Positions 1 through 50,658 of a DNA stretch of 50,658 nt are shown piece after piece. The DNA comes from an uncultured Nitrososphaerales archaeon (lineage in GTDB: Archaea > Thermoproteota > Nitrososphaeria > Nitrososphaerales > Nitrososphaeraceae): NCBI GenBank assembly GCA_963709405.1, contig CAVPXM010000070.1, forward strand, positions 1 through 50,658. Reading direction: 5' to 3'. The position numbers and the translations under genes were made by a program. How positions within the stretch are numbered: the first letter of the stretch is position 1; each line of letters starts with the position of its first letter. The notes below the pieces were generated by a model that was given only the letters and a program-made list of their open reading frames with translations, was not told the origin of the DNA and searched no databases.

Positions 1-519
1 AAAGACCAGACCAGCTTTGGCAACAGGATATAACCTATATCTGGTGTGGCCATGATGGGTGGTGCTATCTGTTTAGCATCTTGGACTGTTATACAAGAGA
101 ATGGCTAGCATACACATTCAGTACCCAGTGTGGTACAGATGAAGCTATAAGGACATTGGAAATGGCATACTGGAAAGGTTTCCAGATGGCGTCATTCCTC
201 CTTACTTGGTCTGACAACAAGGAGTGATGGTGGTTCGCAGGACACGTCTCATAGGTTTGTCAGTTCGTTGAAAGGTGTACGAAATAAGGCATGAAGTTAC
301 TGGAAAGAATAGGCCTGACCAGAACGCGTATATCGAGGCATTCCACAAGTCCATCAAAGAAGACTGTATTTGGTAGAGCACCACTTTCAGACATTCCAAG
401 AATCTGACCTTGTTATCCGCAAGTTCTTCCACGACTATAACTGGAACAGGCCGCATTCATCATTAATGTACATGACACCGAAGGAGTTTTATGCTATGAT
501 AAATGGAGGTAATGATTAG
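1..519 (+). pseudogene. IS3-family transposase (rve integrase core), frameshifted, 5' end outside window
   Basis: Manual translation across frames: RPDQLWQQDITYI..WCYLFSILDCYTRE, RSDGGSQ, PDQNAYIEAFHKSIKED, YNWNRPHSSL-MTP; DDE motifs broken by frameshifts and stops. Confidence 0.9.
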
Positions 520-547
520 ATGGGTAGTAGACTATCTCTTGACAAGC

Positions 548-572
548 TGCCCAGTTTGGAGGGGTACACTCC
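548..572 (+). mobile_element. Probable right terminal inverted repeat of the IS3-family element
   Basis: TGCCCAGTTTGGAGGGGTACACTCC just after the transposase stop resembles IS3-family right ends; partner end not in window. Confidence 0.5.
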
Positions 573-630
573 CCTTAATTCATTATCATTACCATAACAG
601 ATCCCAAACCTATCAAGTCTGCCAGACATA

Positions 631-1018
631 TTATTGATTGATCTCTTTAAATTCGATTTGTCTCTATTCTCTTTTCTAGTTTTTTACATTACATTCATAA
701 TTCTCCCCATCCCTTTATTACTTTCAAAGATAGAGCCTTTGTCTGAAGGTATTAAATATCATTTCCTCTGAATATCTACCTGCCATTCCTTCTAACTTAA
801 TCTATCCGATCAATACAACTGTTTGTAATAATATGCCAAATCAGACTTGCTATATCGAATTCGATTCGCTGACCTAATTCTCTACAGTACTTTAAAATCT
901 CTACCAATAGTTGACTGGTCTGCTCGTAACTCTTGGACTATCTCATTCAGTCCTTGATTGTGTTAAGAAATAAGCAATCTTTTTCCTCCTTATTTCTTCG
1001 AGCTCGAATTTATGCCCG
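631..1018 (-). pseudogene. Degraded HTH protein of a multicopy Nitrososphaera-type family (terminase-small-subunit-like)
   Basis: Minus-strand fragments GHKFELEEIRRKKIAYFLTQS, EIVQELRADQSTIGRDFK, DLAYYYKQ, LQTKALSLKVIK, NVKKLEKRI, QIEFKEINQ*; many stops and frameshifts. Confidence 0.6.
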
Positions 1019-1710
1019 TCTTAACTTCAGAATGTGTTAATGTTTTTGTAAAGGTTAGGTTTTTCCATTTTTACGACCGTGAAATAGAGATGCTGTATCG
1101 AAATAAGACATTGCACGTTTTGGACTGTTAAGTGATTGGTAGCCAAATTTTATGTAATAGATGACCCAAAAAAACAAAGGCAGTTCGCGTTTCAAAAATA
1201 CTTAATTGGTACTCTGTCAAATACTGTAATTCAGGTAAATATGGATGCACAATGATTCATGGCCAGAGTTATCCACCTCCAGCAGGATCCTTATGCATGA
1301 ACACGATTTTTTCATTCATAAATTATTAGATTATGAAAAGGCGTGCTGCTGGTACAATGCATTACGTGTGAGGCATCATACTGTTTATTATGTGGTAAGA
1401 TGTCGAATAAGGATAAAGAGTGTTTCTGCCAGAGTATTGATTAGACAGACAAACTATTTGAAACAAGTTAGGTGAGCGACTGAGATATAATGAGGAAGTC
1501 TTAGTCTAAGAAATTGGGCTCAAAATCTAAAGGCAGTAATTCGACAGAGTAAGAGTTTCCATGTATCTTATCGATTCCGCCTCAAATAAACTAAGGATCT
1601 GCTTTTCGATGGTTCCACTCGACAAGCAATGCTCTGTCAATTGTAGCCCAAGCTCGAAAATAGGTGTTAACATGAGAATAATCCTTCTAACCTTGGTACG
1701 TAATTTATTA

Positions 1711-2822
1711 TTATGTTGTTGTCGAGTTTGAGGGCGATATTATTCCATTGTCTCTGCATCGTCGGTATGACCTATAATCTTCGTCGACCTCTATTGCAGC
1801 TGTTAGCATTTTGCTCTTGAAAGCCTTAGATGATTGTAGAAACATCTTCGTATCTTTTGGTAAGCAGTGTCCTCCTATTCCTTCCCTTGGTTCTAATATC
1901 TCGACATTCCATTTTGTATTTAAAGCATTACGTAATTCTGCAAAATCTATGCTGTTTGCTTGACAGTAGAGATAAAGATCTTCCGCAAACGCTATTTGTA
2001 GATATCTATGTGCGTTTTCTACTACTTTTGTTGTTTCGGCAACTTCCACTTGTGATACTGGATGCATAGGTATCCCTAAGCTTTTGTTTTCGTTCTCGTT
2101 TTGCTTACAGTTGTTGTTACCATAAATGCCATTAGCTAGAATAAGTTTGGCGTCATAGCAGTCGTGGTGCTGGTAATGACATTAGTAGCATTATCATTCC
2201 TGCCATCATAAAATTGCAAACCCGCTTTGAGACAACAATTACATACTCCTCCTATTACGCGTAACTGATTTACACCATGCTCTTCTTCTTCTAAAGAATA
2301 CCATCTGTGAGGAGCATGGACAACATGTAGTCTATGATTAAGCATTTCAAATATCTTCTTCGACGTTCCTTTTGGAATAGTACTTTCTATTGATACTAGT
2401 GCACCATTTTTTGCCTCCAAGGAAATCTTTTCAACAATTGATAGCAATCCATCTATTTGTGGAGAGAACATATCGTTGGGAATGTGAGTAGATACACACA
2501 GAATGTAAACATCAAATTCACTAAAGTTAATAGCTTTCTTCACTGAAGCCATCTTCTCTGCACGCTCTATGGCATGATGACTTATATCATAGCCGAAAGT
2601 ATCAAATCCTTTTTCGCTAACATACTTTGCTACCGGCAGGCCCAACTGTCCTAAACCGATAATCAAAACTTTATTGAACTGAGTTTGACCGATGCATTTG
2701 GTGCTTCGATCATCTTTAGTTGATTCGATAATATTATTAGGAGATGTTGTTAATGGGTGAGTATTTAAACATATTTGCTCTTTATTGCTGTCATCTTTCT
2801 GAGATACTTTCATTCTTGTCAA
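1711..2822 (-). pseudogene. Nucleotide-sugar (UDP-ManNAc/UDP-Glc/GDP-Man type) dehydrogenase-like gene, split by one frameshift near 2140-2170
   Basis: IIGLGQLG Rossmann motif, IESTIPKGT, TKVVENAHR, catalytic-type GGHCLPKD; the alternative frame reads LILANGIYGNNNCKQNENENKSLGIPMHP and joins ORFs 2136..2822 and 1711..2067. Confidence 0.8.
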
Positions 2823-3006
2823 GAGATGTGTAGTACAGAATATATAAATGTATACGTATTTACGGCATAGTGCCTAAATATAGATCAATATATCCGTGTA
2901 GACAGGATTTAAGTCTATACAGTAAGATATCTATGATCTAATACATACAGAAATAGATACATCTGTCAGCCAAAGCATACATAAATATACATGTATATAT
3001 AATAAT

Positions 3007-3183
3007 ATGATGGACATGGAAAATGATGACGTAGTAGCAGAGGATGAAACTAAAACTACGATGAAAATACCTACCGATCTGCTTGATACTTTCAAACATT
3101 TAGCTATAGATGAAAAAACGACAGTGACCGCCCTTATCGTGGAATCAATGAAACAGTATATTAAATCCATTAAGAAGAAATGA
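3007..3183 (+). CDS. Ribbon-helix-helix (CopG/ParG-like) DNA-binding protein, 58 aa, not in ORF track
   Basis: MMDMENDDVVAEDETKTTMKIPTDLLDTFKHLAIDEKTTVTALIVESMKQYIKSIKKK*: beta strand TTMKIP, helix, TTVTALIVE helix is the RHH pattern. Confidence 0.75.
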   Translation: MMDMENDDVVAEDETKTTMKIPTDLLDTFKHLAIDEKTTVTALIVESMKQYIKSIKKK

Positions 3184-5130
3184 GTCTAAACCGTAAAGTG
3201 AGGAGGAAGTCATGTTGAAATTCCGCCACTCATTAGTTGTCCAGCGGATGAGTCCTCTCTGAATAACATCTTCAAAAACTCAAGGAGCAGGTTCGTGTTA
3301 TATTATATAAAAGAACAGCTTCCGATATTGGCTGTCTGTGCCGCAGCAAGACTCTTCTTGTGTGGTATTGAAATGACAAGACCAGGAGACAGAATATGTG
3401 AATTTGTGCCTATTTGTCAGATTCGTGTGACATGGATTACCACCTAGCCATCTAAAGCTTTAATTGCTGAAATCTAATACATGATTAAGATATCAATGTA
3501 TTAAGAATTCTAGCTACAAACTTAATATGAGGTTGTAAGACGGCCCGTTGATTCATGCACTTGGTAGTTTAGGACAACCTTACGGAGTATAGATACTGTT
3601 GTGTCGAAATTACCGCATCGGGAACAATATCTAACATTATCAAATATCATTTATTGCACACGCCTGGCAATCTAAATTTTTAAAAGATTTTTCTATTTCG
3701 ATTAGCTGCTTAGCGAGATTCCTGATACGATATCTAGTCAATTCTCAGATCATTCGTGTTTTCACCCCCCTTACTTTTATTCGAGTTTTTTCATCTCCTT
3801 TTATTTATTACTATTTTTATGACAGCAGTCTCAATTTGTCTCAGTATATATTTGTCTTTATCTTTGAAGTCTTCATAATGCTCTTCATAAGTACTTTATG
3901 CATACGTGCAGATATATCATCGGCAAGATCCACACTTTACTTGTAACAGCTGGAAAAGTTGCAAGTCCTAAAGCAGATTCACAAGCGTTCGCTAAATTAA
4001 AACCTAAAATTGCGAAGGCATTAGCTGCGATAAAGATAGCTATTGTTCTATTCCTGTCAAAAATGCTTCTAGCTTTCGTTATACAAGGCAGCTTGGTATA
4101 ATATGCATCGTGACATTTGGAATAATACGAAAAATACGGAACATTCCATGGTAAGTAGCTTTTTTGATGAAAAGCAGCTTTTATTGCTTGAGAGAATACT
4201 CAACCCTTACCAAAATCGTTGTATATCTATGAGCTTCATAACAATGCTACTCCGGTGATTGTAGAACTTTTTAAAATAGTTGAGATGATGCTATAGATAT
4301 TCATGCTATTTCATTTTGTGATAAAATTAAAAACTGATATGAAAATTGATTTTTAATAATAATGTTACAAATTCGTATCTTGCCAATATATGTCTTGATG
4401 ATATTTATCCAAGCTAGTACCAACAATAGTCTCTTATACCAAACAAAAACAAGGACCCCAATCCTTGTGATAAAAGTCCCTACTGTGCCTGCAATCTATA
4501 GGCTGCAATTAGCTGGATAATAATTAATTGCAGTACCTCTAAAGACAATAATTTAGGAATCAATCCATTACTCTGACAAGAAACAGGAAGCATTAACAAT
4601 AGTTGAGGCTGAAAATACTTTAATGGATATGATGACTACGACTACTTCAGGCTAACACATTATTCAGGTTACGATGACTTCAACGCGTCAGGCCTACGAT
4701 AAGTGATAAAGAATGAAATCATGTCATCTTTTGTCATTGTATTGAAACGTCTATTTCTGTTATACTTTGAAAGATATATTTAAGATCGTTATCCAGATAT
4801 CGTCTTTTCTATAATCGTACATCGGATTAGTCTCTGTCCTCATTATGACGATAGAATCTGACATTCTTGACGATATTCTTTGATGGTATCCTATGAAGTT
4901 AATTGGACAACACGTTAGCTACGCAGATCCGCAGTAATAAATTCGAACTTTCTATCCAAGAGATCTGTAGAAGAGGGATACAGACTTTTCACGTTGTTAA
5001 TCGTTATTTCATTTTTTTCTTCTGTTGCTATAGTCACACCGATAGTAATAACCTTTCTCAATGAGAAAAATAAAAGGATCGCCCTTATAAGTTGGTATTC
5101 TATACTAACTTATACGGAGATAATTTTAAT

Positions 5131-5397
5131 ATGAACAATAAGAAAAGCTGTGAACATTTTGCTGGTATAAATGAAAACAATATTTCTCCTAAAACATCCG
5201 GCTGCGAAGAATGTGAAAAGGAAGGAACGGATTGGGTTGCATTACGAATGTGCCTGGTTTGCGGTCATGTAGGTTGCTGCGATTCTTCGGTAGGCCTTCA
5301 TGCCACTAACCACTTTCAAAATACCGGTCACAAGGTTATGGTTGCATTACCAAACAAGCAATGGAAATGGTGTTACGTTCATAAACAATATTCATAG
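5131..5397 (+). CDS. UBP-type zinc finger (zf-UBP) stand-alone protein
   Basis: CEH..GCEECEK..WVALRMCLVCGHVGCCDSS..HATNHF..TGH..WKWCYVH; ATG 5131 preferred to TTG 5092. Confidence 0.9.
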   Translation: MNNKKSCEHFAGINENNISPKTSGCEECEKEGTDWVALRMCLVCGHVGCCDSSVGLHATNHFQNTGHKVMVALPNKQWKWCYVHKQYS

Positions 5398-5843
5398 ACA
5401 AATTTTTCAGCCAAATGTCAATTTCAGATCAACAAAGATACTTTCTGTTGTCAAGCAAATAGTATCGAGCAAATGAAATGATTGTCATTTTGTGCTGTGT
5501 CGAAATAAGGTTTTCGGCATTCTATGAGGACTTAATAGTAAATTAAATTTATTAATCCTCGTTATGGTAACTAAGGAATACTAATATTATTAACTACACT
5601 CTATGAACCATACTATGTTAATACCTCAGATCAACTAACGAAATAATTCAAACTTCCGTGAGGATTCATATTATAAATTCTGATGCCATCCAATTTCTTC
5701 CTTCAATCGCCTCTTTATTTCCTTCTTGGAATAGTATAGAGAATAACATCCCACTGCCTTTATTTAGCAGCCTTTGAACCATAAAGCAATTGCAAAAGAT
5801 TCTCCACGTCCAGGATAGATTCCCGTTAATGCCAATAAAGAAC

Positions 5844-7097
5844 TTACCTTGGAACAGCGCTACGAGTACAAGTCATTTCGTTATAGCATTGTATGTATTT
5901 TTCTGTAACCTTCTCCCATGTAGGGATAGTCTTTGCAAAAAGTAACGCTTCTTGCTCTTGTCGATGCCTATCTTGTGGATTTGATAGGAAGCGAACCACA
6001 TTGGCAGCAAAATCGTATATTTTATCGCATATACACAAGGCCCGGTTATCGACGGATAAACCCTGAGCTCCTACAGAGGTACTTACTATCGCTTTACCGG
6101 CTCTTAATGCTTCTAGAATCTTTACTTTTATTCCTCCTCCTATTCTGAGTGGACAGACAACTACTTTGGCAGCTTTATAAAAAGGATAAAGAGAATCGAC
6201 GTAGCCAGTAACTATTATATTGTTGTTGCTACTTGTCCCTAATTTCAGTATCTCAGGGGTAGGAGAATTTCCCACAAGCAACAGCTTTGCATTATGGATG
6301 TATTTGAGGATCAAAGGAAATATTTGCTTGCAGAAATATAATGCAGCGTCAATATTTGGATCGTAAAGGAAGTTACCTACGAAAAGAATAAGTGGGTTAT
6401 TATCATTAAAGGTGCGAATGTGGTCAGAATTACTGAAACTGCTTCTACGCAAAAACTCAGGGTCGACTGGCCGATCTATTACTATTTTATGATCAATACC
6501 ATTAGGAATCGTAATCACGTCCATATTTGGCTCTTGTAGTCTTATGCTTATTTCATCTTCTGCGCTAACTGTAACTATTTTGGTTGCCTTTTTCCAAAAG
6601 TTACGCTCCCAATAAAAAGTATTATAATAGTCTCGCCAGTACAAAAACCGATCTGCCAACGAAGATGATAGTAAAAGTCTTTGCAGGTTAAGCATATACT
6701 CCATATTATGTTCTACAAGTAATATAGGAACATTTGACTCATTAGGTAGTAACTGCATAAGGTAATATGCTTCCACGTGCACTAGATCAAAATAGTGATG
6801 GCGAAGCATGCAAGAGATACTGTAAGTAGCCTCCTCAGAAAAGTATCTCTTCATGAGCAAAGTATATCTAAAGTCATGTTCAGCCGGAAAAGGTTGAGTT
6901 GTATTAAATAGATTAACACTTTTGCAATATTTACTTAACTGCCTTGCGTGTTTCCTATCTATTTCTGGCGTCGTAGTCAAAGAGCATAAATGTACTTGAA
7001 ATTTTTTTCCTAACCTTGATACCAGCTCAAATTCTCGTCTGCGTCCTCCGCTTGCAGGAGGAAATGGTAGGTGTGCGGTTAGGAATAATATCTTCAT
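5844..7097 (-). CDS. GT4-family glycosyltransferase
   Basis: MKILFLTAHLPFPPASGGRRR, VEHN-EY, IPNGID, LFVGNF..PNIDA, GGGIKVKILEAL, STSVGAQG. Confidence 0.9.
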   Translation of the reverse strand: MKILFLTAHLPFPPASGGRRREFELVSRLGKKFQVHLCSLTTTPEIDRKHARQLSKYCKSVNLFNTTQPFPAEHDFRYTLLMKRYFSEEATYSISCMLRHHYFDLVHVEAYYLMQLLPNESNVPILLVEHNMEYMLNLQRLLLSSSLADRFLYWRDYYNTFYWERNFWKKATKIVTVSAEDEISIRLQEPNMDVITIPNGIDHKIVIDRPVDPEFLRRSSFSNSDHIRTFNDNNPLILFVGNFLYDPNIDAALYFCKQIFPLILKYIHNAKLLLVGNSPTPEILKLGTSSNNNIIVTGYVDSLYPFYKAAKVVVCPLRIGGGIKVKILEALRAGKAIVSTSVGAQGLSVDNRALCICDKIYDFAANVVRFLSNPQDRHRQEQEALLFAKTIPTWEKVTEKYIQCYNEMTCTRSAVPR

Positions 7098-7598
7098 AAT
7101 ATGATGCATGGCGCCCCGATATTTATTGGCTATAACTAAGTAGCAAATCAGAGCATAAGTATGTTAGCATAACTTCGAGCAGAATGGGAAGTCACTAAAT
7201 CTGCGTTATACTGAGTGTGATTTGTTATGAGAATTGATCGTATAGAATGAGCTTTGTAGCACGAGATATGAAAAATAGTGGTCGTACAAGAAAGGAGGAC
7301 TGAAGAGCCACGAATACCACTTTTTGCTTCTAGAAATTGGTAGTCGCTAGGAAATCGTCAGAAAAAAAGACTGGGGGACTTTCTTTCCAAATCATCCACG
7401 ATTTAGGTGTTGGCTAAGAGGCCGCAGTCTGGATTAAGTAATTTGGCACGTCGGTTAAAATAGACAAGTTGCTGGCTAGGAGTGATGCCTTTAACCAGTG
7501 CCTTTTCAATATAAGCAACAAAGGATTTCTTGTTTTATTCTAGCCAATAACACTAACTATGATTCATTACCGAGCGGCAATCTTTAATTTTCAGGCTA

Positions 7599-7817
7599 TT
7601 ATTCTTTCTCAAAACCTTCCTTGTGGACCCAATAATAAGATACTCTATCAGCACCAATCCAGTAGGTCTCAGTGCCTGCATCAACAACTATCTCCTCTGT
7701 GCTGTCTTCAAATTTTACGTTGTGGATGTGAAGTTCAATCTTTTCGCCTGTATCCAATCTGACCATCACTTCTCCATTTTTAGCTACGCTAGCCTTTAGT
7801 GTTTTATAATTTGCCAT
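7599..7817 (-). CDS. Small beta-rich hypothetical protein
   Basis: Clean 72-aa ORF (MANYKTLK..GEVMVRLDTGEKIELH..ETYWI..YYWVH) with protein-like composition. Confidence 0.7.
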   Translation of the reverse strand: MANYKTLKASVAKNGEVMVRLDTGEKIELHIHNVKFEDSTEEIVVDAGTETYWIGADRVSYYWVHKEGFEKE

Positions 7818-8388
7818 GAACATATTTGATCATAAGTGCCTATTAAGGTTACATTTATCTCATCAAGCATTTTGCAAAGTCCAATACTCAGTTTAGGAAG
7901 TCTTGTAACTCTTCATGGTACGATAATGGTCACCGATTAATGTATTAATGTTCACTGTCTAGGATTAGTTTATAATTTATAAAAGTTCCAAAGACGATCA
8001 TTTTTTTAATAATTGATTGTATTTGCTTAGAAAAGTCGATTCGATTATTATTATTAAATCAATTAAGAAAACAACTTTGTATTTTGACTTCTGGCCATGT
8101 TAGCAACGCCCCGATCTAAATAATTCAAGTGTGACAGATGAAGTAATGTGAAAGTATAGCTCAGTTATAGGTAGGTTTGAGCGTAGGGAGGCATGAGGTC
8201 TCTGATATAGAGTCAAATTACGTAATCCATGTTTAATTTTACTTGATTGAACAGAAAGTCGATAATCAATAGGCTTAGTATACTAGTCTACGTAGGAATT
8301 TTAATGCTTTTTGTAACATAAATTAATTACAAAAATTTATTCTTGATCTTAATTTACAATTTAAAAATGTTATTAGCACTTTGAGTAA

Positions 8389-9252
8389 TCAGACAGCGTG
8401 CTCCAGTTGAACATTTGTGTAATCAGAAATTTTTCTTTGCACGATATTCCTATCATCCCACCGTACTTCCTGCAATCCAATCATCTTTCTGAAGGAGTTG
8501 GCAGTTGAGGGGCCAAAACCAGAATATGAATTATTTGCAGATACTATTGCCAATTTTACCTTATTTGAGACCGCATCTTCAGTGCGTACTTGAGTGACTT
8601 TATTTGCCCAATACTGCATTCCGATCACGTTGTCATCTTGGTTTTTATCAGAATAATCCATTATCCGATCGGCAATGAACCTTAAATATACAAAATTTGT
8701 TGTTACTACTGCCGGAGTTTGTATGCCTGTCGATTCATTCCATACCATACATATATTATTATTGGCAAAAAAGTCGTAAGCCAAGTCCTGAAACCAGGAT
8801 CTGTCTCTTACCTCGACTGCGTATCTAAAGGAAGGGTCAAGCGTAGGTAGAATTCTTTTTAGGCTTTCCAATCCCTCCGTGACCTTCATGGATGCAGGAA
8901 GCTGCATCAGCAAGCATAGTAGCTTCTCACCAAGTTTACTCATCGAATCGAAAAAACCTTCTAGTTCATACTTGGCGTCAAGTAGTTTCTTGTGATGGGT
9001 TATGATCTGCGGAAATATTGCAGTGAACCTGAAATGAGGAGGTGTCTTGTTGTACCAATTCTTTGCCATAAATACATCGGGGACTCTATAAAATGAAGAG
9101 TCTATTTCCACATGGTCAAAGATATTAGAATAATAACTTAGCCAGTCCGATGTATCAAGATCGGAGGGGTAAAACCGACCCTTCCAGGATGGATGGCTCC
9201 ATCCAGAACATCCCACAAACACTTCTAGATGAGAACGATTAGGATCAGTCAT
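8389..9252 (-). CDS. DUF72 (YecE-like) protein
   Basis: VGCSGWS..WKGRFYP, VEIDSSFYRVP, TPPHFRF, LMQLPAS, AVEVRDRSW, FVYLRF, ANNSYSG; start uncertain (9252-9297). Confidence 0.92.
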   Translation of the reverse strand: MTDPNRSHLEVFVGCSGWSHPSWKGRFYPSDLDTSDWLSYYSNIFDHVEIDSSFYRVPDVFMAKNWYNKTPPHFRFTAIFPQIITHHKKLLDAKYELEGFFDSMSKLGEKLLCLLMQLPASMKVTEGLESLKRILPTLDPSFRYAVEVRDRSWFQDLAYDFFANNNICMVWNESTGIQTPAVVTTNFVYLRFIADRIMDYSDKNQDDNVIGMQYWANKVTQVRTEDAVSNKVKLAIVSANNSYSGFGPSTANSFRKMIGLQEVRWDDRNIVQRKISDYTNVQLEHAV

Positions 9253-9326
9253 ATCGAGCATGTAATATGTCACCTTGCAGTTCAGCGAGTGTAACATCCA
9301 TTCCTTTAAAATGTACTATCAACCTC

Positions 9327-9527
9327 TTAATCTCCTAAAATAATATACTTTGGACTATCACCCTCGATAGTTTCATTCTTCCAGTGACAGCTATAGCAAA
9401 ATCCACATATCAAGCAAGTGAACTGACTTCGGTTTTTGCAAGAGACACATTCTACATATTTGACGTTTAATGTATCTCGAAGGTATTCGTGAAGCCGTCT
9501 CCGTTGTGAGTCCACTAATTGTACCAC
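9327..9527 (-). CDS. Small Cys-rich zinc-finger protein
   Basis: CVSC..FTCLICGFCYSCHW: three CxxC pairs plus His. Confidence 0.6.
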   Translation of the reverse strand: MVQLVDSQRRRLHEYLRDTLNVKYVECVSCKNRSQFTCLICGFCYSCHWKNETIEGDSPKYIILGD

Positions 9528-9960
9528 TCTTCTGCCACCCCCTTTAGAATAAATTCAGGTCTAGAGAATAAAGTCTTAGATCGATACAGAAGAGTACATG
9601 CCGTCATAACAGCACAGGTTTCTTTAATGCACATGAGTAGAGTAGCCATTGCCACCCACCTTCTTTACGTCTAATATATGTAATCAACTTACACAAATAT
9701 AATGTCTTTGGAAAAATGATACTTAAATTCAGCTATTAACATAGTTCTATAATCTAGTAGAGTACAAATGGTGAGCTACTTATAGTAGGTCGCCTCCCAA
9801 GTATCTGTTCTTCTGTACCACTGCGTTATCTAAACCACATACCTTTTTGATCTTCTCCCGTTTAATAGGGGACGGGGTGTCCGTGTATCAAAACAGATTA
9901 GAACAGAACTGAAACTATACCATAAATCTGAATTTGCGATGGTTCGTGGGTGAGTGAGTA

Positions 9961-11128
9961 CATGGACACTCATTTACTCCGCTCGAAATAGCAAAATTAT
10001 ACAAATTTCCCACAAGGGACGCTAAGGGTACAAAATTGGACGGTTCAGGCCAGCGTATAGCTATAATTGAGTTGGGTGGCGGATTTTATCCTGATGAGTT
10101 AAATGCATATTTTCAAAAGTTAGGAGTTACTATACCCCATATAACATCCATTCCAGTTGGGCATGGTAAGAATGATCCTGGAAAAAACCAAGACTATGAT
10201 GGTGAGGTTATGGTAGACATTACCATAGCAGGTGCAATTTCCCCTGGCGCGAATCTTGTCATTTACTTTTCCGAAAGCTCAACTAAGGGTTTTTTTGATG
10301 CAGTCACTCAGGCAGTGCACGATAGCCAACATAATCCTTCAATAATATCCATTAGCTGGGGCGCCCCAGAAGCTTCATGGGGTCACTTGATGACTGCGAT
10401 GGACCAGGCCCTCCTGGATGCAGGCAGCCTTAGGCAGAACCGTTATTTGTGCTTCAGGAGACCATGGATCATCTGACCTAAGGCCCAACGATGGAGAAAC
10501 GATATCTGATCCCTTGGCGCATGTAGAATTTCCAGCGTCGAGCCCATTTGTTCTGGCATGTGGCGGTACTAGATTACCTTCATCTAATGATATGATTACT
10601 GGTAACGAGATTGCTTGGAACGATGGAGTTCTTGCAACTGGTGGTGGCGTAAGCGAATACTTTAAGCGACCCAACTATCAACTTGGAATAAGAATTCCGC
10701 AATCAGTGAATAATACAGAGTTCGATGGGCGCGGCGTACCTGATGTAGCTGGTATTGCCAGTCCTGGCTACAATATACCTGTTAACGGACAAGAAGAGCC
10801 TGAAGGGAGGGACGGAACTAGTGCGGTCGCTCCGCTATGGTCTGGAATGATAGCTCTCATAAACCAAAGCATTGGCAAGCCAGTAGGTTTTATCAACCCA
10901 TTGCTTTATAAGCACCCCGCTTTTAATGGTGTATTATTTGATATTCTCAAAGGCAGTAACGGTGTCAAAAATGTGAAGCTGGCCGGAACCGGCAAGATGA
11001 ATGTAAAAGGATACAAAGCACGTAAGGGTTGGGATGCCTGTACAGGTTTAGGTAGCCCTAATGGATTCAAATTGTTAAATGCACTAAAAGGTAATATTTT
11101 TTCAAAGGACGGGATCAGAAGAAATTGA
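9961..11128 (+). pseudogene. S53 (kumamolisin/sedolisin) peptidase catalytic domain, frameshifted near 10423, prodomain absent
   Basis: SFTPLEIAKLYKFP, GQRIAIIELGGG, DGEVMVD (E/D), ISISWG, SGDHG, GRGVPDVA, GTSAVAP (Ser), GWDACTGLGSP; in-frame stop at 9955-9957 upstream. Confidence 0.88.
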
Positions 11129-12568
11129 TTTTCCGAAAGTACATCTTGGATAAATTGGGATTTATAGAGTATGACAGCAGAACATTTTCAGTAATATCCT
11201 TAATTATACTGGCTGCACTCATAGTAGATTACTTTATTAGTAGTTCTATCGATGCATTCAATCCACAGGCATCTTCATCATGGGGAGTATTATTATTTTC
11301 TACTATTGCTATAATATGTATTCTAGGTCAGTATCTCATCTTATTCATAACTAAGAAACGGATGTCTAAATATAACGTTAAAGATTCGCAGATTATCACA
11401 TTACAAAAAGTAATGACGATAGTTCTATATGTTATGACTGCCGTTGTTGCTGTCGTTCTTTTGCAGATCTATATTTTCTCATGGTATTATATACATCTAA
11501 TATCTTTGGTTGTGGTAATTGCTTATGGTTTTACTTCCATAATAATGGGTATTTTGGCGTATAAATTACTCGATTGGGACTTGTCAAAGAGATCCCTTAT
11601 AATCTTGATCTATGGATTAGCTGCAGCTTCATTTACTATTAACGCGGTAGTTTCAGCCATTTTATTTGAACAATTATTAGTAGAAAAGCCGCTAATATTC
11701 ACAACACATTCTGTGGTAGAATTCAATTTTGAATGTGATACAAATCCATTTAAGTGTTTTATAACAAATTTCCAGAGCTATACTATGTATGCATACGTTT
11801 TGGCAATGTGGTGTGGGAGTATAGTTCTTCTACACTACCATATTAAAAGGGTAGGAAAAGTAAAGTTTTGGGTTCTTGTGACCCTCCCTCTTGTTGCTCT
11901 TTATCTTGGTTATGTTTCTGCATACGGTGAGTTATATCAAATGAGCTCTACTGTTAGCAAAGAACAAACTCCTGTGATAAAAATGTCGCTCATTATAGCA
12001 TTCACAATCTCTCTAGGAATACTGAATGGTATTGGCTTTCGATCAGTAGGAATGCTAGCAAAAAGTTCTCATATTATAATGGAGTATATGATATGCGCTC
12101 GCGTACGGTATAGTATTTTATTTTATTGCGGCTAATTCCACGGTCGCTGCTGCAGGATATCCTCCATTTGGGCTTAGCAGTATCTCGTTCGTACCAATGT
12201 CTGCATTCTTGATATTGTTGGGTCTTTATTATTCAGCAATTTCAGTAGCGAATGATTCAGACTTGCGTCGCGAAATAAAGAGATCTGTAATCAAGGAAAC
12301 CAAATTACTAGGAAGCATGGGTGAAGCTCAGATGGAACAAGAATTAGAAAAAAAGGTCATGAAGTTAACCAATGATAAAACAGAGATAATGATTGAACAG
12401 ACTGGAATACAGCCATCTCTCTCAATAGACGAAGCACGAGAGTATTTGTATGAAGTAATGGAGGAGGGTGTCTTTCCTACAAGGGAAATAATCATCAAAA
12501 CACTCGGTTCTATCTTTTATTATGTACTGTATTGTCCTTTCTATGAAGTCTTTTCAATTGAGGAATGA
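11125..12568 (+). pseudogene. Polytopic membrane protein with C-terminal helical tail (Nitrososphaera-type expanded family), frameshifted near 12100
   Basis: About 10 hydrophobic segments; bridging frame VAAAGYPPFGLSSISFVPMSAF joins 11125..12135 to 12197..12568 (LLGSMGEAQMEQE..TGIQPSL). Confidence 0.7.
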
Positions 12569-12810
12569 TACTATATTACTGAACGTAATAAAAGAAAATA
12601 AAATTTGTCACCTTCTTGAAGTATACTGAAATCCATCCAGATTTGCAGGTTTTGTGGAATATTGAACCGAATGGTTATTGTTCATCGCCCATTTTGATGT
12701 ACTCCAATTCTACCTATGGCATGACAGGTATTACATAGGGATATGAAAATCTTAATTCGAATTTGCGAAGATTTGTGTCGTAATATCAAAGACGATCATA
12801 ATCAACCAAG

Positions 12811-13494
12811 TTACACCTTGTATCCAATCAACAAGGCCATTTCGAGCCACTTCCAGTAACAATCTACATCTACGAATCCAATCTCTTTAAGCCAACCTAG
12901 CTGCGTCTCCATTGATAATAATTTGTCGGATTTACTCTCAGTCTTTGGGCTATATCCTATGGCATTTAGAAAGCGAATATGCAGTTGCACTGATGGAGAC
13001 GCAACATTCTCTAAATTACAGAAGACTCCTGTTGGAGTAAGTATATCATAAATTTCTTCATAAAGTGAGCGTTTACGTTTATGATCTAGGTGATGAATTG
13101 CAAAGCTTGAGACCACTGCATCAAAATAGCCCAGGTCTGGCAGTGGCAGACTCAAATCATGATTAAGTATTTTAACCCGAGGATCGTTGGCAAAGTATCC
13201 TTTTGCTGATTTAAGCATAGTAGGAGAGGTATCAATTGCTACAGCCTCTACGTTAGGTCTATCTATTTTTAGAAGTTTAATCAAGCGTCCATCTCCAGTA
13301 CCGAGATCGAGTATTCTGGTTACGTCTTTGGTAACGTGATCAAGTAGAACAGCTTCTCCCTCTTTACGGTGAGGTAGACTATCAGCTACATTCAGATATG
13401 CCAATGCGTGCTGAGTGGCAGACCATTCATATTTTGCACCGTCATCAGTTTGGCTCAAGCCAATACAACACCGGGCAGTTTTAGTGATGCTCAA
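12811..13494 (-). CDS. Class I SAM-dependent methyltransferase
   Basis: ILDLGTGDG motif I, AIDTSPTML, FDAVVSSFAIHHL, LTPTGVF; true start possibly ~40-60 nt downstream. Confidence 0.9.
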   Translation of the reverse strand: MSITKTARCCIGLSQTDDGAKYEWSATQHALAYLNVADSLPHRKEGEAVLLDHVTKDVTRILDLGTGDGRLIKLLKIDRPNVEAVAIDTSPTMLKSAKGYFANDPRVKILNHDLSLPLPDLGYFDAVVSSFAIHHLDHKRKRSLYEEIYDILTPTGVFCNLENVASPSVQLHIRFLNAIGYSPKTESKSDKLLSMETQLGWLKEIGFVDVDCYWKWLEMALLIGYKV

Positions 13495-14299
13495 ATAATA
13501 ATGTATTTTTTTGGGAATTCCTTTTATTATTCTTGCATCCCGTTATACCTGATATATTTCTGGTATAGTAGATATGACTTGACTTTACAAAAAAACTACT
13601 CCCAAATATCTAATGAATTCAACATAGGTATATTGAGCTACAGTTACTGGAGATATCGAACGATTTACACGTAGGCGGGATTTTACTTTAAATTGATAGT
13701 AAATTTCATCATAGGAACGGAAGCGATTCAAGGAATTTCGTACCTCATGAAGAGTCTTTTGAACCAAATTTAAGATATGAATGAAGTGATTTATTTCCAC
13801 TTTCTATCGATTGTATTATGACACATTGTCGGATCAGAAAAATATAGCAGACACCATTCACTTCTTCTAGAGTAAGGCTAAAGAAGGTGTACTGGAAATC
13901 TTGTATGATTAATTCAGTGTAAAATCAATTAATTACTGAAACTTATTGCGTGAATTATCTTTTGTATCTTAAGTCATATGCCTGTCGCGCACTAATGAAT
14001 ATCATTCGATTAAGGAATAGTCAACCATACTCCTTGGTTAACAGGCAAAGAAATTCTTTAGGCAATTTTTTTTAGAATGTACTTAATTCACATTCGATAA
14101 GGTTAGCCCCTCATCGATTAGGTTTGCCTTTACATATGTTAAGTAAACATTAATAGATATTTCGAAATGAATAATAAATTGAAAAGAAGCTTTAAGTAAA
14201 TCAAATGATTATCTAATTATGTTGATAAAACGGCCATTCTATCGTTTGGAGAGTAAAGCAAATTCTAGAACATTTGTAGTACTTCAGCTGCTAAGAAAA

Positions 14300-14566
14300 A
14301 TGAACAGCATTGTATCCAAAGCTTGCACTAGCGATTGTTCTAGCAAAACGGGTAACAATTTTGAAGTGTCGATTAGAGACAGGTTAAAGGATGAAGAGGC
14401 CTGTTCTTGTTGGTGCATTATATTTATAGATGAAACGAATTTAGAAGCTAAAATCGTACATACAGGAAGAGGTAAGTTCAAAATCCTAAATGACGGACTC
14501 GGGGGAAAATATACTAACAGGTTAGTCGATGCATCAGATGTTATTTGTTGTAAGCTAGAGATCTAA
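14300..14566 (+). CDS. Small Cys-rich hypothetical protein
   Basis: MNSIVSKACTSDC..EACSCWC..VDASDVICCK; ATG 14300 preferred. Confidence 0.55.
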   Translation: MNSIVSKACTSDCSSKTGNNFEVSIRDRLKDEEACSCWCIIFIDETNLEAKIVHTGRGKFKILNDGLGGKYTNRLVDASDVICCKLEI

Positions 14567-15204
14567 TTATAAGATCTATTGTGAAAAGAGGTATTTTTCT
14601 TAAAGCCGCTCCTTCCGTTAAAGACACTTGAATTATCTTATCTAGCGTAATAATTCTGAAACGATATTGCCTTATGGATAGGGCCTAAGATGATTGTTTA
14701 GATAAAATGTTAGATACCAGCAATACAGGAAAACGTCTGAAGCTAAATTTTACTAAAAAGGGACAATCTTACCTGGGCACTTTCGACATCGCGCTTCGCT
14801 CGGCTCAACATTCCAAGCTGTAGAGTCAATACTTCCATTATCAAATGATTATTCCGGACCCAAAAGATTGTGTATCATTTTTCATAAATATAAGAAAGAT
14901 AAATATCTACGATTACATTTCAAAGCGTATTACTGGACAGAATGAAATTGAGTAACTGACTTATTTCTCTAAACTTAATTACGTTATGAAACAATCGAAA
15001 ACGAAGGAATCCCTCCTACCAATTCATAATATAGCCCAAAAAAATTACCGTTGAAACTATAGCAAATACATTTCCTTTCGTTTTTGTGTGTACGTCGCTG
15101 TCGCTCATATAGTGATATGGTCTGCGTATCGAATAAGTAGGCATATTTATTATTTCAAAACTATTGACGGCTCCAGAGAACTATAATATCGTTATACAGT
15201 GATG

Positions 15205-15867
15205 CTATACTCGTGGCTTCGTCAAAGCGTGGAATATCGACTGCTTTGTGTCTATTGAACTCAACCAGGATCCTTTCTTGACTATTGGAACGCGGTAGAC
15301 GTCAGCTATCGATGGTATATTTTTGTATATCTTTTCGTATTCATGAATAAAGTTATGTGGTGCTGCCTTCTTTGGCGTTTCTTGTTCATACCAATCAATA
15401 TTCACTACATGTTCATTTGACATACCGACAAGTTTGATCATGACTTCTTCAATTTCTGAAGGCAATATGTGCATAAGGACTTCGGAAGCAATAACCAAAT
15501 CATATCTTTTTTGATTTTGAAAGGACTGTATATCAGAAACCATAAACTCTATTGGATTATGTTCTCTTGTTTCTATTACAGGCCTTACGAATTCTTTAGC
15601 GTTTTCTATTTGATCTGGTGAGAGGTCAATAGCAAGATATTCCAGCACATCTGGAAAATTTGACAGTAGTAATTTCGTGATTCGCCCGAACCCACAGCCT
15701 ATTTCAAGTATAGTTGAAAATGACGAAGATGGAGAAACAATTTTTTTCAGGTAATCTATCACGAACCTTTCTTGCAGCTCATAGTTTTTGTTATATCGGA
15801 AGTTTCCTTTGTACATCTTTCCATGTTCAAACCAATATTCACGGGGGATGTATGAGCCAGATCCCAT
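15205..15867 (-). CDS. Class I SAM-dependent methyltransferase
   Basis: ILEIGCGFGRI, AIDLSPDQI, YDLVIASEVLMHI. Confidence 0.88.
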   Translation of the reverse strand: MGSGSYIPREYWFEHGKMYKGNFRYNKNYELQERFVIDYLKKIVSPSSSFSTILEIGCGFGRITKLLLSNFPDVLEYLAIDLSPDQIENAKEFVRPVIETREHNPIEFMVSDIQSFQNQKRYDLVIASEVLMHILPSEIEEVMIKLVGMSNEHVVNIDWYEQETPKKAAPHNFIHEYEKIYKNIPSIADVYRVPIVKKGSWLSSIDTKQSIFHALTKPRV

Positions 15868-16439
15868 TGGTACATTCAGAAGCTTGCCCTAATTAAGATT
15901 TCATCTGATATCGTTGCCTGGTCTTTATTCATAGAGCAATATCTTTTGATGTCGACTCTGTTGTAGATCGTGACATATATGGTGTATGCCTTTATCAAGT
16001 CATAAAAATGCTAATGAAAGGTTTTTTATGCATCTCTAAAACTAACATTATCGCTAGATAAACCAATGTCCAAATTCTGGTATAGGAAGCATGTTTTTAA
16101 AAGATCTACTATCTCCATTGTGTTATCATCGGTATTAATAAGATTGAATCTCATCTCTACAGCTCGGGCATTATCACCTCAGTTTGGGCTTTAGGAAATA
16201 ACTAATGAAAATCATCACAGGTTTCAGACATATGCTAATAGTGATAACTATCCAAGATCTAATTATGCCAACATATTAGCAGTTAATTATATTAGTAATG
16301 GCAACATCGCCAGGTAATATAATGATAAGATAGGGCGGAAGAACAACTAATACCAGCTAGGATAACATCTACGACTGGCTTTTGTAATGATGTCATCAAT
16401 GTAACTCAAGCCACTAGTAATGTCATTTATTATTATGGA

Positions 16440-16795
16440 GGATCCGGTAAATCCAGCGATTTGCATGTAGTTATCGAAAGAAATCAACCGCCTCTAGTTA
16501 GGGTAGTAGTTTCTGAACAAACCTCGTTAGGCATTTATACAATACCGTTGATTGTAACAATCCGGGAGCCATCAATAGCTTCGCAAACGAAACCTATCTC
16601 TGTTGATTCAAGGGGCGGAACAGTAGATCCGGAGTTTGAGTTATCTAAAAAATATCCGACAGTTGGTTATTTAACTAGGCCGGTAAACTTTACAGTAACA
16701 GTAATTGCACCTATGACTATCAGCGATAAACTTAAGAATTTTTGGGGCGTGTACTGACAGTTAGGACAGGTCATGGCGATCATCGCTGGAGGTCC
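16440..16795 (+). pseudogene. C-terminal fragment of a membrane-anchored, Ig-like surface protein
   Basis: Beta-rich ORF 16461..16757 (LGIYTIPLIVT, VNFTVTVIAP) ends FWGVY* followed in frame by QLGQVMAIIAGG (broken anchor). Confidence 0.5.
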
Positions 16796-17098
16796 AGAAA
16801 AAATATCACGCACTATGCTGGTTGTAATTTCAAAACGTACCACCGCAGTTAAGACGTTAAAGAGTGTGACAAGAACGAGTACTCTGATTACTGCCTAGCA
16901 GACAAAGGTATCACCAGTATTACAGTACTAATTATTACTATTGCCCAGTTCACAAGAAAATTCAGAAATAATGCTAGACCTTAAGGTCTTTTTAAAGACC
17001 AGTTGTCATGTGATTATATTGACTATCGAGTAATTCAAACGTCTTTCTATCCAACTTTGCTGTAACTTTGTTCTATTACTCTAAATACTTCCTTCTGG

Positions 17099-17380
17099 TT
17101 AGATTACATCTCGTTCTTTGCTGAAGCGTCGAATGATCTCTCTGGCTATTTCTTCCTGCTTTATAGCTTCTCCTCTTCGACCAGGCGTCTTCATTTGTTG
17201 CTGGTTGACTCGGATTTTCTCTTCTAACAATTCATCGGGTCCATAATAGCTATTTACTCCAGGCTTTCTCTTTTTTTCTAATTCTTTTGCATATCGATTC
17301 CTAAAAGATTCCTCAGCAACGTTGTCTTCAGGAGATGGATATGGTGTTACTAAAATAACAGGTTCACCGCGCTCTTCCAC
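17099..17380 (-). CDS. Hypothetical charged helical protein
   Basis: 93-aa ORF with protein-like composition; no motif recognised. Confidence 0.55.
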   Translation of the reverse strand: MEERGEPVILVTPYPSPEDNVAEESFRNRYAKELEKKRKPGVNSYYGPDELLEEKIRVNQQQMKTPGRRGEAIKQEEIAREIIRRFSKERDVI

Positions 17381-17726
17381 GCTCTATTATCGTGCAAAGC
17401 ATATAAGAATCTAAGTGTTTAATAAACATCCTATTTCTTTATGGATTGAAAACTAATCCCTATCTTGATGTTACTGAAATCTATCCATCATCGGAATGGT
17501 TTAATTATTCGCTATGATGCATAAAAATAATATCTGAATCCCTGTTTGTTATGAGCATTAAGAAGAATGAGCTCGTCGCCAGTTGCGAAAAGCTTACCTA
17601 ATATGCTTGATGGAAGAATAATGGTTAACTTAAATTTCATCTGAATTCAAAGAGAACAAGTACGCAAAAAATATAGAATACCATCACTTGCTCCCCATTC
17701 ATATATGCCCCAAGTTGACCATATTC

Positions 17727-18232
17727 TCATACTCCCTTGATCCCTTGTGCAACAAGTATTGAATAACAACCAAGCCCACATTGTTCACAAATTGGCTTCA
17801 ATCCTTTGTTATCTGCACTTCCTATACAACATGGCTCGCTTTATCCTTCCCATATGATCTAATGAAAGGATAGCCCACGAAGGACAATCAACTGGTGTAG
17901 TACCGCGTCCCCCCCCCAATTGCCTTTCATTAAGCTTAACTGTTTCTCCGCGTTAATAACAAATGATGGATAATTTTTTCTCAATTCAATAAGCTTATCT
18001 ACGGGACGACCTCATAGTTGGCTCGCCATCCACACACCAATGTAACGACAAATACTTTTTGTTTTTTGAAAGTATTTCTGATTATTTCCTTCCAGTCTTT
18101 TACACTCAAATCTTCCGATTCACTTTTCCTATTCAGCCACCAATAACAGTGACTACAATGTAAGTTACAGACATTATTAACATCTACCGAGCCGTATACA
18201 CTGGTTTTGCCTAGAAATTTTAATAGAACCAT
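17727..18232 (-). pseudogene. Radical SAM protein, internally deleted and frameshifted
   Basis: VNNVCNLHCSHCYW (CxxxCxxC), VTLV-GGEP remnant; C-terminal PCCIGSADNKGLKPICEQCGLGCYS in another frame; only ~500 nt remain. Confidence 0.8.
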
Positions 18233-18588
18233 ATTTTCTGATTATACTATTGTAATAGCATTGTAATAACACACTTAGCTAGGAATGGAATAGTACTAAT
18301 ACAGAACCCATGAATCCTAGTGGCCCCGAGTATAAGGACTATAAAAAGAAATTGGCCCAAATTTAAGGAACAGTCCTTACTGGACTTTTTATTTTCTATA
18401 ATAGACTTTTGTAATCAATATGGCTTCATTTCTTGTCATAAAGATAAGTTCATAAGACACGACGTCTCTACAAAGAGATGGCGAATAAAGCGAGAGTTCA
18501 GATTCCTAAGGTAATGTCATCCATTGTTTTAATACCAAGAAGGTTTGTAACTTCATTAAGAAGCATTAAAGGAGGAATTCAATAAGAC

Positions 18589-18768
18589 ATGGAAAAGATT
18601 TTTACTTCTCTAAGGGCCTATGGCGAGGATAACGATTCCCATAAACGCAAAAACAAATTCTGTATAACTTGTGGCAATTTAGCTACTACTGAGGCGTTAT
18701 TTGATGTTGGCGGAGGCGTTAGTGTAATAGAGAAGTACTGTGATACCTGCGCTAAACAAGTAAAGTAA
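18589..18768 (+). CDS. Zinc-ribbon microprotein, 59 aa, not in ORF track
   Basis: MEKIFTSLRAYGEDNDSHKRKNKFCITCGNLATTEALFDVGGGVSVIEKYCDTCAKQVK*: two CxxC knuckles. Confidence 0.75.
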   Translation: MEKIFTSLRAYGEDNDSHKRKNKFCITCGNLATTEALFDVGGGVSVIEKYCDTCAKQVK

Positions 18769-19297
18769 AGTAAAGCATGGTAACTTTTCCATAAAATACT
18801 TTAAATTATTTATTGAAACCCCGAATACTTGGGGCGGTAAATCTTCGCGACATGGGTTATGTTTTCTCAAGAAGCATATTCACTTATCCATTATTAGTAG
18901 ATGTTGTCTATAGCTAAATTGTAACTAAAACGTTCTATCAACTCATGAGCAGCCTTCTTATTTATTTCCGTTCTTCCCGGTTACGTACTTATCTGATGGA
19001 TATCGTTTAATTCGTTAGTAATAATCTAGAGAAATAGCATAGTCGTAGCAGCAGGTCATCGTCATCCAGTATTATTTTTTTTATTATTATCTATAACTGT
19101 CAGCGATTGTTTTATTGTGTCCGTGCAATTAAGCTAGACTTACTAATGCTATTATAATTGGTGATGATTTTTATCATAGAATCGGCATAAATGCAAGGTG
19201 GATAAATATGAAAAGAAATTAATGCTTTTACAAACCAGACATTTTTAAAAAATGCTCTAATTTTTATTAAGTAGATCTTATTTTCACTACCTTATCC

Positions 19298-19612
19298 TTG
19301 TCTGACCTCAGCCAAAATATCGGCAACTACCTTATTCAACGATTATACGATCATGGTGTTCGTCATATATTTGGTGTGCCGGGAGATTTTGTGCTTGGAT
19401 TTTATCAAGAATTAATCCAGTCAAATAAACTCAAGGTCATTAATACATGTGATGAACAAGGAGCAGCATTTGCAGCAGATGCGTATGCTCGTGTTAGTGG
19501 GTTAGGCGTTGTATGTGTGACATGTTGTGTAGGTGGATTGAAGGTTGTTAACGGTGTGGCTCAGGCATTTGCTGAAAAATCTCCGTTTGTAGTGATATCT
19601 GGTTATTTATGA
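19298..19612 (+). pseudogene. N-terminal fragment of a TPP-dependent alpha-keto acid (pyruvate/indolepyruvate) decarboxylase
   Basis: [49 protein letters not shown]; stops at 104 aa of a normally much longer enzyme. Confidence 0.88.
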
Positions 19613-19896
19613 TGGCTTGTAGTATTATGTATGGTGCAATTCTTATCTATTCTAACCATACTTATTACAAGAATCTATAACTTCAAGCATACATATTCAT
19701 ATAGTTGCAAGGGAAGAAGAGTATCACGATTAAGTCATTTACTCTTAATTCAGCAATGTTATTGTTAGTAATATTAATGAACCATCTTGCAACCGGTAGT
19801 AGCAGTTTAAGGTTAAGCGGCTGGTATTCTAGGTATTGGTATGTACTGTAGCTTATATCTGGTTCTCACGATCAACTAATGATGAAGATATAGTTT

Positions 19897-20857
19897 ATGA
19901 AAAATCCTTTCAAAAAATCACATAATAATAAGACACCTGAAGGGGAACCTCTTGAACATGTAGGATCAGGCTCATGTTCTGGGGTCTAAAAAATTATTAA
20001 TTATTGCAGCAATCGCTACATTTATCGTTATTATTTTAGTGATGTCTGAATCAGTAGTCATCGTGCAGGCAGGACATAGAGGAGTTGTTCTATACGCTGG
20101 TGCAGTCGAAAACAGAGTATTAGGAGAAGGTGTACACTTCATAATACCATTTGCAGAGCAGGTCATACCATTAGAAGTTCGTACATTAAAATTCGGGCTA
20201 ATGCGTCTGCTGCATCAAATGACTTACAACAAGTACAAACTGTGATAGCATTAAATTACCATCTGAATCCTGCTGATGTAAATAAGGTTTACCAACAGTT
20301 GGGCCCAGACTATGCAGATAGAGTAATAGCACCTACAATACAAGAATCAGTTAAAGCAAGTGTAGCAAAATACAATGCTGAAGAGTTAATCACAAAAAGA
20401 GCGATTGTTAAGGATGTTATAGCAAATGCGATAAGAAACTCCTTGTCAGCAAAAGACATGAGTGGTAGAGACAATATTTATTACTGATTTTAGGTTCTCG
20501 CCAGCATTCTCTACCCAGGTTGAAGATAAAGTGGTAGCTTTTCAAAAGTACTTGACAGAACTGAATAATTTGAGAGGAATTCAAGTAGTTGCTAACCAAA
20601 CAGTTGTACAGGCTCAAGCACAGGCAAAGGCTAACATAGCAAAGGCTGGTGGAGAATCACAAGCAATTAAAATTATTACATCACAGTTAAGACAGGACCC
20701 ACAATATCTTCAGTGGCAGGCAATCAATAGGTGGAATGGACAAATGCCGTATTCTTTAGGTGGACAAGGAGGAGGGGCAATCCCATTCTTCCAATTACCA
20801 CAATCCCAGTCGTCATCTTCTACTTCACCGCAACAACAACAAAATCAATCTAAATGA
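19897..20857 (+). pseudogene. SPFH/prohibitin-family membrane protein with three frameshifts
   Basis: TM LLIIAAIATFIVIIL, VQAGHRGVV, EGVHFIIPF, ASNDLQQV, AKYNAEELIT, ITDFRFS, QYLQWQAINRWNGQMP spread over four frame segments. Confidence 0.88.
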
Positions 20858-21254
20858 ATTGATAAAACTAAGCTACTTCCATTATTACCTAATTATAATC
20901 TTCAATCGAGAATCGAACACGTGATAGGACTATATAAGAAAAGGATTTAGAACTATACAGAAGGATAGAGTCGCAGAGATGATGTGGGCTAGAATTCCGA
21001 AGAGAGCTAAAGAATAGCAAGGAAAGTATCTATAGTTTTCAGCTAATAAAATAGCCTATATAGACTAAAGTACTGATGCCTTTCTTAGATAGCTTACTAC
21101 TATCATAAACATTGCAGAAGATTGTGATCCTAACGATCATACTGAAGAATTTTCAGGCATATTACATGAGTTATTAGAATGGTTACCCTTACCAACAATA
21201 AGAACAATAACATAGCTACCATTGATAAACTCCACTTTCCTCATCTACGTTTTC

Positions 21255-21650
21255 CCGTTTTTATATCCAAATTACCTGTTGGCTCATCAGCGATGGCATT
21301 TTTCGGATTATTCATCAGTGCCCTTGCTATAGGTACTATTTGCTGTTGACCGCCACTCAAATTAATTGGTTTGTATCTAGCCTTGTCTAGCATTCATAGG
21401 AAACGCAATAGTTTTAATATGTACCTCTTTTTGTCACTATCAGTCATACCACCAGTAATGCCTAGAAATCCTATGCCTTTTAGTACAGTAATTCCATTAA
21501 TCAATTTATAAGATTGAAAAATAAAGCCAATTGTGTCATTGCTCAAGGCTCAGAGTTGAGACTCATTTAGCTGAAATGATCAAGTCCACTGATGAATACT
21601 TACATGAATTTGGTCTATCTAGAGCTCCTATTATATTAGGTAACGTGCTT
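21255..21650 (-). pseudogene. LolD/MacB-type ABC ATPase relic
   Basis: Minus strand: [51 protein letters not shown], with stops and frameshifts. Confidence 0.85.
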
Positions 21651-21675
21651 GTTAATTGCATTTGGATAAATAGCA

Positions 21676-22683
21676 TCAACTGTTCTGCAAGACATGCTCC
21701 AAAAAAGTATCTAACTCTGCTGTTGCAAGGCAACATACTTTATCGGCCCCACCATAGTATACGAATAACATCCCATCTAATACACATGCTCCTGATGGAA
21801 ATACAACATTATCGACGTCCCCATATTTTTCATATGTCTCTTTCGGTTCTAATATTGGTCTCTTGGTCCTGCCGAGAATTTTGGTAGGTTCATGTAAGTC
21901 TAAAAGAGCAGCTCCAGCTCTGTACACTTTATCCGCGCTAACTCCATGATATATTATCAGCCAGCCTTGTTTAGTTTTGATTGGTGGAGTACCTGCGCCA
22001 ATCTTCAATGCCTCCCAATCTTCTTTAGGTTCAAGGAGAACTACGTATTTATCAAAATTAGTCAATGTGGATGAACTCTCGCCCAGCCAAATGCTAGGCC
22101 TACTAATACCATACGACGATCCTATCCAAGAACTCGGTCTCTGTAACGAGAAATAACAAGAGGCTCCACTTGGTTTCTTTGATGACAAATCTTTTGATAC
22201 CGTAGCCTTCATCTTTTCAGGAAAAATAACGACATCTTTATTATCAGAGCCTTTACTAGTTATAATTCCTAACCGTTTATATTCGTGATAGTCCTGCGTG
22301 GTTGCCAGTGCTGAGCATACAATTGGCCCTTCCCGTGCATGATTGGTTAATACTACGTAAGTAACGTATATCTTAGAGTCTACTAGAGCTAAGCGGGGAT
22401 CTTCTATTCCAAATCTTTCATAATCTTCAGTTGGACTAAACACCATTTCACTGGGTCTAGTAAAAGAGTAGCCGTCTGTACTAGAAGCATATCCTAACCT
22501 TGAGGTATAGTTTTCATATTCTCCAACTGCACGATATAACATGTGCACCTTGTCTCCGTCGTAAAGCGTCGCACAATTGAAAACTGCTCTAGATTCCCAC
22601 CAATTATGTTCGTTAGGAACAAGAATCGGATTCTTATCATATCTTTTTAGAATGTTACTGTAACTATTGTTTTGTTCAATCAA
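21676..22683 (-). CDS. GH130-family glycoside hydrolase/phosphorylase (DUF377)
   Basis: NPILVP..WESRAVFN, MLYRA, GIEDPR, NKDVVIFP, KIGAGTPPIKT..WLIIYHGV, VDNVVFPSG, YYGGAD. Confidence 0.92.
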   Translation of the reverse strand: MIEQNNSYSNILKRYDKNPILVPNEHNWWESRAVFNCATLYDGDKVHMLYRAVGEYENYTSRLGYASSTDGYSFTRPSEMVFSPTEDYERFGIEDPRLALVDSKIYVTYVVLTNHAREGPIVCSALATTQDYHEYKRLGIITSKGSDNKDVVIFPEKMKATVSKDLSSKKPSGASCYFSLQRPSSWIGSSYGISRPSIWLGESSSTLTNFDKYVVLLEPKEDWEALKIGAGTPPIKTKQGWLIIYHGVSADKVYRAGAALLDLHEPTKILGRTKRPILEPKETYEKYGDVDNVVFPSGACVLDGMLFVYYGGADKVCCLATAELDTFLEHVLQNS

Positions 22684-22874
22684 TCTTGTATTGAATCAAC
22701 CTTTTATAATACTATAACAGTTCAAATTATACAATATGCCATTTCAGACAAAATACATTATTCCTCGATAATCCTTATTATTATCTGGGCTAGAATATAA
22801 TTCAAGCTGAAATTTTAACATTAATATCAATTATGCTTAATTTCTTCGGCGCAAACAATTGAGTACCCTATGAG

Positions 22875-23345
22875 CTATCTCATTAATATCACGGGACAAT
22901 TTGCTATTTCTGAGATCCACCTGGAAATGCTTCCTACGCCCTTTCTCTCGTGGAGCTTCTTCAACGATCCACTGCTTCCCATTATTATTTCGTGTACCAT
23001 TTCATTTCTTGCGACATCGGCTATCTCATCAGCAGGGTCTCCTACTCTAACAAGGGATTTTGCAGCTATCCCCATTCGATTCAATTCCTTCAATTTTTCC
23101 TTGATCATTCGTTCTGCTCCCTTTTCCAGTACATCTATATAATGTTTTCTTGCCCTTTCAAAGTCTACGGCATCCGTGATATATTCTCTTATGCCACCGG
23201 GGCAGAGACACGTAATATCCACCACGTATAGCAGAATCAGCTCAGAGTTGGTATTTACGGCAATCTCACTGGCTCTATTTAATGCCTTGATAGAAAGTTC
23301 AGTTGAATCAAAGGGAACTAAAATACGAGAGTTATCCTGAAGCAT
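22875..23345 (-). CDS. Universal stress protein (UspA family)
   Basis: RILVPFDSTELSIKAL, VGDPADEI, IIMGSSG, GVGSIS, CPVILMR. Confidence 0.92.
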   Translation of the reverse strand: MLQDNSRILVPFDSTELSIKALNRASEIAVNTNSELILLYVVDITCLCPGGIREYITDAVDFERARKHYIDVLEKGAERMIKEKLKELNRMGIAAKSLVRVGDPADEIADVARNEMVHEIIMGSSGSLKKLHERKGVGSISRWISEIANCPVILMR

Positions 23346-23638
23346 ATCTGATAGCTATAATGTCTCTTGCAATAGTTAAGTATTATTGTATAGATTCATA
23401 GGTACTAGTCAGGTATAATACATCAATATTATCAGATTAGTCAGTCAGTGCATGTTATAGGTTATGCATCTGAAAGACAAGTCTGTATAACATCGTTTCT
23501 ACACGGCCTGTACAATGGAATATCACGCGCTATATCATCTAATAAAGCAATTTGGCCGAAAACTGAAGTTCCAAATTTAAATATTGTCACAAATGGGATA
23601 AATTAGCAGAAAAACAACTAAATGTTTTTAGATATTAC

Positions 23639-23932
23639 ATGTCACTACACAACATGGAAAATGATAATGATAATGTTGTTTTAAATGAGGCAGAATCATT
23701 GTCGAATGGTGGCATCTGGGAAAAGATACGTGCCTTCGATTTATTGATTAAAAGTTTTTGGACACTACCCAGAAAAGAATGCGAAGAGCTTCTGACAAAG
23801 CTGGCGAAGAACAACCAGCCGACTGACGTTAGATTTCATGTGGCACTGAGACTGCTAAAGGGAGTTCACGTAGATAAGAACACGTACAAAGCTCTAGTGA
23901 ATACTCTTTTGAATCTTAATGAGCCTTTGTGA
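23639..23932 (+). CDS. Hypothetical helical (HEAT-like) protein, possibly truncated
   Basis: 97-aa ORF with amphipathic helices (LLTKLAK..DVRFHVALRL). Confidence 0.4.
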   Translation: MSLHNMENDNDNVVLNEAESLSNGGIWEKIRAFDLLIKSFWTLPRKECEELLTKLAKNNQPTDVRFHVALRLLKGVHVDKNTYKALVNTLLNLNEPL

Positions 23933-24691
23933 GAATCATCGTTCATGCTAGTCCATATGAATTAACAGACCGCTGAGGAAGTGTGAATAACCGAACTTCT
24001 TATCAGTACTTGTTATCCGATCGCCTAGTGGTCCACGTCGCTCAGCGATATGAGGACCCAGCCTGAGTAAGCCCGCCTGTATCCCATATGCGGCGCAAAT
24101 TTCTGTTTATGAAGATCTTATGCTAAATTCATCCACTATGCATCTTGAAAGTTTCAATTCTCAATACTTGTGGGGTACTAATTCGATACTGAGCCAAACT
24201 CTTCCATCTTCTCCAAAATGTCTGATAAGAAGATGACAGTTTTTGCAATTCAAATCATCATAGGTGGAATTTTCAGATTTCGAGGCTGATTCGGTTTCCC
24301 TCTGAAGGATTTATTCAGAACAGAAATCACTGATGAAGAAAATTTATAATTAAAGATAATAAGGGAACGTGTATAATAGAAGCATCAAACGCTAGGCTAC
24401 GATCTATTGCGAATTGTCGGTATAACATAGGTGATATTCTACTTGTTATATTCAAAGAACATACTGAACCAATCGAAAATTATCATTCAAAGAGTTAGTT
24501 AGCTAATCAGCAATTACAGTTAATAATGTGAATAATAAACAGTGACTTACTCAAACAATAATATCCATAGATAAGGGTGCGTTGAACAACTAGCAAATTA
24601 ATGAGCAGTTGTAAAGAGTTTGATCTATGGAGTAGGCACGTAAATATTAATAGCGATATATGTAATTTTTATTACTCTAGCTTTTATCTAC

Positions 24692-26884
24692 CTACCTGTA
24701 GTGTGACAAAGTCGTTACTCGCTCCTCCGGTCTTCTTTCCCTTTGTGTCTTTATTTTTTTAACTGCATCTTCGAAATGTTGCATTGAAACAAAAGCGTCT
24801 GAAGCATGTTTGGCTGCTTCTTCTGGGGTAGGATATTTCTGTAAGTACTCATGTAGTACTATGGAAATAGCAGTATTAGATACTGCTGCTACATCCGCAC
24901 CACTAAATCCTTCCGTTAATTTAGCTATCTTTCCAAGATCTATACCTTGGCCTAAAGGTTTGCCCTTTGTATGTATTTCAAGAATTTTCTCCCTTGTATT
25001 CACGTCAGGGTTTGGTACAAATATTATCTTGTCAAACCTGCCAGGCCTTAGCAATGCAGCGTCAATCATGTCCACTCTATTAGTCGCGGCAATTACCACT
25101 ACTCCTTGCAACTCTTGTATTCCATCCATCTCAGTTAATAATTGAGAAAGCATCCTGTCCGAACTACCACCACCATATCCTCCTCCCCCATCTGTTCCAC
25201 TTATACCTCCTCTTGTAAGAGCAATAGAATCTATCTCATCAAAGAATACTACACATGGAGATGCTTGTCTGGCTCTTCTGAATATCTCCCTCATCCCTCT
25301 CTCTGATTCACCTACCCACTTTGATATTAGTTCAGGTCCCTTTACACTTATGAAGTTGGCTTCAGATTCGGTAGCTACAGCTTTTGCTAGGAGTGTCTTT
25401 CCTGTACCAGAAGGACCATGTAATAATATGCCTTTTGTGAGAGTATGTTTAAGCTCCTTGTACAGATCAGGATATCTTAACGGCCATTCTACAGCTTCTT
25501 GTAATTCACGCTTTACGTCCTCTAGACCGCCAATCTCTGTCCATTTAACATCAGGTACTTCTAAATAGACCTCTCTCATGGCAGATGGCAATGCATCTTT
25601 TAGGGCGAAATCAAAATCACTCATAGTTATTACTAACTTATCTAATGTCTCAACAGAAATTTTTTCCTCTTCTAAATTAAGCTCGGGTAATAGTCTTCTT
25701 AAACACTTCATAGCAGCCTCTTTGCACAAGTACTCTAGATCTGCACCTACAAATCCATGTGTTACTGCTGCAATTCTAACTTGATCAACATCTGTATCCA
25801 ATGGCATATTACGAGTATGGATCTGCAATATCTCAAGTCTTCCTCGCTTATCTGGAACTTTGATCTCAATTTCTCTGTCAAATCTACCTGGTCTTCTTAA
25901 TGCAGGATCTATTGCGTTAGGTCGATTGGTTGCTGCAATTACGATTACCTTACCTCTTGCTTCCAAACCATCCATTATTGACAATAATTGAGAAACTACT
26001 CTTCTTTCAACTTCGCCAGTTACTTCTTCCCTCTTTGGAGCAATAGAATCAATTTCATCAATGAATATGATTGAAGGCGCCTTTTCCTTTGCCTCTTTAA
26101 AGATTTCTCTTAGACGTGCTTCAGATTCACCATAGAATTTGCTCATTATTTCTGGACCAGATATACTTATAAAATGGGCATTTGTCTCGTTAGCTACAGC
26201 CTTTGCTAGTAATGTCTTACCGGTACCCGGTGGCCCATGGAGAAGAACACCCTTAGGAGCTTCAATTCCAAGTTTTTCAAATATTTCGGGATGTCTTAAT
26301 GGAAGCTCAATCATCTCCCTAACCTTTTGGATTTCTTCTTTTAATCCTCCAATGTCTTCATATGCCACATGGGTTATCCCTCTTGCCACTTCACCTTTTT
26401 CTGCTATATGAAATACCGTCTTTTGCGTTATCAATGTGGCATCAGATGTTGGGGTCACACCAATAACTTGGAAGGTAAGTCTTCCACCAAAATATGGAAC
26501 CATGACATTATCTCCCTTTATGAGAGGCACATTCTCCAAGGCATCTGCGAGGTATCTCTCATCTATAGGAGGTATTGCTTCTAAAGGTGCAACTATCACC
26601 TTCTCAGCTGGAACTGCCTTAATCTTTCTTACTACCACAGTATCTCCTATGGCCACACCTGTGTTGTTCCTCACCAGGCCATCTACTCTAATAATACCCT
26701 TACCTTCATCTGAAGGGTAGAGCGGTAAGCATTTGGCAACCGTTCTACGTTTGCCTCTGATCTCAATAACATCACCAGTAGATGCGCTTAAAGAATCCAT
26801 AGAGTCATAGTCAATACGTGCTACACCACGGCCAACATCTCTTGTGTAGGCCTCGAGTACCTTCAGACTGCGGTCATCGGTCAT
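24692..26884 (-). CDS. cdc48: Cdc48/VCP-family AAA+ ATPase
   Basis: N-domain [19 protein letters not shown]; two AAA modules with [25 protein letters not shown] and [22 protein letters not shown]. Confidence 0.98.
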
Positions 26885-26909
26885 ATCTAATACACCTTCT
26901 CAATAGCGC

Positions 26910-26981
26910 TTTATACACTTTCTCATAATCTGATCTATATAGATATTTCATATCCCAACAGAAAACTGATATGTACATATC
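26910..26981 (-). promoter_or_regulatory. cdc48 promoter (BRE/TATA) with two upstream palindromes
   Basis: GAGAAAGTGTATAAA ~26-40 nt before the ATG; perfect palindromes ATCTATATAGAT (26933-26944) and GATATGTACATATC (26968-26981). Confidence 0.6.
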
Positions 26982-27024
26982 TTTGTATACCGTCCTGTTA
27001 GATAGCGTAGCAGGAGAAAATATG

Positions 27025-27141
27025 CTATCCCTTTACTCCATGATCTAGCTTTGAATGCTGTGTCAGCTCTGTTTCCGTCTTGAACTTTTCGCCACATTTA
27101 ACGCACTTGAATTTCTTTCTGGTGAAGAAATCGAATTTCAT
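27025..27141 (-). CDS. Single C2H2 zinc-finger microprotein, 38 aa, not in ORF track
   Basis: MKFDFFTRKKFKCVKCGEKFKTETELTQHSKLDHGVKG* matches F-x-C-x2-C-x3-F-x5-L-x2-H-x4-H. Confidence 0.8.
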   Translation of the reverse strand: MKFDFFTRKKFKCVKCGEKFKTETELTQHSKLDHGVKG

Positions 27142-27499
27142 CTAATTCTGTTAGACGGTACCATAATATTAACAACCCGTTCTAGTTCGATGTTAAAATT
27201 AGCTAGACCAAGGAATCAACTAATGGGAGTTTGCAATTCAATCAATGTAGTATAAGGTAGGTTGTACTTGGTAGACCTGCTGAGAGAATGTGCAAAATTA
27301 AGCACTATCTGATAAATCACCGGCCACACCTCGTACTTCTGTTCACATTCTAGGAAAAATTTTCGTTTAACAATCTGAATAAACATATCAATATTTGGCT
27401 ATCTACCGACCGAAATAAGTGGAAATGTCCACCACTGAGTAGATGTGTATACATACGTCTTGTACTTACGGGGATAGGTTAACAATATAGCTTCCACAG

Positions 27500-28225
27500 T
27501 TGGATCACGGTTCTACTGTGACGAAGCGTATCCATATAGAAATCATAACTAAGTTCAATCCAATACACGAAAAAGAATGGATTGGTGACGTTATATATGA
27601 TATTTGTAAGAGATATGGTGTATCCAGAAAGACACATTATAAATGGAATAAGAGATACAAAGAGAAAGGAATAGAAGGATTATCCAATAACTCTAGAAGT
27701 CCTCATAATATCAAGTACAAGCAGGTAACATCAGAAGTAGAGGAAACAATACTTGATCTAGGATTAAGCAAGAGATTTGGATGTAATAGGATTAAGTTTT
27801 TGAATAAAAAGTTTCATTGGTTTGCCGTTAAGTACCAAAAGTATACACAAGATACTAAAGCGACATGGTCTGAACATCTTCAGGTGTAAGAGTAAAATAA
27901 GAACCTACAACTGTTTGCTGTGAAGCATCCAAATGACATAGTGCAGATGGCTATGGTCCTCACTATCTGTGATTCTGATGAAGGGAATTATTATATCATT
28001 CGCTGTTTAGACGATTGTTCCAGAAAAGTAGCTAGCAGATGGTCTGAAAGAAAGAGGTCAGTAGATGTTTTGAGTGTGTTAGAGGATGGGAAAATGACTA
28101 ACGGTAAGCCTAAGACGGTGCCGCATTATAATGGAAAACAGTTTACATCAGACATTAATCAGACATTTCGTTGTACACAATCACATCGAGGCCGCAGCAA
28201 TTCAGCAAATTCATGTATTGAGTAA
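27500..28225 (+). pseudogene. IS481-family transposase relic
   Basis: HTH ICKRYGVSRKTHYKWNKRYKEKGIEGL..SRSPH; rve remnants HPNDIVQM, LDDCSR, YNGKQF (DNG degenerate); split and truncated. Confidence 0.85.
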
Positions 28226-28635
28226 CAAGTATCCAGAGTTGGAATCCCAGTTACATGCACTGGATTCCATTCGCAGGCTCGTCGACTTCATCAAAGGTTA
28301 ATTTGAAGAAACTGTAATTCCGAAAAATATAACAATCAAAGTTCTCTTGAAAGAGACTAAAAATGGATTACATTTTAGAAGGTAGGCATCAATGTCTCAC
28401 TTTTTTGCCTCTTAGCGGTTGTTTTGATGTAATTCCCAGATAATAATATTCACGTTTTCTGTTCTTCATAGTACGACCCTTTAATATTCCTAGTTTTGCC
28501 AATTCTTCATAATTCTTTTCTGTAATTAATGCACATTTTGCACAATTCATCTTAAAGGCTATCGGCAGTGCTTTGTCATGCACTGCAGACTCAGCTTATT
28601 TAATTGAGTGTGAATCACCCATTAGCTAACAAAAA

Positions 28636-29460
28636 TTGATAGGACAATCTCAAATCGATAATAAACTCAAAATAGCAGATTTCATGACTGCTAATCCTAT
28701 AACAATACAAACAGTAGCAAGATTTCCAGAAGCGACCGCTATAATGGCCTCCAAAGGTATTGGAAACCTAGTGGTAACAGAAAACAATAACAAAAGTGTT
28801 GTTGGTCTCATTACCGAAAGAGAAATACTTCAGTATCTTTCAATGAATCGAGAAATCCCAGACAAAGAGATCAGCTTTGTTATAACACAACCATTTACTA
28901 AGGTAACTCCGCAGGAAACAATTTATGCAGCTGCTAGGGCAATGATTTCCAACAAAACAAGATTATTGGTATTTGATAGCCACGATGATAATGATAAGGA
29001 TAGACCTAATAAACTGGTAGGAATAATTACTGCGTCAGATATTGTTAGGGCCTTTAGGACCACAGACAGGAACCCACCAGTCGAAGACGTAATGAGTACT
29101 AAAATATTTGATATACCATACGAAAACTCTATTTTCGCGGCAGTCAGAATACTGTATGAAAGAAGAGTAGGCAGTGTTATTGTAATCAAAGACAATAAGC
29201 CTTATGGGATATTTACTGAAAGAGATCTTTTGACTAAAGTCATATCAAAAGGATTACAGCTGTCTGAAAGAGTTGGTGACTTTTGCTCAACACCTTTGAT
29301 TACAGCACAACATGGAATACGAGCCAACGAAGCCGCAAATATAATGTTCATCAACAATATGAAAAGGCTTCCTCTAGCTCAAGATGGTGAAGTTACATCA
29401 ATAGTAACAGCTAGGGACTTGGTAGATGCATTCCAGAAAGAAGAAGAGAGCGCCAGTTAA
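28636..29460 (+). CDS. Four-CBS-domain protein
   Basis: IADFMT..GIGNLVV..VGLITERE; LVGIITASDI; VEDVMS..VGSVIV..GIFTERDL; KRLPL..IVTARDL. Confidence 0.93.
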   Translation: MIGQSQIDNKLKIADFMTANPITIQTVARFPEATAIMASKGIGNLVVTENNNKSVVGLITEREILQYLSMNREIPDKEISFVITQPFTKVTPQETIYAAARAMISNKTRLLVFDSHDDNDKDRPNKLVGIITASDIVRAFRTTDRNPPVEDVMSTKIFDIPYENSIFAAVRILYERRVGSVIVIKDNKPYGIFTERDLLTKVISKGLQLSERVGDFCSTPLITAQHGIRANEAANIMFINNMKRLPLAQDGEVTSIVTARDLVDAFQKEEESAS

Positions 29461-29963
29461 TGTGAACTCTGCTATTGTTATCATCTGGACTTCCTCCTGT
29501 TGCCGCTGTCGCGCATTGCAGAAGCCAACAACAACGAAATAATATGAGTTTTTCGAGTTAGTTTCCCCAAAGAATTTAACATCATAGACCGCCCACTTGC
29601 CCTAGTTATCGATGATAGCAGCTATTAGGGAATTAATCGTTTTTAGCTCCTCCTATTATACTAATGTGAGCTCGTCAACGCACTGGTAGGTCAAGCGCTC
29701 TTGATCACCTTACTCAAGGAATTCAAATAATCATCTCAGACGACGTAGATGATATCCGGTTGTCAAGGGGGACCGGATAGCATAGACAAATAGAGAATAT
29801 TCACTGGTTATTTCTTGAGTCTTCCGTTGCTCTTCAAATTCTATTGTGGCTATTAGATTTCGTCTCTTTTTTCCTCTTGGCGAGTCTTATAAGAGAACTA
29901 TGTCATTGCGGGTTTGGTGCGGGTAGGTTCCCGTATATAGAGGTAAGGTAATACTTTTTGATC

Positions 29964-30113
29964 TTATTCTTCGAAGAAAGGTCTAAACTGGACCTCAAAA
30001 CCCAGACAGTTATTTGCAAACTGCTTTATCGTGATCATTTTGCATACTTTATCTTGCAACTCGGAGTGTTCAATCAATTTCTTTTTACAAATAGGACATA
30101 ATGCCTCCTTCAT
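29964..30113 (-). CDS. Putative Zn-binding microprotein, 49 aa, not in ORF track
   Basis: MKEALCPICKKKLIEHSELQDKVCKMITIKQFANNCLGFEVQFRPFFEE*: CxxC-x6-H-x7-C. Confidence 0.6.
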   Translation of the reverse strand: MKEALCPICKKKLIEHSELQDKVCKMITIKQFANNCLGFEVQFRPFFEE

Positions 30114-30319
30114 TACAACATAACAACGAATTAAGAAGCATATATTTTAAAAAGAAATAAGATTTGTAGACAAAAGTGCAAAATTTCTTTCAATTCACAT
30201 GGTGATTGTAAACGGAGTTCAATTACGGAGTGTAAGATGTCACTAATTTTGCCTAGTGAATGCAGAAATCTCATTTGATACATCAATTATATCATCAATA
30301 AGCCAATTGATATTACGAT

Positions 30320-31213
30320 TTAATCATCTTCTATTTCTGAATGAACGACCGTAGAATCTTCTGCATACATTCTTGTTACATTTGTTAGTGCTTGTCTTTG
30401 AAAGGTATGAGCTTCTTTTTCAGGCCGTTGTGAAATGGTAGCAGAGGAGTAATCTGTAATAATCTTTTCTATTTCCTCTTTTGCCTTATTTTTGTATAGC
30501 CTCTCTGCTTCTTCTATTAACATAGCCTTACAGGCTTCATAATAGTACTCATTTGGATGGTTCGGTCCGTAAGTATACGAAGTATCGTATGTATTCTTAG
30601 GACCAATTAACGGCACATATTTTTCTGGATCCTTTTTTATTGATTCGATTACAGACAAAACTGCATACTTTACAAATGGTTTTCCAGCTGATAAGATACC
30701 AAGTACCCTGTCCTCGACAAACTTTTTTATTTTGAAGTATTCTTTATTATTGTTTTCAAAATTTCTTACGATATTCTCTTGTCTTTCTCTTTGTTGGTGT
30801 AGCTGGTCCATCTTTGATAATTCTTGTTGGCAACGCAGAGTATAATACTCTAAATTTTTGGTTATATTCTGCAAAGCGTTATTCAGTCTCTCTTTTCGTC
30901 CATTCAGATGTTCTAATTCAGTCCTTAGTGCATTGCATTTAAGATGAAGATCAGCCAGATTATTGTTTGCGAATGATAGAAGTTTAACTGTCTGCTCTGG
31001 CTTTAAATCTGCATCTTTCATCAACTTGTACAGATTTACAAGGGATCCTACGTCGGCTGTTATTTCTTCGTACATCTGATAGAGGCCGTTCAGTTTTTCT
31101 AACTTACAAAATTCTTTGAAATATTGGTCTACTTCGGGCTGTCTTATGTTTAACGTGATGGCTACTTGTACTGGATTTTTACCCCCCAAAAACAGTTTGT
31201 AGGCCTGTGTGGT
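30320..31213 (-). pseudogene. HTH plus coiled-coil protein of a Nitrososphaera-type multicopy family, N-terminally truncated
   Basis: TQAYKLFLGGKNPVQVAITLNI..YFKEF then a long heptad region and SVIESIKKDPEKY; frame breaks at the IS1595 relic. Confidence 0.65.
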
Positions 31214-31221
31214 CTTTCATT

Positions 31222-31441
31222 GAGATGAAGAAATGTTAGAAATGACAAAACTCATATCAATTGTATAGAAGGATTATGGAGCTATGCCAAGACTTGGCTA
31301 AATCATTACCCAGCGTACCGAAACCATACTTTGACTTCAACCTAAAAGAAATAGAATTCAGATTCAATCACAGGAATGAAGATATATTCAAGATACTTGC
31401 GAACATAATAGTAAAATCTGTTCCAAAGCCTTAGGTATTAC
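31222..31441 (+). mobile_element. IS1595-family transposase C-terminal relic plus right inverted repeat
   Basis: KTHINCIEGLWSYAKTWL..LKEIEFRFNHR; ends ATCTGTTCCAAAGCCTTAGGTATTAC, similar to the ends at 48730-48762 and 50623-50655. Confidence 0.85.
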
Positions 31442-32661
31442 TTATTATTATTATTAATCTCATTTTTTCTCTTCTTTCCTTTTTTCTTTTTCTTTTCAGC
31501 TATAGCAGTCTCAGCATCTTCTTCACCTTGCTTTATCAGGTTTTTAATAGTCCTAATGGAAAAATCAGCATCTTCAAAGATAAAATGTATGTGTTCAGTC
31601 CTTTCTATCTTTGTTATTTCCTCAATTATCGTACCACGATCTACTGCAAGCTTGTGATATTCTCTCTCAATTTGAAAGTATAGTTCTCTCATATTCTCTT
31701 CGATCTGAATATTATTTAAGAGATCATGCATTTGCCTCAGAAGAGATAGATATCTTGAAATCACTTTGGACATGCGTATATTTTGATCTGTCTTGTCTGT
31801 ATGGATTATATCTCTGGCTCTATGCCAACCATCAAATATATTCTGGGGCAGATCTGCTTGATATCTAGGAAATAGGTTAACTACGTACACTCTTTTATCA
31901 TATTTTGGTGACGCATCTATTACTTCTCTTAATGGCGTATTGCTTAATAGACTGCCATCCCATAAATATTTTCCATCCTTATGCATCGATGCTATGCCAT
32001 AAAATGGAAAACCGGCACAAGCAATAATATGATCTGCATCTATTTTCACGTGTTTACTATCAAAAGTAACAGATTCACTTCTTTGTATGTCAGTAGACGT
32101 TACAATTAGTCTTGGAGTTCTTCTTCTTCTTCTTGCTAGATCCTTGTTATTGATATTGTTATTGTAATTATAATAATTGTTTATCTTATCGAAGTCGATG
32201 AATTTACTTAACGTCTTTTTCAATGGTATAGTATCATATAGATGGGGAATTGCATGAATAGAAGAAGTAGAAGTAGAAGAAGGGTAATTATATATTGCAT
32301 AGGGTGAAAACCAAATTGGTTCGAATGCATTCGGATTACCATAGAGAGCTGCAAACATCGAAGCGTAGATGCACCTAATATTATCTGGCAAAAACGACGG
32401 AGTGATATTATCTGCTAATGTGAGCCAGAAATGTTCAAGGTCTTGTGCTGGGCTATTTGTCTTGCTACCTACTATAATTGCAGCATTTACAGCTCCAATG
32501 GATGTTCCTGCAACAATGTCCAATTCTATACCATGCTTTTCCAAAGTTTTATAAACTCCACATTCATATGCACCTAGCGAACCACCTCCCTGCATTATCA
32601 AGACAGTTTCATGCTGCACTTTTTGTATGTCTCTTATTTGTAGTGCGTCCAAGATGGTCAC
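31438..32661 (-). CDS. Patatin-like phospholipase/esterase with DUF3734-like C-terminus
   Basis: QGGGSLGAYE, GTSIG nucleophile elbow, WDGSLLSNTPL, DADFS. Confidence 0.92.
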   Translation of the reverse strand: MTILDALQIRDIQKVQHETVLIMQGGGSLGAYECGVYKTLEKHGIELDIVAGTSIGAVNAAIIVGSKTNSPAQDLEHFWLTLADNITPSFLPDNIRCIYASMFAALYGNPNAFEPIWFSPYAIYNYPSSTSTSSIHAIPHLYDTIPLKKTLSKFIDFDKINNYYNYNNNINNKDLARRRRRTPRLIVTSTDIQRSESVTFDSKHVKIDADHIIACAGFPFYGIASMHKDGKYLWDGSLLSNTPLREVIDASPKYDKRVYVVNLFPRYQADLPQNIFDGWHRARDIIHTDKTDQNIRMSKVISRYLSLLRQMHDLLNNIQIEENMRELYFQIEREYHKLAVDRGTIIEEITKIERTEHIHFIFEDADFSIRTIKNLIKQGEEDAETAIAEKKKKKGKKRKNEINNNNK

Positions 32662-33009
32662 AAGAAATAGTCTATTATCTGACTAATAAAGTACGAATAT
32701 GATGTTGTTGATAGATTACTCTTGAATATCAAAAGAGGATCACCTAATTTGATACAATCAAAATGTCTTTATCAATGTCAGTTTAGTGATAATTTCAACT
32801 TATAGAGGTATAAATGAATAACTTCACATGGGACACAAACAATGTTGGACATCAAACAAGAGAAGTGATAGAATGAGGCATCAGAGGAGGATTTAGGACA
32901 TATAATAAAAGTAGTATCCACTTTGGAAATGAATGAGGAATGAAGCTGTCCATTATGTAAATGCAGTGATTCATATTAGCCATAATGAATACTAGTTATG
33001 AAAACATTA

Positions 33010-33279
33010 ATGAGTTATGGAAGTGGCGGAAGAGGCTATAGTGGCTATTATAATAGTAATAATCGCAATAGTAGCTTCGCAAAACCTGCTGAGGCAGGTA
33101 AAGAATACGACGTAAGGATTACTGAAACAGGTAGTAGAGGCGATGGTATCGCTAGAATACAAGGTTTCGTAGTCTTTGTTAAGAATGGAAAGGTAGGACA
33201 AGAAAGCGTAAAGATAAAGGTAATTTCAGTAGGAGACAGATTTGCTACTGCAGAATTGGTGGCAGGCAGCAGCTGTTAG
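33010..33279 (+). CDS. Stand-alone TRAM-domain protein (archaeal RNA chaperone type)
   Basis: Gly/Tyr/Asn-rich N-tail then KP-EAGKEYDVRI..GSRGDGIARIQGFVVFV..FATAE. Confidence 0.92.
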   Translation: MSYGSGGRGYSGYYNSNNRNSSFAKPAEAGKEYDVRITETGSRGDGIARIQGFVVFVKNGKVGQESVKIKVISVGDRFATAELVAGSSC

Positions 33280-34066
33280 TAATGAAGAATCGTAACATAT
33301 TATATTCTTCATCCCCTTATAGCCAGTACGGCTATTAATAAGAGGTCATAATACTACTTGTTTTATATCTCGTCCAATCTACCACAATTTTTGTTTTATT
33401 GTTTAATGGTTATCTACTACGCGATTAACTAACTAATACTATATCCAATATCTTGAATAATATTTCAATAAATTCGAGATCTAACTATGATATTCATCTA
33501 CCGCTATAGGATATGATCAACCTATGTTTTGAATATTGGCGTTAATTACGATGTAACTGATTATTTGATTTTACTGTGCGGTGTATACTGTTTATTTTTC
33601 GAAAACACTCTCCACCTCTGGTCTATAAGCTGGCGGATGGGACTTATTGCGATTACTGCCGTAAGTACGAATACTGTCTCTTCAATACATTATCATAATC
33701 TTTACCTCATTATAATATACATATGCTGTTAGATTTGACAGCAGCAAGAGAAAGAATATCCATCCAATTACTAAGAATACAAAGTATAGGGAAGAGCTGT
33801 CTGAAATATCTAAAATTATTGAAGTGTTAAAGTCTGACGAAAAAGTCCTACCATTATTGCATAGGATGTCGTTAAAATACCTGGCAACGAAAATATTAGA
33901 GAATTTAATGGAATCACTAAGTTAGCACGAAACCATGAGTGCAATTTTCATAGAAACTATTGATACTATTGTGAAATACTGTAAGAACGTACAGAAATAA
34001 TAAGATTTGGTATGTACAATTTTTTACTACGCTTATGCCAAATATCCGAGCAGAAAGTAAAAGGTT

Positions 34067-34225
34067 CTATGCTCTTACTTTGATCAATCTGACATGCCCA
34101 AGAGTGCAATTTTTGGCGATATCTATATGTGCCTTTTTGAGCTTCTTTGCCCTTTCCTTAGATAATTTTTCTACCGAAATATATCCACAACCATTACAGT
34201 TTACAATGTAAAGCCAGTTAACCAA
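34067..34225 (-). CDS. C2H2-like zinc-finger microprotein, 52 aa (TTG start), not in ORF track
   Basis: MVNWLYIVNCNGCGYISVEKLSKERAKKLKKAHIDIAKNCTLGHVRLIKVRA*. Confidence 0.7.
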   Translation of the reverse strand: MVNWLYIVNCNGCGYISVEKLSKERAKKLKKAHIDIAKNCTLGHVRLIKVRA

Positions 34226-34346
34226 CTGCTTGATACAATTCGTTATATGCTAATATAGGTATCCGGGCCTCTTCTATTGCAATCACTTAAGCTGTCTAAT
34301 CTTATCCCTAAAGATTTGACCTCTCGTATGGGCCAAGCGCTTAATA

Positions 34347-34673
34347 CTACCATCTCTTTATCTCTGCAGGTTGCCGCTGAAAGAGTTTCTCTAACTCGCC
34401 TAATCTTTCTAAAGAGCCATCATTATTTCTAAGGTATGAAAAGGAAGAATCATTTCGGATTTTTTGTAAAAGGGAGACAACTTGTTCATTGGTAGCACCT
34501 TGCTTTATGTCATAGTTTATTTGTCTATAAACATTAGTTATTCGACCATAGCGTTTGTTCATTCTTTTTTCCCAAGAAGTTGCATTTTCGGATATTCCTG
34601 TTACGAATTTCAATACTATTTTTTCCAAATGTTTAACATGCCATTCTATCATTGGAAAGCTGTTTTGCATCAA
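34347..34673 (-). CDS. Hypothetical protein (thaumarchaeal type)
   Basis: Clean 108-aa ORF, IEWHVKHLEK..ATSWEKRMNKRYG..QINYDIKQGAT. Confidence 0.7.
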   Translation of the reverse strand: MMQNSFPMIEWHVKHLEKIVLKFVTGISENATSWEKRMNKRYGRITNVYRQINYDIKQGATNEQVVSLLQKIRNDSSFSYLRNNDGSLERLGELEKLFQRQPAEIKRW

Positions 34674-35639
34674 TAATTATTACCACACATATTCTTATAA
34701 TATACTTATAGACTTATAAATGTACTATTTTTAAGCTTGTATCTAAAAATGACATCATTTACATTTACTTTTTGCTGAAATCACAATGCATATCTGTAAT
34801 TCGAGGCCGAGACCCTACCGTTTTCTAGAAGCATATATCGAATTATTGATGAATAAGTGGATAGATATTCGATCTAGACAAGTCGAAGATAGACGCAAGA
34901 AACGTGTTAGATTTAAACATTGTCCAATTCTAACACACTGTAAAATGTCAATTCTTACTTGTCAATGATCCTACATTAGATAATTACTCAATTACAATTA
35001 ATGCAAATATTGAAACTACAAATAGAACCTAGAATAATTGAACGCTAATAGAATTAATGATGTATTTGTTAGCTGACAAATAAAGTGATAGTCATGGACA
35101 GTGCCATTTTGCTTCATCTGCGTCAGTTCCGGTAAATTTGATTCAATTCTAACAGTCTAGTTTTCCATCATTCACTCATCTGCAAGTATTCGATCTTCGA
35201 AGAAATTTGTTTCTTAAGCATTGATATATATTTTGTAATCTAGAACATGTAGGCTAGTCTAGAGCCGAATTTCATGAACATTTTTTAAATTAGATAGATC
35301 ATAAAATAGGGATTGTCAAACACGGCTCTTACGACAGAATATTTTCACTGGAGACTCGACTTTACTGGTTTAGGCAAATTGACTCAGTGGATGTGGATTA
35401 TTACTGTAAATTGCTTGAATTAGCACTTGTGATATGAATTAGATCTAGGCCAAGACTCATGTTTTAACTATCATAAGAAATGGACATTGAACTGAAAGTG
35501 GGAAGTTAAATTACAAGGCACGGAAACCAGAAACTACTTTTTCCTACTTCCCATTCGTTCATTGTCTGTTATCAATGAAAACCATGTTGATTCAACTTGA
35601 ATTTAATATCAATTATAATCATAAGCAAAACATATTGAT

Positions 35640-36561
35640 TTAGTTTCTTTTTGAAACTTCTAACGCTTTCAGAGCACTCTTTTCTTTATCTTTTAGTTCA
35701 AGCATTATATCAAAATCCAAACCTTCGGTTTCTTTTAGGAATGTTTTAAATAATCTTGTATCAATTGTTTCTGCATGTTTACCTTTTCTGTTTTTATTAT
35801 TTCTTTCATTTCCTAGATCTTGACTACTATAATCAACTATTGGTAAACCATCTCTATTTCTATCCCATGTCGACATAGCTTCTTCAAGAGCAATTTTCAC
35901 AGATTCTCCATTACCGTAACACTCATGATGAAAGCTATCAAAAACTATTGGAATGCCCCCTGTCTGTTGATTGATATAAAGGCAATCTTTTAGATTATAA
36001 AGGTGATCATCGTTTTCTATGACGAGTCTTTTTTTAATCATGTCACCATCATCTAACATATTGATATTGTTATCATATGTCTTAAGAAAGCGGTCTATTG
36101 CTTCTAGTTTATTTCCATAAACACCTGCCACATGTATTTGCACCTTTGCTGTTTCATCAAGACGCATTGTATCTAAAACCTTACAATGATATTTTAATTC
36201 ATTAATGCTGTTTTCTAATATCTTACTGTCACGGGAGTTAAGAATAACGAATTGATCAGGATGCATAGAAATACGAATGTTGTGCTTTTTAATGTAATCA
36301 CCAATCTGTTCAAATTCCGATTGAAAAAACTTGTACCAACCAAATTTACAAATTGGATGTGAGGCAAAAAGAAACTAAGTCTGAGCTAATTCTAAAAAAT
36401 AATAAATTGCTTTTGACATTGTACTTGAGAATTTCATTCAAACGAATTAAGTTGTTTTTAACAGTTTGAATTAGACTGCTTTCGGAATAAGATGCTAATC
36501 TAAAAGTAGAAGGAGCCTTTCGTGGAATACTGTTATTTATACAAGGATATCCTATTTTCAT
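35640..36561 (-). pseudogene. uvsE: UV DNA damage endonuclease UvsE/UVDE with a single +1 frameshift in a T5 run (36366-36370)
   Basis: MKIGYPCIN, TFRLAS, FFRISSDLV/ASHP, RISMHPDQFVILNS, QIHVAGVYG, LVIENDD, IVFDSFHH, GKHAE, DIMLELKDKE; 922 nt = 3n+1. Confidence 0.93.
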
Positions 36562-36743
36562 GGTGAGGTATTTTAGTTTTTTTAAGAGTATAGAGCTGGA
36601 TCTTAGATATATGCTCAAAACTTATGATGCGATCCATGATTGTTTTCGTTTGGAATCGTGAGTTCATCGCACGGTGTGTTAAGGAATACAAATTATAATT
36701 TGTAAATAAGAATTAGAAAAGGTCAGACTTATTTGTTTCCATT

Positions 36744-37094
36744 TTAGTTGTTCGGCCGTATTCCAATAATATTTTTTTGCGGATCTTCCAATACAGCATA
36801 ATATCCTTCGGATATTTCCTATTTATCTTTGACAACTATTCTTCCAAGTTGATCTGCTTTGGTTATGCAATCTTCTAGTGATCCCACATTGACAAATTGT
36901 GTTGATACTTGTTATGGACATTCTTTCTGCATTAGTGCTCCACTAATTCCACGATTTTTATCATATCGTAGCCTTGTGTTTGCCATTCTTAAGTCTTGGC
37001 CAAATAATGAAGAATAAAGTTCCAAGCATTCTACTTCGTCTGGAGGTACTTCTAAATGACCTAATACATATTTGATACCATTATTTCTTTGCAC
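36744..37094 (-). pseudogene. VOC/glyoxalase-family relic
   Basis: HLEVPPDEVE..YSSLFG, GISGALM, then past stops QFVNVGSLEDCI..GYYAVLEDPQKNIIGI. Confidence 0.75.
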
Positions 37095-37725
37095 AATATT
37101 TCACCCGATTTTTGCTTTCATCCTAATATTCCACCTAATTCTAGCTTTTGCTTTAATGTCCGTGAGCCTGTTCCAGTACTTATCTTATCTTGCCATCTGC
37201 TTGGCTATCTGATAACATGTTTGCGATTTTCCCAGTTGTACGAAGCTCGGAATCAATTGAATCCTTTAGTGTATAGTATATGTTCAGTTTCCTTGAAACT
37301 ATCTTATACTATCCCATTTCTTAAATGGCCCCTGAATTTGTATCGTAACTAACCTGCTATTCTCTTCCTTATCTACTGCTTCTCATCGCATTTCTTCTTG
37401 TTTTCCCATGTATTGACCTTTTACTCTTTCTGAGCATTCTTCATTTTTTGAATCTGATATATCTTCAGATTCTTTTGCTATTTATTGTGGCCATGTTTCT
37501 TGTAAGTTACTTGGAATTGTGTAGTATTCAGAGACTCTTTCAATGGGCACATTAGGATTTGTTTGATATGGAACTTGTGTCATATCGCTGGGATCTGTCT
37601 CATATTGTATTAAAGGATTGGACATAGTGTGATGTAGTTAGGCTCTATAATGATTTATGATATGATATAGTCCATTTACCATAAACTTTGTTCTGATTCA
37701 TCGAATGATGCAGAAGCAATACTTC

Positions 37726-37767
37726 AAGTTAGCACTATGCTGATAAATTAGCACGCGTTTATATATA
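37726..37767 (+). promoter_or_regulatory. Promoter P1 with putative operator
   Basis: AAGTTAGCACTATG (37726-37739), second TTAGCA at 37748, TTTATATATA at 37758, ATG exactly 30 nt later. Confidence 0.75.
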
Positions 37768-37787
37768 ACCTCTGGATATTGGAATTT

Positions 37788-37988
37788 ATGAAAATAAATA
37801 ACAAAATTTCGTGGGGACTGGCTACAGGGGCCTTAGGCATAACAATTGCCGGTGCTTTTAATGGTACTGCATTGTTAGGATTAGTAAGCATCACAGCTGG
37901 GGCATTGGCGTTGGTGACTGCACTTTTAGCGAAACAGCAGATAGAGAAAAAGAAATTGAAACCAGAATTGGCATTGGAACTAAAATAA
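37788..37988 (+). CDS. Small two-helix membrane protein with basic tail (66 aa)
   Basis: MKINNKISWGLATGALGITIAGAFNGTALLGLVSITAGALALVTALLAKQQIEKKK; TATA box at -30. Confidence 0.75.
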   Translation: MKINNKISWGLATGALGITIAGAFNGTALLGLVSITAGALALVTALLAKQQIEKKKLKPELALELK

Positions 37989-38208
37989 ATTCTAGCCCAA
38001 AATTTTTTATTCATGAGTTTGGCGACCGGGTGGCATATATCACTTTTAACTTAATGCAGAAGTGCTGAGGTATTCTGACGCTTACCAAGAGACAACATCA
38101 AGAAGCTAATAAAATTAATAAAAGCTTGGAATATCTTTACTGCTGACATATTTTGTATCTTGTTATAAAGGCCCTTGATTCCAAATAACAATTTGATGAT
38201 GCTGAGCT

Positions 38209-38250
38209 AAGTTAGCACTATGTAATATATGTTGGCATTATTTATATATA
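38209..38250 (+). promoter_or_regulatory. Promoter P2 with putative operator
   Basis: AAGTTAGCACTATG (38209-38222), TTGGCA at 38232, TTTATATATA at 38241, ATG exactly 30 nt later. Confidence 0.75.
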
Positions 38251-38270
38251 GAGTATTCCCATGTTTAGTT

Positions 38271-38624
38271 ATGGCAGTAGAACAACAAATTAGATTTGTG
38301 TTAAATTTAAGTCTGGCTGAAAGCTATATCTATGGAACAGCCATTATGTCTGATAAGTGTTATTCAATTAATATTCAGCAAGCAACAGACGATTTAGTTG
38401 TTCTTCCAGCAGATTTCTCTGATATCGAATGGTCAAGTAAAGCATTAGTTTCTTTTGGCCTGTCCATGGCCAGTTATAGTAACAAAATCACCATAATTTC
38501 GGAAATAAAAGTAGGCCCAGGAGATCTTATAGAGGTATACTTAAATCAGGATAATATCCTTCTGGCTCTTGCAAATAACCTTCCTTTGGAGTTGACCTTA
38601 CAGACAAAACCTGTAAGCATGTAA
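38271..38624 (+). CDS. Hypothetical beta-rich protein (117 aa), first gene of a probable operon with the SDR
   Basis: ATG 38271 lies 30 nt after the TATA box; 24-nt gap to the next gene. Confidence 0.7.
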   Translation: MAVEQQIRFVLNLSLAESYIYGTAIMSDKCYSINIQQATDDLVVLPADFSDIEWSSKALVSFGLSMASYSNKITIISEIKVGPGDLIEVYLNQDNILLALANNLPLELTLQTKPVSM

Positions 38625-38648
38625 ATAACAAAGGCAGATAAATAAATT

Positions 38649-40085
38649 ATGCAAGATTATGAAACTGGATATAATGCTAGTTTTGATAGCAAAAAAAAGG
38701 AAGCAAGAGTAAGAATACTGGTGACAGGTGCAAGCGGCTTCATCGGTAGCCGAGTGGTATCCAAACTACTATCGCTTTCCTCATCTCCTCATTTATCTAA
38801 CAATAGCTACGAAATATTATGTTTGACCCGTAACAAAGAATCTTTGAAAGACCGTTATGAAAAACACAAAGATGCTATTAAAATAATCGTGGCAGATGTA
38901 AATGATTATTCTCAACTTGTAAAAGCCATGACTGGAGTAAATATCGCATTTTATCTTATTCATTCAATGGAAGGTTCTTCGAAAGAATGGAAAAAATTTT
39001 CACAAAGAGATCGAATGGCCGCAGAAAATTTCGCTAAGGCTGCTACAGAGTGTGGAGTTGACAGGATCATATATTTAGGAGGATTGATTCATGAAGAGAG
39101 CAAAGAAGAGTACAGCAAGTTATCCGAGCATATGCGCAGTAGAAAAGAAGTTGGTGATATTTTAAGGACATCTTCTGCTAGAGTTACGATTTTCCATGCT
39201 GCAGTAATCTTAGGACAGGGTGGAGGCTCTTTTCAAATGTTAGAATACCTAGTTAAAAGGTTACCCGTGATGGTATGTCCAAAATGGGTCTTGACTAAAT
39301 CTCAACCGATATCAGTAGATGATGTGGTTGAATACCTGGTTAAGTCGATTGATGTGAAGGAAACTGAAGGTAGGGATTTTGATATTGGCGGTACAGAGGT
39401 TCTTACATATCTTCAAATGATGAAACGTTATGCAAAAATGCTAAAGAAATCCATAAAAATAATAATAATACCATTTCTTACTCCAAGATTATCTTCTTAC
39501 TGGGTTGACCTTATTACCCCGGTGAGGGCTTCGTTAGCAAGACCACTGATAGATAGCCTAAAACACGAGGCGATCGTAAAAGACGATGCAATAAAAAAAT
39601 TTATTCCACTTAAGCTAAAAACTTTTGAAGAAGCGATAAAGGCTGCTGAGGAAGAAGAATATGTAAAAAGAAAGACCACAGGACGGCAGCGGACATCACA
39701 CTCTCTAAATAACAAACTTCTCATTGTCTCGTTATTCTTAATGGGAGCTATTGGCTCTACTTACTATATATTGGATACACGGATAGAAGTATTCCAAACT
39801 GGATGGCTAGTTTTAAGTGGTTTGTGGTATATCTCGATTGCCTTTTCCCTTTTTTTCGTCTTCAGTGGAGCAAGGCTTGGAGCCATTACCGCAGGTGTAA
39901 TCGGGTGGATAACTCTTATATTTTGGCTCGTTGATAATATTTATACTGTTTCGGGCAAGTCTTTGATCGCTACGTCTCCTGATATAACAATGGTTTTGAG
40001 AAATTTTGTTGGCGCAGGCATAGCTCCATCAGTTGTAGCAACATCGCATAATGTCTATCATAAAATAAGAGTGAATGGCGTTTGA
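38649..40085 (+). CDS. YbjT-like atypical SDR (NAD(P)-binding) fused to ~4 C-terminal TM helices
   Basis: ILVTGASGFIG, FYLIHSM, IIYLGG, LSEHMRSRKEVG, GGGSFQML, QPISVDDV, LTPRLSSYWVDLITPV..LARPLIDSL; hydrophobic last ~120 aa. Confidence 0.9.
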   Translation: MQDYETGYNASFDSKKKEARVRILVTGASGFIGSRVVSKLLSLSSSPHLSNNSYEILCLTRNKESLKDRYEKHKDAIKIIVADVNDYSQLVKAMTGVNIAFYLIHSMEGSSKEWKKFSQRDRMAAENFAKAATECGVDRIIYLGGLIHEESKEEYSKLSEHMRSRKEVGDILRTSSARVTIFHAAVILGQGGGSFQMLEYLVKRLPVMVCPKWVLTKSQPISVDDVVEYLVKSIDVKETEGRDFDIGGTEVLTYLQMMKRYAKMLKKSIKIIIIPFLTPRLSSYWVDLITPVRASLARPLIDSLKHEAIVKDDAIKKFIPLKLKTFEEAIKAAEEEEYVKRKTTGRQRTSHSLNNKLLIVSLFLMGAIGSTYYILDTRIEVFQTGWLVLSGLWYISIAFSLFFVFSGARLGAITAGVIGWITLIFWLVDNIYTVSGKSLIATSPDITMVLRNFVGAGIAPSVVATSHNVYHKIRVNGV

Positions 40086-40151
40086 CATTTAGTTAGGCAC
40101 TATAAAGGTTTCTAGGCACGTGCTTTTATACTCGGAATTCAATAGACGAAT

Positions 40152-40725
40152 ATGGAAGTTGAAAAAAACCGTCGAGAGAAATTTATACTCTATTGTTCCC
40201 TCGCAGGTTTTATTAGCGCATGGGCCATTTCTGGTCTCCTCGTTGTAGTCGACATTATATCGGGCAGACCCTGCTGGAACATTTTTTGCCATCATTGGGG
40301 TATCATTAGGAATTAGTGATCCGATAGCAGCGCAGTATATTGGCTTCATACTACATGTTCTAACTGGGATGGCTGCAGGCAATGTATTTGGACAAATTTC
40401 ACTTTTCTGGTCAAAGATAGCACCTTACAACTCAAAGGAAGGTATCGTTAAAGGAATCATTGTTGGTATGGCATTATGGATAGTATTGTTTGTTCCACTT
40501 GCAACATTCGTAATACAACCACGGCTTGATTCATTTGCATCTTCAGCACCTAATCAATATATTTATAATATAGCCGGTCATTTTGAAGGCTTGTATCCTA
40601 TTATTATAGGTGGCTCACTCGTATTTCATCTGATATATGGTGCGTTGACTGGCTTTGTCTCTGGAAGGATGGCTGAGATAGAGACATTTACAAGAGTTAA
40701 AAATAATGCGATAGTAAAGCCATGA
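40152..40725 (+). pseudogene. Four-to-five TM membrane protein with intramembrane histidines, single +1 frameshift near 40265
   Basis: MEVEKNRREKFILYCSLAGFISAWAISGLLVVVDII/PAGTFFAIIGVSLG..GFILHVLTGMAAG..LVFHLIYGALTG; 574 nt = 3n+1. Confidence 0.78.
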
Positions 40726-40837
40726 ATTTTTTGTTGTAAAATATTTAATGTAGCTATTTCAGCACCAGAAGCGTGGCTTACTACTAATCGGATATATATG
40801 ATGAAAGATGAAGTATTAATAATATGCCTGATTCAAA

Positions 40838-41713
40838 ATGGTATATATCAGAAATAAGAAAGTAAAAGGGATTGATTACGCTTATCTAGTACGAAGTATA
40901 TGGGATCCCCAAAGAAATGTGTCCCGACAACAGACCATAAAATATCTTGGTAAGGCGTCGCAAATAACAATTGAAGATATTCCAGAAGAATATAGAGATG
41001 ATGCAAAGATTCTGGCCTTTGTGTCAGCATTTAGCTCTGATCATGAAGAAAGGAAAATGCTCGTCTCAAGGATTCAAGGGGAAATGTTTGCGCTGCTAAC
41101 CGATTGCAATATTAATGGTCTTGTCGATCTCTATGAAAAATACTCCAGATTGTTTAGTTTGACCGAATTTTATGATAAGCTGTTAAAACCTGTAATGTAT
41201 AGGATTGGAGACTTGTGGCGGCAAGATAAATTAGATGTCGCAACTGAGCATGCTAGCACCAATACTGCAATTAGCTTGATTAAGATAATAAATGAACGAA
41301 TGACCGGAAGAACTAGAGCGCCTCAAACATCATCCCAATACAAAGCTGTAACTTGTACTCCTGAGGGTGAGCAGCACGGTCTGGCCTGTAACATAATAGA
41401 ATCACTTCTCTTAAACAAGGGATTTAAAGTATACAATATCTCGACATCCGTACCTACAGACTATGTTATAGACTATATACGTGACTTACAACCAGACATC
41501 ATATTTATCTCTATAACTCTTGCAGAAAATATCAAACCAGCCGAAAGACTTGTACAACAAATTCATGCAAAGTATAATAAACTACCAGTTATGGTCGGAG
41601 GTTCCGCATTCAATAAGGTAGACCAATATCAGGACAGCACAATTGATGCCTTTCTTATGAAAAATGCTTCATTTGATGACATAATGAAATTGGTTAAGGT
41701 ATCTTTAATATAA
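40838..41713 (+). CDS. CarH/LitR-like cobalamin-binding regulator (putative photoreceptor) with non-MerR N-terminal domain
   Basis: LLKPVMYRIGDLWRQDKLDVATEH (Wx9EH), CTPEGEQHGLA (ExH), G-KVYNI, PDIIFISITL (SxT), VMVGGSA; basic beta-strand N-terminus. Confidence 0.85.
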   Translation: MVYIRNKKVKGIDYAYLVRSIWDPQRNVSRQQTIKYLGKASQITIEDIPEEYRDDAKILAFVSAFSSDHEERKMLVSRIQGEMFALLTDCNINGLVDLYEKYSRLFSLTEFYDKLLKPVMYRIGDLWRQDKLDVATEHASTNTAISLIKIINERMTGRTRAPQTSSQYKAVTCTPEGEQHGLACNIIESLLLNKGFKVYNISTSVPTDYVIDYIRDLQPDIIFISITLAENIKPAERLVQQIHAKYNKLPVMVGGSAFNKVDQYQDSTIDAFLMKNASFDDIMKLVKVSLI

Positions 41714-41937
41714 AAATAGTAGGTCCTTAATTTAATTAAATAGGTATTAACTACTGGGGTTACAATCAACATAATATAGTAGGCTGCATAGAAAACCTTC
41801 TTAAAGTAACTTAAAGGCGTGATAGCTGGCGACAAGGGAAATATGACCTGCTACTATCAAGATACTATCCAAGATTTGCAAACCCAAGGTATGCTATAGC
41901 CAACTACTATAGAACAAAACGCTTCAAACCGAACATA

Positions 41938-42066
41938 GCCATCTATTCTAAGAAACCTCTCAAGAAATCATACAGTAATTACATTTGATAATCGTGGAGT
42001 TGGAAATACTACGATAAGAGCCAAATTATTCTTGATTCAGCAATTTGCGAATGATACTGTTGATTT
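41938..42066 (+). pseudogene. Alpha/beta-hydrolase fragment
   Basis: PSILRNLSRNHTVITFDNRGVGNTT..IQQFANDT. Confidence 0.7.
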
Positions 42067-42258
42067 AGAATCTTTAGTATATCACATATATCATACTCTC
42101 CTTTCCATTGTGAACATGGTGTTGTTGCCATATATTAGAGCAATAAATCAATTAAGAAAATAATTCTTAGTATATGATCATTGCTGTTATATATTTTCGT
42201 AGTATTAAAAGTCACTGTGCCTCACTACTCTATTGATAATGAGTATTTGAAGTGTCTA

Positions 42259-43209
42259 TTACACACTTAGTACTATATTTAATGAATCATATTTTTCAGC
42301 CTTCAACAATATATAATCAATAACTCCATGACTAGAAGCAGCCTTCATTTCTAAAAGTGATTTATAAAGAATAGTTTCAAGAAATTTTGGGTATTCTCTA
42401 ACAATAATGTTCTTTAATTTTTCTCTGTTCTCAATATAATAATTCGCTAACGGGCCATATACATTTCGGCCTATATACTGGATATCTTTGATTTCGAAAC
42501 CATGTGTTTTAATCATTGATTTAACGTATTCTAACTTGTAATGTTCTGACGCCCAAGTTACAGACAGTATTCCAAGTTTTATAAAAAGTGGTAATGATAA
42601 CAAATTAGAGGCATTTGTTATAACTGGCATTGCTAATACTACAAGTCCGGCGCGTTCTAAGACCCTATTTGATTCTTGTATAAATTGTATCAATGGTTTA
42701 AAATGCTGCGCAGATTCAAAAGCAATTACTCTATCTACAGAATTATTTCTAATTGGTAACATTGTAGAGGTGGCATTTATATGAAATATATTGTTATTTC
42801 TTAAACTCTTAAGAGAGACTAATCCAACGCTATGATCTATTCTTTGACTATTTGACTTGAAAGCGACAGCAATCTTCAATTGTTGTAAATTTATATTTAC
42901 ACATAGCATTTTCAGGAAACCATATTGTGATTTCCATTGAAGTGCCGGAGCAGAGTATCCGCTACCAACATCTACTAAACTTCTTGCTGTCTGCAAGGAC
43001 GCAAATTCTCCAATCATTTTAGAGAGTGTATATTGTGCCTGCAAAGGCTTTTGAGTCTTGTCGTCCCAGTATCCAAAATTGAGCATATTCCCTCCAGTTG
43101 TAATTTGCATTAGGCCTGAGAGGGAATCGTAAAGACTAATAACATCATGTTCATTGCGTCTAAATGTGGATAGAAATAGCTTAAGCAGATTAATCAAAAG
43201 CAATATCAA
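42259..43209 (-). CDS. Class I SAM methyltransferase, sterol/tocopherol/CFA-like clade
   Basis: LYD..MLNFGYW, LVDVGSGYSAPA, INLQQL, SVDRVIAFESAQHF. Confidence 0.85.
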   Translation of the reverse strand: MILLLINLLKLFLSTFRRNEHDVISLYDSLSGLMQITTGGNMLNFGYWDDKTQKPLQAQYTLSKMIGEFASLQTARSLVDVGSGYSAPALQWKSQYGFLKMLCVNINLQQLKIAVAFKSNSQRIDHSVGLVSLKSLRNNNIFHINATSTMLPIRNNSVDRVIAFESAQHFKPLIQFIQESNRVLERAGLVVLAMPVITNASNLLSLPLFIKLGILSVTWASEHYKLEYVKSMIKTHGFEIKDIQYIGRNVYGPLANYYIENREKLKNIIVREYPKFLETILYKSLLEMKAASSHGVIDYILLKAEKYDSLNIVLSV

Positions 43210-43491
43210 AGAGAGATGGGCAATTTTGCCTATTTAATTGAATTGGATGAGATTATGACCTAGATCTTATTGTCTCTTGATGGTGAGAAAGGACAAATGA
43301 CAACAAGGACAATTATATCTGCAAGAAGAGCAATCACAATGTCGCGTTTTTTCTCATGAGCTATTGATGTATGGTTTGTGAATAACAAATCTTGGATCAA
43401 ATACATAAATGGCCAAAATTATGAAGAAACAGCTCATGTGAAATAATTGAGCATTAAGAAACCTACTTTTCGTATAATGTTACAGCAAAAA

Positions 43492-44100
43492 TTATTTTTC
43501 TGACCTAAGGCTTATTTCAAGAGCATCTTTAACATTTTTATTAAATTCCAAGGTAGTTTCTGTAGTATGGCTCATATATCTACCAGAATTTCGAACATAT
43601 TCTAGATAATCCTTCATTTCATTTTCATATAGTATTACATTGTCTGCAACCACAACTGAATTCCCTTTCATCAAATTATTCTCCTCTATGAGTTTAAGAT
43701 ACTGTAGATATTCACTTTTGGCTGCATCCAAAAATACCAAGTCAAATTTGTAACCAGCAAGCGTTGGAATCACGTCAACGGCATTATCACAAATTACTTC
43801 TATCTTGTTTGACAATCCTGCCTTATCTACGTTTTTTCTTGCCACTTCTGCAAGATTTTTATCTATTTCAATGGTAATTAGTTTTCCATCATCAGAAAGC
43901 GAACCTGCCATCAATATTGCAGAATATCCTTGCAAGGTTCCAACCTCAAGTATCGTTGTAGGTTTGTAATTTTTGATAATATCACATATAATTTTGCCCT
44001 TGATAGGCCCAATTGAAGGAAGATATTCTCTTTTAGCTATTGCTTCCAATTCTCGTAGAAGGTTGGATTTTTGTTGGTCTTCATCTTTATTCTTGGTCAT
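43492..44100 (-). CDS. O-methyltransferase (catechol/caffeoyl-CoA OMT-like)
   Basis: PSIGPIKG, ILEVGTLQGYSA, ITIEID, FDLVFLDAAK..Y, VVVADNV. Confidence 0.93.
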   Translation of the reverse strand: MTKNKDEDQQKSNLLRELEAIAKREYLPSIGPIKGKIICDIIKNYKPTTILEVGTLQGYSAILMAGSLSDDGKLITIEIDKNLAEVARKNVDKAGLSNKIEVICDNAVDVIPTLAGYKFDLVFLDAAKSEYLQYLKLIEENNLMKGNSVVVADNVILYENEMKDYLEYVRNSGRYMSHTTETTLEFNKNVKDALEISLRSEK

Positions 44101-44221
44101 GACTATTATTACTTTACCAGGTCATATCTCTTCTTGCCAATTATTATCTCTTAGTAAGCTAGTCACCTAAGGAGATTCAATCCATTGTTTTATGATCACG
44201 CAATAACGTATCGAGATCCTA

Positions 44222-44470
44222 CTATACATTGGTACAATTATAGAATAAATGAGAAGTTTTATCATATAGATGATTCGATATATTTCTAATACCTTCTACA
44301 AAAGTCTGATACATGAAAGGCAGAGTTTCTTTAGCCAGATCATCTAAATAGTTTTGTGATTGCAAGGTCTGGTATTGAATATCTCTGCATATAGTTGAAG
44401 GATCAACATTTAATTCGTTAGCTATTTCATAATCTTTCATACATCTTTTCAAGAGTCCAAAGTTTCTCAC
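44222..44470 (-). pseudogene. HTH protein fragment related to the 631-1018 relic
   Basis: MKDYEIANELNVDPSTICRDIQY..SQNYLDDLAKETLPFMYQTFVEGI; both ends truncated. Confidence 0.65.
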
Positions 44471-44512
44471 GTCTTTCTTGGATATCTATTCTATTATGTG
44501 GAATGCTGATTC

Positions 44513-44879
44513 TCACGTCGTCTTGACATCCCTTGACAATGACCAACTAAGTATTATCCTTATTGCTACTATAACAGCAAGCGAAATAAGTTCATTATTC
44601 GTTGGAGTAAGTATCGTTTTTATAATGTCACTACCTACTTCAAGGTCTAGGGCAAGAATCAGTGCATTTCCTACAAAGCGCTTTATGCCTTCCTCTTCTT
44701 TTGTTTGCTCGAGCGGAGATCTTCGTAATAGCTTTAGTACATAATAAATCCGCGTGTAATGGATATTGCTATAACGACACCTAAGCGACGTCTATCGCAA
44801 GTGTGAGAGACTCTAAAAAATGTCTGATAAAGTCTTCAAGAGGTATGGCAGGAAGTTGGGATTGTTGTTCAAGTACCAT
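44513..44879 (-). pseudogene. DUF1622 membrane protein, frameshifted
   Basis: Minus strand: FVGNALILALDLEVGSDIIKTILTPT..ELISLAVIVAIRIILSWSL; N-terminal part in other frames. Confidence 0.8.
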
Positions 44880-45734
44880 TATTATATTTTCGACTAAGTA
44901 AGTGAAACTATAATAACCATACGACAAGTGCTTTTCTTATCAACTTACCATACACAATTACAAATAACGTTCATTCTGGTAGCGTCAACAAAGATGTGGT
45001 GTGAATGGCTGTCAAATGATGCTTACTAAATTTAGATCGTGACCGTAACAATGTACCTAGATAAATAGAATCTGATTTTGTTTTTCTCAATTAAGAGGAC
45101 GATAAAAAATACCTCAGCGTCTACTTTATAAGGTTATGTTCGCAAGTATGAATGCAAACACAAACGCATTTGTATAAATGAATGGAAAATAATTTCTTAA
45201 TTGGTCATCCCTACAATGACACAGACAATGAAAAACTACTTTTCAGCCTCAAATGAATATATAGATTAGATCACAATAATGAAAAATGCTGCCTAGATAT
45301 TTTCTCGCTAGAATGCAAGTCGTTTCACAGGACACATGTAGAGACTCAAATTGGGAGAGAGGAAAGACCATTCCATGTCCTTCTTCATAACAGTCAAGGA
45401 AGTGACGTTGTCATAAAAATTCATGCTCGATCTCAAACCTTAAGCGTTCGAATCATAATCAATACAATTATTATCCAGAAAATATTGACTAGAGTGGGTG
45501 TGGATGTGGAATCTTATTGTAACGGCAAGCAACATGAAGTGGAATTGGTTTCATCAAACAGCATTTTGAATAGCTTGCAGTGGATTGTTAATATTCATTT
45601 CATAATATCCATCCCCATCAGTAATAATTATGTAGATAGCAAAACGTTTTTTGGGAATGCCAACAACAAAAATCGTTTGGTGACTGTATCAATAGGATTA
45701 TATCATTTGACAGCTTACCTCTGTGAACTAATTA

Positions 45735-46220
45735 ATGAAAAGGTTTTTCTTGATGGAAATGCAAAAGGATGTGGGTAAAAAAATACATTTGTCGTCAGCA
45801 ATAGATAATGATCAGAATAATACCGTTGATAACGAGAGTCATAATGTTGATGCTTTGCAAACATTTTCTAAAACCTGTTCTTTGATGTATGGCAAGATAA
45901 ATAAAAAGCAGTTCGAATATCTACAAGCCATCACAAGCCTGCAGGAAGACATGCTAGGCTCTTGTAATGGTTTGGTGAAAAATCAGGTAGATTTGATTGA
46001 AGAGTATTCTAAACATGGGATAGTCACCAAAGAACAAATTATACCAGTAATCGAAGCAGCGAATAAAATTGTTGAATCATATTTGAACTATTTGTCATTT
46101 GAATATGATTTGGTATTAGCACGAATAGGGCTTCATCATAAAATACTTACCATGATTAATGATTCCTCACCCAAATTAACTCAGTTATATATGGAATGGC
46201 TAAAGTTATTTAAGATATAG
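45735..46220 (+). CDS. All-helical hypothetical protein, possibly phasin-like
   Basis: Amphipathic helices YLQAITSLQEDML..LVKNQVDLIEEY..; start uncertain. Confidence 0.6.
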   Translation: MKRFFLMEMQKDVGKKIHLSSAIDNDQNNTVDNESHNVDALQTFSKTCSLMYGKINKKQFEYLQAITSLQEDMLGSCNGLVKNQVDLIEEYSKHGIVTKEQIIPVIEAANKIVESYLNYLSFEYDLVLARIGLHHKILTMINDSSPKLTQLYMEWLKLFKI

Positions 46221-46339
46221 AAAAACAAGAGCATCGACTACATGTCACTAGTAAAAGATCTTCTTTGTATAAATCACAAGGGATTTTTATTAAATTACAA
46301 TGGTAAGTTATTAAAAAGATACTGCGAGCCATGACAAAA

Positions 46340-46800
46340 TTACTAACATGCTGTGAAGACGGCGGACTACAATAGGAACCATCATTACTACAATAGGTTT
46401 TTTTGTCCTTTTCATGTTTCATTCAACGGAGGCTTCGATAGCTGCAGTTCTTGTCTTAGTAGCTGTTGGATTAGCATTAATGCAGATCGGTTCAGTGAAT
46501 GTTGTGCTTACTTCGACTCCGAAGCAATTCAGTGGAATATCATTGGGAATGAATCTTCTAATATATCTTATGGGATCCTCAGTGGGACCTGTGATTGCAG
46601 GAATATATATGCAAGCAAACCAGGTATTTGTAGAATCAGATACACATGGCATTCCAGCCTCATTCCCATCTCCAGAATCATATAATCTAATCTTTCTTAC
46701 GGCTCGCCTTAATTTCAGTGTCATCTATCGCAGTTGCAATTCTTCTAAATAGAAGTATGTCGAACTGGAGTGGAGGTATTAAGGAAATTGGGGTCCCAGA
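46340..46800 (+). pseudogene. MFS transporter C-terminal fragment
   Basis: TM helices LVLVAVGLALM, STPKQFSGISLGMN, GSSVGPVIAG, PSPESYNLIFLTA; N-terminal two-thirds absent. Confidence 0.8.
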
Positions 46801-47854
46801 TTAACGAAGACTCTAAAAGATGATTTGCATCGTAATATTAACAAGAAACATTATATCTCGCATGGGAATCCTACATGTCGTGTAAGTCTTCAATACTCTA
46901 GCTAGATAGCCATATGCCAGTCTATCTGAGAGGTTTTTGATTTTGACTGATTTTATGGTTTATGGGGATTCGTGCCCTCTCTTTTATAGAACCGTAGCAA
47001 GATGATACCGATATCCTATTTACTTATTGGCGCTCCACTGCTTGTCTATTCCAGTTGGCACATGTTGCGGCTGCCTCATAAGTACTTTTGTAGAAAAGAT
47101 AGTAAGACATCATCAGGTGATTATTATTATTATCGGATGATACAATTGAAATTCGTACTCTTGTCATAATTTACGCATCCGTTAATTTTCCCACTCCATT
47201 CGAGAAAACAGCATTTGATGATAAGGCTGCCTGCCCTATCGCATAGGTTAGAATAAGATAACTATGATTCGATTTAAACCACCGGCCAGAAACCAGAATA
47301 AACATCAGACAAGTTATCCACAACAAAAGCACTCAAATATCAAGGCCAGAGACTAGTTGAGTAAATCGAACAACTGTAAGATGAGTAGAGATGATGGCTG
47401 GACAGCATCTAATACTGACTCGATCAGTATGGGTTCAAAGGCAGTTTCTTTGTTCCTTGTGACATGATAGAGAAAGACTCTCGTATTAATTCGATAGATA
47501 TAGAAACATTGTACAATGAAGGACATGATACAGGCCAAAAGCGATAAAAACCTAATTGATCTATCATCTGATAATTTGGATTTTGAAGTTAGTCAACCAA
47601 AGAAATGTTTGTCAGAACATGGAATTGATCTATCACTATTACTGCCTTTGCAGTTCGTCACGGAAATGCAGTATTACATTCTACTGTAATAAACACCATT
47701 GCAAAATACTATGATATGACAATTAATGAAATCCAGCCATTGGTTGGGTAATTTTTTCTGTTGTGTCTATCTTTGGAGCCGCTACGCAGCGATTTCTAAT
47801 TCTGATAATGGTTATTTTTCATTTAGCATCAATGTGCGTTTGTCTTCATATTTA

Positions 47855-48091
47855 TTATATTTCCTTGATGATAAACACAGCTCGCTGATAGAAGGATTGA
47901 CTTTGTTCTGGCTTATACCAGAACTCAATCCATTCGAATTTGCATATTTGACACTTTGCCTTTTGAACGCAGTTGTAATTATTAATCAGGATTCTCTGAA
48001 AAGATATGAAATTATGCGAGCCACAATTGGAGCAAGGAAAAATAATTGCTGCTTTATACTTTTTACCATGATCTATCGAGCTAACACTCAT
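47855..48091 (-). CDS. Small zinc-ribbon protein
   Basis: FPCSNCGSHN..AKCQICKFEW-E. Confidence 0.6.
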   Translation of the reverse strand: MSVSSIDHGKKYKAAIIFPCSNCGSHNFISFQRILINNYNCVQKAKCQICKFEWIEFWYKPEQSQSFYQRAVFIIKEI

Positions 48092-48136
48092 TTACTTCAT
48101 CTCCTTTGATAAGACGCAAGTTTATTGTCAATCACC

Positions 48137-48174
48137 GAATACTCATCAAGGAATGGAATACTCATCAAGGAATG
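48137..48174. repeat. Perfect 19-bp tandem duplication
   Basis: GAATACTCATCAAGGAATG x2. Confidence 0.95.
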
Positions 48175-48729
48175 ATTTGTTGTAAGGTTTATCTGCATTC
48201 GGAGTTATTTTGTGACATCTTAAATCAGATATTTGTTCTATAATTAGTATAGTCTATTTAATATTATTTTTTTACGATGCAAGCAAATCACTTAAGAGTT
48301 GATGGCAATTACAAATAAGTAAATTGCAGAATATTATTACGCACAGTAAAATTTGCCTATACAATAGATCATTATTACCTAAGCAATGGATATCTGATGA
48401 GAATCAACACTGCTAAAATATACAGTGTGGAAATTGCTAGTTCTAAGGATGGTAGTTTAAAGGTCTTTCCTCATCATATTTTTAAATTTGGATATTATTA
48501 TTATTATGATGCATGTGGTTAAATACTACCTTATAATTGCGTAGCTTAAACCTTTATTATTAAATTATTGTAAAAGGAGTATCAATAAGAAAAACCATAT
48601 ACCATGATATTATTCGTACCTTGACATTTTTCTTACTAATTAACCACTTTGTTGTCTCTAATAATATTATCTTTTGATGAACCTTCTTCAACTACAATTG
48701 CCTGATTATTATCTTTCCTATAGTTATAA

Positions 48730-48762
48730 TTATTATCTGTTCCAAGTTCTTGGGTATTACCT
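48730..48762 (-). mobile_element. Solo IS1595-type left end
   Basis: TTATTATCTGTTCCAAGTTCTTGGGTATTACCT identical to 50623-50655; no transposase sequence follows it. Confidence 0.8.
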
Positions 48763-48778
48763 AATAATTTTAAATTAA

Positions 48779-49750
48779 GAGCCTATCCCAAAATTCGATA
48801 CGATTATAGCTCGATGTTGCTTTTGCTAAAGTATGGCCTGTATCCAGAAGAAGAAGGAGAAAGAGGATGATAAAAAGGATAATCGCACCATCATAGCCAT
48901 TCCAGATGAATTGTGGGACGAGATTAAAGTAATTTTACCCAGAGAGAAACCACTCAAAACAGTGGGTCGGCCAATTGTACCATACAGAAGGGTACTTGAT
49001 GGAGTTTTATACATCCTTAGAACTGGCTGTCAATGGAAGATGCTACCCAAAGAGTATGGATCGGGTTCCACATGCCATAGAAGGTTTCAGGAATGGAATA
49101 AACTGGATGTTTTCAAAAAGACATGGGTTCGATTACTGAAAATATATGATCAAATCATTGGTATCAACTGGACATGGCAATCAATCGATAGTATATCCAT
49201 AAAATCGCCTTTAGGGGGGCGATGACCGGAAATAATCCCACGGACAGGAGCAAACTGGGCACAAAAAGACACATTTTAACAGACAAAGAAGGTATACCGC
49301 TTTCGGCGGTCATTTCATCTGCTAGTACCCATGACATTAAACTGGTAATAGATATGGTTGATAATTCAGTTATTAAAAGGCCGTCATCATCATCCAAACC
49401 CAAATCGAGAAGAAAGGGAAGAAGGAGAAGGTTACAACATCTATGTCTTGACAAAGCATATAATTCCACACAAGAAGAACAGGAACTAATCAGGCGGGGA
49501 TATGTACTGCACATTAGTCCCAAAAGAAAGAGGGGTGAAAAAGAGGAGGAGGTCAAGACTGAAACGCAACCTTCCTTAAACCGGAAAAAACATTCTGCAA
49601 AAAGATGGGTTGTGGAAAGGACAAACTCATGGCACAACAGGTTCAGAAAACTGTTCACACGGTATGAAAAGAAGGCAGAGAACTACCTTGGACTGGTACA
49701 GTTCTCCTGTTTTATGATCATCTGTAGAAAGATATTTTTGGGATAGGTTC
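48779..49750 (+). mobile_element. Complete IS5-family insertion sequence (972 bp)
   Basis: IRs GAGCCTATCCCAAAA / TTTTGGGATAGGTTC; flanked by TAA on both sides (48776-78, 49751-53). Confidence 0.93.
48833..49746 (+). CDS. IS5 transposase in two overlapping ORFs (48833..49225, 49222..49746), probable -1 frameshift at G6
   Basis: IPDELW, ILRTGCQWKMLP..STCHRRFQEW, SIDS, PTDRSKLGTKRH, LDKAY, RWVVERTNSW..RFRKL-TRYE. Confidence 0.93.
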
Positions 49751-49838
49751 TAAATATAAGAAAATTAACCAAGTGTATATAAGCTAAAAATGAATTGAGG
49801 ATACAAAGACTTTTAAAATAGATATCTTCCAATAAAAG

Positions 49839-50168
49839 ATGGAAAAAATGCAGCATCGTTATATTTTGCAATTTAGTATAATGATGCTAGCTCTCATTAT
49901 AATAACTACAAATCAGGTCAAAGCTCAACAAGGTCAGGACTCGCATGGACTAACTCCAGAACAAGTAAAGCAATTCTGTAGACCAGACAATCCTAGGCTC
50001 AACTTCGTCAATAGTACGGAATCTGAAATTTGTGGATTGCCAAAAAGCACTCCGTCAACCCCAGCATTAAACTCTTCTGGATCGTCATCAGGGCCGTCAT
50101 CCTCGTTATTCCCGTCATCCTCGTCATCAGGGCCGTCATCAGGATCAATAACGCCACAAGCTCCCTAA
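49839..50168 (+). CDS. Small secreted protein with Ser/Pro/Gly-rich tail
   Basis: Signal peptide (ILQFSIMMLALIII..VKA-QQ), two Cys, SSSGPSS repeats encoded by TCGTCATCAGGGCCGTCATC x2. Confidence 0.75.
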   Translation: MEKMQHRYILQFSIMMLALIIITTNQVKAQQGQDSHGLTPEQVKQFCRPDNPRLNFVNSTESEICGLPKSTPSTPALNSSGSSSGPSSSLFPSSSSSGPSSGSITPQAP

Positions 50169-50369
50169 TACTAAAATTAAATCCTATTATTTACAGTTAC
50201 TATTCTATTAATTGCATCTAATACTGATTTATCATTATCAACATCTAATTGAATAGCCTGTAATGGCAGACTCTCATTTTTAGCTAAGAACCCATCCGAA
50301 AAGTAGAGTTTTATTGAGTTATAAGCAAACTGTGTTTGAATCGATAAAGCTAGACTGTACTACACTTTC

Positions 50370-50655
50370 TTTTGAGCTGTATTGGGAAATAAAACTCTCC
50401 AAGATAAGTTCCTGTCAACTCTCCAAATTTGTATCTGCAACGTTTGCATCCAAACCTCTTATCTTTAAGATGGTACAACAATCGATATCCACATCTTGGA
50501 CATCGTCTCCTTCTTTCCATCTAGCATGACGCAAATATACGCGGCTTTTTGTCACACTTCCAGCGAGTTCTATAGGACTAGATTCACGCACGCATCACGA
50601 ATAGGGCACTAGAAATTATCCCTTATTATCTGTTCCAAGTTCTTGGGTATTACCT
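50370..50655 (-). mobile_element. IS1595-family left end plus transposase N-terminal zinc-ribbon relic
   Basis: GGTAATACCCAAGAACTTGGAACAGAT followed on the minus strand by RHARWKEG/RRCPRCGYRLLYHLKDKRFGCKRCRYKFGELTGT. Confidence 0.85.
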
Positions 50656-50658
50656 TAT

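Follow-up and report, generated by a model that had tools for sequence, protein, structure and literature searches.

Genes of the locus

The window, that is, the whole stretch of 50,658 nucleotides that was analyzed, from an uncultured Nitrososphaerales archaeon, an ammonia-oxidizing archaeon (AOA) of soil, carries a run of co-oriented genes on the + strand (37788-41713). These encode, in order, a 66-aa hydrophobic protein, a 117-aa unknown protein, an SDR, a His-containing membrane protein and a B12 protein, to which we refer as the regulator (Table 1). The first-pass annotation had read this run as a light-responsive regulon ending in a CarH-type cobalamin-binding protein, flanked by a divergent uvsE and a convergent lipid-type methyltransferase, and the cluster genes do lie at the coordinates it gave. 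As for the flanks, uvsE is on the - strand to the left of the cluster, but it is not directly divergent since a VOC/glyoxalase-like gene intervenes, which neighbors the regulator in 10 of 140 loci and has no operator of its own. The methyltransferase is convergent as described, but its "lipid-type" label rests on a CMAS match that scores 19 bits, below the cut-off of 27.

Table 1. Genes and candidate operator sites in and around the cluster, by position in the window
Feature	Position	Strand	Remarks
uvsE UV-damage endonuclease	35640..36561	-	PF03851; frameshift at 36366 in assembly
VOC/glyoxalase-like gene	about 36741-37094, ends approximate	-	tblastn 52% to intact L032 homologue; frameshift at 36916
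Operator 1 (candidate)	37729..37764	+	TTAGCACTAT at 37729, second copy 37748, TATA box from 37758
66-aa hydrophobic protein	37788..37988	+	ATG 37788; operator-led; no Pfam or NCBIfam match
Operator 2 (candidate)	38212..38248	+	TTAGCACTAT at 38212, second copy 38232, TATA box directly behind
117-aa unknown protein	38271..38624	+	ATG 38271; operator-led
Atypical SDR, NAD(P)H-binding, hydrophobic C-terminal membrane tail	38649..40085	+	PF13460/PF05368
Operator 3 (candidate)	40094..40130	+	TAGGCACTAT at 40094, second copy 40113, TATA box from about 40124
Membrane protein, three conserved His	40152..40725	+	ATG 40152; frameshift at 40268 in assembly
Decayed operator pair before regulator gene	40759..40787	+	score below 8
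Regulator, 291 aa	40838..41713	+	PF02607+PF02310, over Pfam cut-off
Class I SAM methyltransferase	42259..43209	-	convergent to cluster

The frameshifts in uvsE, the VOC gene and the membrane-protein gene are each of one base. Because the extra base is absent from contigs of other public runs (3/3, 2/3 and 4/4 covering runs, respectively), all three are probably assembly errors, and we set aside pseudogene decay of the island on the same grounds. The only RNA run consists of contigs of a relative, at 90-99% identity.

No gene accompanies the regulator more constantly than the SDR: 86 of the 91 SDR-bearing genomes have the regulator, and the two genes lie within about 8 kb of each other in 26/60 and 51/80 loci (two overlapping sets), a linkage that exceeds chance. 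The 117-aa protein is homologous to a family adjoining the regulator in Nitrosopumilaceae (hhalign probability 96.5), and the His-containing membrane protein is related to the DUF6789 neighbor family (hhalign probability 89).

Domains and cobalamin signature of the regulator

In the predicted model of the regulator (pLDDT 88), residues 1 to about 55 form an N-terminal module with a three-stranded β-sheet (strands within residues 2-39), which we regard as a putative DNA-binding domain. The C-terminal part consists of a four-helix cap and a Rossmann cobalamin-binding domain of the CarH type. The earlier description as a CarH-type protein holds for the AdoCbl domain, but not for the MerR helix-turn-helix, which is replaced by the three-stranded sheet; no MerR Pfam match was found in the window protein. 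With 36 bits against a cut-off of 400, the protein falls outside the CarH equivalog NF052513, and it also stays below the cut-offs of the corrinoid-protein families TIGR02370 (50.9 vs 215 bits) and NF041607 (38.4 vs 350 bits). The extra conserved N-module sets it apart from the methanogen-type corrinoid proteins MtbC, MttC and MtaC.

The cobalamin signature of the regulator reads G124xxW127-x9-E137H138, G177ExH180 and P206, and all of these residues are kept together in 121 of 125 distinct AOA homologues (G124 and H180 in 125, W127, E137 and H138 in 124, G177 in 123). The GxxxP element has its Pro in 124 of the 125, while its Gly position is taken by Ser (74), Gly (21), Ala (19) and also Thr; the window protein has Ser there. 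The His that follows the Trp in TtCarH is a common residue in no column of the alignment of these homologues. According to PMC8156234 and PMC11796333, W-x9-EH tells AdoCbl photoreceptors from MetH-type domains. The best fold matches of the model are CtMerR (8JBS/8JBT), a photocobilin (8J2X) and TtCarH (5C8D), and TM-scores against the listed CarH CBD entries are 0.75-0.84 (by target length). Since these top folds are validated B12 photoreceptors, we counted them for a light-sensor reading. The genome also encodes CobS, an adenosyltransferase-family gene and methylmalonyl-CoA mutase. A FastTree tree, midpoint-rooted, has long branches.

Residues 1-42 of the regulator align with the N terminus of the IS1634 transposase P0248 (a member of NF033559; hhalign probability 98, E 1e-13). 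The likeness ends there: the DDE catalytic domain of the transposase (NF033559) has no match in the window protein, and the first 42 residues alone are in common. The β-sheet module is found at the head of HNH nucleases and of an AbiEii-family protein as well, and we infer for it a DNA-binding role, in the transposase relative too. Searches with the N-module against Pfam, PHROGs and PDB sequences gave nothing usable (the best, phrog_19732, E 0.0025, in 4/28 members), Foldseek returned no match at E<=0.001, the best VIA-align hit had a Z of 4.5 (rmsd 3.2, 60 aligned), and ESM Atlas scores were 0.77. The module has no clear fold match, and newness of the fold does not follow from weak matches. 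Known β-sheet DNA-binding folds include those of the AP2/integrase arm type.

A candidate operator and its distribution

Before three promoters in the window lies a direct repeat, TTAGCACTA/TAGGCACTA, 19 bp apart and abutting the TATA box, which we propose as the operator. Scored with a PWM trained on other genomes, for which the reversed-genome maximum of 24.0 served as control, Operator 2 is the best site in the 4.83-Mb genome (34.0), Operator 1 the third best (30.6) and Operator 3 the fourth best (27.5). The fourth strong site in the genome, C27:13814, has no conserved gene that we could find behind it. A loose single-site pattern was also tried as target definition, but its 123 matches in the genome made it unusable. 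Operator 1 leads the 66-aa protein, whose ATG is 59 bp past the first site; Operator 2 leads the 117-aa protein and the SDR; Operator 3, which is conserved before the membrane-protein gene in 34 distinct sites, leads that gene and probably the regulator. The pair before the regulator gene, decayed in the window, is strong in relatives (score 24-34 in L105 and L110-L115).

The gene most often found behind the operator is the regulator's own (70 of 286 sites), and the 66-aa and 117-aa proteins are the first genes behind 17 and 19 sites, respectively. The top de novo 8-mer near the regulator, TTAGCACT, has 75 copies in 42 loci; an equal amount of intergenic DNA located over 5 kb away has 3 copies in 3 loci. 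Of 397 sites, 139 have a second copy at +18 to +20 and 169 have a TATA box at +28 to +30.

The regulator is present in 119 of 301 genomes (119 of the 237 sampled from the order, about half), although in this and the other counts the relatedness of genomes and metagenome loci overstates independence. The strict operator, a pattern whose derivation drew on loci from many positive genomes, occurs in 75/119 regulator-positive and 1/182 other genomes, thus in 76 of the 301, the odd one having a broken copy of the regulator; the reversed control gave 2 matches in 301, and 44 of the 119 have no strict operator. In a single genus with 67 genomes, 35/39 regulator-positive vs 1/28 regulator-negative genomes have the operator, and 15/39 vs 0/28 have photolyase. 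In total, 36 of 38 photolyase genomes have the regulator. The first-pass annotation had proposed a comparison of neighborhoods across these archaea, and it came out in its favor: linkage around the regulator is conserved across three AOA families, the operator goes with the regulator, and UV-repair genes often lie nearby (19/60 and 18/80 loci). There are exceptions. SDR operons of genera g2 and g4 have no site above a score of 18; an N-module profile search of five SDR- or photolyase-positive genomes that lack a full regulator found a decayed remnant in one; and in G190 operators are present and the regulator was not found in the 120-contig assembly. Carriers include soil and peat organisms and, among cultured or enriched ones, Ca. 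Nitrosotenuis chungbukensis MY2 and Ca. Nitrosopumilus salarius BD31.

Marine Group III archaea encode the same fusion of N-module and B12 domain, its gene being flanked by those for phytoene desaturase and phytoene synthase/photolyase. Among 42 loci of this type, crtI is found in 37 and crtB in 36, and TAGGCACT precedes yfcH in 27/27 and crtB in 27/36; these regulator copies lack the final Pro of the signature. Judged by sequence, the pairing of regulator and operator word recurs in a second phylum. In non-AOA loci, operator sites are also found reversed, downstream of the TATA box or beside the start codon, positions that suit a steric repressor.

Proposed mechanism, alternatives and known systems

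We consider it probable that the 291-aa protein is an AdoCbl-dependent dark repressor released by light. In the dark, its AdoCbl-loaded C-terminal domains would oligomerize as in CarH, and the oligomer would keep two or more N-modules on the two direct repeats, each of 9-10 bp, with a spacing of about 19 bp. As the downstream repeat borders on the TATA box and lies over the BRE, its occupation would block TFB/TBP assembly. Light would break the Co-C bond, the oligomer would fall apart, and short-leader transcripts would be initiated some 57-60 bp downstream of the first site. Predicted targets here are the regulator itself, the SDR, flavin oxidoreductases, and small membrane proteins and proteins of unknown function. 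Members of the presumed island in other AOA further include photolyase, pyrimidine-dimer glycosylase and DUF1722/DUF523; for Marine Group III, the targets would be yfcH-crtI and crtB-photolyase units. DUF1722/DUF523, YfcH and fasciclin are members of proteobacterial blue-light/photo-oxidative regulons. The central idea of the first-pass annotation, an archaeal CarH-like B12 light or photo-oxidative regulon, is supported by the conserved linkage, the shared operator and the frequent UV-repair neighbors.

Its choice of outputs fared differently. Membrane modification by the methyltransferase is not supported, and we rejected the gene as a regulon member, since it is near-core in AOA (204/301 genomes, irrespective of the regulator), comes to 3 kb or less from the regulator in 1/140 loci and has no operator. 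For uvsE, co-occurrence with the regulator (13/14 genomes), a position near it in 5/80 and 0/60 loci, proximity within 3 kb in 3/140 loci, an operator pointing at the gene in one locus (L121) and the position of the operator at 37729, close to the start of the leftward region, could speak for direct control. However, 18 of the 19 uvsE upstream regions checked have no operator just upstream (in L197 the region is poorly placed), and none in the window is oriented towards uvsE or the methyltransferase. Sequence comparison associates uvsE with the regulator, direct control is not supported, and outputs consisting of methyltransferase membrane modification and directly controlled uvsE repair are quite unlikely.

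The geometry of the sites bears on the sign of regulation. Some archaeal activators recruit TFB from an upstream site, and a light-controlled activator or dual regulator might do so from the site about 29 bp upstream of TATA; the strong first site is indeed fixed at 28-30 bp, and degeneracy is greater in the TATA-proximal copy. Yet the second copy covers the BRE position, non-AOA pairs are reversed relative to TATA, Marine Group III has a further copy between TATA and start, and dark activation would mistime photoprotection genes, all of which makes activation very unlikely. As for the signal, the regulator and operator could be as described while responding to cobalamin supply or to redox/peroxide in a general oxidative-stress regulon, the cobalt center reporting ligand form or oxidation. 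Soil and peat carriers would fit, as would the many AOA operator-led targets that are oxidoreductases or proteins without known function and the host genome, in whose 91%-complete assembly neither photolyase nor phytoene synthase was found. We nevertheless regard this as unlikely: the Ado-capping W-x9-EH is nearly invariant, photolyase, which requires light for activity, is almost confined to regulator-positive genomes, and Marine Group III copies lie within crtI-crtB-photolyase units. A precedent in favor of the redox reading is the Vibrio MerR-like phr regulator, which, according to PMC5241685, responds to blue light via ROS. Finally, the B12 protein could be a corrinoid carrier (MtbC-like) or a passenger, with another factor reading the operator. 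Among its automatic names is "methanogenic corrinoid protein MtbC1", corrinoid proteins give the best NCBIfam matches, each of them far below its cut-off, and DNA binding by the N-module is putative. Set against the near confinement of the operator to regulator-bearing genomes, most often before the regulator gene, the recurrence of the pairing in a second phylum and the almost invariant basic and aromatic residues of the N-module (125 AOA homologues), this is highly improbable; the only other recurring DNA-binding genes in 60 clustered neighborhoods encode TFB (15/60) and a CopG-like protein (6/60).

Returning to the light-released repressor, we lean, with some reserve, towards a wider proposal, namely a family of B12 photoreceptor transcription factors that spans archaeal phyla, combines a CarH sensor with a transposase-type β-sheet DNA reader and has kept one operator word from AOA through Marine Group III and further Thermoplasmatota-like archaea. 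It would be a direct light switch in AOA, may explain strain differences in photoinhibition and would place carotenoid synthesis of surface-ocean Marine Group III under light control. Inhibition by light is well documented in AOA, which are major nitrifiers, and we know of no light-sensing mechanism behind it. Since about half of the order's sampled genomes carry the regulator, its presence or absence could predict light tolerance, and with a named regulator, operator and target list light sensing in AOA becomes directly testable. If true, the proposal would bring B12 photoreception into the Archaea, give a function to a β-sheet module that is unannotated and common to IS1634 transposases, and offer a green-light switch usable on TATA-type promoters. 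In the literature covered, mostly outside subscription journals, we found no description of the regulator protein or operator.

Among known systems, Halobacterium Bat is an archaeal transcription factor linked to the control of pigment genes by light and redox state; it is an activator with a PAS/GAF sensor and an HTH, without cobalamin. CtMerR and the photocobilins (8JBS, 8JBT, 8J2W-8J2Y) are the best sequence and fold matches of the regulator, but their output domains are HTH, DGC, BBD, GAF or MEDS, in contrast to the β-sheet module here. The SignatureFinder set, as presented in PMC11796333, defines light-responsive CBDs by GxxW, EH, GxxH and GxxxP, of which the regulator has GxxW, EH and GxxH; the main text and supplement text of that paper name no archaeal protein or β-sheet module, its online network (1561 sequences) being outside our scope. 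In Vibrio cholerae, VCA0056-phr and ChrR likewise combine a regulator adjoining photolyase with control of its own gene, but PMC5241685 describes a ROS relay and a CFA synthase, as opposed to the full AdoCbl signature and a methyltransferase outside the regulon here. A sensor of the same kind is found in CarH/class I LitR of Thermus thermophilus, Bacillus megaterium and Myxococcus xanthus (5C8D-5C8F; NF052513), which shares the four-helix cap and Rossmann AdoCbl domain, W-x9-EH and the lower His and, according to PMC8156234, has a direct-repeat operator overlapping the promoter. CarH differs in its MerR winged helix, absent here, and in the His after the Trp; in its tandem 11-bp repeats at a sigma-A promoter, compared with a different word of 9-10 bp at 18-20 bp spacing at TATA/BRE; and in its host, archaeal here, where AOA targets are mostly non-carotenoid. 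Carotenoid genes, the classical output of CarH, are found here in the Marine Group III branch.

The operator and its gene cluster in ammonia oxidisers

All genes that the first-pass annotation had claimed were found in the window, as was a VOC-like gene that it had overlooked. A repeated word was first noticed in regions upstream of the 291-aa CarH-like regulator. In an unbiased count, the top 8-mer is TTAGCACT, with 75 copies near the regulator (42 of 59 loci) and 3 far away; a second copy follows at +18-20 bp in 139 of 397 sites, and a TATA box lies at +28 to +30 in 169 of them. A matrix trained on 155 such sites, all from other genomes, recovered three sites in the window (see table), while its maximum score on the reversed genome was 24.0. 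Across 2.04 Mb of neighbourhood loci it found 286 sites vs 0 in the reversed control. The regulator itself is the first gene behind 70 of these 286 sites, and the start codon lies 57-60 bp beyond the site in 177 of the 271 sites having a gene.

The regulator has matches in 146 of 301 genomes of the class at E<=1e-10. We defined as carriers the 119 of 301 whose best match reaches E<=1e-30; the other 27 matches are weak and, among those listed, mostly correspond to ~840-aa frames (methionine-synthase size) or fragments. All carriers fall in three families of the order, and a quick, unrooted regulator tree broadly matches the families of ammonia-oxidising archaea (AOA), which would fit inheritance plus many losses. 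A strict operator pattern occurs in 76 of 301 genomes, namely 75 carriers and one genome (G032) where it sits upstream of a broken regulator copy, vs 2 matches in the reversed control; the positives are partly circular, the pattern having come from carriers' loci, while the negative side (1 of 182 non-carriers) is not. Within one genus, the pattern is present in 35 of 39 carriers vs 1 of 28 non-carriers. No strict match was found in 44 of the 119 carriers, among them all six carriers in one AOA family (f3), where the sites follow the TAGGCACTA type.

Among 60 selected neighbourhoods, the recurrent partners are the SDR (26), DUF1722 (15), TFB (15), DUF6789 (13), a flavin oxidoreductase (11), pyrimidine-dimer glycosylases (8 + 5), SRPBCC proteins (8 + 5) and photolyase (6). 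A UV-repair gene lies near the regulator in 19 of these 60 loci, and in 18 of 80 in a further, partly overlapping set. Of the 91 genomes with the SDR, 86 are carriers, as are 36 of the 38 in the order that have photolyase; within one genus, photolyase occurs in 15 of 39 carriers vs 0 of 28 non-carriers. As for the outputs proposed initially, uvsE is indeed a frequent companion (13 of 14 clear genome matches are carriers), although it has no operator of its own in the window. The methyltransferase, taken to be the membrane-modifying output, falls outside the regulon, being present in 204 of 301 genomes irrespective of the regulator and devoid of an operator.

Several further features of these gene clusters were observed. 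TFB paralogues recur in them (L055, L059, L060, L062, L084, L161 and other loci), as does a family with repeated VPxWVKNNAGWW domains; 46 operator sites are followed first by a gene of this family. In four loci (L178, L179, L185 and L187), strong operators lead non-coding stretches containing repeated hairpin-like units ending CTTAAG, and two of these stretches precede a gene whose start we take to resemble a nitroreductase. An Rfam search of these stretches gave no match; they are possibly a regulated structured RNA.

Coordinates of the features (window positions unless a contig or locus is named)
Feature	Position	Strand	Observation
Operator site	38212		genome rank 1, score 34.0
Operator site	37729		genome rank 3, score 30.6
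Operator site	40094		genome rank 4, score 27.5
Regulator	40838-41713	+	PF02607 and PF02310 present
uvsE	35640-36561	-	surplus base at 36366, absent in 3/3 covering runs
VOC-like gene			surplus base at 36916, absent in 2/3 covering runs
117-aa unknown	38271-38624
SDR	38649-40085
His-containing membrane gene	40152-40725		surplus base at 40268, absent in 4/4 covering runs
Remnant	41880-42060		short, decayed, alpha/beta-hydrolase-like; between regulator and methyltransferase
Methyltransferase	42259-43209	-
Transposase	48833-49746		two-frame; presumably IS5-like from its appearance
Lone TAGGCACTAT	2867-2876	-	~29 bp upstream of TATA-like box; below composite threshold; precedes split nucleotide-sugar-dehydrogenase-like gene (label read from translation)
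Apparently split genes (examples)	1711-2822, 10036-11128, 19298-19612, 46353-46752; G000:C38:62311-62845
Operator, same genome	G000:C27:13814		second-best in genome; no recognisable conserved gene behind
Second island-type cluster	G000:C54:68749-71408		DUF6789, small-protein paralogue, PPOX-like gene; no high-scoring operator
Second island-type cluster	G000:C53:148881-151025		paralogue of 117-aa unknown, NADH-dehydrogenase-like gene; no high-scoring operator
Operator-led non-coding stretches	L178:2821-3050; L179:5059; L185:2839-3070; L187:3400-3600	L179 minus
Marine-group loci	L253:1786-8055; L309:5057-9853; 40 similar		most regulator genes seem to start with ATA overlapping crtI stop codon

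The 4.83-Mb assembly (37% G+C, 91% complete), in which the window is contig C70, has its closest regulator homologues in Nitrososphaeraceae MAGs, and DNA near-identical to the window occurs in metagenomes of soil, peat and rhizosphere. Contigs from 4 of the 24 runs listed with matching DNA were compared at the three surplus bases; since other runs' contigs are mostly free of them, the gene cluster is probably intact in the organism. Many further genes are apparently split window-wide, which appears in keeping with single-base assembly errors such as those likely at the three places compared. The remnant has a short part common to other contigs, which then diverge.

Architecture of the regulator

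The structure model of the regulator (pLDDT 88) best matches CtMerR, photocobilins and TtCarH. Residues G124, W127, E137, H138, G177, H180 and P206 are jointly kept in 121 of 125 distinct AOA homologues, in which the Gly of the GxxxP motif is mostly Ser. According to two papers, AdoCbl photoreceptors are marked by W-x9-EH and a lower His (PMC8156234, PMC11796333).

Rather than a MerR domain, the N terminus forms a three-stranded sheet with near-invariant R5, K7, Y14, Y16, W22, Q31 and YLG. Sequence and fold searches of this module against solved structures gave no clear match. A profile search returned 748 representatives at E<=0.001; the 51 relatives that we domain-scanned, from the 150 listed, include more fusions to cobalamin-binding domains (CBDs), three HNH nucleases, one AbiEii-family protein and one IS1634 transposase. 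The same module also stands at the start of a family of 155-185 aa proteins with no Pfam match in the domain scan (P0214, P0238, P0241, P0242, P0253, P0255, P0258, P0261-P0263, P0267 and P0268).

Marine Group III and other archaea

Metagenome contigs were scanned with twelve divergent fusions, one of which is source-named Ca. Thermoplasmatota, and all group counts rest on the 80 of 335 matches listed. Among these, a marine group comprises at least 42 loci, counted as one lineage with regulators 69-100% alike. One locus bears an archaeal 23S rRNA gene, and a desaturase cluster includes sequences carrying the name Marine Group III CG-Epi2. The loci run from an operator through SRPBCC-YfcH (TIGR01777), phytoene desaturase (TIGR02734), the regulator and a further operator to phytoene synthase (PF00494), with a photolyase directly behind the latter in at least six loci. 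Among the loci listed, TAGGCACT lies upstream of yfcH in 27 of 27 and of crtB in 27 of 36, its place before crtB being taken by TAGGCACC in eight further loci. Over 376 kb, TAGGCACT was counted 60 times and the reversed word 5 times. The CBD of these regulators carries an insertion at the position of the last signature Pro, and since most of them apparently start with an ATA that overlaps the crtI stop codon, automated gene prediction may cut them short or overlook them.

Also among the matches listed, a G+C-rich group has its operator pair reversed relative to the regulator's TATA box, with sites also upstream of fasciclin genes and of a family common to the AOA gene cluster. In a second G+C-rich group (at least 16 loci among those listed), the regulator lies behind an MMPL gene, and no operator site was found directly upstream of it.

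Putative mode of control and relation to CarH

The conserved regulon is real and, judging from the DNA, the repeat pair is well supported as its operator; the regulator is probably a B12 light sensor of new architecture. The simplest reading would be CarH logic acting on an archaeal promoter. In the dark, an AdoCbl-bound oligomer would occupy both repeats and mask the BRE; in the light, photolysis would free it from the operator. Supply of the ligand is to be expected, as the genome carries genes for CobS and methylmalonyl-CoA mutase and an adenosyltransferase-family gene split into two overlapping pieces. We favour repression as the sign of control because of the BRE overlap, the reversed sites and the sites downstream of TATA. 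Light is the favoured input because of the residue signature, the co-occurrence with photolyase and, in Marine Group III, the setting among carotenoid genes; neither photolyase nor phytoene synthase was found in this 91%-complete assembly. Taken as a whole, a repressor bound in the dark and released by light seems to us fairly likely.

Our literature search found no description of the regulator or operator, and passages of two papers treat AOA photolyases or photoinhibition without naming a regulator (PMC13591554, PMC9891703). While the protein may be likened to CarH in its working logic, with an AdoCbl oligomer released by light, it falls outside CarH by the MerR domain, the operator and NCBIfam.
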